Below are positions 1 through 64,000 of a DNA stretch of 64,000 bases, piece after piece. Both the position numbers and the translations under genes were made by a program. Within the stretch, counting starts at the first letter, position 1. The number at the start of each line of letters is the position of its first letter. Location of the stretch: positions 51,956,001 to 52,020,000 of the forward strand of contig OX638149.1 of the NCBI GenBank assembly GCA_951804945.1, given 5' to 3'. Below the pieces are notes generated by a model. That model was not told the origin of the DNA, ran no database searches, and was given only the letters and a program-made list of their open reading frames with translations. This DNA comes from Podarcis cretensis (lineage: Eukaryota).

Positions 1-276
1 GTAACATGAAGTGACTACAGTTCAGACTTCTATAGACAGAAAGAGGAAACAGTGGCACCAGAGCTAGATGTGTGTGCAATTACCTTCTAACATGAAAAAC
101 CTTGCTAATTTGGACAAAAGGACGATCTAGCTTAGCATTCTAACAAGTCTGATATGAGGGCAATAGCCCACTCTGTCATGGTACTCAGTGGCATTCAGAT
201 GCTGAAACACTGTGGCTAATAACCATTGGTATATATTCCCTCTGAACTTTTTAAATGATCTTTTAATGTCATCTAA

Positions 277-642
277 GCAGGTGGCACTGTGGGTTAAAGC
301 CTCAGCGCCTAGGGCTTGCCGATCGAAAGGTCGGCGGTTCGAATCCCTGCGGCGGGGTGCGCTCCCGCTGCTCGGTCCCAGCGCCTGCCAACCTAGCAGT
401 TCGAAAGCACCTCCGGGTGCAAGTAGATAAATAGGGACCGCTTACCAGCGGGAAGGTAAACGGCGTTTCCGTGTGCGGCTCTGGCTCTGGCTCTGGCCAG
501 AGCAGCGATTGTCACGCTGGCCACGTGACCCGGAAGTGTCTCCGGACAGCGCTGGCCCCTGGCCTCTTAAGTGAGATGGGCGCACAACCCCAGAGTCTGT
601 CAAGACTGGCCCGTACGGGCAGGGGTACCTTTACCTTTACCT
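277..642 (+). mobile_element. Sauria-type SINE, near full length
   Basis: tRNA-like head (GCAGGTGGC..GGTTCGAATCCC box B) and 3' (ACCTTT)n tail; flanked by TAAGC at 274-278 and 643-647; nearly identical to the copy at 12885-13246. Confidence 0.9.
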
Positions 643-1095
643 TAAGCTAGTGGTCCCCATATAGTGTGACAATGAATTCTGCATATTAATTATGAGCTGT
701 GTAAGTACAGTACTTCCTTTTCTATCCTGTTCGTTAGCTTACTGGGAAGCTCTAGCATTATGAGAGAGGGGGAAATGCCTTCTACCCCCTTTTTCCCACC
801 CATGTGCAGGTGTCAAGGATACCAGAAACCAATCGAAACTATTTTTTGGCCACCAAAAAGTGACTAGATAACACTAAGACCAGGACAGTTGCACTTTGAA
901 GAGAGAAATTGGGCAAGCAAGCTGCTTTCTTAACTGGTGGATATAACAAGCTGCGCCTGTCAGAATCCCTTCTCCCGGCAACCGAGAAGGGTCGGGCGTC
1001 TAGATGTGGTCGGCCGGGCAGAGGGTCGCGAGAGGGCGCCCCCACCGACCTGAGGGCTCTGACTGGAGGCCCAAACTTGCCCGCCCATCGCTCAC

Positions 1096-1304
1096 CGCCG
1101 GGCAGGCGCCCGCCTCCTGCTCCTCTTCCTCCGGACCAAGCAGGAGCAGCAGCGCCCCCGGCTGCAAGGGGCTCCCCACACACCACACCCCGAGGCCCCT
1201 CTCGGCGGACAGGGAGGGGCCCAGGGCTAAGCCCCGCGGAAGGCTCCACACTGGGCAGCAGGACCAGCCGCCGCCGCCACCGCCGCGCGCGTCCGGGGGC
1301 CAAC
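1096..1304 (-). CDS. ZNF408: ZNF408 coding exon 2 (N-terminal region)
   Basis: Translation contains [30 protein letters not shown], matching recalled human ZNF408 [30 protein letters not shown]; acceptor tttcag|G at 1304, donor GCG|gtgagc at 1096; human ZNF408 is head-to-head with ARHGAP1. Confidence 0.85.
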
Positions 1305-1414
1305 CTGAAAGGGAAGCAGAGACACGAAAGGGACGGTGAGAGCAGTCAAGGACGCGGGGCGGCAAGCGCTCTCCGCTCCCTCCCGTCTCCCGAAAGACAC
1401 CCGCTCGCCCTCAC

Positions 1415-1436
1415 TCTGGCCGGGGCTCTGCTCCAT
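1415..1436 (-). CDS. ZNF408: ZNF408 probable first coding exon (MEQSPGQ+S)
   Basis: ATG at 1436, 22 nt to donor CAGA|gtgagg, phase 1, in frame with exon 2 across a 110-nt intron. Confidence 0.65.
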
Positions 1437-1599
1437 AACAGCTCCTGGGCGGAACGTTCCGCGCAGCGCGCCGTGTTTGCGCCCGGACGGCTTTTCCCTT
1501 TCTCTCGCCGGCCTTTCCCCGAGTAGGCGGGAGCGTGTTGCCACGGAGACTCGTCCTCTTTCCGGTTCGGAGGCGGATGTTTGTGAAAGGGGGGTTTGA

Positions 1600-1742
1600 C
1601 AGGCGGGAGTGGCGGCTGCTGGCGAGCGGAGGAGCGCTCAGGGAGCGCGCAGCGCAGGAACTCCGTACTGGGTGCGCGTCGTCGGCGTCGGGGCTGCATC
1701 TCTTCCCTTCCTCCCACCGCGCACACCTTCATGAGATAAACA
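1600..1742 (+). other. ARHGAP1: ARHGAP1 non-coding exon 1 (5' end approximate)
   Basis: Donor ACA|gtgagt at 1742/1743 within the CpG island; exon 2 begins in UTR, so an upstream exon is required. Confidence 0.6.
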
Positions 1743-4700
1743 GTGAGTGGAGGCCCAGGCGCCGCTTCGAGGGGCGGGGCTCCTTCTGGGTTTATTCTCT
1801 TGCTTATTGGGGGGGGGAGCGGGGGGGCTGGGGACGAAGTTGAGGGAGGGCGCATGCGTCGACTCCAGCCTCAGCGTGACTTTAGGTGGGAAGGAGGGAG
1901 GTCTCTTGTCAAGCAGGGGCCGCTGCCAGGCTTCTGGGCTGGGCTTCTGTCTCGACCCTCCCACCATCTCCGTGGGTGTCGTCGTTCTCAGGGCTGCCAG
2001 GTTCAGATCTAGGTCAAGATTTTGGAATACGCCCCCCCCCGCTCCCTCAGCAACTCAAGGGGCCCCCATGCCTTTGTTGTTAAGGAGCCCCCCCCCCCGG
2101 CCTCGGTCCTTTCCTGGAGATCTTTTTTGGTGCTGGAGGTGGAGGTGCCTACACTGGGGAGGCTTTTAGAGGAGTGTGCGCGTGCGTGCAGGTGCTTAAA
2201 GGCGGCGGGGGTGGGGAGAGATGGGAAACGTTCGTTTACGTTAAAGTGAACTGATTTTAGGACCCAAGCCCTTGCCACCTGTGCACACTTTTTTGGGGGG
2301 AAATACTTGCAATTTGGGAAATACTTGCAACTGAGTTAAGCAGGGGTAGTAAGGTCAAGGGGTGTGGGTTGCTTAAATGCAAACATATAAAGACTTTCCC
2401 GCCACAAAAATAGTGCCAGAACTCCCCCATTTCTATTGAATGGGGCTTGTCACAGAGTACGTTAAAGTGTCGGATGACTGCGTGTTGGCCTCCTGTCCGT
2501 TACACAGAAGGGTGCTGGAGTGAATTGTGATGTCTCCACTGCCATCTGTATGAAGCTGTTCCACTAGGGACCCCATTTGTACCATGGAGTTAAGCATATT
2601 CTGATGGTACTCCATTTCTCTGTTACATCTGAATCAAGTGTGACTGTGCAAGCCCTGGATGAGTATGTGGTATGCACAGGAAGTGGGAGTGAATCCTGTT
2701 AAGACCAAGGCCCTGTAAGCGACTAGCTCTGTGCATGGATTTTGGGAGTTTGCTTTTTCTGGACCAGGGTTCCACTCCCTCTACTGGAACTGGAATGTCA
2801 TATGGGGGTGCTCCTTGATCATTCTTTGTTTCTGGGGGTACAAGTGACCTCAGTGGCTAAAGGTTACTTTTGTACTCTTGCACTAGCTGTGACCATTCTT
2901 GGACCAGTGCAACCAAGCTACAGTGACCCATGCATTGGTAAGCTCAAGACTGCATTATGGCAGTTTGGTCCATGTGGGCCTGGCCTTAAGGCTAGTTTGG
3001 AAGCTGCAGCATATAATATCTGTGTTGAGGGAATTGTGCTGCTGAGCGAAGTTGAAGGTTTCATTATACCTACATATTCCTAAACTTAAAGGAAAAACAG
3101 TTATTTGAGAGACTGCCTTCTCCCATATAGATGTGTCTGCTCGCTAAGTTCTTCAGAGAAGGCCCTGTCACTTATTCTGTGGCCCACAGAGACTTATCTC
3201 ATGTTAAGCTGGAAAAGGGCCTTCTCCTTTTTGGCCTCCAGCCTGTGAGATGCACCTGCTGTGGTGAGCTTTCATCTGCTGTTTTTAAAAACACAGCTAC
3301 CTTATTTGAGGCTTCCCTGGCCTCTGATACAATTACTTGAATGGTTCCCAGTTCCTGTGTTTGTGTTGTTTCTTTTATCGGACTGTTTCTATTGTATATA
3401 GAATTGCTTTGTTACACTGAATTATTTTGTTGCACTTCATTTTGATATTTTAAAGAGGTGGTATGTAACTATTTTAATTTAAACTTTAAAAGTTTCTGGA
3501 GCCCTTTGGGGGTTTGAGTCTGGTAATTCTAAATGTATGCTTTGCTAGTTTGCATAAATCATCTCACAGAAACTGCTTTATCCTGCTTTTATCAGGATTC
3601 GTACATCATGCTTCTGTGGTAAATGTAACCCCACAAATACTTGAGTCTACTGCAGAAGACTTTGTGGCCCATCACAAGATTGTCACTAGGGCTTTGTGGT
3701 TTATGTATTTGAGCTGGAAAGAAAAGGGGGAGTTGTATAGTTCTGTAAAGGAGAAGAGTGGGAAGTGTGGGGTGTGGTAGGGGCTCAGTAAAACCAGAGA
3801 GGTGTGATAGCACTTGTTTAAGGAGAAATCATTATTTATTGTGTGTTGGTTCATGCATGTCCATAAACAGAGCATTGAACTAGGATGAAGCCACTTATAG
3901 GATTATTATGTCTGACTTGTGAAGAGCATTCTGAAGACGGAAATATGACAGGAATGCCCACTTTCATGACAATTTTTTGCTTTGAGATAATGAGTGAAAG
4001 AAATTAGAGGGATTATATAGCCTGCTTGGAAGTCTTTGATGTTCAGCTGTTCCTGCTAAACAAAAGCAGTCAAATTTAAATTTAAATTCAAAATTAAATT
4101 TATTCTATGCATCTATGTTTTCATGTCCTTTGAGCTTGCAGTAAAAATCCTAAAGCAAATAGACAGAATTATCCAGGAAGCAGGGTAGGCATGTGCGTTA
4201 AACATGTGGCACTATTCTCCCCCACCCCCCACCCCATGATTGAATTTGTGTAACATTTCCAGAGTCTCAGTGTAAGCTCAGCAGCTGGAAATGGTTGGCT
4301 GAGGCAGGGACTGAGTAGTCAGGTTTATGATCTGACAGGAAAGGTGTGGTGTCTTTTTAGTTCTGTCACCTAATTCAGTTCTGGGTGTTCAGCAGATTGC
4401 ATTGTTCAGTGAGTGTATCCTGTTTGATTTAAGCTGGTGGCTTCTGAGGGGAGGGGGGATCTGAGGGAGGGACTACTTTGGCTTAACACTTCTGCTCCCT
4501 CCCCTTGAGGTTGACAACAGTGTTGGCTAGGTAAACATAATGGCTGCCTTTCTTTACCATACTGAAATATGGATAAAATTAAGTGGATTTCACAATCAAT
4601 GCAGCACTGGAGGCCCAAACAGCTGTAGTGGACACTTCTATATTGAGTCAGCAGGGTTGTTGATAATATGAAAGAAATAGGGTGTGATGTTCCCATGACC

Positions 4701-4904
4701 TAAAAGCAGGAATCTTAACTCACCAGCTGTTAAAACTATGATTAGTTGAAAACCTCTCTTGCAGTTAATGTCTTCAGAGAGATCCCTTTTCCGGTTATCA
4801 TTTAAGGACATTTGGTTTATGGAAGTATGGAACAAGTTGTTATAACACTGCATCTATGCAATAGTTTCCCTGTGGAGATTTGCTGTACAGCAACACATAA
4901 ATGA

Positions 4905-5225
4905 GGGTCAGAGTAGGTTTAAATGGTGGTGTGACTGATGCTTTCAGAATGTTGCGAGGAGTGAAGCAAGGTTGCATTATGGCTCCCACTCATTTTAGCA
5001 TTTATATGAATTATTTGGGGCCATATTGAGCCAATGCAAACACCCCTCTCCAGTAATTAGGAACAATCTCAATCTTGATGTATGCAGATGATTTAGTGCT
5101 CCTCTCTCATTCCTGATTGGGTCTCAAAAAGCTCCTGGAGGTGTTCAGCAAAAACAATAAATTGGGAAGCCTATCCATAAAATACTCTAAGACCAAGATT
5201 ATGCTTTTTGGCAAACACAGTCCTA
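4905..5225 (+). mobile_element. Degenerate LINE reverse transcriptase fragment
   Basis: Encodes GVKQGCIMAP and ILMYADDLVL (RT QG and YADD motifs) with stops/frameshifts. Confidence 0.75.
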
Positions 5226-5357
5226 GGCAGTGCTATTTACAAAAAGAGGTGCCAGAACTCACTATGAACACCTCCCTTGTTCTTATAATGACAATGATGC
5301 CCACCTGAAAGGTGTGAGACCAAGTTCTGCTGAATTCTGACTTTAAAAAGTGCCCTG
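5225..5357. mobile_element. Short MITE-like repeat (second copy about 18325-18438)
   Basis: Shared core AGAGGTGCCAGAACTCA..ATGAACACCTCCCTTGTT at both sites. Confidence 0.5.
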
Positions 5358-6440
5358 GTTCTAGGTATAAATGGTGCTTAGATCAGAAAACTACAGAACA
5401 CACTTGCTCATTTAGATACCATACCTGGGTCTACTCTTTAGTGAAACCCTCTTTTGGAAGTGCCATATGGAGGCAGTGAAAGCCAAAGCACAAAAAACCA
5501 AAGCGGCATTGATGAAGTTCTGTTACAATAAGGGAGGGAAGCTGATTGAACCTGCCGTAAAAATATTTGGTAACAAACCACTTATTCAAATCCTCTTTGT
5601 AGCATTGAAATATGTGGCTTTGATTCAGCTCCATTAAAGTTTTGGAAATTGCGCAGAATGTCCCCCCCCCCCCCAAAGCTATACTCTCTACAAACAGGAA
5701 TACAGTATCAGCAGCTCGTCCTCATAAAGAACCAGTTAAGGCAAGAATGGATAGTTAAAGTATATTTTTAAAAATACTACTATGCCTATTGAGAGTTTTC
5801 CTGTACTGTGCTGTATGGAATTGGGTGAAAACCAACTCTGGAAAGCAGCTTGTCAAGATGTTTTAGATCATTATTGTTTTCTAGAACTGAGCTCTGCTTT
5901 GACCTTGAATAACTGTCAACTAAGGGATTGGCTCTGCTGGATAGAATCCAGAAAGGACCTGCGGCTAATTAGAAATACCACATTCTCTCCCCCCACTCCC
6001 CGGTATCCACGCTTGATAACTATTTCAGTGAAGCATAGATTAGAAAAAGCCTACTGCTAAATAATACAACAAATGAATGGCCATGGTACATGAAGCTTAG
6101 GGTGCTTCAAATGTAACACCAACCATAATTTGGTGTTATGAGAACATAGTATCATTTTCAGGCAAATGGAAATGATGGTTTTCCAGTTTGGATGAAAAAG
6201 CAAGCCAGCTAAGTTTCAGTCCTGATTTTCAGTAATCAGTTACTGATTTTCAGGAATCAGTAATGTACAAGGGAGGAGAATGTGCAAGTCAAAGACTCCT
6301 CAGGCATTCTTACATTCCTGAATGTAAACCCATGGTTGAATAGCCCATTAAAGTTGTTCAGATCTCAGTGATGTTTGTCACATGGGGCGAAAATGAAGTA
6401 GAAACACAAAGTCTATATGGCTAGGCTGTGGAATTTTCAA

Positions 6441-6691
6441 CACAATATTCAGCAGTCAGATTCAACCATAATCTAAAGTCCTTTAACATCTCATGCCTCA
6501 GGAATGGTGAGCCTGTGACCTTTCAGACGTTGTTGGACTCTAACCTTCATCTTATCCAGCCAGCATTGTCAATGATCAGGGATGATAGGAACTGTAATCC
6601 TACATCAGAAGGATCACAGGTTCACCATTCCTAGAGCATGGGATGTTAAAGGAGTTTAGATTATGGTTGAGTCTGAACGCTGAATATTGTG
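6441..6691. repeat. About 250-bp imperfect inverted repeat enclosing a palindromic MITE
   Basis: Left arm CACAATATTCAGCAGTCAGATTCAACCATAATCTAAAGTCCTTTAACATC matches the reverse complement of the right arm at about 90% over about 90 bp. Confidence 0.85.
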
Positions 6692-9182
6692 CGTTGGTGG
6701 AGTCTTGCGCAACTCTTATTTTGCTGACTTTTGTTTAAAAGCATTTAGATCTGGATCAGATTTTTAAATGAATAGGCGTATTTAGCTACAACACTACCTG
6801 ACACTAGGGAAAATGAGATTTCAAAAAATATTTTCACTGTGTCTGCCTCCAAATGGAGAACAGACCTAAGATCCAGAGTAAGAGGAATTATTTCATAATA
6901 TGATAGGAATAATTAAGATATGCTTAACTCTCTGCTAGATGTAGGATCAGTCTCCACTGAACACTCAAGTTTTTTAGGTGGTATGAATTTTGTCTATAGT
7001 GTTTGGTCTGTGGTGGTCATTTCAGTAAGCTTCTCAGTCATGTGATACCAACCTTTTTTTGGACCTGTGGTACACATAAATTGGATAAACTGTTGAGAGT
7101 GCCACACACCTCATCCAAATGCACACCACATGTTCTGTTAGCTACAGTCGGAGTCCTTTTTTAAAGCTTAACTTAGCAGGGTAAGGTGCTCCAGGGAAGG
7201 CTTCTGTAGGTGTATGTGCACACCCGGGAACCACATTGGTGATCCCAGTTCTAAGTCATCAAGTGAGGAAAATGTATATGTAAATTCGTCCATAAAGCTG
7301 TATAAACAAATACCACATGAGTTTTGTCCACCAGAATCCCAAATACCCAGAACTCCAAATTCTTTCCCATCCACTAGTTTGGCAATGTCTACATTCAACA
7401 ACCAGTTTTCCATGTTTAGCAAGAGTCTTCTTTCTGTACATGGGATGTAAAAATAATAAATTCTCCTGCTAAAAAGAATATCAGTAGCATATTTGCCTCA
7501 TAGAGCTCATAACTTATTCTTAAGTGCTTTGCTAGTGCAGATCTGGCAAAACTGTAGCCCCCCAATACTGCAGTGATCCAGTTGTGCACCACGAGTTGGG
7601 AATATTCAGAATCCCTTGGTAGAAGAAAGCTTGGGGCTGTCTGCATCCTGCTGCCAGGGTAGTTTTTTTTGGACAATTTCAGTTAACTGTGAGAGTAAGT
7701 TGCTAGAATTAGAGTTGTTTCAAAACGAATGAGTCACGGCAAATGCTGGTTAGAGTTTCCATAGAAACTGGGTATATTGCTAAGGGCAGATGGTTGACTG
7801 CAATTTAAGCATGGTTACAGCATTAGCTAATAGCTCAGAGGAGCAAAGTGTCTTGCTCTTTACCCCCACTGAGGTCAAGCATCTCCTCCAGCCTGGAGAG
7901 ACTAGCAAAGAATAGCTGAGGCTGACTTTGCTGATCTGCTGTGCCCTGAATACTTCCTGATCTGCCTTGAAGATCATCTGCCCATATATGTCGTGTTTTG
8001 TCTGGTTACAGGAATGCGATTTGACTTGCTGCGCAATATGCTTACAGCCATCTGGAAAATAAGGACAATGAAATAATTGTGTAAGCATTGAAGGAGAAGG
8101 GAAGAGGTCTTGTGCAAATCGCAGCTCCCTTCAACACTCAGAATTTGGACAAACACTGGTGAATTTTTTGGGAAATGTCCAGAGATTCCCTTAACAAAGC
8201 ATGAGTGACATTCATTTGACCTTCTCTGACCATATATTTATTTAAATGCTAATATTGATCTCTGATATTAGCTGTAGCATTAGCTTTGGTCACAGTAACT
8301 TAACTTCTCTTTGAGGGCTGATGTTTTAGACCGGTTGTTTTCGGAGGCACTTTCTGTTTCTTCTTGTTTCATGATAGAATTGTGTTCATGTCCTACCTCT
8401 TGAGAACAATGATTAACCTTTCTAGTGATCTCATATATGTGGTTATTTATTGACCAGTGGTGTGCCTCCTTTGGTGGTGACTCTAATCAGGAGTCCATTA
8501 ATGTTTTAGTGAACATCCAAAATTCCAAAACTGTTGTCTTTCTCAAGCTAAGAATGACATTTCTTCATGGAGAAGGTCCAAAAGTACTAGGAACTGAATT
8601 CTTCTCAAACTCCAGAACTCTTTGGCTGCTTTTTCAACATGCGCCACTCAAGGACAACCTGTCTATTGTTGAATCTGCCCCCTCACAGTTCTGCTTGTAG
8701 CACTGTGAAGAATCCTCATGTGTGTCTCTGTTGTTGGTTTGATAGGCCAGTGGGGGAAGGAGTATTTGGGCACCCTTCCAGTGCAACACCTTGCTGTGCA
8801 AGCTGTTTGGCTATTTGCCAACTCTGCCAATGGAGTGCAGGAAATGGGAGCCTTTAGAATCAATGCGTCAGGCAGGGGGTTGGTGTAATCTGTTGCATTT
8901 CCCTGCCGTTTGGGCTTGTATGCTACCAACAGAAAGCAACTAGGCTGTATTTGCACAGGAGGGGGAAATGGATGGAGTACAGCCAGTGGTATTCCCCTAG
9001 CCAGCCCCCTCTCACCTTTGATATGAGGAAAGGTTCTTCTGGACAAGACATCTGTGGCAATATATAAAGGAGCAGCTTTGGGAGATGATATTGAAGATTG
9101 CTATGTATTTGCTTGCTTGATCTGTGAATCCCTGTGCTCTTCCTTCTGGGGTTTTTAGGAGAGCAGTTAAAGCTTGGAAAAC

Positions 9183-9315
9183 ATGGAGCAATACCCAGAT
9201 CTACAGGAAGACCTGAGTTTGGAGGATACCAATGAATCCCTTAATCAGCTCAAATTGGCCTCTCTAGATGATAAGAACTGGCCACCAGATGAAGTGCCTG
9301 TTTTTCCTAAGTCAG
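9183..9315 (+). CDS. ARHGAP1: ARHGAP1 coding exon 1 (exon starts at 9159)
   Basis: [44 protein letters not shown]; acceptor ttttag|G at 9159, donor CAG|gtgagt. Confidence 0.95.
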
Positions 9316-12300
9316 GTGAGTACTTTTACTAGCAATGAAGTGACTAGAAAGGAATCTATATGCTGCAGCACTAATATTAAAATATACCTTTAATAGCTTT
9401 TTATTTATTAGATTTATTTATATCCAGACTTTCAGGATAGGCAGCATCCAAATGATATCAAAATAATTAATAACATAATAAATAAGCGGAAAAATAACAA
9501 GATTCAGGGTTCAGCAGGTTCTTTTTGTGTTATATTCTTGCATGATAGTTGTATACAGTATAACCCTGTGGGGGCAAGGGTAGTCTAGTGGAGCGCACTC
9601 TGAGGTCTTTGCCTGTCTGTGTCTCTTTCCTCTTTAAGATGCTGCAGAAGTACTAGTTAGCCCCTGTATCTAAACTGGGATGTAGATCTTATCTAAATGG
9701 GGTGGTAAGAGCATGGAATGCTACAGACCTTATATGCCAGAGAAGTATCTGTTTCTCTGTGCAGTGTAAATAGTTTATTCTAGTGGATGAATGTGGAATT
9801 CTGTAGTGGAGAATTTTAGATCATTGATTACTTTCCACTTATAGTGTGTTTATACATTTGAGGCAAATATTGACAAATAAGCTAGCACAATTGGTCTGAA
9901 TGCATGCAGTGTTTTGTATTGAACATAAAATGAACAATTGCACAAAACTAATGCTATTCATCACAGTTCCTTCTGGTTCCGTGATATACCTGATCCCTTC
10001 TCTGTGTTTTTGTATCTTCGTATAGCTGTGCTGGTTTTTATGTTCTCTGCATTTTCCTCTCACCCCATCCCCTTTATTTTAAAATGTAGATGACTTCAAG
10101 GGCTCCCCTGACCCTGTCACTCACTTACGATGGGATGACCCATACTACGACATTGCTAGACACCAGATTGTGGAAGTGGCAGGTAATGGGTTCTTTTCAT
10201 TTCTTTGTCTTCTACTTCAGAAAGCATTTTGATACAGCATAATGACTTGGGATATAGGGTCTATTTTATTGTTTTGCTGTTTTGTTTTATTTATGTTCAT
10301 GTTTTTATCCTGTATTTTATTCTGTGAACTGCCCTGAGATCTTATGATGAAGGGCAGTATATAAATCTAATAAAAAAGTAAATAAAATAAAATAAAATAA
10401 AATAAACCAGCCCAGCAGTGGCCCAACAATAGGTTGGATCCCAAGTTGTCTTTTAGTGAATGATAGGATTCCTTCTGTTTGTAGAAGGAGCCAAGATCCA
10501 GCAGAGGCTCCTGCTGGAGGAAGCAAGCAGGGAGGAAGCTGTTTTTGCCTGTTCCCCTTGCAGGTCACGGCACAACTGTCCATGCTGTCCTGGAAGATTC
10601 TTTGACTCGTAGGTGCAGTTCTGCCCATGGGTAGTCTGGATCCAGCCAAATAGCTTGATTCACATAGTGGTCATCGTCGTTGTGAAAATATCAATTGTAC
10701 AGAGGAAGAGAACTTTGAGAACCATGGGCCCATTAGAGTTATTTGATAGTCACTTGAAGCAGCAGTCTGACCCCAGACTTGCAAACTACGTTATGAACTC
10801 CTCAGTCAGATGTTCCATTGGCTGATAGTACCATGAGTTACTGAGGTTTGGTTGGCTGGGGTCTGGAGAAGGGCCTTTTCTATTGTAGCATCTGCTCAAT
10901 GGGATGCATTCCAGGGTGGATGAGTTCCAAAAGTGGGATGTTTCCACCAACTGTTGAAGACCTGTCTCTTTCTCCTGGCATTTCCTGACAATGTCACCAG
11001 TTTCTGTTGTTCCAGTTACTGTGGTTATTGCAATAATGTTTTTACTTGATTTTAATTGTTTGTTTTACTTGATTTTGATGGATTTTGTGTATTGTGAACT
11101 GCATCAGTATTTTTGCTAATGAAAAGTATCACATAAGCTTTGAGAATACATTCTGATACATAGTGACTATAGCATACTGGACTTAGAAGAGTTCAAATCC
11201 ATGGTCTGCCATGAAGTCTACTAGATGACCTTGGGTCATTCATTGGCTTGTATCCGACTGAGTCATACTCAGAATAATTTAATTCCATTGATTGCAATGT
11301 GTCCACTGTCAGTATGACAAAATCAGATAGAACCCTTTATCCCTCATCCTGACCTACCACATAGAGTTGTTATGAGAATAAATAGGAAGGGAGGACCACG
11401 AACACGTACTGTACTTCACCTTGAGTTCTTTGGAGAGAAGAAGGTGGGAGAAAAATAGTATGTGCAAACCTGAAAACTCATTCTTCCGAAGAAAAACTGT
11501 TTTAACTTGTTTGCAGGCTAGAAGAGACTCTGCATGTGTGCCTCTAATTTTCCTGAGCCATGGCAAATCCCTCAACTGTCTGAACAAATCAGTCAACTTT
11601 AGGTGACTGCCAAGTCACACTTGAGTCCAGAGCATCAGTGGGCAACCTGTGAACTTCCCTATGTTGCTGGACTCCAGCCCCAACCAGAATTGCCAATGGT
11701 AATGGAATATGAGAAATGTAGTCCAGTATCACCTGGAATGCCACAGGTTCCCCACTTCTCCTGCAGAGCATCCTGGAGTGTGGAATTGTGCCACAGCTGC
11801 AAGGAAAGAGTTAAATCTTAATTATTATTTTTAAAAACTTATTGATAAATGCAATACGTACAAACACAAAACAGAACACTAAACAAGCTTATTATACATA
11901 GATACACACACCTCTCAAATTAGATTACAAAAAAGAAAACAAACAAACAAAACATACAAACATAAATCTTGACTTCCCTCCACCTATGTGTGGCTTCCTT
12001 TATTTCTTTTCTTCTTTTCGCTGTGTTATCACTATTAGTTTTGACTATCTCATCTTATACCCATTTCTTCTTAATTTTTTACTCTATAAGATTCATTCAT
12101 TGCATATTGATATATTAATACCAGAACAATGTTTTTGATGTATTCCTTCACGCAAGTCCACTCCTCTATCAGTTTTTGGTCTGATTGGCCTCTTACCACT
12201 GCTGTAAGTCTTGCTGAATCTATATATTCACAAAATCTTATTTGCCATTCTCTTATTGAGGGAGTTTTTTCTCCCTTCCAATTTTTTGCTATAATCATTC

Positions 12301-15300
12301 TGGCCGCAGCGGTTGCATATAAGAAAACTTTTTTCCTAGTGGCAGGAATGTCAGTCGATATAATTCCCAAGAGGAACGCCTCTGGGGTTTTTTACATGAT
12401 ATTTTAAGCATTTTTTAAAGTTCCTCTTGAATGTCACTCCAATTTTTTTAATATACACACACTCCCACCACATATGATACATGGTTCCTATCTCTGTTTT
12501 ATATCTCCAGCACAAATTAGATTTTGATTTATAAATTTTCGCCAATTTGACCGCGGTTAAATACCATTGATATATCATTTTCATTATATTTTCTCTGATT
12601 GTGACACAGGCTGTGAATTTGATATCATATTTCCATAATTTCTCCCATTGATCTAAACAAATCATGCGGCCTATATCTGTGGCCCACTTAATCATAACTT
12701 CCTTCACCTCTTCATCTTTTAATTCCCATTCTAATAATAGATTATACATTTTAGATAATATCTTTTTAGGATTTTTTAATAACTCTCTTTGTAGTTTTGA
12801 TTCTTCTTTGCCAAATCCGATAATCTTATCCTGCCTGAATAGGTGATCAATTTGATAATATTGTAGTCATGTATTACAATATTAGGGGACGCAGGTGGCG
12901 CTGTGGGTTAAAGCCTCAGCGCCTAGGACTTGCCGATCGAAAGGTCGGCGGTTTGAATCCCTGCGGCGGGGTGCGCTCCCGCTGCTCGGTCCCAGCGCCT
13001 GCCAACCTAGCAGTTCGAAAGCACCTTCGGGTGCAAGTAGATAAATAGGGACCGCTTACCAGCGGGAAGGTAAACGGCGTTTCCGTGTGCGGCTCTGGCT
13101 CGCCAGAGCAGCGATGTCACGCTGGCCACGTGACCCGGAAGTGTCTCCGGACAGCGCTGGCCCCTGGCCTCTTAAGTGAGATGGGCGCACAACCCCAGAG
13201 TCTGTCAAGACTGGCCCGTACGGGCAGGGGTACCTTTACCTTTACCTATTACAATATTGGCCAAGTTCTTCATAAGATCTTAACCTTAATTGGCCTTGAT
13301 CTTCTTTTACTAATTGCTGATATGTGACCCATTTGCCTTCCGTATTTTTCTTTTTTCTTTTTTTCCTTACGTTTGACTGACATTCCTGGGTTGTCCTATA
13401 TTGCTGCTTCACTTAACATTGTTTGCCGTTCAGTTACTGATTTTAGCAAACTTGGTTTCCTGCAAAGAGGAATTATGCTGTGTAAATGATTGCTGGCAGT
13501 GCTGTTCAGAAACTGGAGGCAGGAATAAATGCTGGGAGTTTATTCATCACCAGCTTTTGCTTTTGACCATTATGCAACAGTACATCCTCTTGGCTATACA
13601 GACCATTATTCCTTATGCACATTGATAGCTACTGCCAACCATTGCAATTATAGAAGTGAAGACTGGTTAATTTATAGCAAGCAATTGATCGTTAAAAAAG
13701 GGAAGAAATTGAAATGGCAAATGATCTGGAAGAAGTAGAAGCTGTGCTTAGCTTTTACTTACGCTTTTACTTACATTTTACTAACATCTGCCTGGAGTTC
13801 ATCTCCTCCCTTCTTGGTAGCAATGTTTGTTTTGGGCTCTAAAATTACTGAATTCTCTGGAGTTTCTCTGCTCCAGACATTCTGGCTGCTCAGGATAGTT
13901 CAAGGAATTGTTATTTCCTCTGAGACAAAACACATCTTAACAGTTTTTGAATTTAGTTTTGATTTTCAGTGTGTGACCTGAGAAGTCCTCAGGATGGGAT
14001 AGTTCTCCCCTCCCATTGCAGATACATTGGGGATATCTTTCTATTCCCTGGGATGGTGAATTGACATTAAACAATTAATCAAACAAAGATCCCCAGTGTT
14101 AAGTTACTAGATGAGTTCAAACAAGGTATTTTCTGATACGCATTGTATTCAAATGTATAATAATAACTCTATTGCTGACATCCCAGGATTTCAGCCAATT
14201 GAATGAGCTTCATTAACATCATGCCCAGCTCTGGCAGTATTGCACATTCATATACTTTGATAAATAAAGAATTCCCTAACAACTGACATATCCTTTTCCA
14301 CTATTGATAACATTAGTTATTTCTTTGTTCATATGTATGTATTTTGAAGTGCTTTCCCCTGTAGGACTATGTATTACTGAAGAGTCATTTCATTTAATAT
14401 TTTTTTAACTGGCAACCACATGCCTTAGATTCCTCTAACATCTATCACCCAGAGCGCTAGTACTGTGTTGGCTTCTGACATATTGAATGATGGAAAAAAT
14501 CTCTTCACTGTGGGCTCCCTTAGCTCTCAACATGGTTCTGTGAATTTTCAGTGCCAATTAGGCTTGTGGGTGGAGTTGCAGTGTGAGTGAAGAGCAAGCT
14601 GGAATTTAACTAATAGCTATATATCTTTAAAATGTGGATTGCATAGATGCATTTCTAGCACCACTAGTATACTCAATATTTAGAGAATCATCTCAGAAAG
14701 TAAAAGCTTTGAATACACATAAATGTGTAGGCTCTTTATTACTATACTTACAATAGAAGCACATTGGCAAGGGTTGTGTGGGATTGTATACACTGCCAAT
14801 AGCCTCCATTTACTGAAATTCCCTGTTCAGAGTTCTTGTCCTAATTAGGAAAGGTTAATTTGTCCACCTTTTGCCAATTTTTTTTTAAAAAAGCACAACT
14901 AAACTAAACAAAATGACTGCAAAGAAATAGTTTGACTATGTAGCAGGAACCCCCCACCCCAATCATTCAGTTTGTACAAACTTCACACACGCTCACACTC
15001 ACACACTACATACGCCTTGCTTCTGTTATAAATTCATAGAAAATCAACCATACATTGGATTTGCACTGTTCCACTTTTATTTTACTCCATGAAGGAAGGA
15101 CTACAAAATGGGGAAGGTTTGATACAGGGCAGCCATAATCCCTTCAGCATCCCAGCACATACACAGGAGCCCTGCCCAGTTGCTATGCCAACCCTGATGG
15201 TCCCAGACAGAAGACAATCAAGATCACAAAGAACTTGCATATGGGAGTGGATTCAGCATGGACTGAAACAAAGGACACTGATCAGATCTTCCCTCAGGGG

Positions 15301-18300
15301 GCAGGAAACTGCAAACTCCCCTTTGTCTCCTGGAAGTGACTCATGGGGAGGGGGAGAAGGGAACCAACCAGGTGACAAGACACTCAGGTTACCACCAACT
15401 CCTCCCTCAACCCCTCCTTTCTGTAATGTATGCATGATGTTACCACCACAACTCCTCCCTCAACCCCTCCTTTCTGTAATGTATGCATGATGTTTCTGGG
15501 GGTGGGCTAGACCTAGAGGAGGGGAATTTCAAAAGTTTTTATAAGACCTTGCACACTATTTTTCTGTGTCTTTTCTCTCACCTGCAAGTGAGGGGAGTAC
15601 CCTGTTGCAACAGTTCAATAAAGGCCAAGCCTACAGGCTGCTGATTTGCTCCAATTTACTCTGGTTGGTGTCTTTACTTTTTGTCCAAGGGAGCCCTCGG
15701 ATTTTTCCGGTAACAACTAGATGCTGTATCTGTTGGCAGCTATCAATGTCTTGAAGGCATTTCAAGGCTAATTTTGTTTCTTCTATCTCCAGGTGACAAC
15801 CTGAACCACTGCTGCTACTGATTGATAGCTTGCACAATGGAAGCAGGAGGCTCTTTTTAATCCTCTAACCTGTGCCCTTTCAGATGTTGTTTGACTCCCA
15901 CCACAGCCAACAATGCCTGTGGTCACAAATGATGGGAGTTGTAGCTGTAGCTAAATATTAGGCTAGTCTAGGTAGATATGCAACTTCCTTGTTGAACTAG
16001 GGATGGTTGTCTGAGGCAGAGACGCAACCTGAACTTTGGGGAAATGTGGTCATTTCTGATACCAGGCAGTGTTGTAACTTTGGTTTCAAAAACAATGGAA
16101 ATGCCATGTCCTTATCCCAAGTGATCATCCAGATTACATGCCATAGGCTATTCTGAATTTAACCTTTGGGACGCCTATCTTTTATTACTGTGGGCTTGGG
16201 GCCCTTGAGATGCCTTGACAATTCTGGGGTTCTCTGGAGTCTAGAAGTATGAAAGTTGCTGGAATAACTTGTGATGGGAGCATTGATTAGTAAATCTTTT
16301 GGTTTCCTTTCTTTGTTTGATTCTGCTTTAGGCTGAATTATTGGAAATGATTGTTAATACTTTTGAATTCAATTATTTCAGTGTCTGATGAGCAATTAAC
16401 ATGCTGTACTCCAGTGATTGATTTGGGGAAAGCCTCTTAAGGCTTTCTTTCTGTGTTCTTGCAGCAGCATTTTTAAAACTGGGAGACTGCCATTGAGCAT
16501 GTGTCTATGTGTTTTAGTGGGACTTTGGGACACTCTAGGTAAAGGATAGGGAACCTTTGGCTCTCTAAATGTTGTTGGTCTACATCACCCATCAGTCCTG
16601 GCCAGCATGGCCAATGGTCAGGGATGATTGGAGTTGTAGTCCCAACAACATCTGAAGGACCCAGGTTCAGCATCGTTGCTCTAGGATCTGGCCTAGGGCT
16701 GTCCTTTGGCGATGTACATCCTTTTGCCTCAAATGGAGCATGCTTACTTTCCTGTAATCTACAGGAACTTCTCTTCCTGCTTCTGCCTCTGTATGTTTGC
16801 TGGCTTTTCAGAGGTATTGACCAAGTAATGAGGGATTTGATTTCCTGAATTATTGTTTTGTTTTGTTTTTTAGCTCTGCCAAGCAAGAAGCAGTCCTTGA
16901 TCCCAGAAGTGTTAGGAACTGAAGTTATTTCTTAAACTCCCCTGTGACTGGCTACTCTTGGGTCTCAAAACTTGTGTGAAAGAGGAGTGGGACAGGTGGT
17001 GGATCTGAGTTCTTAAATCCTAGAGCATTCTATTTTCTATTTTCTATATATCAGGACCAATATTAAGGACCTTGAAATGGACATAGGAACATTCAGTTTT
17101 GTAACTGAAAATGGGTTCACTGACTTTTCAGTATTAGCAATATCCTGTTGTTTAAGTGTCTGGTAGTATGAAAAAGCTACTGTTTACCTTTTCATGCATA
17201 CCTTGTATAGGAAACCTGACATATAAAAAAGCAATAGTTCATCCAGATTGCAACAGAGTCTAGAAAGGGAGGAGGAGGGGAAATCAACTTCTAGATTTAT
17301 CTAGTTAACAACTAGGTAAACATGTTTTTGAGCTCATTGTAGTTGTGAGTGTATACAACTCTGTGTGTGTGTGTTGAAACTTTTCTGTCCAGCCCTGTCA
17401 GCTCAGTCCTTAAGCTTATTCTGGTTAAAGGACTTTGGTTATTATGGTATAATGTAACTTTGTTTCTGTTCCTCCAGGGCAGGGTGCACTTCATGGGGTC
17501 CAGCCAGGTAGGTGGAATACCTGGGGTCATTGGCATTTAAAGAATGTGGCATTCTTTAGCATGACTGTGGCCTGTGGCTGGGTTATCTCAGGGGAGCCCA
17601 AATTCTGCAAAGCTGAGGGTGGCATCCCAGAACCTCAAAGTTGCACTTGATGTGCATTATGTCAAGTAGATTGCAGTCATGCTTCTCTAAGCTGGTGGTA
17701 TAGCCATCTTGGTAGCTTTCCAAACTGGATATGTGGCTTGGAAATTCCCTGGCAGAGCTCTGTGTGGACTTCAGCTTGCGGTCTTCACTTTGGGTGCCAC
17801 AGTTCTCATTTGACGCTTCAGCCTGCCTTCTTTTTTTCTTGAATGGTGATGGGTATACTATCCATCAGGACATATCTCCCAGGCAGTCATTACTGCTAAC
17901 TTTCCCAATTGGAAATCTTTTGCGGGTGATTTCTTCTGCAGCTAAGTTTGCAGGATATTGCATGACAGTGATGTGTGATTTATCTTATTAGGAATCTATG
18001 CAGGATGGAATGGTTTTTGCTTTATTCCCACTATGGCATCATTCAGACACAAATCTTTGGCAGAACTTGGCCTTCTTTATCCCCTGTGACCCAGCAGTAG
18101 GCTGAACCTATTGTTTGCGGAACAACCTATTCAAGTACATTTGCCTGCCATTCTCTGTTTATTCCATAGTAGTCCTTCTATTCTTCAGCATCTCTTCTTG
18201 CAAGTGGTCACTGGCCTGCTGTATCTGCAGATCATGTCTCTGATTCTATGCTAATCATTTCTCCACCAATTTAGATGCAAGTAGATGGTTACTTTGAAAC

Positions 18301-21300
18301 ACTGACAAGTGTCAGTTCTCCACTGTACTATTTTTCTAGAAGAAGAGGTGCCAGAACTCATCATGAACACCTCCCTTGTTCTCTTATGATGGCAAACTGA
18401 GAGGTGCTGGAACTGAGTTGTGGCTGAAAAATGCCCCTGTTCTCCATCTCTAAATGTAGCCATTGACTTTTGGCTTCCTTAGGCATCTCTGCATATATCT
18501 AGAAGCTCGATGAAGATCATTTTGATCACAGAAGGTGGTGTAGGGGAAGCACCTTGAACTGCCAAGAACCCTGAATTTTTCAGCCTTGTTTATGATGACA
18601 AGACTGTTTTTGTACCTTCAGAAATATAAATGCCCTAGACAAAGAGGTGCTGGCTCCTAACTATACCATCATTGCTTTCATTTCTTTGCCTGCGTTATGT
18701 CTCAAGCCATTTCTCCAATCACTTTAAGGGTCATGTCATCAACTTGATAGTGCAGGAAAAGGAGCAGCTGTAGACTTCCTGTTTAATCAAGATATATGAC
18801 AACTCACTGTGTTACTTGCAACATGCAGTTCTCCACATTCTGCATTCTGAGAACTTTTCTGAGGCTTTTTAAACAATCTGTTGTTTCCTTATTCACTTAG
18901 GTTAATTTAGATGCATTCCCCCCCCCCCCATGGAAAGAATCCCTGCTGTGGAAAGTGCGGTTGTTAACCAGAGTATTCTCAGAGGAATAAAAGAACTGCT
19001 GCACGTCAAACAATGTGACGTGGACATGTTTTCCTAGATGGGGAGAATGTCAGTGTGTATGTGTGTGTCTGTGTGAATTATAAAATGGTGCTGTGTTATA
19101 ACCTAGGGTATTTTACACTTTTGTACTGCAATAGCAGAACATTTCTAATTAAATGGGCTGTCATGTGCAGATGAGTACTGTAACTCCACACCTGAGGCAT
19201 TAATCATTTCATTAAAAAAACAAAATCTTTTCTCATTTGATTTGCATAGAAACTTGACACATGGGTTATTGTTTCATAGTGTTCCTGAAGTTTATCACAC
19301 TTTGGACTTGTTGCTCAAATTTCAAATGGCCTGGGCATTTTTCTAGATAATGCACAACATGGAAGTGCTTTAGTTTATTTGAAGATAGTCTTGTAGAAGT
19401 TGTTGTTATCGTTAGCTTTGCAGCTGTACCTGGTAACAACAGCGCCACACACCACAACTGTGCAATGGAATTTCTAATGCATACAATATTTTTATGGTTC
19501 AACATCAGCAGGGGCTTTATTTCAGATTTAAGCAGGAGCTTTTATGATAATTACAGCTAACCCGTTTGGGACAAAGGCAGTTGAATAATTGCTTAATGTT
19601 GGGTGCATGCTCAATGCTCCCTGCATGGACTGATGGGACTCTAGTTGTGTCATACAAGAATAGTGTTAGGGTGTATATTTGCATTTATTGGAATGTTATG
19701 CTACCTTGACTAGAGCTTGGTCTAGAAGTAGAAGCCTATAGAAATAAGCCTTGCTTAGTCTATGAAAAACAAATACTGGAGAACAATCAGGAGATGAACT
19801 AGAAAGAATCAGTGACTATTAAGAGGCTTCATCACTTGATTTGAGATTGCATATGGGATACTTACTTCAGGTAACCAGAAGCTTGTGGGGCAAGTGTAAC
19901 CATAAACTGGCTTTTAATTGTCCAGGTCCTGAAGAGCTAGGTTTGACCTGAAGTTGTAGTCTTTCCCAACTTTAAGACCTTGAAGTGGAACCATAGTTAT
20001 ATATGTACCTTTCTCTTGACACTTACAGCTGGCAATTTGAAGATCCATCCTAAATACCCCATCTGCCTGATGTTGTTTTCTGACCCACCAGTTGGAAAAT
20101 GCTGCTCTAAAGCAGTAGATATCAATATGGTTTGATCTTGCATTGTGTTCTATTTATACACTGCCAAGTTTTGAAAATCAATTTCTCAAAAACATCTGCA
20201 CAGGACTAATTATCATAATATGTTGCATTGGTGAAAGTGACTACTATAATTCCACACCTGAGTTATTAATCTATTCAGGTTCTTTTCCCATTTCCCATTA
20301 CAGAAATTCACATTGTCTGAAACTACCTCTTTGTCAAAGGAAGATTCTCCATTTCTTAATAGAACAGCTGTGGTTTGTAGAGTCAACAGATACTACCATT
20401 CAGGTCTTGCCACTCAGATTTCCTTTGGGCAGGAGCATTTCTTCTTCCAACCTAATAGGGTTTCTTTTCATGATATATTGCACCATCATGCGTACCGGGA
20501 ATTATTTTTGTTCTCATCAAAAAGGGGTGCAAGGCTGCAAAATATCTCATAGGAGCACCATTTTACTACATTGGTCACAAGATTGTGGCACCATTCAATG
20601 TACTGCCAGGAGCATCTGCAATCTACTCCAGTGCGTACACTGGATGTGCGTACACACAGTTTGTGGCCATTGAATATATGGGAAGCTGTTTGGAAGTCCC
20701 TTGGTTAGGTACTCTATTTTTGGGCAACCGTGGGATAAACTGTTGGACATTGGTCTTGTGATCTGGCTGTAGTTTTGTACGGTCGTTCCAGATGACCTCT
20801 GCATTGCTCTTCTTTTTTTTCTGTCACTGGTGGGTGCCATGTTGTCCTGCAATGTCTTCTACCTTCGCATGCTTCACATGTGTTCATGTGATGGTATATC
20901 ATCCTTGCATCCCCATGGCATTTACCTGGTGCTTCCCCTCTACCTTAAGCATGTCTTTGACTTCCCGTGCTGCAGCTGTTTGCATATTTTTTTTGGGGAG
21001 GGGTGGAGTAAGTTTTATAGTTACATAATCTCTGTTTATGTGTTGAAGGAAGTCAAATGAGAAGAGGAAAATAGGCAGGATGAAAGGAAATCTCTTATTA
21101 TGGTTAGGGTTTTAGGTGGGTAGAGTAGCATACTAGATACATAGCTTAATTGACTCTTTCTGTTCCTGTGATGTGCGGATTGTCATTCCTTTTGTGTATA
21201 TACAACATACTAGAGACTGCCACTCCTACTTTCTCTGCTCTGTGAAGTAAAACACTGAAAGATGTATCCATGACTTTTAGTTACAGTGGTGCCCCGCAAG

Positions 21301-24300
21301 ACGAATGCCTCGCAAGACGAAAAACTCGCTAGACGAAAGGGTTTTCTGTTTTTCAAGGTGCTTCGCAAGACGAATTTCCCTATGGGCTTGCTTTGCAAGA
21401 CGAAAACATCTTGCGGGTTTGCTTCCTTTTTCGTAAAACCGTTAATACCCGGGGAATCCGCGCTCCGCAAGACGAAAAAATCGCAAGACGAAGCAACTCG
21501 CGGAACGAATTAATTTCGTCTTGCGAGGCACCACTGTACTTCCCTCTCATGAAGGCATTTGATTTGTTTGGATCATGGCTTGTAGTTGGTATATTTAAAG
21601 CTTTTCTACCTTGCTTTTTAGTAAAAAAAAAAAAAAGCTACTAGTGCAGCTTAGCCTAGAGATAAAAAAAACAAGACTGTCCCTGCTTACTTTCTTAAAA
21701 ACACAGAGAAAGGGAGAGAAAGTGATAAGGAAGGAAGAGGAAAACATGTAAAGTCTGGCACCAGATTGTAAAGTTACAAAGCTATTATGAAGACTAACTG
21801 GGATAGCAAGGGTCCAGGGAGAAGAAGAGCCAAAAGGAGCTAGTTCCTTAGAGTTTATGGAATGCTCCTGCTTTCCATCTCCCTCATTTGTAACTTAATG
21901 GAATGGTTGCTGCTAAGTGACGGTTGAGGGTAGAGGGAAGACCAAAGGGTTGCCTTCTAAATTAGATAAATCTTTATCACCCATGAATGAATTTTATTTA
22001 CCATCCAGTATGTGTACTGAACAGACTTCATACTTTTTGTTCTTTTGAGTATGTAGAACTCACAGAATCCTGAGGCCATCTTCCTTATTTTATTTTACTT
22101 TTTAAAAAACAAAACTCTATTCCCTTCTGAGCCTGGATTAAGTATAAAGTGGGCTGGTAGTGGTAATAAATGTGAGGTAAAGGTAATAAATGATGGTGGC
22201 TGACTTTGCAGCATGGAAGGTGTACATTTTTAACATCTTCAGTGTTATGATAGTGAAAGCCCCAAAGAGCTTTGTGGCACAATCTAGTCCCTCCTCATAT
22301 GCAGAAATGTGTACCTTTGCACACATAGGAGATGGTCATTGGTACACAATTTCTTCCTCATGGGTACAGGTTTGTGTGCGTGAAGAGATTGATCCTGAGA
22401 GAGGGTGATTCAGACCAAAATTTATTGTAGCATGAATGTTCTTAGAATAGAGCTAACATTATCAAATGCAACCAGCTGCTGATGAGGTAACTTCTAGTGA
22501 GAAGTCCATGATCAACCAGAGCATTTAATGGCCATTCATTAATATGACCCGCTTCCTTCTACAATTTTGTCTTACTTATCAAATGCTTTTAGCTCTGCTC
22601 ATTGTAAGTAGACAGAGAGGCAAGACCTGTGTTTATACGTTGTTCTACTGATAAGTCATTATTACTGCTCTCAGCCATAGATTATTGCAAAGGCTTTTAC
22701 TGTTGTCATAAATTTCACATTAGTGGTAATTTCACTGTCACGAAATAACCAGAAAAAACCCATGGTAAGGCATTTATTGGACTTTCATGTGACAAGAGCT
22801 ATATATCACCCCCAGGCCTAGTTTGTAACACTGCTGAAGCAGACTTACTAGGTCATCTGCCTCATTTGGGACTGGGGAAAAAGTTAAAGGTTATTTTACA
22901 GAGTATTTGTTCCAGGCTGATAGCACAAAATCTTGTGCTTCTGCAGTTTGCTGGTGGCTTCTTCTCACAGCTGATTCACTTTCTGATCCATAGTGTTTCA
23001 GGCCAATTCGTCATTGTGCAGTCCTTGATTTTGTTTGTGTTCCAGTTCTTTCCTTATCTACAAGGACAGCAGGTGGTATGGAACTGTGGATACACTGGGG
23101 GGAAATGATGGACAAGGCCAATACTTTGTAAAGGATCAGTGACCTATTCTCTGAATGTTTGTGGGGGAAGTACTGTCTTTCCTCCCCTCTCCACCTTGGA
23201 ATCACAAACCTCAGCAATGCTTACTAGAATAACCCTGTGGATACTCTGCTCCTCTGGGGGTATTTTAGGCTATTTCCTGCTTGAGAATCATTTCAAATTG
23301 TCTGCTCGTGATCCAAGAGTATGTGCCCCTCATAATTTATTTTCATCATGCCTTGCTCTATTCCACTTCTCACCCTTGGGTCCTCTCAAAATGCAGCCTT
23401 CTCTCCATACCGGTGAAGTTTCATGTTGCATTGTTAACTTTTTTGACAAAGCAGAGCCTTTGAACTTTCCACTAGTATCACCTTGGAATAGTTGAGTACT
23501 CCACAAGCAGTGCTCCATTATTTGCCTATTGTGGTGTCTTCATGCTTTGTCTTTCAACCTGCTGTGATGTGTGGCATTTTTTGTCCTCAGGTGACGACAA
23601 GTATGGGCGGAAAGTAATTCTGTTCAGTGCCTGCCGGATGCCTCCCAGCTATCAGCTTGATCATGTGAAACTGCTGAGGTGAGTGCTGCTGCAGTGAACC
23701 ACCTGCTTTGGCGAAGATTAGACCTGAGACTCTCCCCTGATCATTCAAATCTGTAATGATTTTGACTACATGAATTTGGGTACCAATTAACCCCCAACTA
23801 AGATTTAAGTCAAAATTCCTTAAGCACTTGGTTAGGAGTGCCCTTCATCAATCTGACCCCACCCTCTGGCTGTATATTCACTACCTCTGTGCCTGTGTTA
23901 CCTATATTACTTTCCTTATGCTGTGACTGCAGGAGGCAAAGAAGCAAATACATATTTTTAAAAAACTCTGGAGCTTAGGTATGTCCATCTCTCCTTAGCT
24001 ATTTGAAGTATACATTGGACCAGTATGTTGAGAGTGATTACACCTTAGTCTATTTGCACCATGGCCTGACCAGTGAGAACAAGCCATCCCTGAGCTGGCT
24101 GCGGGATGCCTACCGGGAATTTGACCGCAAGTAAGTGTGTGTGGCTGTGGATTTTGCAAGGGTCAAATTGCTGTGCGGGAACTTTTTTGGGTGAAAGGGT
24201 TGGCTTGGCTTCTCATCTTTCTCTCATTATTAGATACAAGAAGAACATCAAAGCATTGTACATTGTGCACCCAACGATGTTCATCAAGACACTGCTGATT

Positions 24301-26047
24301 CTCTTCAAGCCCTTGATCAGGTAGGAAAGTGCAAAGGTACTTTGCTCTGTGGTGGAACTCGCTTTGGTATGAGGAAGAGTGGCTTCCTTAGGAGCCAAGT
24401 GGGGTTTTATCATCAGAATCCTGAGACTTTTTTGTTAAGTAGGTTGCTGGTAACTTGTGTATATGTAAACACTTACTGTGATGACAGCATCTGATAACAC
24501 CTTTCATTTAATTTTACATTTTTATCCATGTCCTTCCTCCATGAAGCTTGAGGGTAGCATGCATTGTTACCCACAGTTTTATCCTCGTAATAACTCTATG
24601 AGATAGTGTTAGGGAACTGCCATCGGAAAGGCAGGAGGTGGAGGGTCTCTCAGAAGTCAGGAGAGACTCAGCAGCGGAGGAAGGCACCAGCAGGGGGAGA
24701 GTGGCCTACAACAACGCGGAGAATGTGTCCACAGGGATAAGTCCCTTCCTGGCCAATTATGGGTGTCATCCCAGGGCATTTCCAGGAGAAGGAGGGGAGA
24801 GATGGAGTGTCCCGGCTGCGGAACACTTTGTTGAAGAGATGGAAGCGATCCACCGGCAACTCCAACTTAACTTAGAGAGGGCCAAGGAAGAATACAAGAA
24901 GCAAGCAGACAGAAGCAGAAGGGAAGGTGAAACCATAAGGGTGGGGGACAGGGTGTGACTATCCACCCAAGGACTGCCGTTCAAGGGAGGGTGTAAGAAA
25001 TTGAGACCCAAACGGCTGGGACCCTTTGAGGTCATACAACAGGTCAACCCGGTAGCATTCAAACTCAGATTGCCCAACCACATGAAACTGCACCCAGTAT
25101 TTCACAGGTCTCTACTGTCACCATACCGAGAGGGGCGAGAGTGGGGGGAACGTGAGAGGGGGGTTACTCAAACACCGGTCATAGAAGAAAGGGAACGCAA
25201 CATGCATGTGGCAGAAATCATTGATTCCAGGTGGAAAGGGAATCAGGTGGAGTATTTGGTAGAATGGGAAGGGGAAGCGGAGTCGGAAAACACATGGGTG
25301 CCGGCAGAAGAGGTCAACGACGAGGTTTTAATAGAAACGTTTCATCAACGGTTTCCAAGGAAACCTCAGCCCATGGGACGGTTCAGGAGGGAACACTTCG
25401 GCACCACCGATGAGGAAGAGGAGTTTGAAGGGTTCCCAGAATCAAGGCTGGAAGAGGGAATAGACTCCGACGAGGAAGAGGACACAGGGAGAAGAGACGG
25501 GAGGCAGTGGAGAGAAGTGTTTGAGTCCTCTGATGATGAGGAGTGTTCTTTCCGGGGTTTTCCATCCTCACCGCCAGCAGGGGAAGGGGCGGGAGGGGGT
25601 GAAGGGGGCCCTGGAGGGGAGGTGGATGTCAGGGAACTGCCATCGGAAAGGCAGGAGGTGGAGGGTCTCTCAGAAGTCAGGAGAGACTCAGCAGCGGAGG
25701 AAGGCACCAGCAGGGGGAGAGTGGGAGATCAGAGAGAGAGAGAAACGAAGGAATGGCTCAGGGAGTCTTCCAGCGATAACAGCGGAGAAGTCTCAGGTCC
25801 TCCCATAGGTACACCCACTCTTCGCCGGAAACTGTCGCGCCGAGAATCCAGACGACGCGTTTCTGTCAAGGAGCTTTTATGCTGGAGTAGATTCCGTAAA
25901 CGCCCACTGTCGGATTCTGCCAGCGATTGAGGGAGCCACGCTTAAGGGCTCCGCTAAAGACAGAGTCCTGCTAAGCTGAGCAAACTCTGAGGGACTAAGC
26001 TTTTACGCACAAGCAGCTCATCATCCCATCACAGATAGATTAGATTG

Positions 26048-26081
<34 letters not shown>

Positions 26082-29000
26082 TGAATCACAGTTGCAGGTT
26101 CAGATCCCCACTTTGCATCTCCGTGGCTTGTCAGTACACAAAATATTGGCTCTAATTTCTATAAGCTATAATTTCTATAATGTGGGGCTCCTAGAGTGTT
26201 TGTTCATTGCAAGGATATGCATAGATGGCTCATCTTGTATATTCCATATCATTTTTAGACAGCTGTTGCTCACTGATGTCAGCTATATCCTGTCATAGTT
26301 GCAAGATCCCCTCCATTTTCTGTCCAAAGCTTTCAGTGTGTGCCTTGAATTGCATTATATAGTCCTATGAGGTAAGAGGAAAGTGGGTATCATGTTCCTG
26401 CATACTCTTGATCTCTATCTGAGAGTGTGGAAATTGTCCTGCAGATTAGTACTTGACTGGAGCTTGTTGCTTCCTCTTTTCTGTCTAACTGAAGAATTAG
26501 GTTTGATAAACTTTGTTTCTGACTTATGCTGAGTGACTGACCCTGACATGCAGGCCCCTGCTTGCATTGTTGTCCTTTAGTTGGCTAATAGCCCAGACTT
26601 GTTTCAGATATTTCCTGGCCTCTGCCAGAGAATGAGGAGGAAATAACAAAGGACATAACTTGTATTGTCAGCAAAGTCCCCAGGTTGAGGCACCAGAGAA
26701 GTACCTTTTAGCACATTGCCAGGCCTAGCTGGGGTATTTCAGTAATGGACAAATCCCTGCCTATGTGTTGGGGAACTGCAGAGTGGTCCAACTGGCACAC
26801 AAGCATTGCCTCACAGTTCTCAGTACCATTTTTACCTCTTCATCTCATCTCTACAAGCCACCCAGAGATGTACTAGTGCTGCTACTCTGTACCCTAATTT
26901 CTTTCTTACTGGTTTGTCACCTGTCTTGCAGCTTTAAGTTTGGACGGAAGATTTTCTATGCAAACTACCTGAGTGACCTGGAGGAGCATGTGAAACTGGA
27001 GCAGCTGGGTATCCCAAGCCAGGTGCTAAAGTGAGAGCATGTTTAATTATTTGCTGGTGTTTAATTTTACTGTTTACTATTAGATTCTGATGGATTGTTT
27101 AATGTTGCTTTGTTTGACATAAGTTGTTTGTTTTAAAGTTATTGTAACTTTTTATATTGGATTAGATTGTTATTGTTTGATGTTTAATTATGCTTTTATA
27201 CCTGTTATTATTATTCTTATCAACATCATCATCATTATCCACTTTGCCTACTAGCTTACCTTTTGTTTCTGTAGAGGAGGCTGGAACAGGGAGGAGAACA
27301 GGGTGAGCAGAGAGGGAGTGGGGTGGCGAAGGGACACTGGGAGTCTGACTTGTCGGCTCATACAGTATGATGTTGTGAGCTGCTGAGATGGCTCTCTCCT
27401 CTGCATGGCTTGCTCTTTATTGTCATGTGACCCTCAGAAGGTTTCCCAAGAGGGAGTGTGGCTTCGGGCTAAAAAAGGATCATCGCAACTGATGTAGCAG
27501 AAGTAGCTTGTAAGTACTTCTTACAAGAAGTAGCTTGTAACTAGCGTAGTGCCAGGGCCTCTGGGCTTGTGTTTACAGGATAATGGGACACTGGACACCA
27601 GCTTAGCACTTTTTGGTGTAGTTTAGAATGATTCCATACATACATGTTTGTGTCTGTCTCTCACTGTAGGTATGATGAATATCTGAGATCCCTGCAGAAG
27701 CCCTCCCAAGTGCCTCAGAAAGTAACCCCACCACGCCCACCTCTGCCAAACCAACAGTTTGGAGTTTCTCTCCAGCAGTGAGTATCCTCATCTTTTTTCT
27801 TTTCTTGGTGGACCAGTGATACCTATAGTCTATCTGTGGGTAGTTCTGGAAATGCTTTCCAATCATCTTGAATCAGCACCTGTGGTTAGCTTGACTTTTG
27901 CCAGCCTTGAGCTTTCTAGATCAGGGCCAGTGATACACTGGATATATTATGTCTGATTCAAAGATGTTTCTTTGGGGGAAGTGACAGGAAGAGTCTAAGC
28001 TTCTCCTTTCTCAACAGCTTACGGGAGAAGAGCTTGGATCAGAATCCCATTCCACTTGTGGTAAGGGAGACCATTGCCTATCTGCAGCAGCATGGTGAGT
28101 GAGCTAGGAGGAACCCTCTTCTGACTTGTCTTGTTGCTACATCCACTGTCCTTTGTCTCCCAACAGCACCCTTCTGTTGCATCAGCCTAGCCTTTTTAAG
28201 ATGCCTTAGCACAGACTCATTCTTTTTCCACTGCCCATCTTACTATCTTTCTTGTCATTTGATTCTGGTCTTCAGAAAGACACAGCAAAATTGAACACTA
28301 GGGAGCTGAGGGATTCTACTAACCTAATTCCCCAAGTCCCTTCTGCATAGCTGTTCCCATGCAAGTGTCCCTGTGCATGTGGCTTTCAGGATGTCTTTGT
28401 CCTGTGATATTGGAAAGACTTGCTGTTATGTGTGGTAGGTCTTCCCTGAGACTGTGCTCTTCTGTTTCTCTTTGTCCCCAGCTCTTAACACAGAGGGGAT
28501 TTTCCGACGATCAGCAAACACCCAGACAGTCAGAGAAGTTCAGCAGAAATATAATATGGGTAAGTGCCTGCATTAGGTTCCAGAAGTCTGCTTAAGCTAC
28601 TCCACTGCCCCTTTCCACCATTCTTTTTGTCTAGGCCCCAAATCTGCCCTTAGCACTTTGGACTTGTGCCCTCCCACAACGTGCTTTAACGTCTGAATAG
28701 ATCTCTGTTTGAAACTTGGCTGGAATCCAAGGAGTTTATTCCTTTTGACATAAACCTATTCCAGTCTAAATCTATACCCCCTGGATAAAGGAGGTGCTTA
28801 ACCTTCCACAGCAATTATGTTTGATCAATGTATAATGTGTTTCCTCTGTGTCATCCTCTGGGGGGTGTGTGTCTCCATTTCCCTAATATTTGCTGGAATC
28901 CTGTTGCTGGTATTTTTGAAGCAATTCTTCCAATGCTCCTAATGATTGCTGCTTTGGAGGAGGATTGAGTACCACTGATCCTTTTTTTTTTTTGACAGTG

Positions 29001-30586
29001 TGTTTACTTGCTCCTGCCATGCTTCTGCCTCTAGTTCCTGGTCTTTGGATAAGTTCCTTATTCTGCCAGGTGGAGGGGGTTCAACCCTGGTGCTCTAGTT
29101 ATGGCTTTGAACCTATCCACTTTCTTACCAGGGCTGCCTGTGGACTTTGTGCAATATGAGGACGTGCACCTGCCAGCTGTGATTCTCAAGACCTTCTTGC
29201 GGGAGCTGCCTGAGCCTCTCCTCACCTATGGTCTCTACAATGACGTCGTCAGTTTCTACAGTGAGTGGCTACCAAGAGTGTCCTGATCCCAAAGCAGAAA
29301 ACTCCTCTAAATACGCTCTACCCAGAGTTGTGCTGTACTCTCACAGCAGATTGGCTGTATTATGCTTTCCCAGGGCAGCATAGTAAAAGTCCTAATTCTA
29401 GTACAGTCATACCTTGGAAGTTGAACGGAATCCATTCCAGAAGTCTGTTCAACTTCCAAGCTCCTGCAGCCAATTGGAAGCTGCGGAAGCCCCATCGGAC
29501 GTTCGGGTTCCAAAGAACATTCACAAACCGGAACACTCGCTTCCGGGTTTGCGGTGTTCAGGAGTCAAAACGTTTGACTTGCAAGGCGTTTGGGATCCAA
29601 GGTATGACTTTTTGAGGGCTTTTCCTCTGCAATCCATCTCTCCACATGAAAGCTAGGACTTTGCTTGCTGGTATAAATGCCCCACTTGCTTCCCTTTCCA
29701 GGTGTAGAGGAAGAAAAGCGTGTAGATATTGTTCGCAAAACCCTCCAGAGTCTCCCGGAAGAAAATTACCAAGTGCTGTGTACACTGATGTCCTTCCTTG
29801 TGCAGGTGAGCTGTCCCAAAGCATTTATTTGCACAGCATATATGTAACATCTGAAATTCGCTGCCATAAGATACGGTGATAGGAACGGGCTTAAATGGCT
29901 TTCAGGCTGAATTAGGCTTTTCTCTCTTGTGAATTTGCGAACTATAGTGACTAAATGGCTCCTGTGTGTTCAGAAGCAGAGTACATCTGGATACTTGATG
30001 CTGGGGACAGCCAATGGGGTGGGGTTGCTGCTGTTACACCCCGCAAAAGGCTATGATTTACAACATCTGTTTTGCCATTTAAGTAATCTGTTAATGCTTT
30101 TCTCTGAAAGCTTGAAGCCTAAATGATTAAAGAAGGAGTTGGTGCAAAAGTAGGTTTTATTTCCATTAATCAATAGAAGAAAACAGTTTCAGGCTAAAAT
30201 TTCCAGCCTGTGAAGAAGCAAGAATGATTGCTGCCACATTTTAGTGTCTCGTCTGCAAGTTATCTCTTCATGCATGCTTTCCATTGGATGTTCCTTTGTG
30301 TATAAGCCTAGAGTTCTCTAGAGGCAGATGGTGAGGAACTAGGGAAGACAGAATCAAAATATATTTGTCTCTAAAGTGAAGTATTTTCTTCCTCCCTCCT
30401 ACATAGGTCTCTGCTAACAGCGACATCAACAAGATGACCAACACTAACCTGGCCGTCGTTTTTGGCCCAAACCTGCTGTGGGCCAAAGATGCAGCCATTA
30501 CCCTCAAAGCCATTAATCCTATCAATACGTTCAGCAAATTCCTACTGGACAACCAGAGGGAGCTTTTCCAGAGCCTGGAGGCTTGA
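9183..30586 (+). CDS. ARHGAP1: ARHGAP1 (Rho GTPase-activating protein 1 / Cdc42GAP), whole CDS span, 12 coding exons, 435 aa; BCH(Sec14-like) domain, proline-rich motif and RhoGAP domain
   Basis: Exons 9183-9315, 10090-10182, 23591-23678, 23999-24130, 24234-24320, 26932-27030, 27670-27777, 28018-28094, 28482-28559, 29132-29260, 29702-29805 and 30407-30586 sum to 1308 nt with an open frame and all GT-AG introns. Confidence 0.97.
10090..10182 (+). CDS. ARHGAP1: ARHGAP1 coding exon 2
   Basis: [31 protein letters not shown]. Confidence 0.95.
11160..11400 (+). mobile_element. MIR-like SINE remnant with a small palindromic insert
   Basis: GTTCAAATCC box B, GATGACCTTGGG, and core-like ACCTACCACATAGAGTTGTTATGAGAATAAAT; boundaries approximate. 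Confidence 0.5.
11825..13360 (-). mobile_element. 5'-truncated L1-clade LINE (ORF2 C-terminus + 3'UTR), interrupted by a SINE
   Basis: ORFs 12351-12749 and 12071-12370 encode an L1 ORF2 C-terminus with degenerate CCHC knuckle [18 protein letters not shown] and [10 protein letters not shown]; the frame continues beyond the SINE; AATAAA/A-rich end near 11825-11845. Confidence 0.85.
12885..13246 (+). mobile_element. Full-length Sauria-type SINE nested in L1
   Basis: GGGGACGCAGGTGGCGCTG head, (ACCTTT)n tail, 12-bp TSD TATTACAATATT at 12872-12883 and 13247-13258. Confidence 0.93.
14939..15715 (+). mobile_element. Solo LTR (ERV-like), 777 bp
   Basis: TG...CA ends with 4-bp TSD ACTA (14935-14938, 15716-15719); TATAA 15540-15544; AATAAA 15617-15622; about 52-bp tandem duplication at about 15388-15493. 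Confidence 0.75.
16543..16683. mobile_element. Palindromic MITE family member (other copies about 6500-6633, 11635-11762, 15862-15950, 33768-33900, 39060-39140, 61393-61502)
   Basis: Recurrent self-complementary core GATGTTGTTGG..CCCATCA..GGGATGAT(T/G)GGAGTTGTAGTCC..CAACATCT; boundaries approximate. Confidence 0.7.
21284..21536. mobile_element. Tc1/mariner (Tigger/pogo-like) MITE
   Basis: TIRs CAGTGGTGCC(C/T)CGCAAGACGAA, TA TSDs, internal reiterated GCAAGACGAA motifs. Confidence 0.9.
23591..23678 (+). CDS. ARHGAP1: ARHGAP1 coding exon 3
   Basis: [29 protein letters not shown]. Confidence 0.95.
23999..24130 (+). CDS. ARHGAP1: ARHGAP1 coding exon 4
   Basis: [43 protein letters not shown]. 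Confidence 0.95.
24234..24320 (+). CDS. ARHGAP1: ARHGAP1 coding exon 5
   Basis: [28 protein letters not shown]. Confidence 0.95.
24705..25930 (+). pseudogene. Remnant pol ORF: integrase C-terminus, GPY/F, chromodomain, acidic FxGF tail, LTR-encoded extension
   Basis: ORFs 24638-24958 and 25001-25930 share one frame, broken by a single TGA at 24956-24958 where W is expected (GDRV*LST). Confidence 0.88.
25627..26033 (+). repeat. 3' LTR (407 bp)
   Basis: Begins TGTCAGGG immediately after the polypurine tract and ends ATCACA; first 98 bp match 24607-24704 with one mismatch. Confidence 0.9.
26034..26078 (+). repeat. GATA/GATT + (GA)n microsatellite
   Basis: Direct reading. Confidence 0.85.
26932..27030 (+). 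CDS. ARHGAP1: ARHGAP1 coding exon 6
   Basis: [32 protein letters not shown]. Confidence 0.95.
27670..27777 (+). CDS. ARHGAP1: ARHGAP1 coding exon 7 (proline-rich)
   Basis: [35 protein letters not shown]. Confidence 0.95.
28018..28094 (+). CDS. ARHGAP1: ARHGAP1 coding exon 8
   Basis: [25 protein letters not shown]. Confidence 0.93.
28482..28559 (+). CDS. ARHGAP1: ARHGAP1 coding exon 9 (arginine finger EGIFRRS)
   Basis: [25 protein letters not shown]. Confidence 0.95.
29132..29260 (+). CDS. ARHGAP1: ARHGAP1 coding exon 10
   Basis: [42 protein letters not shown]. Confidence 0.95.
29404..29610. mobile_element. Tigger/pogo-like MITE
   Basis: TA|CAGTCATACCTTGGA ... TCCAAGGTATGACT inverted termini. 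Confidence 0.75.
29702..29805 (+). CDS. ARHGAP1: ARHGAP1 coding exon 11
   Basis: [34 protein letters not shown]. Confidence 0.95.
30407..30586 (+). CDS. ARHGAP1: ARHGAP1 last coding exon
   Basis: [59 protein letters not shown]. Confidence 0.96.
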   Translation, partial: VSANSDINKMTNTNLAVVFGPNLLWAKDAAITLKAINPINTFSKFLLDNQRELFQSLEA

Positions 30587-30755
30587 TTGAGAGCCTGTTT
30601 GTGCTGACACACCATGTGTCCACTGTGACCACTTCCTTCCTTCCTTCCTTCCCTCCCCCTCCCCTTTTCCTTTCTACTTTATCTTGGAACCGTGGCCAAG
30701 CTTAGAAAAGCATAAGGTGATGAGTGGAGTGAAAAAGTAGTAGGAGATGGCATTG

Positions 30756-30788
30756 AGTGTGTGTGTGTGTGTACACGTGTGCATGAAA

Positions 30789-30827
<39 letters not shown>
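30756..30827 (+). repeat. (GT)n and (GA)n microsatellites in the ARHGAP1 3'UTR
   Basis: Direct reading. Confidence 0.85.
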
Positions 30828-30829
<2 letters not shown>

Positions 30830-33800
30830 GGTGGTCAAGTGGGCTGGGAAGCTGGCCTCCCCATCTCTAGAAGTGGAGTGTCCAGATTCCTCTTAATTCC
30901 TTCAGTTCCCTTCCTTTCCCAAATTGCTCCCATCAAGTAGCTCTTCTTGTACCCCAGCAGAATCCCTACCTCTTGGTGCCTGTGTGATCTGGACTAATAT
31001 GTGTTGCTGCAGTGGCCCTTTGGCTGAGAGGAATCTATTTCTACTTCTCTTCTTTGGCTCACATTGGTTCTCCACATGCACCCAAGTCAGTTCTGAGCAT
31101 TCCCATTTTGGAAGGCTGCGGCCGCTACTGAACACAACCAGCTTGCTACCCTTGATGGAAAAGCTGACCCCATAAGCCCTATGGAAAACATGGGGTATAA
31201 AAGAAGATTGCTTTGTCCTGGAAGTGCCCATGTTTCTGAATAGAGAGCTATTTGTACATTTCAAGGAACTCTAGTACTTGTGGTAGTTGCTGTTACAATT
31301 TCCCTGCCATGATTTAAAGGTTAGTGCCCTCAGATATTGTGGAGACCACTCTATCTTTTTGTAATGCCCTTCTGAAGAGAGTGTCTCTGTGAAACTGGCC
31401 TTGCCATTAAGGTTTTCCATTGGGGGGGGATAGTGATTTTGTGTGTGTTTTGCTCTCCCCCTGCCAGACGGTAGGAGTCATGCAGGGGGTGTCTGCTGTC
31501 GTGGTATTAGCTCTTCAAAATGCCAAAGGCCAGATTAAAACACTGCCCATTCCTGTAACTGAAGCACAGACATCTGTGCCTCTGGTTGCTGCTGCCTTAC
31601 CATTGTGATGAGAGCATACTCAAGCAAAAGACAGATCACTGAGGCCAAACTCAAGAACCTTATGCAGAAACCTCCTTGCCCCAATCTACTGGGCAATCTT
31701 GTGCCAAAATTAGGGGAAGGTGAGTTTTCTCATTGAAGGATCACTGCCATTGTGTCCTTGTTGAGCTGAAATATAGTTGTTTTACGAATACCAGAATGGC
31801 TCTGATGGACCCTTTGTTTCCTTGGCACATGGAGATAGGAAGCATTGCTGCTCTTTTCTCTCACCTGAGAAAGGTTATGCAGCCATGCAGTATGGTTATT
31901 CCATAGATTCTTGCCTATGTGAGTTGTTCCCCCTTTCAGATCAGAAAGCTGAGTTATGCTGAACTCTAAACTAGGCTAAGCCATTGGCCTAAGCACATAA
32001 GTTTTAAGCCAAATGTGTTCTCTCAAAAATAGCAGTTTTCTGCTGAGCCTATAGAAGCTTTTGCTTTTTAATAGTGTTGTAAAAGTGCATTTTCACAATG
32101 TATTACTGCCAACTGTCGTAAGGCTATTTTGTCCACACCCAACCCATTAGTTGGCCCTGTAAAATAGCAAGCTTGGAGTTTCACAGGATTACAGAGAAGT
32201 TGGAGGTGCTTTTCTCCACCTTCCCAGAACCTGTGGCTTCCTGTCACAAGACAGTTAGAGGGAAGCTGGCAAGGTGTGTTTTGTAAATGCACAGTAGGCT
32301 ACTGTTTAAAACTGAATAAAGGAAGGCCTGTGCTATGGTTTTAAAGTAACAAATGATCAGCACTAAAATCTGCATGTGAATTATCAGTGCCCGTAGCCCA
32401 GCCAGATCCGGTGAATTGGATTCCACATCTGTCACAGATGGCTGGAAATGGTGAACCGAAGTGCTTGACACTATTATGAGGGGCTGACTAATGTGTTGGT
32501 CAGAGTTCATCATCCTACGTAAGGTACAGGATCAGTCAACATATAGGAAGTGTTCAGTCTGATAACATATAAACTTAGTTCGAAATTTTGGAACAACACA
32601 GCAGTTGGGAATATTGATTTTTCTGTTTAGCTGAGACATGGAGAGGCTTTCACCAAGAACACTAACAAGTGAACGGCAATGGGAGGAGCAAGAGCCTTTT
32701 GCCTTCTAGTGTCTCTTGTATAGAATAGTTTAGCATAGTTAACTTGCTTGCTCCTGTTCAGAGTTCCCAGGTTGGAAGGAGAAGCAGCTGGTTTCCATGG
32801 AAATCATTGCCTCGGAAATGGAAGGCCCAGGCACTTTAGGACACAAGGCTGCAGGTTCAGCCACTGCACTGTAACATTAATTCCTCATCTTATTTTAGGA
32901 TTAGGAGCAAGATCAGGCAGGAGGGAGAAAGTGCTGTCATAGCTGCCCAGTAACACTTTTATGAAGTCCACAGATTCCCAATTTGTGTGCTTGTGTGATT
33001 TCCCCCACCCCCAAACACATTGCAAATCTTTGTATTGCTAGCTACTGCACACAGTTAAAAGTGCACTCACAAAGCCCTGCAAGTAAGCCAGTGTAAAATA
33101 GCTCTGTTGCTTTCCCTACTTCGTGGGAGCTTCCAGGACACCTGGAGTACATACATGGCAGCAATGTCTGCTTTGCCTCATTGCCCTCTCCCCTCACCAT
33201 TTTTTTCCCATTTTCAAATCTCTTACCATTGTGGGCGATTGGTGGAGCTGCATGCTAGGCCTGACTGCACCCTACGAATTAAGTTTGCATCTTTGGCCAG
33301 TTAACTCCGAACTTCCTTCCCCTTCCCTTTTTTTGATTGCTGCCATGTGTGCTGTCTGAATTAGGATGGTAGGCATCCAAGCAAGTGCTTGGAATTACTA
33401 GAAGACCAGCATCTCAAAGGGCCAATTATGTCCTTCCATGCTCCTCTTGTAATAGAGGCCAAGAGCTGGTTAGATCGCCATGGCTGCACATTTTTTTCTG
33501 TCCTCCTGCAAACTTCCAGTGCTACACCTGCTTGGCTGCCTCCTTGTCATGTAGCTTCCATGTTAGATATTGGCCACAGTGCTTCTGTGGGTGGAGCGCT
33601 CCATCTCTATTGTATCCTTTGCTTGCCTAATAAAGCCCATCAGTGTCTTGGTACCCCCTGAATACACTCTGTGCTCTCACCTCTAGCAGTCAGTCATGTA
33701 TCTGTAGTGAGAAAAGCTTATGGGTGCTGCTGCTGCTTATGCTGAAGCTAATTGGATGCCTTGTGGTAGGAGTGGGGAACCTGTGGTCCTCCAGATGTTG

Positions 33801-34171
33801 GACTCCAGTGCTCATTAGCCATAGCCAGCCTGGCCAGTTTTCAGGGAGGATGGGAATTGTGATCCAGCAACATCTGGAAGGCTGCCGGTTTTCCACCTTT
33901 GCCTTATGGCAAGTCTCTTTGCTGACTCAGCAGAGGTCTTTGATGGCCAAGTGACCCCTGGTTGCGTGTTCTCCGCTGGGGTCTGTATGCAGAGTTTACA
34001 GCTTTGCTTTTTGTTGCTGTTATCTTGCATTTTTGTTCTCATTGATGTTTATTGGGAGCAGGGCTGGGTTTTTTATTTTTATTTTTACTGTGACATTAAT
34101 TTACACACCCATGTTTATTTCCTTCTAATGGTACCAATCTTGTATTTCACAGTTTGCACTTTTTGTACTTC

Positions 34172-34177
34172 AATAAA
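34172..34177 (+). terminator. ARHGAP1: Probable ARHGAP1 polyadenylation signal (3'UTR about 3.6 kb)
   Basis: AATAAA preceded by TGTA elements and followed by a GT/T-rich downstream element. Confidence 0.7.
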
Positions 34178-34949
34178 AACCCAAAGCCAATACCAGTTTT
34201 GGTGTTTTTCTTCAATGTGTTGTTCTAGAATCAGTCAACAAAAGAGACTGATTAGTATCATCCACCTGGTGCCTATACAACAATACAGTAAGTGGTGAAA
34301 TGCATATCTAATCCCCTTCAGGGAGAAGGTTATATGTTCATCCTTTGCCCAGTGTAGCACTGTCTGGTAGGTGTAAATTGATCATGGGACTTTTCCACCT
34401 TTTATTCAGGCTGTACTTTGTTACATTACTTGCTTCATAGCTGTCTGTGCTATATACAGTAAACCTGCAGCTTGTGCTTGTTTTACTTGTGCAATCACCT
34501 TATGCAGATGAGGAATAGAGCTGGGGAAATCCTCCCCTGTGTATATTTATCCCGCACCCCACACCCCCAACAGGGTATTCCTTGTTTACTGGGCTTAGGG
34601 AAGGAAGTGCATAATCTTGACTTTGAGTGAGGAACTGAATCCTCATGTAGACCACTGTATTTAATATAGTATATTCATCTTCAACATCACTAGCACCAAG
34701 TTCCTAGTTTTAAGGTTTATTCATCTTACGTTCACCAACCTGAACTCATAGCTGATCATTTCCCAGGCAATCATTTTCTCCCAAGTGGAAGCTGGTGAAA
34801 ACCAATCTTTGCTAGATAATGGGCATGACAAATGTTTTCCCCTGTGTGAAGGGAGGATGTGCCCCTGCCTTTGACTCCCCCCCTTTTTTACTGGCTTTTG
34901 GTTTAAGAATGACACTACCACCAACTTCTGTGTTGGTAACCTCAAGGCT

Positions 34950-35470
34950 TGATCATTCCAATGAACTTTCTGTGGCTGGCCCTTGGGCCTGATGCAGAAC
35001 CTCCAGCTGGTGCAGATTGTGGTAGCTAGACTGATGGGGGCACATGGCTGACAACACTAATTAAAACATCTACACTGGTTGCCTGTTAATACAAGGATGT
35101 TGAACTTGGCTTGGTAGTTAATTTACAAACACTAAACAACTTGGGCCTGAGGTACCTTTGGGACCATCTGAACCAGCTCAACTACTGAGTGCCTCTGTAG
35201 GCACATTGCTGGTCATCCCCTGGTATGGCTTATTTGACACCAACAAGAAACCAAGTCTTTCATGCCATTGGCCCAATCCTGTGGAATACTCTTCCACTGG
35301 AGATTGAATAGGTATATTCAATATTCACCTTCAAAACCTTTTGATGGCATCAGACATATGCATAATAAGAAAAACACTGTGGAATATAGGTAGTTGATGA
35401 CCTGTGATTTTAAATGTTTTTATTGTGTATATAGAATTGCTGTAAACCATGTTGATTTTTAAAAAAATGA
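34950..35470 (+). mobile_element. L2 LINE 3' fragment (similar decayed pieces about 3070-3480 and 10830-11130)
   Basis: Residual translation QNLQLVQ..ARL..LHWLPV typical of the L2 ORF2 end; boundaries approximate. Confidence 0.65.
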
Positions 35471-35703
35471 AATTGTATTTCAGTAACTAAAGTAGTTGAA
35501 GAGTTAGCAGCTCCACCACTTATCTCTTTAAAATAAGACTTTTCACTAGGCCTCTGGCTGACAGCTCAAGTAAGTTACATAACATTTTTATTGGAAAGTA
35601 TATGAATACATGTTGAAGTAACTCTTGAAAATTAGTTCCAAAGAAATATAATTGAGGACCCTTTTCCTTTTAACCAAAACACTTGTAAATTATTAGCTAT
35701 GTA

Positions 35704-35923
35704 CAGTGGTACTTCGGGTTACAGACGCTTCAGATTACAGACTCTGCTAAGCCAGAAATAGTACCTTGGGTTAAGAACTTTGCTTCAGGATGAGAACAGA
35801 AATCGCGCAGCGGTGGTGCAGCGGCAGCAGCGGGAGGCCCCATTAGCTAAAGTGGTACCTCAAGTTAAGAACAGTTTCGGGTTAAGAACAGACCTGCAGA
35901 ACGAATTAACCCAAGTTCCACTG
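35704..35923. mobile_element. Tigger/pogo-like MITE copy A
   Basis: TA|CAGTGGTAC..CCACTG|TA; body homologous to 36514-36757. Confidence 0.8.
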
Positions 35924-36513
35924 TATTCCCATTTACTGCAATAAAGTACCACATAAGGGGCAGTAAGATATCTATCTTTGAAAGTCTGAAAAAAACTGGA
36001 TCCCCGTTCTACATTAGTAAATTAATATCTTGATCAGGTCTAACTAAGGAATAATTTACTCTTAAACTGAACCAAGTAGCAAGACTTGGAAAACCACAAA
36101 GAAAGCAGTATAAAAAACCCAGCAGCGCTGCATATTCCGTGCATAGAGGCACATCTGTATTTATTGGGCCCTTCCATGGCAGTTCTGTGCAGAGATATAT
36201 TGGTCTGAAGCAAATGGGACAGGCAGCAACTGGCTAACTTCCTTTAACTATTGCAGCATCTTGGCGCGAAGAGGAGAAACTATACAGGCATTGCCATCAT
36301 ATGGAGAAACTTCAGGGGGAAGCTGCAAAAAATAGTTACGAGTGATCTAGTAACTATAATTTGGCTGGTAGGGAGGCAAATGTCACTTGATCATTGCAGC
36401 GGGATCAGCCACTCTGCAAGTAACTAACCAGAGAGCAGGCAGATGTTCCCTTAACAGATTCTCTTGTCAGTGCACTAAAGCCAACTTATGTAGACATTAT
36501 CTCCATAGCAGTA

Positions 36514-36757
36514 CAGTGGTACCATACCTCGAGTTACAAACGCCTCGTTACAAATGATTCAGGTTACAAACTCCACTAACATGGAAGAGTTACCTCAAGT
36601 TGAGAACTTTGCCCCAGAATGAGAATGGAAATCGTGTGCTGGCGGCGCAGCAGCAGCAAGAGGCCCCATTAGCGAAAGCACGCCTCTAGTTAAGAACAGT
36701 TTCAGGTTAAGAATGGACCTCCGGAACGAATTAAGTTCGTAACTAGAGGTACCACTG
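36514..36757. mobile_element. Tigger/pogo-like MITE copy B
   Basis: TA|CAGTGGTACC..GGTACCACTG|TA. Confidence 0.85.
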
Positions 36758-37799
36758 TACTATCATCATCAGCTGGTCTTGGGAAAACCATTGGTCACCT
36801 TGTAGGTCATTATAGGAATATAATTTCATTGTGCTATATTCCAGTCTGGCTAGAAGGATGAAGAATTCCCAAAGCACCTAACAAACCACAGAAGGCCCTG
36901 GATCAGACATTACACAGTTTGTGGCATTTTGCAAGAGACTTTTAGGGGTAGTTTTGATATTGATATTACTTCTGCCAAAGACAACTACCCAGGAGCACTT
37001 TAGGCCAGAGACTGGGGTTAGATCATGTTTTTTCATGGACTAGTGTCATGCAAAGGTATTGCCAGTAGGTATTGAGAGTTAGTAATGCAAAACAGCAACA
37101 TGCTTGAAGGCAAGAAATTGGAGCTTCAGCTCATTTCTGTCCAGCAGTAGGGGTGAGAAACCTAGAGAGGTTACATGGTTAAATGATGACTGTTGCCTAA
37201 AACAAACAAACCCCCTTCATCAACAAGAAATGGAACCATATACTTCAGGAAGTTAACATCTCATTACTTTAATCAGGAAACCATAAATGGTCCTTCATGT
37301 CCACAGTCATAAGAAATAGTTTATAAGATAACAGGTTGCAGGGAATGGTCTTCGGCATTTTACAGTACAATCCTAAGCATGTTTCCTCAGAATCAGAGTT
37401 TAATGGGATTTACTCGCAAGAAAGTTTGCACAGGATTGCAGTCTCAGCCTGGTTTCTAATGAAAAGGAAGAAAGAAGTTGTGCCCAGAGTCTAACTTATC
37501 CCTGAGCTGATGCTTAGTATTGTTTTTCCTTCCCCATATTTGGTGAAGAACAGAGCAGGCAGATCAAACACATAGCAATGTCAGCCAATCACACTGCTTA
37601 ATGGCTAAGTCATTACAAAAATAAACTTTTAGCCAATCAAAACCCCATCAATTAAAACAAGTACCACAAACTTCTTTAAAATGTGCTTGTCTGAAAAAAC
37701 TACTTTCTAACTAAGTGCAGATCACAGCGAATGTATAAGCCTGTCAGAGACAATCATTTTAGAAACTTTCTACCAGTGCACTGCATCAACATGTGCATT

Positions 37800-37805
37800 T
37801 TTATT
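37800..37805 (-). terminator. ATG13: Probable ATG13 polyadenylation signal
   Basis: AATAAA on the minus strand about 1.1 kb after the stop codon. Confidence 0.55.
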
Positions 37806-38916
37806 TATGACATCCACAGACCCAACAGGGCAGAATGGAAATCGAGTCACCAGAAGAGATCACTTTGAAAGCATAACCATGTCTGTTTCTGAAAATAAGT
37901 ATTATAGTTTACCCTGCAAACGGGAGCGGGGGGAAATGACAGCTGTTTGGAACAACATACTTGCAGTGACAAAGGACAAAGCAGCCTATATGGCTACTTT
38001 ACAAAGTGAAAGCATCCACATACATTTTTTTTAAATATAGGTTTCCTTTAGAGTAATAAATATTTCTTATTTTATGATAGAGCAGCAACATTTGAGGGGA
38101 ATAGAGGAAATAACTTTGGACTAAAGACCCCCCCCCCAAATTAAATAACCCTAGAGAATTAGGATTCCTAATTCATATTTACAACTGCTGACTGTAAACA
38201 CAGCCTACAAACTCTGGATCTTCTCCAAATGCCACAGACCATGCTTGTGGTCTTGGGGAGGCAATATATTGACACACCGTGTTGGCAGGTAATATGCAAA
38301 AAACAATTCTTTTAGCGTCTGTGGCTTACTTTGAAACTGCACTAGACAATCAGGTCAGGCCCCTCAATTCTTGTTTCCACACAGATGTGCAACATTGTGT
38401 TTGCTTTGTTTAGGGCACCACTGGTGAAAAACGGCGCCTTGCCCTTAGGTTTTAGCTGCACTTGCTGAAGGCAAGCCAGTGTTTGAACCACGCTAGCAGA
38501 ATCTACAGTGCTCACAAGACAGTTACATTTAGTTATTTCTGCTTGGCGTTACTGTAGATGCAGGGAAAAAGACTGTCCCCAGAAAACCAGATTGTAGAGC
38601 CCTGTTGAGGGAGGAAGAAGCATCGGTGTCTCTCAACACATGAGAAAACGGAAGAAGAACAGGCCTTGATCTTGTTTCCTAATGCACTGTATTCAATACG
38701 AACCTCCCACGGGTAGGAAAGCAAGTCACACCCTTCCCAAGGACTAGTTCAAAGAGATACAGAGCACTGTTTCTGCACCTGACAGAGCAAAGCAATAGTG
38801 CCTACGAAATTGGGGGATGGGGACAGTACAAGACACTAAGGGAAGAAAGGCAGAATGCATGGGCTTCCTTTTCCAGGGTGTCTAAAAAGTTCAATGCTGC
38901 TGTAGAATAAGCCGTT

Positions 38917-38994
38917 TTACTGTAAGGTCTCTACAAAGGCATCAAATTCTTTGACATTTTTCTCATGGACAGCCAGTTTATCTGGTAGAGAATC
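38917..38994 (-). CDS. ATG13: ATG13 last coding exon
   Basis: [25 protein letters not shown]. Confidence 0.96.
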
Positions 38995-41900
38995 CTGTGA
39001 AGACAAAGAAAAATTATCAGTAGCTACTTTAGCCAGTTCTTTTTTTTTAACATAATACACAGCAGGTGTGGGGGCCCTCCAGATGTTGTTGAACTCCAAC
39101 TCCCATCAGCACCAGCCAACATGGTCAATGGTAAGGGATGGGGGGTAAAAGAGGTAGTTCAAAAAACATAAAACAGAAGAGCAGAGTAAGGCATAATTAA
39201 TAATAATAATGCCTTATCTGAAGACAGATTTGATTCAATAGATTCAGCACAACATTACTATCAAACTATGAAATGCTCTCAAGATCTCCCATCCTGTATG
39301 CACAGCTACCCGGGAAAGGAGTAAACAGCATCTATCCAAGTCCATGGCTTGTTTATAGGTGTGAGATGCATGAGATTGTGACCTCTGAAATTTGCTGGAA
39401 CAGCTTTAGCACAATTACACTTGTCAGCCTGCTGCTAACAGATGGCAACTTGCAGGGATTTTCTTTAAAAACCTTTTATACATTTTACAGAGTTTCAGAG
39501 GCAAAAACAAACATGTCATTAACCATGAAGAGCACATGATCTATAATAAAGCAGAGAAAACAAAAGGGAGGGAGAGAAGAGTGTGAGCAAATGCAGTCAG
39601 ACTTGCTTGGCTACAGTTGGGAATGAAGACTGAAGAGTTAAGACAAAGACCTCATGGGAAAGATATGCTCAAGGGGCAGGGCGAGCACTGTGCTTAAGGA
39701 ATCAGTTCTGCACATAGGAGAAAATATGAAGTTGTGACTGAGTGCAGGATACTGTCTGAGGGAGCTACGGATAGTACAATTCTGAGGATGTAGGGAAGCA
39801 GGGAAATGAGAAGCAGTGTCAGAAAACACCTTAGATGATCTTGTAACAACATATTTATGTGGTACTTCAAAATGTTACTTCTTCATATACTGTGCTTTAT
39901 CTCAAGGAACCCTACAAAAACCCTGTAAGGCATGTCAAAATGATTATTCCAATACATTGTGTGGGTGGTCACTGGGGCGGTCTAAGGTGATGAGAAAGTG
40001 GCCTGCCTAAGGCCATGTATTTTTATAGCACTTACAAAAGATTTGAACATGGCGCTTTGGCACTTTTGAGTTCACAGCACAATTATCTAACACATTAAAT
40101 AATGAATGACCTGTTTGATCAGTCCTCTCAAATAAGGCATATTTGGTTTATGTAAGGCAGGGAGCAATGTCCCTCAAACTGAAATCCCATTTTTGCATAC
40201 CAGATCTTCTGCCATGGACTGAGCCCCAATGTCAATGGAGAGGCTGCTGAGCTGAGGAGGATTCTGAAATTCACGGTAGAATGTTCCAAGGTCTATTGGG
40301 AGAATGTCATCCTTAGAAAATGCCGGTTTCTAGAATTAAATGGACAAATATCAGTCAGCTGTACATTGACAACACAACAACGCTCTGTTCAATCATCATG
40401 TGATAATGTATTTAACCACTATCAATGAAATGCATTCCATTGTTTCACCCAACAACAGCACAATGTACGGCATATAGTAGAACATGTTTTCATCTTTCTA
40501 TCAAAACTGGTCATATGGCTATTCTCTGGACTGCAGGTGAACCTTTAGTTTGTAGTGTGTGATGTTATATTGCTTTTACTATTTTTGTTGGGAGCCGCCC
40601 AGAGTGGCTGGGGCAGCCCAGTCAAATGGGCGGCATATAAATAATAAATTATTATTATAACCTGTGTTGTAGACCACCTTCTTAGATGCTGCTCTTTGCT
40701 CATGTCACCCCATAATCTGAGTGATGTAGAGAATTTGCTGAGATTGATTTGGGGTGACAGTTTGTAAAAAGGGCCACTTTTGGACAGAAGGCTGCATCAA
40801 ATAGCCTTTGAGTTCTAGTTCTATGAGTAAAACTCATCATGGGTTCTTAAGAATAAAAGTTTCAGGTCTCTCAAAAGGGTCCAGTATGCTGGAATTCCTG
40901 CAAGCTCAGTCCTTCAATATTTTGGGAGGCCACATCAGTACACTTCTGCTTTTTAATGAAATAATATTCAGAGCCATTTGCCCCACATTGGTTCTGTGAA
41001 GATGCCTTTTCCCAAGGAATTTCATATATTTTAGCATTTCAGTTCTGCTTCAGACATCGAGGCGAAGGATGTATGTGTATGTAAGGGGCTGCATCAACTT
41101 ACAAAATCAACCATAACAAAATCGTCATGGATGTTCCCATTGCTGCTGCCACTGGAGCCCACTGAGTGTAGGCTGCCCTGAAGGGGAGACTCTATTTCTG
41201 GAGAGTCAGGAGGATTCACCTGTTGAAGAGATCCAAGTGTCAGACCAACATACCCAAACACTGGCATGAGGGAATTAAATGGATGCTAAAAGTTACGTTT
41301 TTCAGTCAGAAAACACAAGCATGCTAATGGCAGAGTTAGGAAATTCAGACCCACTCAAATCTGAGAAGGCAGGACTGAGCAAGACTGGCATTTCTTACCA
41401 TGGGGTCATTATCTTCTGGCTCAATGTTCTTGGGAGCAAACATAGCAAAAGGAATGTCCAAACTGGCCATGGTCACCTAGAAAGGATCAAAAGACAGAAT
41501 CCCAAATGTTCAGTCAAATGCCGCTCCTCTTACCCAGCATGCAACACAGCACTGTGAATCTTCAAACTATGATCAACTAATGTTCAAAAAAGAAAGAAAT
41601 AGAAAGGCTGCTGTTGTTTTCTGCCTCCTGTGTCTTGAGAGGATATTCCTTGTGTTTTTTCTTTCCTAAAGAACAGCACATCATAGAATTTCGGAGCTGG
41701 AAAAGACCTTGTCCAACCCCTTGCTCAATGCAAGACTTGCAACCACCATATTTCTGACACAAAGTCTCCAAGAGCAATGAACTTAAATTACCTGGTTGAT
41801 AGGTTTATTGACAAAGGCTCCCACCTTCCGCACAAATATTGTCTCCCAGAGATCATGTGGGGACCCACTCTTTCCTTCACTGCTGTTAGATACAGTTTCT

Positions 41901-44900
41901 GTGTCCTCACTGAGAGAGAAAAGAGAAGGGGTATTAATTGATTTCCTTTTGTTTTTCTTGCTCTGCACGAGCTCTGGAATGAAGCACTGGTACATGAGAG
42001 TGTATTATTTGTTTACCCATATGTTGTACTGCAGGTACAAAAGGCAGTATTCTACACACAAAGGACAATGCATAATGTGTAAAAAGTATCAGCAAAGTTC
42101 ATGGTGAATCAAAGTTATCTCAGTAGTCATCCCAAATAAAACTGAAAAGGCCCTCTCCTGGGTACCCACTTGCTGTATTTCAGATAGTGGTGAAGATGGA
42201 GGTCCCAAAGGAAGGTCTCCAAAGTGGAGTAGAAATCCTGGACAGACTCATTTGCAGGGTGTGTGTGTCTTAACATATTGTGGTCCCAAGATTTTAAATA
42301 TCTAAGCCAACACTTTGAATTGAGCCCGAGAACAAACTGGTAACCAGTGAAGTTGGTGGAGGATTTGTGTAATACAATTTGAACAGAACCCTCCCAGCCA
42401 CATTCTGGATAAAAGACTACAAAACTATTCCCACAGAATATTTCACTACTCTTTTCCTTAATGGATTTTGTTTTATTAATATTTTCATGGGTATCTCCCC
42501 ACTTCAAGTTGTGATTTGAATGTTGAATTAATATCCACACTATAAATGTCTTCAAAAGGCAATGTCATTCCAGGCCTTTACAGGCTCCTGATCATATCCC
42601 TCATGGATACAGGTACAGGTGTGGAGAGGGAGATTACAGCCATATGAACAGGGGCACTACCCAGAGATTATGGAATACGCGTGAACAAGCCTAGACCAAA
42701 TAGTGCCCCCTACACCTGTTCAGCTTTTGAAAGCCTTATTTGTTATTGCATTTGTATCCCATTTCATGACTTTGAGGTGTAGGATGCATGGATGATTTAT
42801 TCCTGTCAAATATGGTGATTAATTGGCACATGTGGATCTGTCAATCTGTATATATTGATATCACACATAAACATAAAAAACACTAAATTGGCTTCTTCTA
42901 AGCTTGTGGGAGCTTCCTAACATTAATTGAAATGTACTAACATCAAGAAATTGAACTGTACAGAAGTGCTGGCTGGACCAGTATTAAATAGTGTTACAGC
43001 TTTACAAGTGAGGATGAAGTGTTTGCATGTTTATTTAAGGGAACAGACAGTGGGCAATTTGAGACTAGCATCCCAGGCGCTTGTCTAAATTACATCCTCA
43101 GGAAAAATAGAAATGTTAAGTTTGTCAAATGATGGGAAGTCTTGCTTCTACACATGACTCTGGCTAAACCATTTTAAGCTGAGACGTTCCTTCATCACCC
43201 TAGAATGTTCAGTTCACATTGAGTTCATGAGACATTGCATCCTGACCTGTTCTTAGTGCTTGGTTGACCACATCTACGGATGAATGCTATATATTAATCA
43301 CTAGTAATAGTTTAACAAGGAGGTTTTCATGCCTGTCCAATTCTGTGTTCCCTTTCCCAGCCTTTGGTCTATTGATGATTGATGCCTGTGTGCAAACCTT
43401 GTATTGTATTTGTGTTAACCAATCAGCAACAAGCACATATGTGGCAATGCTGTAATATTCAATAAAAGGGACTCTGTGAGACATGCTCGGCAGATGCCTC
43501 CCATATGTCACTTGTCACTCGTCTGTCGTTTATTTCAACCCAACAGTCAAAGCTACCAGTATTAAACTGCAAATGTCAGTGTTGGTAGTGTCCTCAACTC
43601 TAAAGGGCAAGGTTTGTGCTTAACCCTAACAGAAGCTCAGCAGGAATTGGTGTTTGGGGTATTCTTGTTAGAAGCTACAACTATGCTTTAGTACCTGCAT
43701 TCAGTCATTTTACAGAAATGAAACCAAAACTACTTTATTATTACTAATGAAGAGTCTAGTATGTGGAACTAATGAAATGTCACAAGGTGGAAATAGTGGC
43801 ATTAAAAGTAGCTGGATCAGACAGATGTAGATCTTACCAAGAGTACAGCTCCAGTTCTTACATTTTTAGCTGCTACTGAAATTTGTAAAGTTTCCAAAGT
43901 CCAAAACAATGCTGAACTTTAGGTGCTGATCCATCAAGAATAGTGAAAGTTACTGTAATTACTGAATACTAAATAACTGAACTAAATAATGCTGATTTTA
44001 TGTGTGTAGATGCATTTTACTATGAAAACATTCTATCAACAGCTGTTGGATTTGGAAAATTACTGTCCTATCTTCCTACAGGGCTATAGTTACTACAAAT
44101 GTAGGAGAACCCTACTTACACATGCTGTCTCTGCACTTTCACTTTGGGGAGAAAGAAAGGGAGGAAAAAGAATCTGAATTAGGGAAAGTTAAAATCCTCT
44201 AACGATCTTCCTAACTGCCTCTTTCCAGAAAGCTGCTTATAGCCTAGCAAATGAATTATTATTTTAAAAACTTGTAGTAAGACTATGAATCACCATGAAG
44301 AGATGGAAAACTTACCTGCTAGCCGGAGTAACTGCAGAGTAGTGACCCCCATCCAAAGGGGTGCATGTGGCCATTCTCTCATGATCAGCCTGAGTGCCAT
44401 GAACTGGTTGGCTAGGAATCAAGGGCACTCCTCCATCCTTCCCTGGAACCATCAACTGGAGGAGAAAGGGATAAGAAAATTAGGTATTTTAGTATTCATT
44501 TAAAAAAGATCTAGGCTCTTTTATTTTCAAGTGTATGGTTGCCTGACTCTCAATGATAGGTAGCTGACAGCTGGTTACATGTTATACTCATGATATGAGA
44601 AACAGCCTGGTTCTGCCTGAAGGCTTCCTACCAACAGGTAAAGAGAGCTGGAGAGGATCTCAGTCACTTACAATGAAGTTAAGACAGGGAGCACCAGAAG
44701 AAATTATCAACTAAGAAGAGTGATAACCAGACACGAGAAAGAAAGCTGGGCACTGGCCCCACATTCCCAGCACTTGACTAGGATATCCTCCAGTTTTCTT
44801 TGCTTTATGGCAGAAAGCCTTCAAATTTCTTAACAGGCAAAGCAAGGCTGCTTCTTATGTTGCTCAGCTCTGTCTGTACCCTACAAGTAAAATAATGGGG

Positions 44901-47900
44901 TAAGAATGGATAGAGAAATATGTCAACAGTTAAGGAACAGAGTTAGCTATGAGACATATAAAATGGTCTCAAACCTCTAAGAATACCTGGTGAGGATGTG
45001 CAGCACTCAAGCCGCCAGCAAAGACTACTGGGTAGGCCAGGTCAGCTGATCCAACTCCCAGGGCTGTAGGCTGATAAGAAAGACGAGAGCTGGAGAGCTA
45101 AGAAATGAGAGGGGGAAAGGGAAAGGGAGAGAAAGGGAAAACCCCACACAGTCTGAATAATTTTCAGAATTACTGGAAAAGGCCAGGAAAAGAAATCAGA
45201 TTTGCAGAATAAAATACTAGGCTGGAACTGAGGTAGTCTGAGCCACATGCACACACAAAACCAAACTAAACCAAACCAATCCTAAACATCTTTACTTAAA
45301 AGAAAAAGTTGCCACCAATTTCAATGGAACTTATTTTCAAGTTGTGTTTAGGATTACCAGGGACCACTCTCAAGCCTGGATTTTGCTTTAAAATGATGCT
45401 CAACACCTACAAATGATGGAGATGACATTCATATAGGACTGAGAGGATAGTATGAAGTATGTTGACCAATAACATGCTGGACAAGAGAGCAATTACTTAA
45501 AAGCTGTGTTTATTATTTGTTTTCTATGAGGGTTTTTTAAATGACTGTTCTGTGTTTTATTGAAATGTTTTATATATTATTGTTATATGCTACTTCAACT
45601 TCCTATTGATTTTCACTGCCTTTATTAATAAATGCTACAGAAGAAGCCTGGAAAACCATTGCTCTGACAGCAGACTCTAACTGTGGATATAGGTTCATTG
45701 TCAAACAAATCATGTGACCAACTGCATGCCTCTCTTTGACTCCCACACCAAAAAGGGCAAAGCCCAAACATAAAGCTTCACATTCTGCATCTCAGTTATA
45801 GAGGCAAAAGTTTCCCTAGCAGGTATTTTATAGTCCTCAATGTGAAAGTCCACCTCATAGGCCAAACCTTCTTCTGCTTAATATTTTAAAAATCTTTAAA
45901 TTGTATATATAACCTAATAAACAATATCATTAAAACAATAATACTACATCAAACTCTTAAAAGAACAGTTGTGTAAAAGCATATAAAACAAATGAAAACA
46001 GGATTTCAGGGAATTCAAACAAATAAAAACAGGACTGTTTTCAAAATGACTCAGGTAACATTAAAAAATAGAATCTATTGGTATCACACCCCCAAAGCAC
46101 AGTCTGAAACAGCTACAGAAAAACATTGGACAACAAAATATTAAATTCCTCACTGGGCTATCGGAAAGCTCTGGAAAAGAAACAGAAGAAATGCCTATGT
46201 GGAATACTGAGCTCACAGTAATTAATTAATGTGCTCCAAAAGCCAATGTCTAAGGCCAACTGTAACAAAATTAATCCACTAGAATAAAACTGACTCCTGA
46301 GGTACAATAACTGCTTCAGCCCTTTATAATGGTGACAATAAACTTTTGATTTCTTCAGAGGTGAAAAATACTGTTTATTTCCTGTCCCCTGGTCAACTCA
46401 AGAAAACACACAGCAATTTCCAGAAAACTCTATTCCATGAAGCGATCAGTATTCTACGATTGCTCTATAAAGTTTGCCCTGTAGTCTAAACTACATATTT
46501 TCATTGCTTCTTTGCAAATTTCCTGTTCAGCAATAAAGACAATAAATTTATAACTTCAGAGATGTTTGATTCATTTTCTTTTCTAAAAGGTAGTCAGTAA
46601 CTGAACAGATTTTGCAAACCTCTAAGCACATTAAACTCAAATGCATGTTTCATTTTAGGCTAACCAGCCTAAAGAGCCAAATCTAAGGAAAATGATTTAC
46701 TAGTTAGTGAAAAAATACTTTTGTCATGCACCTTCTTTATTTTAAAGGTGTTGTCAGGCCAAACATATTTTTTTCTACTATGAACTCACTTGATGTGAAA
46801 AGGTCAGCCCCATCAAAGGGCCCTTCAATGTATCCGTCACGACAGGAGGAGGGGTCTGAAAATGTGCTTTAGTGACAGTAAATACACACTGAACACAGAC
46901 ACACAAAAGGAAAAGAAAGAAAAAGACTTCAGAAAGAAAAACTGAAAAGAGTTGGATGAAGTGAATGTTGGTGAGGACTGTGGCTACAGCTATGAGAAAC
47001 ATTCATACATGTCAAAGAGCTGCAGAATTACAGGGAAATAAAGGGTTTAAAATGTCAGGAAACTGTTGTCCGCTTTTTTAAAAAAGTGTTCCTAGTTGTA
47101 GTCTTTATCAATGAATTCACTGCTGATCATATATATCCAACAGCCTGAAACTCTCTTCTAAAGTCAGATGTTGTAGGACTTTTATTGATCATCTTAACAA
47201 CTAGGCGTGAATAGCTGTTGGTGACAACTGAGCAAAGGGGGAGCTATATAAAGTGGAGATCAGTCTAAGTCCTCATGCATCTCAGTGATCAAAGCAATCT
47301 CTAGTTGCACTAGGCTTGAAGGTTCAATACAAACAGTAAGACAATAGGCTTTGTCAAACACTGTTTTTTTTTTTAAAAAAGATACCTCACCCTGTTACAG
47401 AGCAGCTGAACACAAACCCTAGCAAGAACAGAGAAAAAGCCTTGAGCCACAAACTCATCAGCTGTGCTGGCTGTCAAAGTCAGAAGCCATGTGTCTTCAG
47501 ACTAGAGTTTGATTGAGACAACTGAAGTAATAGATTCAGAACCTTTTATAGGAACATGTTTCTTTTGTGATATTTGACTGGGCAACCAGGAGAGCTCCTA
47601 AGCATAAGGCAAAAATCTTTAGAGTGCCCCAAAACATACATAAATTGGAACTGGACACTTTGATCCAGGAAAACAGGGGTGAAGCAGAAGGCTGTGCCCA
47701 ACCCACAGCTGCCTGTAGAGCATGCCCTCATCCTCTAGCCTGAAGTTAAGATATGATCCTCAGCAGTTTCCTAGGATTATGTGCACCACAAGTGTTACAT
47801 GCCTTCTCCTTCCCTAACAACATCTGTTTACATATCTTCTCTTCTAGAAATGCAATCAGAAACTCATTTCCACACCAGGTTTGCCCTAGTGAAGGAGATT

Positions 47901-50900
47901 CGAAAACTAAACCTTCAACACCAACTGCACAGCTCCAAAGGCTCTTTGCCAGTCTTTTAAATCTATGGAATACATCGGCCAGAGTATGCAAAGTTTTAAA
48001 AGGAAAAGAGAAGAGAAAAGTGACCCAATCTTTAAGTATTTTACACTTGCCAGGTATAGAGAAAGGTTTTTAAATTGCAGCAGGATGGAAACAGGTGAAT
48101 ACTATGCAATCAACAGATTGTCAGCAAAACTGATTCAGAACTTAAACTGTACTCTGTGCAATCAAGTGTGACCAATACCACATTGTTTTATCTATAAAGA
48201 GACAGAATTTTTGTATGCACAAGGAAACTTATCATTAGGCACAGATGTAGTAAACTATCATTTAGTTTTCAGTAACCTTCATTTTTGTATTTGTCTAACA
48301 ATCTGTAATATTCAATTTCTTAAAACGTTAACTAAAAATACAAGTGCCTGTAAACTAAAACGTGCCTTGTTGGCAAACATGACAGTACACCTAGCTGCCT
48401 GAAAGAGGCATGTTGGAAAACATACAATGGTCTCTGAAAAATTGTTTACCTGTGATGGTGGAGAAGTAGAAAAAGAGGTGGTGCAGGCTTCTTGAGAATC
48501 TTCCACTGATGGGTATGCATTTTCCTCACCAGCTGTTCTGTAACAGAAGGAGGAGATAAACTTCAAAATGGGAATGTTCAATAAAACGCAAGATTTAAAG
48601 TACATACAGAGACAGACATTGTAGACAGACCCAGAACATCTGAGTGGAGTTGAAAGGAGAATTATGAAGGAGCTCTAACTCTTTCCTTATCGGGGTTTAA
48701 ATAAATGCTACTAGAGTGGATTAAGTCTGGATTTTATTTGTCCAGGAGAAGTATGAAACATTATTCACCTATCTGCCTTTTAGTTTTTGTTAGGAAGATT
48801 CTTCCTGATAAATGTTACCTATGCTACCAGCTGTAGAACATAGCTGTCAACATTTCCCTTTTTTAAAGGGAAATTCCCTTATTCCGAATAGGATCCCTCA
48901 CAAGAAAAGGGAAATGTTGACAGCTATGCTGTAGAGATGTACAAAATGTAGCTTCAAAGCCAGTTTAAAGCACCTTATCATTGCTTTTGGTCTGACTGCA
49001 AAGGAAATGTTTATAAAATAAAACCTTTTACTAAAAGAACCCTTTGATTTTTATGACCACATGTTATGTATGCTTCAGTTGAGATTCCTGCACTGCAGAG
49101 GGTTGGACTAGAGGACCCTTCAAACTCTAAAATTCTATGATTCTTTGTCAAAATATTATACATTGCAATGGGTTGGCTCTAGGCATCCCATAAGTGGAAT
49201 TCCACTTCCAAGATGCTTCCGCTGGACAAGGAGGGGGTAGCTATTCATCAGTTCCTAGTTTCACTGCTCCTGAGGGTTGCAAAAAGTGAGGGAGATGGCA
49301 TACTTCCAGTCCCTCTTCCTCCAGCAGAAGCATCTGCTGGTAAACATTCCCTTTCACAAATTAAAGTAGATCCAGTATTTGAAAACTATATGAAATAATG
49401 AACCACGGATGCTTTTGAATGCTGACACTTGAGTGTACAAACACTAAAATCAATGCTTGCAATGCACTGTGTTAGCTTTCTTCTGCAACTCATTTCACTT
49501 AGCAGTTAAGAGTTTTCACTCTGCATTGTATTTTTTTCTGAATATATACTAATGATGCAAACGAGAATTCATGTGAACCACTGTCTACATGAACTGGAGA
49601 GAGTCTGAAAGTCTAAGAACCCTCTAGACCATATGCCATTCACCCACTTCTTATAGAATAGAAAATGCAGGGTTTTCCATTTCATGTAAGGACTTTTTCT
49701 TTTCTCCACCCAGCAGTGCATGATGTAGAGGCTCTGTATTTGGGAAGAACTGCCTTCACCTATGATCTGTGATTTGCATTTCCTCACCTGTAATTGCAGG
49801 GATGCATGGGTGAGGAGCTGGGGTAGGGACGGTCCACAAAGTGATCAATGATAATCCCCATGATAGGTGGGGTCCTCTCAAACTGCCTGCAATGCAACAA
49901 GCAAATGGTGTTATTCATAAGACTGTGTTCTCTTCTCTGCTGCAACCCCAGTTCTGACAGCTAGACTGCTCTTCTGCATCAGTTAATGGGAAGCACAGCA
50001 TCCCCACAATTCAACCCTGCAACTCCACACATGAACAAGGAAATTGGTGTACAGGAGCATGACTCAGGGCTACCAAACAATATCACTCCACAAAATCTGA
50101 GAAGCCCAGGATTTTGGGCTTCAGAAATGGAAAGTGTCCTGGAAAATGTGGATTAGTTTGACTCTCATGCTCTCACCTGGTAGACATGAAAGCTAGGTTG
50201 ATTCTGTAGGCACAGGACAAAGTGATGGTGCCTAATGGAGTACCCACTGTCCCAACACGGACGGTCTGAAATCCTATGGAAATAGAAGAAAAATTACCAA
50301 TAATAAGAAGAATAATAAGAATTTAATAGTCAGCATTAAAGATAAAGATTGATTTGCCATTTCTCTGTTGCTGAATGACAGTTTATGTCATTCTGCTAGC
50401 AACAAAGGGATAGCAATATGCTCTCCTGCCATATCCCTTACTGAAGGCATACCTCTTCCTAATAAATCTCTCAGCATCTTTTTAAAAAAATTTATTTTAC
50501 TAATTGTGCTAGTCCATGTAGGGACAGATGCACGTGCTGCTGATAAATGTTATATTGCTATTATTGACCTCCAGTAAGGGACTCTCCTAATTTCCCCTAC
50601 ATCCAAAATCCATCATGTTACTGGTATATAGTAATTGGTTTTTTTTTAAGTCTTCAGCTAGTTTGTTCATTGCCAAACCATACCTTCTCCCAAGCCACTC
50701 AGCTGAACTTCTCCGAAGTATATCCTATGAGAGAGAGAGAGAGCACATTAAATATAGTCTACTAGGTAGTATAAAGTCAGGTGCACTAAGTGTTTATCAT
50801 TGAGCTGGGTCTTCTGATTTACAAAGTACTTTACAAGATTAAGATTCTTTACCTATACAATATTTATCTGAGTATTATTGCCTTTTACTCATGAGTACAT

Positions 50901-50956
50901 TGTTGTTAGCCGCCCTGAGCCCGGCTTCGGCTGGGGAGGGCGGGATATAAATAAAA

Positions 50957-51000
<44 letters not shown>

Positions 51001-54000
51001 GGGACTGAAAGACAGCAGTTTGTCCAATGCCGTCATCCAGTAAATTCATGGCTGAGCTGGAAATCTGAACCCACAGCTCATATTCCATTCACTGGTCATC
51101 AGATGAACCAGAAGTACCATTGCAAGACCCAATTCAGGCTTGCCTTTTCTATTTAAAAAGGATCCCCCCTCACCTGCCAAACCTTTAGCAGTTCGAAAAC
51201 TTTCTACCAGACATGTTCTAAGACAAAGATGGGAGAAAAAAGTTCTGTTTTAACTAAGGATCCTTTTAAAGGAAACAACTGAGGAAGCAAGTTGGCTTTT
51301 AAAGGGAAAGATATTCTAAGAATATGGAGAAGCTAAAGAAAAATAATGAAGTGTTGATCAAGAATTGCAAAATACCATAGGAAAAAATAAGTGGGAAAAG
51401 TGCATAAGAGCCAATAGTTCTATTGTTTCTATTTCAATATTTATTACCTGTACAATATTACATATTCATGACCTTGTTTCCTAGAGAGTCTGTAGGCAGG
51501 AGTCACCCTTGTTATAGCAAGTAAAGACTTCAGTAATAGAGACAGTCTGTTGTACACAGTGTAGGAAACTTTGATTTCTTTATCACACCTAAAAAGCACA
51601 CAGAAATGAGTTAGTCCAATATTCTCAATGAAGTGACACAAAGTACACTAATACAAGCTAGAGACAGTGACATTTGTGGTCTACTTTAGATTTAGCCATG
51701 TAAAATAGAAGCAATTGAGATTACAACCTGCCCTCAGAAACACAATCTATTCATATAGCTTATGCAATTTGTTCCCAAAGAATATTTATCTAATTGCAAA
51801 AAAGTATTTGCAGAAGTTACAAATAATCTTGTACTAGAATTAATCACTGTTAAGTTTTTGAGCATTTTGTAGCTTATTTTCTTATATAGCTTGTAGATAC
51901 CTATATAATTATCTTGCATAATTCTTATTTCTAATCAATTAGAAATCCTTGTACTTCAGCACCTAGCCAAAAAGATACACATGACTTTAAATACTGAGCA
52001 GGTATGTTCTGTGAAAAGACACTTGAATTTCTCAGCTAACAGATACCAAGAGTTCTCTCTTACTTGAATGATAAATGTCATAAAAGTCCCTTTGCAATTT
52101 TTCTAGTCTAGGAGACAAGTAAAAGCTACGAAGCAGCAGATGCTTGTGGCTAATTATGTTTGCCTGATGCAGAATTAAAAAAAAAAATCAGAACTAAACT
52201 GCTGACTCACTGTAGATAATTTAACTCCAATGTCTTCTACAACACTGTTAAATCAAAACAGCCATTTAAATCATGGGTCAATAGGAGGATTTATTTTAGA
52301 GCTTTCTGCCATCTAATAATAACTGCCCTTTTAGATCCAGGGCGAATTGATTTAAATTAGTCATTTAAAATCACCAACAACCAAAACAACCAACAGAAAA
52401 CAACCTAATTTAACTCAACTTTCCTATTTCGTAATTGATGCATTTCCTAAACCTGAGTGCACACAGAGTGGTTGCTATTACCATTTAACCATATTGGCTT
52501 GCAGCTATAAGTCACTGAAGATAATCCAAACCTCACATGGTTTTAGCTCTACCCTGTTATATCTGCTTCAAGGCAAGTGGGGAAACTGTGAACATGACTA
52601 AGAACATAAGAAGAGTCCTGCTGTATCAGACCAAATAACTATTTAGTTGAGTATTCTGTTTCCCACAGTGGCCAACCAAATGCATATGGGAAGCCCACAA
52701 ACAGAACATGAGTGCAACAGCCCTCTCCCATTGTTGTTTCCCAGCAACTAGTATTCAGATGAAGTCCTGTGCCCTTATGCACTCAGTCAGCCAAGGAATA
52801 TCTGCTTATTGGACAAGAATCAGCAACACACACTTACTTTTCATTCATTTCCAAACACCAAATTTCCAACTCCATGGAATCCCCCTGCAGTGGAAAAAGG
52901 AATGTTTAAATAACATCTTTGTGAGATGCTCAATGAATGGGAAAAACCTGCAAAATAAGTTTATCATCATATGAATAATCTTTTTTTATCTTACTGTGGT
53001 TCCTTTGGAAGTTGAATGGAGACACAAAATTCAAAATACTTCATGTAATAATGAATTTGTAGCTATGGTTTGCTCCTTCTGATTCCTAAGATTAAAGATT
53101 TGTATATAAAAACAGAAGCACCTTTCCCCACTTGTGAGATGCGCTCAGCTTCCTTTTGACTTCAAATGACAAATATACTTACAAATGGCCTCAACAGTTT
53201 GGCCCCAGCCCACATGCTTCTGGTGGGCTGTTTGTTGAAAGCAGTTTGTTTGCTTGTTTAAAACTCAACCCTATATGTGGTAACCATCATACAGTTCATG
53301 TTTTATTTTTCTAATGATGATTATTTTAAAAACAGATACTGTATTTAGGCTGAAAAACTATTTTGGATAGTTAGGGTGCCTCTACACAACCCTCTATAAA
53401 GATTGTGACAACAACATAGTAACTGCAGTTTATGACCTAGGGTGGCTCTTTTTTATGTATAGACTCTCCTTAACAGTGTCAGTAGTGGTGCGCTAAAAAA
53501 CGCTTGCAATAGATATCATGTGTATAGTATGAAGACATTGCTGACATGAGCCTTAAAGCATGAAGATGGCAGAAGTATAGTTTTGCTTAGGCTTTACCTC
53601 AGAGGTTTTGAGAGAGATTTCCACACACATTGACCGCCCAACAGCAGGCAGCTGTCCTGCCAAGGCTTTTTTTGCTTCATGGGTAACTTCTGGGATATCT
53701 TTGATTGCCAAGTTGAACTGCAAAATTAAGAGAGTTGATTTTACTTTTGAGGAACTTATTTGAGAAATCTACCATGTATCACACAACAGGAATGTATGTA
53801 TTGGAACTTACAACTTACTGTATTTACTCAAATGTAATGCACACCTTTTTTTGCCAAATTTCATCACAAAAATTAGTGTGCGCATTAGATTTGATACATT
53901 CGCAAGCAAATACTTTTTTGGTTTCCAGGTTTTGAAATTTGAGGTACACATTAGATTCGTATAAATATGACAACAGGACAAAATATTCTCTGCTGTCACA

Positions 54001-55266
54001 CACTGATGATTACTAATAACAGTCTTGCTTTACTTTTTTTTTGTAAAGCAGATAATATCATCACAAAAATTTCCCAGCTCCTTCCTTGTTCTCTCTATTT
54101 ACAGTTACTCTCTTGAGAGCTTTTATCAGAGCCACAGATGAAAAGCAATTAAGAGAAATCTACCCAGAATCAGCTGAGGTAGAAACTATTCAGACATATA
54201 TATTATTTTTATATCCAGTACCACAAGATGCCCAAATAGTAGTTTTATGTGGTTAAAAAGAAAAGGAATGCTGTTTTAACATTTTTGCATGGTTCTATGT
54301 CTGCAGTTCTGCTTCAGTCTTTTGTTTCCTGTATCTTAACATGACACAAGTATGGGAATAATGGGATTGCTATGAGGAATATAGTTTACCCAGTCAGAGC
54401 CTGTTGGCGAGGATGATGATCGAGTACAGATTTTTTCACCAAGTCGGGCCTGGACAATCACTTGTACAGTCTGAAAGAGAAAATATGAGATTTGTGAGAA
54501 GTCAAGATTTGTTACTAAACAGGAGAGAGATGAGATGAAACACAGAAACAAAAGTAACCGCTTTCACTACTTCAGTGTTTTTGTTGGTCTTCCATGATTT
54601 TATCCTTCCCCTCTTGCTGTCGAGATCATTCACCTCTCTTGTTGGTAAAACCATACATTTCTCCTTTAATCTGTACATACGCTTTACCAGCTTGCTCTGC
54701 AACATCTATACTAATCTCAGTCAATCAGCGCAGGACAATCAATGGGTGCTATAGGATGCTGTCTATAAGCAAGGCTTTGATATCTAGATACCTCCCTTCC
54801 CTTCGCTAACCTCACCACTGTGTGGCTTCCTGCTTTGTCTACCTGGAATCCCAGTTCCAAACTCCCTTTCCTTGACTCTTAAGCATATGTGATTCAGTCC
54901 CAAGGTCTGCAGACAACTCACCTGACAGTCAAATAAGAGCTTGTCATATTCAAAAGCTGGATGACTATGGGGCTTTGTTTTGCTTTGATACTATAATCTA
55001 TATTTTTAGAAATCCAAATGAAGTCAGAGATCGGCAGAAAATGTTGTTTTAAAAGGTTTTGACATTGCATCAATCAACATTATGGCACGGCAGCATGTGG
55101 CACTGCAATAAGTACAGGGAGTTTTGGTTTGTCACAGTGCAACAGGAATGTGGATTTTTTTTCTTTTTTACTTCTATTCCAAAAAACAAAAAATTACCTT
55201 CAGGGCAAAAAATTTGATGAACTTGTCCAGGTCCTTCCTGTCCTGGGAGCTGAGATCAGTGTCCAT
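38917..55266 (-). CDS. ATG13: ATG13 (autophagy-related 13), whole CDS span, 17 coding exons, 550 aa; HORMA domain, disordered region, LIR, ULK1-binding C-terminus
   Basis: Exons 55198-55266, 54390-54470, 53598-53717, 52838-52884, 51448-51588, 50684-50724, 50177-50273, 49788-49886, 48450-48537, 46790-46888, 44987-45097, 44316-44455, 41792-41909, 41399-41476, 41103-41219, 40201-40329 and 38917-38994 sum to 1653 nt with an open frame and all GT-AG introns. Confidence 0.97.
40201..40329 (-). CDS. ATG13: ATG13 coding exon 16
   Basis: [43 protein letters not shown]. Confidence 0.95.
40545..40660 (+). mobile_element. L2-type 3' tail (similar tail at 50900-50997 with (ATT)n)
   Basis: AGCCGCCC..GGGCGG..ATATAAATAA stem-loop tail followed by TTA repeats. 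Confidence 0.6.
41103..41219 (-). CDS. ATG13: ATG13 coding exon 15 (LIR DDFVMV)
   Basis: [39 protein letters not shown]. Confidence 0.95.
41399..41476 (-). CDS. ATG13: ATG13 coding exon 14
   Basis: [26 protein letters not shown]. Confidence 0.95.
41792..41909 (-). CDS. ATG13: ATG13 coding exon 13
   Basis: [39 protein letters not shown]. Confidence 0.95.
44316..44455 (-). CDS. ATG13: ATG13 coding exon 12
   Basis: [46 protein letters not shown]. Confidence 0.93.
44987..45097 (-). CDS. ATG13: ATG13 coding exon 11 (111 nt, frame-preserving)
   Basis: [37 protein letters not shown]. Confidence 0.93.
46790..46888 (-). CDS. ATG13: ATG13 coding exon 10 (99-nt cassette of the long isoform)
   Basis: [33 protein letters not shown], matching the recalled human alternative exon; phase 0-0. 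Confidence 0.85.
48450..48537 (-). CDS. ATG13: ATG13 coding exon 9
   Basis: [29 protein letters not shown]. Confidence 0.95.
48839..48928. mobile_element. 90-bp hAT-type MITE
   Basis: Perfect 24-bp TIR CATAGCTGTCAACATTTCCCTTTT; 8-bp TSD CTGTAGAA/CTGTAGAG. Confidence 0.85.
49075..49144 (+). mobile_element. CR1 LINE 3' tail (other CR1 remnants about 41680-41735 and 52600-52760, minus strand)
   Basis: GGGTTGGACTAGA..ATTCTATGATTCT CR1 terminal repeat. Confidence 0.65.
49788..49886 (-). CDS. ATG13: ATG13 coding exon 8
   Basis: [32 protein letters not shown]. Confidence 0.95.
50177..50273 (-). CDS. ATG13: ATG13 coding exon 7
   Basis: [31 protein letters not shown]. Confidence 0.95.
50684..50724 (-). 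CDS. ATG13: ATG13 coding exon 6
   Basis: [13 protein letters not shown]. Confidence 0.93.
51448..51588 (-). CDS. ATG13: ATG13 coding exon 5
   Basis: [46 protein letters not shown]. Confidence 0.96.
52838..52884 (-). CDS. ATG13: ATG13 coding exon 4
   Basis: [15 protein letters not shown]. Confidence 0.95.
53598..53717 (-). CDS. ATG13: ATG13 coding exon 3
   Basis: [40 protein letters not shown]. Confidence 0.96.
54390..54470 (-). CDS. ATG13: ATG13 coding exon 2
   Basis: [27 protein letters not shown]. Confidence 0.96.
55198..55266 (-). CDS. ATG13: ATG13 coding exon 1 (exon starts at 55279)
   Basis: [23 protein letters not shown]; acceptor ttctag|A at 55279. Confidence 0.96.
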
Positions 55267-57204
55267 TGCATATGGAAATCTAGAATAGAACAGGCATAAA
55301 TATTCCAATTTGTTACTAACAGGAGAGCTTACTATATTATTTAAACTAATCAAAGTTAATGAACTTCAGGAAACTATGGTAATCTTAAAGAGACATAAAA
55401 CTAATCTTAACCTTGCTGAGATAAATTTGTGTGATTTACATTAATAAACTACTAGCCACGAAGAGAATATGCACCAGTGAAAAGTTTATGTGCATTTTCA
55501 GAATCAGCTCAGTTGTTATGGGAACTGGAGCAGGAAAAGATCACATTTCATTTAAGCTGCTGAACTTGCTAGAACTAAGTGCCAAATGAGTTTGGTCACT
55601 ATATGCATTTAAAGAAGCACATTTGTACAAAGCAACGAGAGTCTACACATGGAAGTCATTCTTTGCATAAAAATTGACCTATGTAGGCAGCAGAGCAGTA
55701 CTGGCAGGTGACTGACCCCCTGATGGCAGTATAGCTGATGATATTTTTATTAAGTCCTCCAATTGTGTTGCTGGAGTGGATATGTGGGCAGAGCTGGCAT
55801 TTGTCATGTCTGTGAAAGTTCATGCCATAATAAATGTCTTCAAGATACCCCCAGACACTCCCCACCATCCCATCTCTCCACCATCCCAGAATGCTTCACA
55901 GGTACATTCCTTGAAACAATATAATGTTAAAATGCAATGGACTCAGCACTGGGCAAAAGTGCAAAGTACACCTGAATAATACTGTCTCTTTCTCTAAACA
56001 GGTGTGATATTTGATAAACTATTTCATTTCTTGATAAATGAACAATGATACCTACCTAGTTATCATGAAACTGTGACAGATAAAATGCAGTGTAGAACAA
56101 AAAGGGCCAACAGATTTGACCCAAGCTGTAGTTAGGAAAATTTGCATGTTTGCTTGCTGAAAATAAAGTTTTATATATCAGAATTTGACCAATATATGAA
56201 TCATGAGCTGGATACAGACTAAGTCGTGCTTGAGAAGACCCACTGAAATCAATGGAACACAAATTGACTAACTTGTCCCATGAATTTGAGTGGATCATGC
56301 TAAACATCACACACTATTTTTCTCAGTGATCTACCAATGTTACTGAACACAGCTGGAGCCTTAATGTCAGAATATTTATTTTCAGCCCAGAGGATAACCA
56401 ACATTATCTAAAAGGTGATATTTTTTACCTATGAGCTAGTCAGGTCAGGGAACTATTGGGTTCTAGGCTTCAGAAAGCCTTTTTGCAACTGACATCCCCA
56501 TCCTCACATGAAAATCAATACACACAAACTGTAGCACTTATCAAAATTTTCATTTTTGAAGTTTTGAAGAAAAACTTCCATTATATAATGGAAATCTAAC
56601 ACAAATTCACATATGTGACACACCTTCTTTGTGATGGTCTATTGTATATTTCAGACATGCTTGTGCTTTACTGCATGGTGGTAATTTCCACGGGACCAAT
56701 CCTACTCTAAACCCTTGTTGCTTTTAGTGCCTCTTTCCTGAGTAACTATAATACACAGCATATCTAAAGCAAAATATTTCATTTATTATTATTTATATAA
56801 CACTTTTCAGGTAAATCTCACAAAGCGGTTTACAAAAAAAATTAAATTAATAAGTATTAATTAAAACGGAGTAATAAAGCAGCAAAAACAAATTACAATG
56901 ACTTTTTTTCCAAAAGCTAGATATCGCCTTCTCTCAGATCAAAACTGTTCTTCAATAACACTGTGGTGGCAGGTTTCTTTTTACAGGGTAAGGAAACAGC
57001 TTTCTTTGCTCTCCATTCTGGCAGACACATTTAAAACAAAGGGTGTTAAGAAATGAGTAACCTCAACCCATATAGTATTTCAATGAGAATACAGAATGGA
57101 CAATAATACTGGTTATGTCTCTCAGTGCAGTGATTCTAGAACCTTCACAAGGTACTAGAATATCAGAGATACTTCATGATTCTCAGGTTACAGATCATTC
57201 ACTT

Positions 57205-57380
57205 TGGGCCAAGCTGTAGCTCAGTAGTAAGGCATTAACTTTGGAGGCAGAAAGTTCCAGGTTTAATCACCAGTTAAAAGCACTTGGGTCACAGGAGGAT
57301 GTGAAAAACTTGTTCAACAACTTTGAAAGCTATTGCCAGTCAAAATAACCAATACTGGGCTAGATGCACTCAGTATAAGT
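57205..57380 (+). mobile_element. Degenerate tRNA-derived SINE
   Basis: GCTGTAGCTCAGTAGTA box-A-like head and a decayed body ending in CAATACTGGGCTAGATG..CAGTATAAG; boundaries approximate. Confidence 0.55.
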
Positions 57381-57719
57381 TTTCTATTTCACAAGGCTTT
57401 CCAATTAACAGCAGCATTGCTTTCTCTAGTACAAACTCCTTAAAAGCAGGAAAACATTTTTAAAAGAGCCCAATAAAAAAATTCAAATAAAAGCCAAACA
57501 CATCTGGGTGACACACAAAGCATTTATGAACCTGCTCCTCCTTTGCCTGTTTACCATGTTTTGAGAGTAGGGAGCAGTTGTCTTGGCAACATTTGCATCA
57601 CAATCTCCTAAGAGGAACAAGAAACACTAGATAGAGCTCCAACTTAGGGGTTGATTCTTTCAGGAGAAATAATTATCCTTGAATTCAAGTCCAGGCAGAT
57701 CTAATGTATGCCACCTCAC

Positions 57720-57789
57720 CATTAGTCTTTCTTGGACCCAGAGAACTGAGTGTAATGTTAAAGGCAAGAAATTTCAGCCTGCTCAGTAC
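57720..57789 (-). other. ATG13: Candidate ATG13 non-coding 5'UTR exon (70 nt)
   Basis: Strong acceptor ctctcctttctag|G and donor ATG|gtgagg between the first exon and the start-codon exon. Confidence 0.55.
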
Positions 57790-60495
57790 CTAGAAAGGAG
57801 AGTTTGTGGGAATCCACTGTAAGTTACTGATTTTCTGAATTAAAAAACAACAGCTACATGTAATAATAATCATAAATTATTTAACAACATTAGAAGAAAA
57901 CTGAGTATATAATATTTTGGGCCAGTAAGAATATGTTGCAGTATGGAGTGCTTCTGTATAGTGCTCCAGTCAGCCAAGCTTTCCTTCCTTACACTCCTGG
58001 CATCACCCACCTCAGTCAATGTACTCAGCCTTCAATGGGCTGTTTTGACTCCCCTGTCTCAACCTAAAGATTTTTAGTACTTTTGCAAGCTGGGATACCC
58101 AGAAGCCTGCTGATATCTTTCTCTTGTGCATGCATGGTAATGTTTTGATTACATAAACACTGGCACTTGGATAATTGAATTTGCTCTTAGTACAGATTCT
58201 ATGATAGAAAGCATATGTCTATAAACTTGACAAGCTGGATCTCATTTTGTTCTGGAATGAAAATTAATACTGTTACATCATGAACATATATTTCTAAATT
58301 TGGAGAAAATACTAAATATGATGTCCTAAAGGCCTATGGTTCACTTATCCCCATTTATTCTATTTCCTAAAATAGTGAGACAGCTTACAAGAATTCCCCA
58401 TTTTGTACCTCCTGAGGGCTGCTTCCAGTGTGTCTAGTATAATATGTGTACCTACAACACTGCCCACTATGTGCAAGAACCATGTAATTCTGTTTGATAC
58501 ATGTGCTCTCTACAGATGTCATCAAACGCCACAGCTGGCTCTGGGGACCCTCAGTGAATGCAGCATACATGAAAATCAACTAGAGCAGACATAAAATTCT
58601 AACACTTTACAAGGAATCCTATCGGCAGATATAGTACACAGAGGCATATGCCTTAACTCCTGTAAATATGAAGCAGCCCTATTTTAGGTTTTGTGGTAGA
58701 TTTTCTTCTTGATAGGAACCAAACTATGATTATCAACTTTTTTATTCTTGTTATTACAACAAACTGGAAGGTAGCAAACACTGCTTAGTCCCTAAGTTAA
58801 TATAAATTCTAGGGGAAAAGAAATGAAGAAATGTAATTTTAAGGCAAATAAAAGCATGTTTCTAAAATGCCTTTTCTCTGTTATTGAAATACAAAAAAGC
58901 CAGTGATTCTAACTAAACTATTTTTTGTTTATGCGAATGGCCTAGTTTTTCCATTATGCAATAGGTATTTTAAAGACCCAGAGCCACATTCCAATACAGA
59001 GTTAGGCACACCAAGACTGAAATACTAAACATATTAACTAGAGAGAAAGTCCCACTCCTCGTAGCAGAATTGCACTGTTTTGGTTAAGATTTCAGTGAAC
59101 TTAAGCATACTTGAATTTGTGTTGAATTGTGGCCCAAGAGTTAGAAAAGTCTCACATTATTACAGTCACATTGTTGCCTGAAAGATTTAGAAATATCTCT
59201 AGATCAAAAGTCCATGAGGTCAGATCACATGATGAAGACAAAGTATGCAGCATAAAGACTGGCAGCTTGATCCTCAAAGGAACACATGATGTAGAACTGG
59301 TTAGTGAAAATCGGTCCTGTGTGGCTGGAATCATTTGAAGACTGTTGCTTTAAAGCAGCTTAATCAGTTATCAGCAGCAGATCTGAAACAACCTCAGTCA
59401 ACAAAACTCCCTTTTGACAAGGTCATGAAATAAGTTACAGATATATTCAAGCTCCGACATCACACATGCTAAGAAATTTAGTGGTGTAGCTGGGTTTAAA
59501 CCCAAGGTCATGCACGTGCCACGTCATACGTTGATTACAGCACATCCTCAAGGAGGTTTTATTTTCAGTACTCCTTAGGTTCTGAAAGGTTTGTCTAGAA
59601 GTAAACAGTCCTCACAGCCCTATTTTCCCTACTACCCACAACTCTATACAATCAGACTGTGATCCGCTGCTCTCCCCACCCCTACCTACTCTGTGGGAGC
59701 AGACCCATCACCCTACTCCAGCAGATGCCTAGTCGAAACCCATCAAATTATGTGCATCTGAGGTGCAGGGGGGAATTACCTGTGGGGAGAAGGCTGAGGT
59801 GACGGCTCGGGGTCTCATTCCGGGGACGAGCCCGGAGGCTCTCTTAGTCCCTCCTCATGGTCAGACCCAGTGGGCCTCTCCGAAATCCTCGCGGCTGGTT
59901 GCGACTCCAAGGGCTGGAAGGTGCCGCCCTCGCCGCCTCCTGTGGCTTCTTTCCTCGGAGAGGAGACGTGGCAGTGAACGTCCTTTGCTGGGGTCACCTC
60001 AGGAACCCCAACGGGGGCTCGCAGCACCAAGACCCCTCCGGCCCCGCAGACTTGAGGGCCGCCCGCCTCTCGTCTCCCTTCTTCCTGGAGCACCTTTCGC
60101 GCTCGGCTCCGCTGCCCAATTCCCGCGCGGGACAAGGCTTTTTCCTTAGCCCCGTCTGGGAATATGGCGGGGGGGGGGGTGGTTCGTAGATTCGTAGCCC
60201 AAGCCTGCCGGGAAAACAGCGCCTGCTGGGGAGAAGGGCTGTTGGGACCTTGAGTCCCGAGGCGGGTGACCAATATCCGGCCTCCACTCGCCGCTGCCCA
60301 GTGCTTGGTCCAGCCCAGGGAAGGGGTTGGGAATGCCCGAGGTTGGCTGGCCCGCGTACGAGTGGAGTCTCCGCTTGCGCCGCCCCTTCGAGGAAGGCTC
60401 TGAGGAACCGGCGCCGGCCTTCGAGGAGAAGTCGCTCAGGCCCTACGAGCCGACCTGCCCGTCGTCGCAGGTGACACATCCAGGGTGTCCCTCAC

Positions 60496-60600
60496 GGCCG
60501 TAGACTCCCCCTGCAGCCGCCGCCGCCGCCGCCATTGCTGCTGTTTGTTTTCATCCGCTCAGGGCAAGCGGGGAGCGCTGACTCCGCATCCGCCGCGGCA
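60496..60600 (-). other. ATG13: ATG13 probable non-coding first exon (5' end approximate)
   Basis: Donor GCC|gtgagg at 60496 with a (GGC)6 repeat, inside the CpG island. Confidence 0.6.
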
Positions 60601-60729
60601 CTTTCCACAGAGACGAGGACCCGCCTCCCGTTATCAGCGACCCTCCCCCCCCCGCCCCAATGGGCCAGCCCGCAGCCGTTAAGTACCGGCGGGAGGCGAG
60701 AATGCCCACCTGGGAGGCTTAAAGGGGTG

Positions 60730-60860
60730 AAGGGCCGGTCTCGTGAGGAATCTGCGATTGGGAATGAACAGGCCGGGCGTCGTGAGAGGGACTTGGAGCT
60801 CCGCCTCGGGATCCGGGTGCTGGGAAGGGACTTCAGGACAGGCTCCCTTGCGCTATCGGG
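60730..60860 (+). other. Candidate non-coding first exon of the divergent gene (HARBI1 expected by synteny)
   Basis: Donor GGG|gtaaat at 60860/60861; identity inferred only from human gene order, no HARBI1 CDS found in the window. Confidence 0.35.
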
Positions 60861-61051
60861 GTAAATCGGGGGCCCGGCGGAGAGGGAGGTGTGGACGCGT
60901 AGCCGCGCCGCGAAACATGCTTATATCCTGCGCTTTCAGTCTTTCTCCAAGCGCAGAACCCCTCTCCCGCTTCCGTCCTCCCTGGAAGACCCCCTTGCGC
61001 CACCCCCCAGTCTTCTCCCCGCTTCTCTAGGGAGGAACTTGTAGTACACCA

Positions 61052-61389
61052 CAGGGCCGGATTTAGGCTACTGAAGGTAATGGGACCCTTTATATGTCCA
61101 GCTGTCCTTTGTCAACAACAAATTGCCGCTGTTTTTTTGTGTTGAATACTGTATATACTATGTGGTAATTTATGGACCTAATAGGTATCTAAAGCCGTTT
61201 GCACATAACAAATAGGAGCCTACACAACACAAAATACTGTTGCTGTATATAGGTTTTATTTTATTTGTTTTTTATCTTATATTTTGGAAATGTACATCCA
61301 TTTTTTTCCCCTTTAAATTTTTTTGGGACCCCCAAGAGAGTGGAGCCCTAAGCTATAACTTGTTTAGCTTATACGTAAATCCGGCACTG
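61052..61389. mobile_element. hAT-type non-autonomous element
   Basis: TIRs CAGGGCCGGATTTA / TAAATCCGGCACTG; 8-bp TSD GTACACCA/GTCCACCA. Confidence 0.85.
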
Positions 61390-64000
61390 GTCCACCAGAT
61401 GGTGTTGCACTACCGTTGCCACCACTGGCCATGCTGGCCGGTGCTGATGGGGAGAGTTGGAGCGGGTGAGATTTCCCACAACTACTGTTGGGTTACCCTG
61501 CTGCATGTTCCGCTTTCACAGCATCCTCCAATAAGGCAAATTCATGCCCCTTTCGCAGAGACCTGCCTGCTTTTCAGCTCTCTTTTGCAGTTCCTGCTTC
61601 ATCAGGTGCCCTTCACTTCCCACCACAAACAGTTTAATGCCTCGTTGCCATTCTTCTCCCTCTCTTGCATCCTTCACCTTCCGTCATTCATGCTTTGGGT
61701 CCTTTAGGAAAGTCATTCCTGGTGGCTCAACCGAGAAGCGTGAATGAAAACTTGAGAACCCAGCTGGATTAGACCACAGGCCCATTTGATTCTGTATTGT
61801 GCTCTCACACAGTGACTAACCAGATGCCTGGAGATGGCCTCCTTCTTTGGGTGTACTCTCTTCTTCAAACATAGTCTTGAGTGTCAGACGTGTATTTTGC
61901 TGCACAAAGGTTATTGCATGTTTTTGTAGACATACTCATATAGATGTGTCTCATGTATGTTACAAGACAAAACATTGCATTCTCAGACATTGATAATGAT
62001 GCTACATTTCCTCCTAAATCTATTTATCTCAAAATGATGATAGGGATATTAATGACATATCAGTTACAACAGTTAATTGTGGGCTTAACAACTAGCTGCT
62101 AAATACCAGGAATAATTTTTTTAAGTAGACATATTGCCTCAGCTGTTACTGAGACAAAATAATATATTACACATATGTCAGTTGCAACTACTTTTGTATT
62201 CATTGCTGGAAAAAGGAAAGCATTTATCTTTTAGTCTCTTGGCTGGAATCTACACACATTTAGAAAACACTATGAAAATGCTTTTTTAAAAAAAGTTTTG
62301 AAAAATACATTGAATTTGGCATAGCTCACTCTCGCCATCTAGTGTCACATTTGTATATTGCACTCTACAACACATTTAAAATATTTTATTTGCAGCTGTG
62401 TAGCTGAGTCTTGGTAGCAGAGTCTGTATGTATGCTGGCACGTCTTCTGAGTTTGTTTATTGACGTAGGTAAAACCTGCCTTGTTTTTGACAACTTGCCT
62501 GGTACTCATGGGTGACCAGGAAATTCATGTAGGTGAATGAACAGGTTGGTGGAGGAGGAGTGGGTTACTTGGTCTCTTTTCTGCCAGTCCACTTGGTTTC
62601 TTTGCTAGCCAGGCAGGAAGGAAAGCCTATTCTTTCATAACCATGAAATAGGCTAGTGAAGGAGGAGCAGATATACCCTTCCTTCCTACATGCCCTTTCA
62701 CTTAGCAAGCTGGTTAAAAAAGCTGCCTTCTAAGAGTCTAGTAGCTTGCATTTTCATGTTGGCCACAGAAGAGGGGACTTTCCCTCCTCCATGGCCACCA
62801 TGGCAACACAGACTTCTGGCTTCATAGTAAACTGTGGTGGTGAGCTAATTACTTTTGTGGGCTTATTTTCAATGATGGCTAATACTAGGTAATCCCTCAG
62901 TTGTTTGGGGGAATTCACACCTTTGGTATCAGATGTTCATAGAGGAACCAGACCAGATTCAATCCATTGGTTTTTGGTTTTTATTATTATTAAATTGTTA
63001 ATCTTGTGAGTGCACAATAACACAACTATTATGAGAGAGGGGATGACAATCAAGCATTGTCCATACATTCAGAGGGACAGAATGTTATGTTTATGTAATG
63101 CAACACATGGATATATGAAGAGGGGGAAATGCTTATTACATACAGGAATGAGGAGATAATGCAAACTATTAACATTTTGGCTCTTTCTAACAATGGACTC
63201 CAACTGAGAACAGAAAAATTCTCTTGTAGAGATGCCACCCTAAACTTATAGGCTATATCTGATACCAAAGTGCCCCTTACATTGCTATTTAATTAGATAC
63301 CTACCTGCCTCCTTTGTATTATAACTACTGGGAGTAACCCGTAGACATTAAAAAACAGGATACAAGAAATACAGTATTACTTTGTTGAAACTTTGATTTT
63401 GCAAGATTGGAACTCCTTGGTTCTCAAGACAGCTCCTTGCCACTAGAATATGACTGACTTGCTTAGCAATGGAAAAGAGTGGTTGGGTGAAGCATCTCTG
63501 TTTATATAACTTGCTCTTCTTAGGCACATAGTTTCAGTACATTTATCAACTCCAGTTGTTCCAGAATTCTAGATTTTGTGTGCACTTGGACAAACAGAAA
63601 AAATATCCTTGAGGGACAGCACAGCTTATTAACAAGCATTAGAACAAAACAACTCTTTGTTTTTCAGTGCTGCACGTTTCTAAAAATATCACCAGCTTAA
63701 GTTTTGCCAATTCACACCCTCATGCCTCATACAGCCAATTAATTTTAATGCAGTAACACATAAAGAAAGAAATTTTCCTAGTCTTGTTTAACCGGTTCAG
63801 AGAGAGAATGTAAACATAGCACTAATTTATTGTGAAATACGTACTCAACAGTTCCAATTCTGCATATGACCCAAGGTCAGTACTAATTGTGCATTCTTGC
63901 TTTCTCAAGAATGTCCCACGACGCTGTGTGAAATTATATACAGCTCAAAAAAAAAAAAATTTCCACTGGAAATTTCCCAGAACTACGACCATGATTCATT

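Follow-up and report, generated by a model that had tools for sequence, protein, structure and literature searches.

Conserved Tandem FxGF Motifs in the Integrase Tail of a Lacertid Chromovirus: Candidate Mimics of LEDGF/HRP2 Clients

Introduction

Can the integrase of an LTR retrotransposon carry the type of docking motif through which cellular proteins bind LEDGF/p75 and HRP2? The question is raised by a chromovirus copy found in a 64-kb stretch of Podarcis cretensis DNA, the whole of which was analysed and is called the window hereafter. The pol frame of this copy continues beyond the chromodomain into a tail with two short peptides that end in F-x-G-F. An earlier reading of the DNA letters, the original prediction, assigned both peptides to the TIM/IBM architecture and proposed that they serve integration targeting.

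How much harm a retroelement does to its host is determined by where it integrates, and the choice of integration sites is also a central problem for retroviral vectors. To our knowledge only a handful of integration tethers are known, and the LEDGF route is regarded as lentivirus-specific.

Organization of the Element

The features of the copy are listed in Table 1. A GATAG target-site duplication (TSD), an LTR of the TGT...ACA type, a purine tract and an SH3_Tf2-1 domain followed by a Chromo domain identify it as a chromovirus. The 5' LTR remnant is fused straight to the middle of the integrase gene, showing that gag, protease, RT, RNase H and the integrase core were deleted; the copy 24607-26033 is an internally deleted, dead element. 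Its LTR pieces are nearly identical (1 mismatch in 98) and the element has a single in-frame stop, at 24956-24958, which closes the integrase fragment 24705..24958. Both traits suggest that the insertion is fairly recent. Neither further copies nor solo LTRs of the element are found within the 64-kb window.

ORF reading places the integrase fragment in the same frame as the segment 25001-25930 of the plus strand, which translates as one open frame of 309 codons. This frame encodes the SH3-like domain, the chromodomain and the tail, and runs on into the LTR. Relative P0001 shares this LTR extension and the C-terminal end, and the ends of P0002 and P0154 are related.

Table 1. Features of the chromovirus copy, in window positions.
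Feature	Position	Strand	Basis or remark
Chromovirus copy, whole element	24607-26033	+	TSD, polypurine tract (PPT), 407-bp 3' LTR
TSD GATAG, left	24602..24606	+	Identical 5 bases at 26034-26038
5' LTR remnant, first 98 nt, TGT start	24607..24704	+	97/98 bases identical to 25627-25724
Integrase fragment, 3' of the catalytic core	24705..24958	+	Translation aligns with P0001 and P0002 integrase
Integrase C-terminal SH3-like domain	25004..25129	+	Pfam PF24626 SH3_Tf2-1, E = 1.3e-13, aa 2-43
Chromodomain without aromatic cage residues 1 and 3	25205..25351	+	Pfam PF00385 Chromo, E = 2.3e-11, aa 69-117
Motif 1: FRREHF, 8-residue acidic Thr-Thr linker, FEGF	25382..25435	+	Translation; kept in P0001, P0152, P0153, P0004, P0044, P0154
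Variable acidic spacer, motif 1 to motif 2	25436..25507	+	Pairwise identity 0.23 in relatives; length varies
Motif 2: WREVF, 9-residue acidic Ser-Ser linker, FRGF	25508..25561	+	Translation; kept in P0001, P0151, P0152, P0153, P0002
Purine-rich tract, ending in PPT GGAGGGGAGGTGGA (25613-25626)	25580..25626	+	Sequence reading; abuts LTR start
3' LTR, 407 bp, TGT...ACA	25627..26033	+	Start from repeat with 24607-24704; end from CA terminus then TSD
pol frame running on into LTR, ~100 codons	25627..25930	+	Basic cluster, then acidic Ser-rich end
TSD GATAG, right	26034..26038	+	Pairs with left GATAG

The FxGF Motifs of the Integrase Tail

Translation confirms that the two peptides of the original prediction lie in the pol frame at 25382-25435 and 25508-25561. 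Their placement in the integrase tail right after the chromodomain is likewise borne out: the motifs share the frame of the SH3_Tf2-1 and Chromo domains, so that motif 1 starts about 10 residues past the chromodomain. The stretch between chromodomain and PPT is most likely a disordered C-terminal integrase tail, for which AlphaFold2 gives pLDDT values of about 40-55 beside a chromodomain at 93-97 in the window ORF. Within the tail, the model of the window ORF has a helix at aa 125-133, predicted with low confidence, that ends at the Phe before the motif 1 linker. In P0001, short helices of low pLDDT (278-284 and 328-330) are predicted at the aromatic segments.

This copy has two peculiarities. 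Its motif 1 carries an Arg at the position, four residues before the helix-end Phe, that is usually Trp in the family, a substitution shared with P0187. In its motif 2, the second residue ahead of the first FxGF Phe is Cys instead of the Ser or Glu of the relatives.

Six-frame translation of the 64-kb window yields 19 FxGF strings, among which motifs 1 and 2 are the only ones preceded by at least four acidic residues in the previous 8. Shuffling of the 91-aa tail gives two FxGF with p = 0.004 (200,000 shuffles). Motifs 1 and 2 of this copy have 13 identical residues, 8 of them specified by different codons, including the helix-end Phe and all three fixed residues of FxGF. That shared residues are reached through different codons points to selection on the protein and not on the nucleic acid.

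Relatives and Conservation of the Motifs

The 208-residue stretch that begins at the SH3-like domain and ends at the PPT was compared by HMMER with 1.84 billion representative proteins. The search gave 7,538 matches, five of them below 1e-30, and word-index searches contributed more relatives. Two later word-index searches, one with the P0152 tail and one with the window chromodomain plus tail, returned 3 and 2 proteins, of which one was new (P0187).

All relatives that are closer than ~45% identity and extend beyond the chromodomain carry the motif at the equivalent position. The close carriers are P0001 (from Logan), P0002 (from ENA), P0004, P0044, P0151, P0152, P0153, P0154 and P0187. Wherever the source of a carrier is named it is a lacertid lizard, Podarcis muralis or P. 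lilfordi, in agreement with the earlier description of the element as a squamate chromovirus. A divergent Podarcis lineage (P0020, P0185, P0186) keeps the layout with an 8-residue linker made entirely of Ser/Thr. Because all the relatives are proteins predicted from a few lacertid genomes, the evidence for conservation comes from about 10 subfamilies of one clade.

Altogether there are 17 motif instances in 13 related proteins. Linker length is constant for each motif across all 17, at 8 residues in the first and 9 in the second. The linker is preceded by an aromatic segment whose last residue is Phe, in most instances with Trp or Phe four residues earlier, and the residue after F-x-G-F is usually Pro, Ser or Thr. 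By sequence, an S/T-x-x-D/E site is present in 14/17 instances. In the 15 instances with an acidic linker, 4-7 of its residues are acidic and 1-5 are Ser/Thr; the other 2/17 belong to the P0020 lineage. Departures from the layout are single and occur in decayed copies: P0151 reads FEEF, P0187 reads LEGF and P0002 has lost its first motif.

In the tail alignment of the relatives, conservation forms islands at the motifs while the spacers vary freely, also in length. Mean pairwise identity is 0.62 in the chromodomain, 0.49 in motif 1, 0.23 in the spacer between the motifs, 0.51 in motif 2 and 0.18 from motif 2 to the PPT. The motif is retained across lineages about 1 substitution per site apart in the adjoining domains, with the spacers scrambled. 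The conservation of both FxGF and of the upstream Phe among family members, proposed as a check of the original prediction, is thus found at the protein level.

A TIM-like pattern (hydrophobic pair, 7-16-residue acidic Ser/Thr linker, FxGF) matches 9/11 family members. The same pattern has no match in non-family chromovirus proteins (82,572 residues, from sources that include fish, fungi and other squamates), and none of ~160 other chromovirus proteins examined has an FxGF tail. Judged from these protein sequences, the FxGF motif is a conserved trait of the whole lacertid chromovirus family. The three loci returned by a JGI metagenome scan with the family alignment are all unrelated chromodomain genes, and none has an FxGF tail. 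Against PDB sequences, neither the 74-aa tail nor a profile made of two rows, motif 1 and motif 2, produced a HMMER match at E up to 10; motifs this short are below the reach of HMMER. The best score of an ESM Atlas look-up of the tail, 0.80, is at noise level.

Phylogeny and the Chromodomain Cage

A tree of the SH3-like and chromodomain region of 169 proteins (IQ-TREE quick search) recovers, with SH-aLRT 100, one clade made up of the window element, P0001, P0151, P0152, P0153, P0002 and the P0020 lineage. P0154, with a single motif, attaches to this clade along with P0067, with support 91. P0067, from the amphisbaenian Rhineura floridana, is the nearest motif-less outgroup; it has no FxGF tail and its cage is intact.

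Cage positions 1 and 3 of the chromodomain are non-aromatic in 11/11 family members. At position 1 the family has His, Asn, Ser, Thr, Gly or Met, and at position 3 Glu, Ala or Leu; this copy has Met and Glu, respectively, and keeps the central Trp, which is lost too in the P0020 lineage. The other chromovirus hits have Tyr, Phe or Trp at position 1 in 143/150 and Tyr or Phe at position 3 in 162/170. The family thus lacks at least two of the three aromatic residues (Tyr-Trp-Tyr) that form the cage of group I chromodomains, which are methyl-lysine readers. AlphaFold2 predicts that the chromodomain still folds without its cage, with pLDDT above 90.

On this tree motif gain and cage loss appear to coincide. 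As they amount to one or two events, the coincidence is suggestive and does not constitute a statistical association. Cage loss in the family strengthens the idea of retargeting.

Relation to Cellular TIM/IBM Motifs

The published definition of a TND-interacting motif (TIM) comprises an obligate short helix with Phe/Val/Leu/Ile anchors and an acidic linker, 8-16 residues long, with many Asp/Glu, Gly and phosphorylatable Ser/Thr (PMC9987994). The FxGF element is optional for other TNDs, but every known LEDGF/HRP2 partner has it and requires it for this interaction (PMC9987994). TIMs bind several TNDs with differing selectivity, their affinity increases upon CK2 phosphorylation, and several proteins have more than one TIM (PMC9987994). 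For the LEDGF IBD the consensus is D/ExExFxGF; in KMT2A, Phe129 and Phe133, four apart on the helix, fill one pocket, and Phe148 and Phe151 of FxGF the second (PMC8022399). Direct binding to the HRP2 IBD is reported for a 20-residue DPF3a peptide, LFGSTSESDTSTFHGF plus four acidic residues after it, and phosphorylation strengthens this binding (PMC7337902). The binding mode of FxGF to the LEDGF domain is conserved from flies to humans, the Drosophila pair being JIL-1 and JASPer (PMC6877644).

The layout of the lizard motifs fits this definition of the FxGF-type TIM/IBM, as the original prediction had proposed from the sequence. Motif 1, with EEEEFEGF, is an exact fit to D/ExExFxGF, and motif 2, with EECSFRGF, fits an FxGF core led by acidic or Ser residues (D/ExExFxGF; S/ExFxGF) apart from its Cys. 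With 8 or 9 residues, the linkers are near the lower limit of the published 8-16. An FxGF core with an acidic/Ser lead, an acidic linker and CK2-type sites are all recognizable by sequence, and the location in a region predicted to be intrinsically disordered agrees with low pLDDT and spacers of variable length.

Predicted disorder and a putative aromatic helix anchor liken the tail to KMT2A/MLL1, JPO2/CDCA7L, POGZ, IWS1, CDC7-ASK, MED1, DPF3a and JIL-1, as do F-x-G-F and an acidic Ser/Thr linker that contains CK2-type sites. The tandem arrangement in the lizard integrase has its counterpart in JPO2 and ASK. However, those TIM/IBM carriers are host proteins, whereas here the carrier is a retrotransposon integrase, its binding is a prediction and its linkers are always 8 or 9 residues long.

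Proposed Function and Alternatives

We favour the hypothesis that the integrase tail mimics LEDGF/HRP2 clients and tethers integrase to transcribed chromatin, a proposal whose chances we consider evenly balanced. The FxGF motifs of the tail would imitate cellular clients that dock on the TND/IBD. LEDGF/p75 or HRP2, as H3K36me readers, would then hold the integrase on transcribed chromatin, where integration would take place. Phosphorylation of the linker by CK2 may raise the affinity, and the presence of two motifs could provide avidity. Targeting would be handed over from direct reading of a histone mark by the chromodomain to an adaptor, which fits the loss of two of the three cage aromatics in the same clade. 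For the tail motif, the identity of the partner, phosphorylation by CK2 and any influence on where integration occurs are inferred. That the clade dropped methyl-lysine reading by its chromodomain and evolved tandem mimics of LEDGF/HRP2 clients, which would make it the first LTR retrotransposon known to use IBM docking to transcribed, H3K36-methylated gene bodies, is a more tentative proposal that we hold somewhat less probable than the tethering itself.

Several observations on the tail sit uneasily with LEDGF/HRP2 as the partner. Short acidic-aromatic motifs are promiscuous and could have another partner, the linkers are short for the class, the predicted helices have low confidence, and motif 1 of this copy has Arg for the Trp anchor.

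The best surviving alternative is a real conserved binding motif whose partner is another protein, such as another TND protein (IWS1, TFIIS, Elongin A, MED26 or PPP1R10), histones through a chaperone-like acidic-aromatic contact, or a coactivator whose ligands are peptides resembling acidic activation domains. Acidic-aromatic peptides are general binders, and the conservation evidence given above applies to such a partner equally well. The differing selectivity of TIMs among several TNDs also leaves room for it (PMC9987994). We nevertheless judge it unlikely, since the invariant part is F-x-G-F at a fixed distance from the aromatic helix end, and FxGF is the element that other TNDs can do without and that LEDGF/HRP2 need (PMC9987994). 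A generic acidic patch requires neither the 8-/9-residue spacing nor the Gly.

An intramolecular role is a distinctly weaker candidate. The acidic motifs would fold onto the basic LTR-encoded cluster, the SH3-like domain or the cage-less chromodomain and regulate activity or multimerisation instead of targeting. Basic DNA-binding surfaces are commonly masked by acidic tails, and a conserved basic cluster encoded by the LTR ends the same polyprotein. We hold this role improbable: in the AlphaFold2 models the tail, at pLDDT ~40-55, is not packed on the folded domains, and charge masking demands neither FxGF nor a fixed spacing.

The remaining two explanations are very improbable. The tail could hold a CK2-dependent phospho-motif of the XRCC1/XRCC4 type (YxxSTDE) that recruits the FHA domains of PNKP, aprataxin or APLF to repair post-integration gaps, and F-G-T-T-D-E-E in motif 1 is indeed near the XRCC1/4 core heptapeptide YxxSTDE (PMC4655838). 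Such binding needs phospho-Thr, yet several motif 2 instances, this copy's included, have Ser or Asp, the aromatic residue lies 3 positions before and not 4, and the invariant FxGF is left unexplained. With a Thr that is not invariant and an aromatic offset by one, the motif falls outside the XRCC1/4-like FHA-binding class. Absence of any protein function, the motifs being due to chance in an acidic tail or to an RNA/DNA constraint just upstream of the PPT, could be argued from their position 65-245 nt upstream of the PPT and from the frequency of acidic low-complexity tails, but is countered by the shuffles (p = 0.004), by motifs kept while spacers are scrambled and by paralogous motifs that keep their residues through different codons.

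Comparison with Other Integration Targeting Systems

A short segment at or near the integrase C-terminus sets the integration sites in several systems by binding a chromatin or transcription factor of the host: the gammaretroviral integrase C-tail with BET ET, Ty5 integrase with Sir4, Ty1 integrase with AC40 and Ty3 integrase with TFIIIB. From these integrase-tail tethers the lizard element differs in motif class and presumed partner, none of them being known to act via FxGF and a TND.

Lentiviral integrase with LEDGF/p75 uses the same host reader and domain as proposed here, also towards transcribed chromatin. It contacts the IBD via a folded interface of the catalytic-core dimer, a mode reported as lentivirus-specific (PMC9987994), whereas the contact proposed for the lizard integrase would be a linear motif that copies cellular clients.

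In MAGGY, Tf1 and fish Sushi-ichi (group I), and in plant group II elements, the chromodomain follows the integrase SH3-like domain as it does here. Plant group II chromodomains also lack cage residues 1 and 3, like those of the lizard clade. According to a 2013 survey, group II was known only from plants (PMC3605345); the lizard clade differs in its vertebrate source and in the added FxGF tail.

Significance

In the literature searched, which mostly lay outside subscription journals, FxGF/LEDGF-type motifs on a retrotransposon integrase appear undescribed. FxGF combined with retrotransposon retrieves only the fly study of JIL-1 and JASPer, in which the one has no connection with the other (PMC6877644). 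A search for a TND-interacting motif linked to transposition gave nothing related in that literature, and for chromovirus integrase targeting it held only chromodomain-based and plant work.

If the proposed tethering is true, the LEDGF/HRP2 hub would have been targeted more than once, by a different interface, and the lizard chromoviruses would represent a convergent but structurally different solution from that of lentiviruses. Their tail would provide a natural minimal LEDGF/HRP2-binding tag of ~18 residues. Within the family, a visible change of the chromodomain, the loss of its cage, would be tied to a changed targeting strategy.

Structure of the element copy and its surroundings

The chromovirus (Gypsy) copy has lost about 4 kb internally, leaving a 1.4-kb element whose target-site duplication is intact. 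The remnant of its 5' LTR is fused straight to mid-integrase. A simple pattern scan of the 3' LTR found no TATA box and neither an AATAAA nor an ATTAAA signal. Only a few bases separate the right target-site duplication from a (GA)n microsatellite 3' of it. Elsewhere the window has a G+C content of about 0.40, apart from two G+C-rich stretches that look like CpG islands.

Features of the element and the window
Feature	Window position	Remark
G+C-rich stretch	1-2000	0.59 G+C
5' LTR remnant	24607-24704	first 98 nt
Start of mid-integrase	24705	
Chromodomain	25205-25351	
LTR-encoded pol extension	25627-25930	about 100 codons
3' LTR	25627-26033	407 bp
(GA)n microsatellite	26051-26079	
G+C-rich stretch	about 59800-60500	about 0.55 G+C

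Chromodomain and linker of the motif-carrying family

Aromatic cage residues 1 and 3 are absent from the chromodomain in all members of the family carrying the integrase-tail FxGF motifs (11/11); other chromoviruses keep them in about 95% of cases. The family resembles in this cage loss the plant group II state, a chromodomain type lacking residues 1 and 3 that a 2013 survey reported in plants only (PMC3605345). P0020, P0185 and P0186 of Podarcis muralis form a nested lineage in which the central Trp of the chromodomain is also gone. These proteins retain both the aromatic segment and FxGF, still spaced by 8 residues, with a linker composed entirely of Ser/Thr and devoid of acidic residues, a motif resembling the phosphorylation-dependent type of the cellular protein DPF3a.

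Two database gene models, P0167 (Podarcis muralis), annotated as a vomeronasal type-2 receptor, and P0003, which includes a trypsin-like protease part, join Gypsy integrase or chromodomain pieces with host-type domains. These fusions are probably annotation chimeras.

A pol extension encoded by the LTR

The pol frame extends into the U3 region of the 3' LTR. At its C-terminus the encoded extension has a basic cluster containing a conserved Trp, and its end is acidic and rich in Ser. Since its C-terminal end is the same in the family protein P0001 and related in P0002 and P0154, the extension looks, from sequence comparison, like a real C-terminal module. It may act in nuclear import or in nucleosome/DNA contact.
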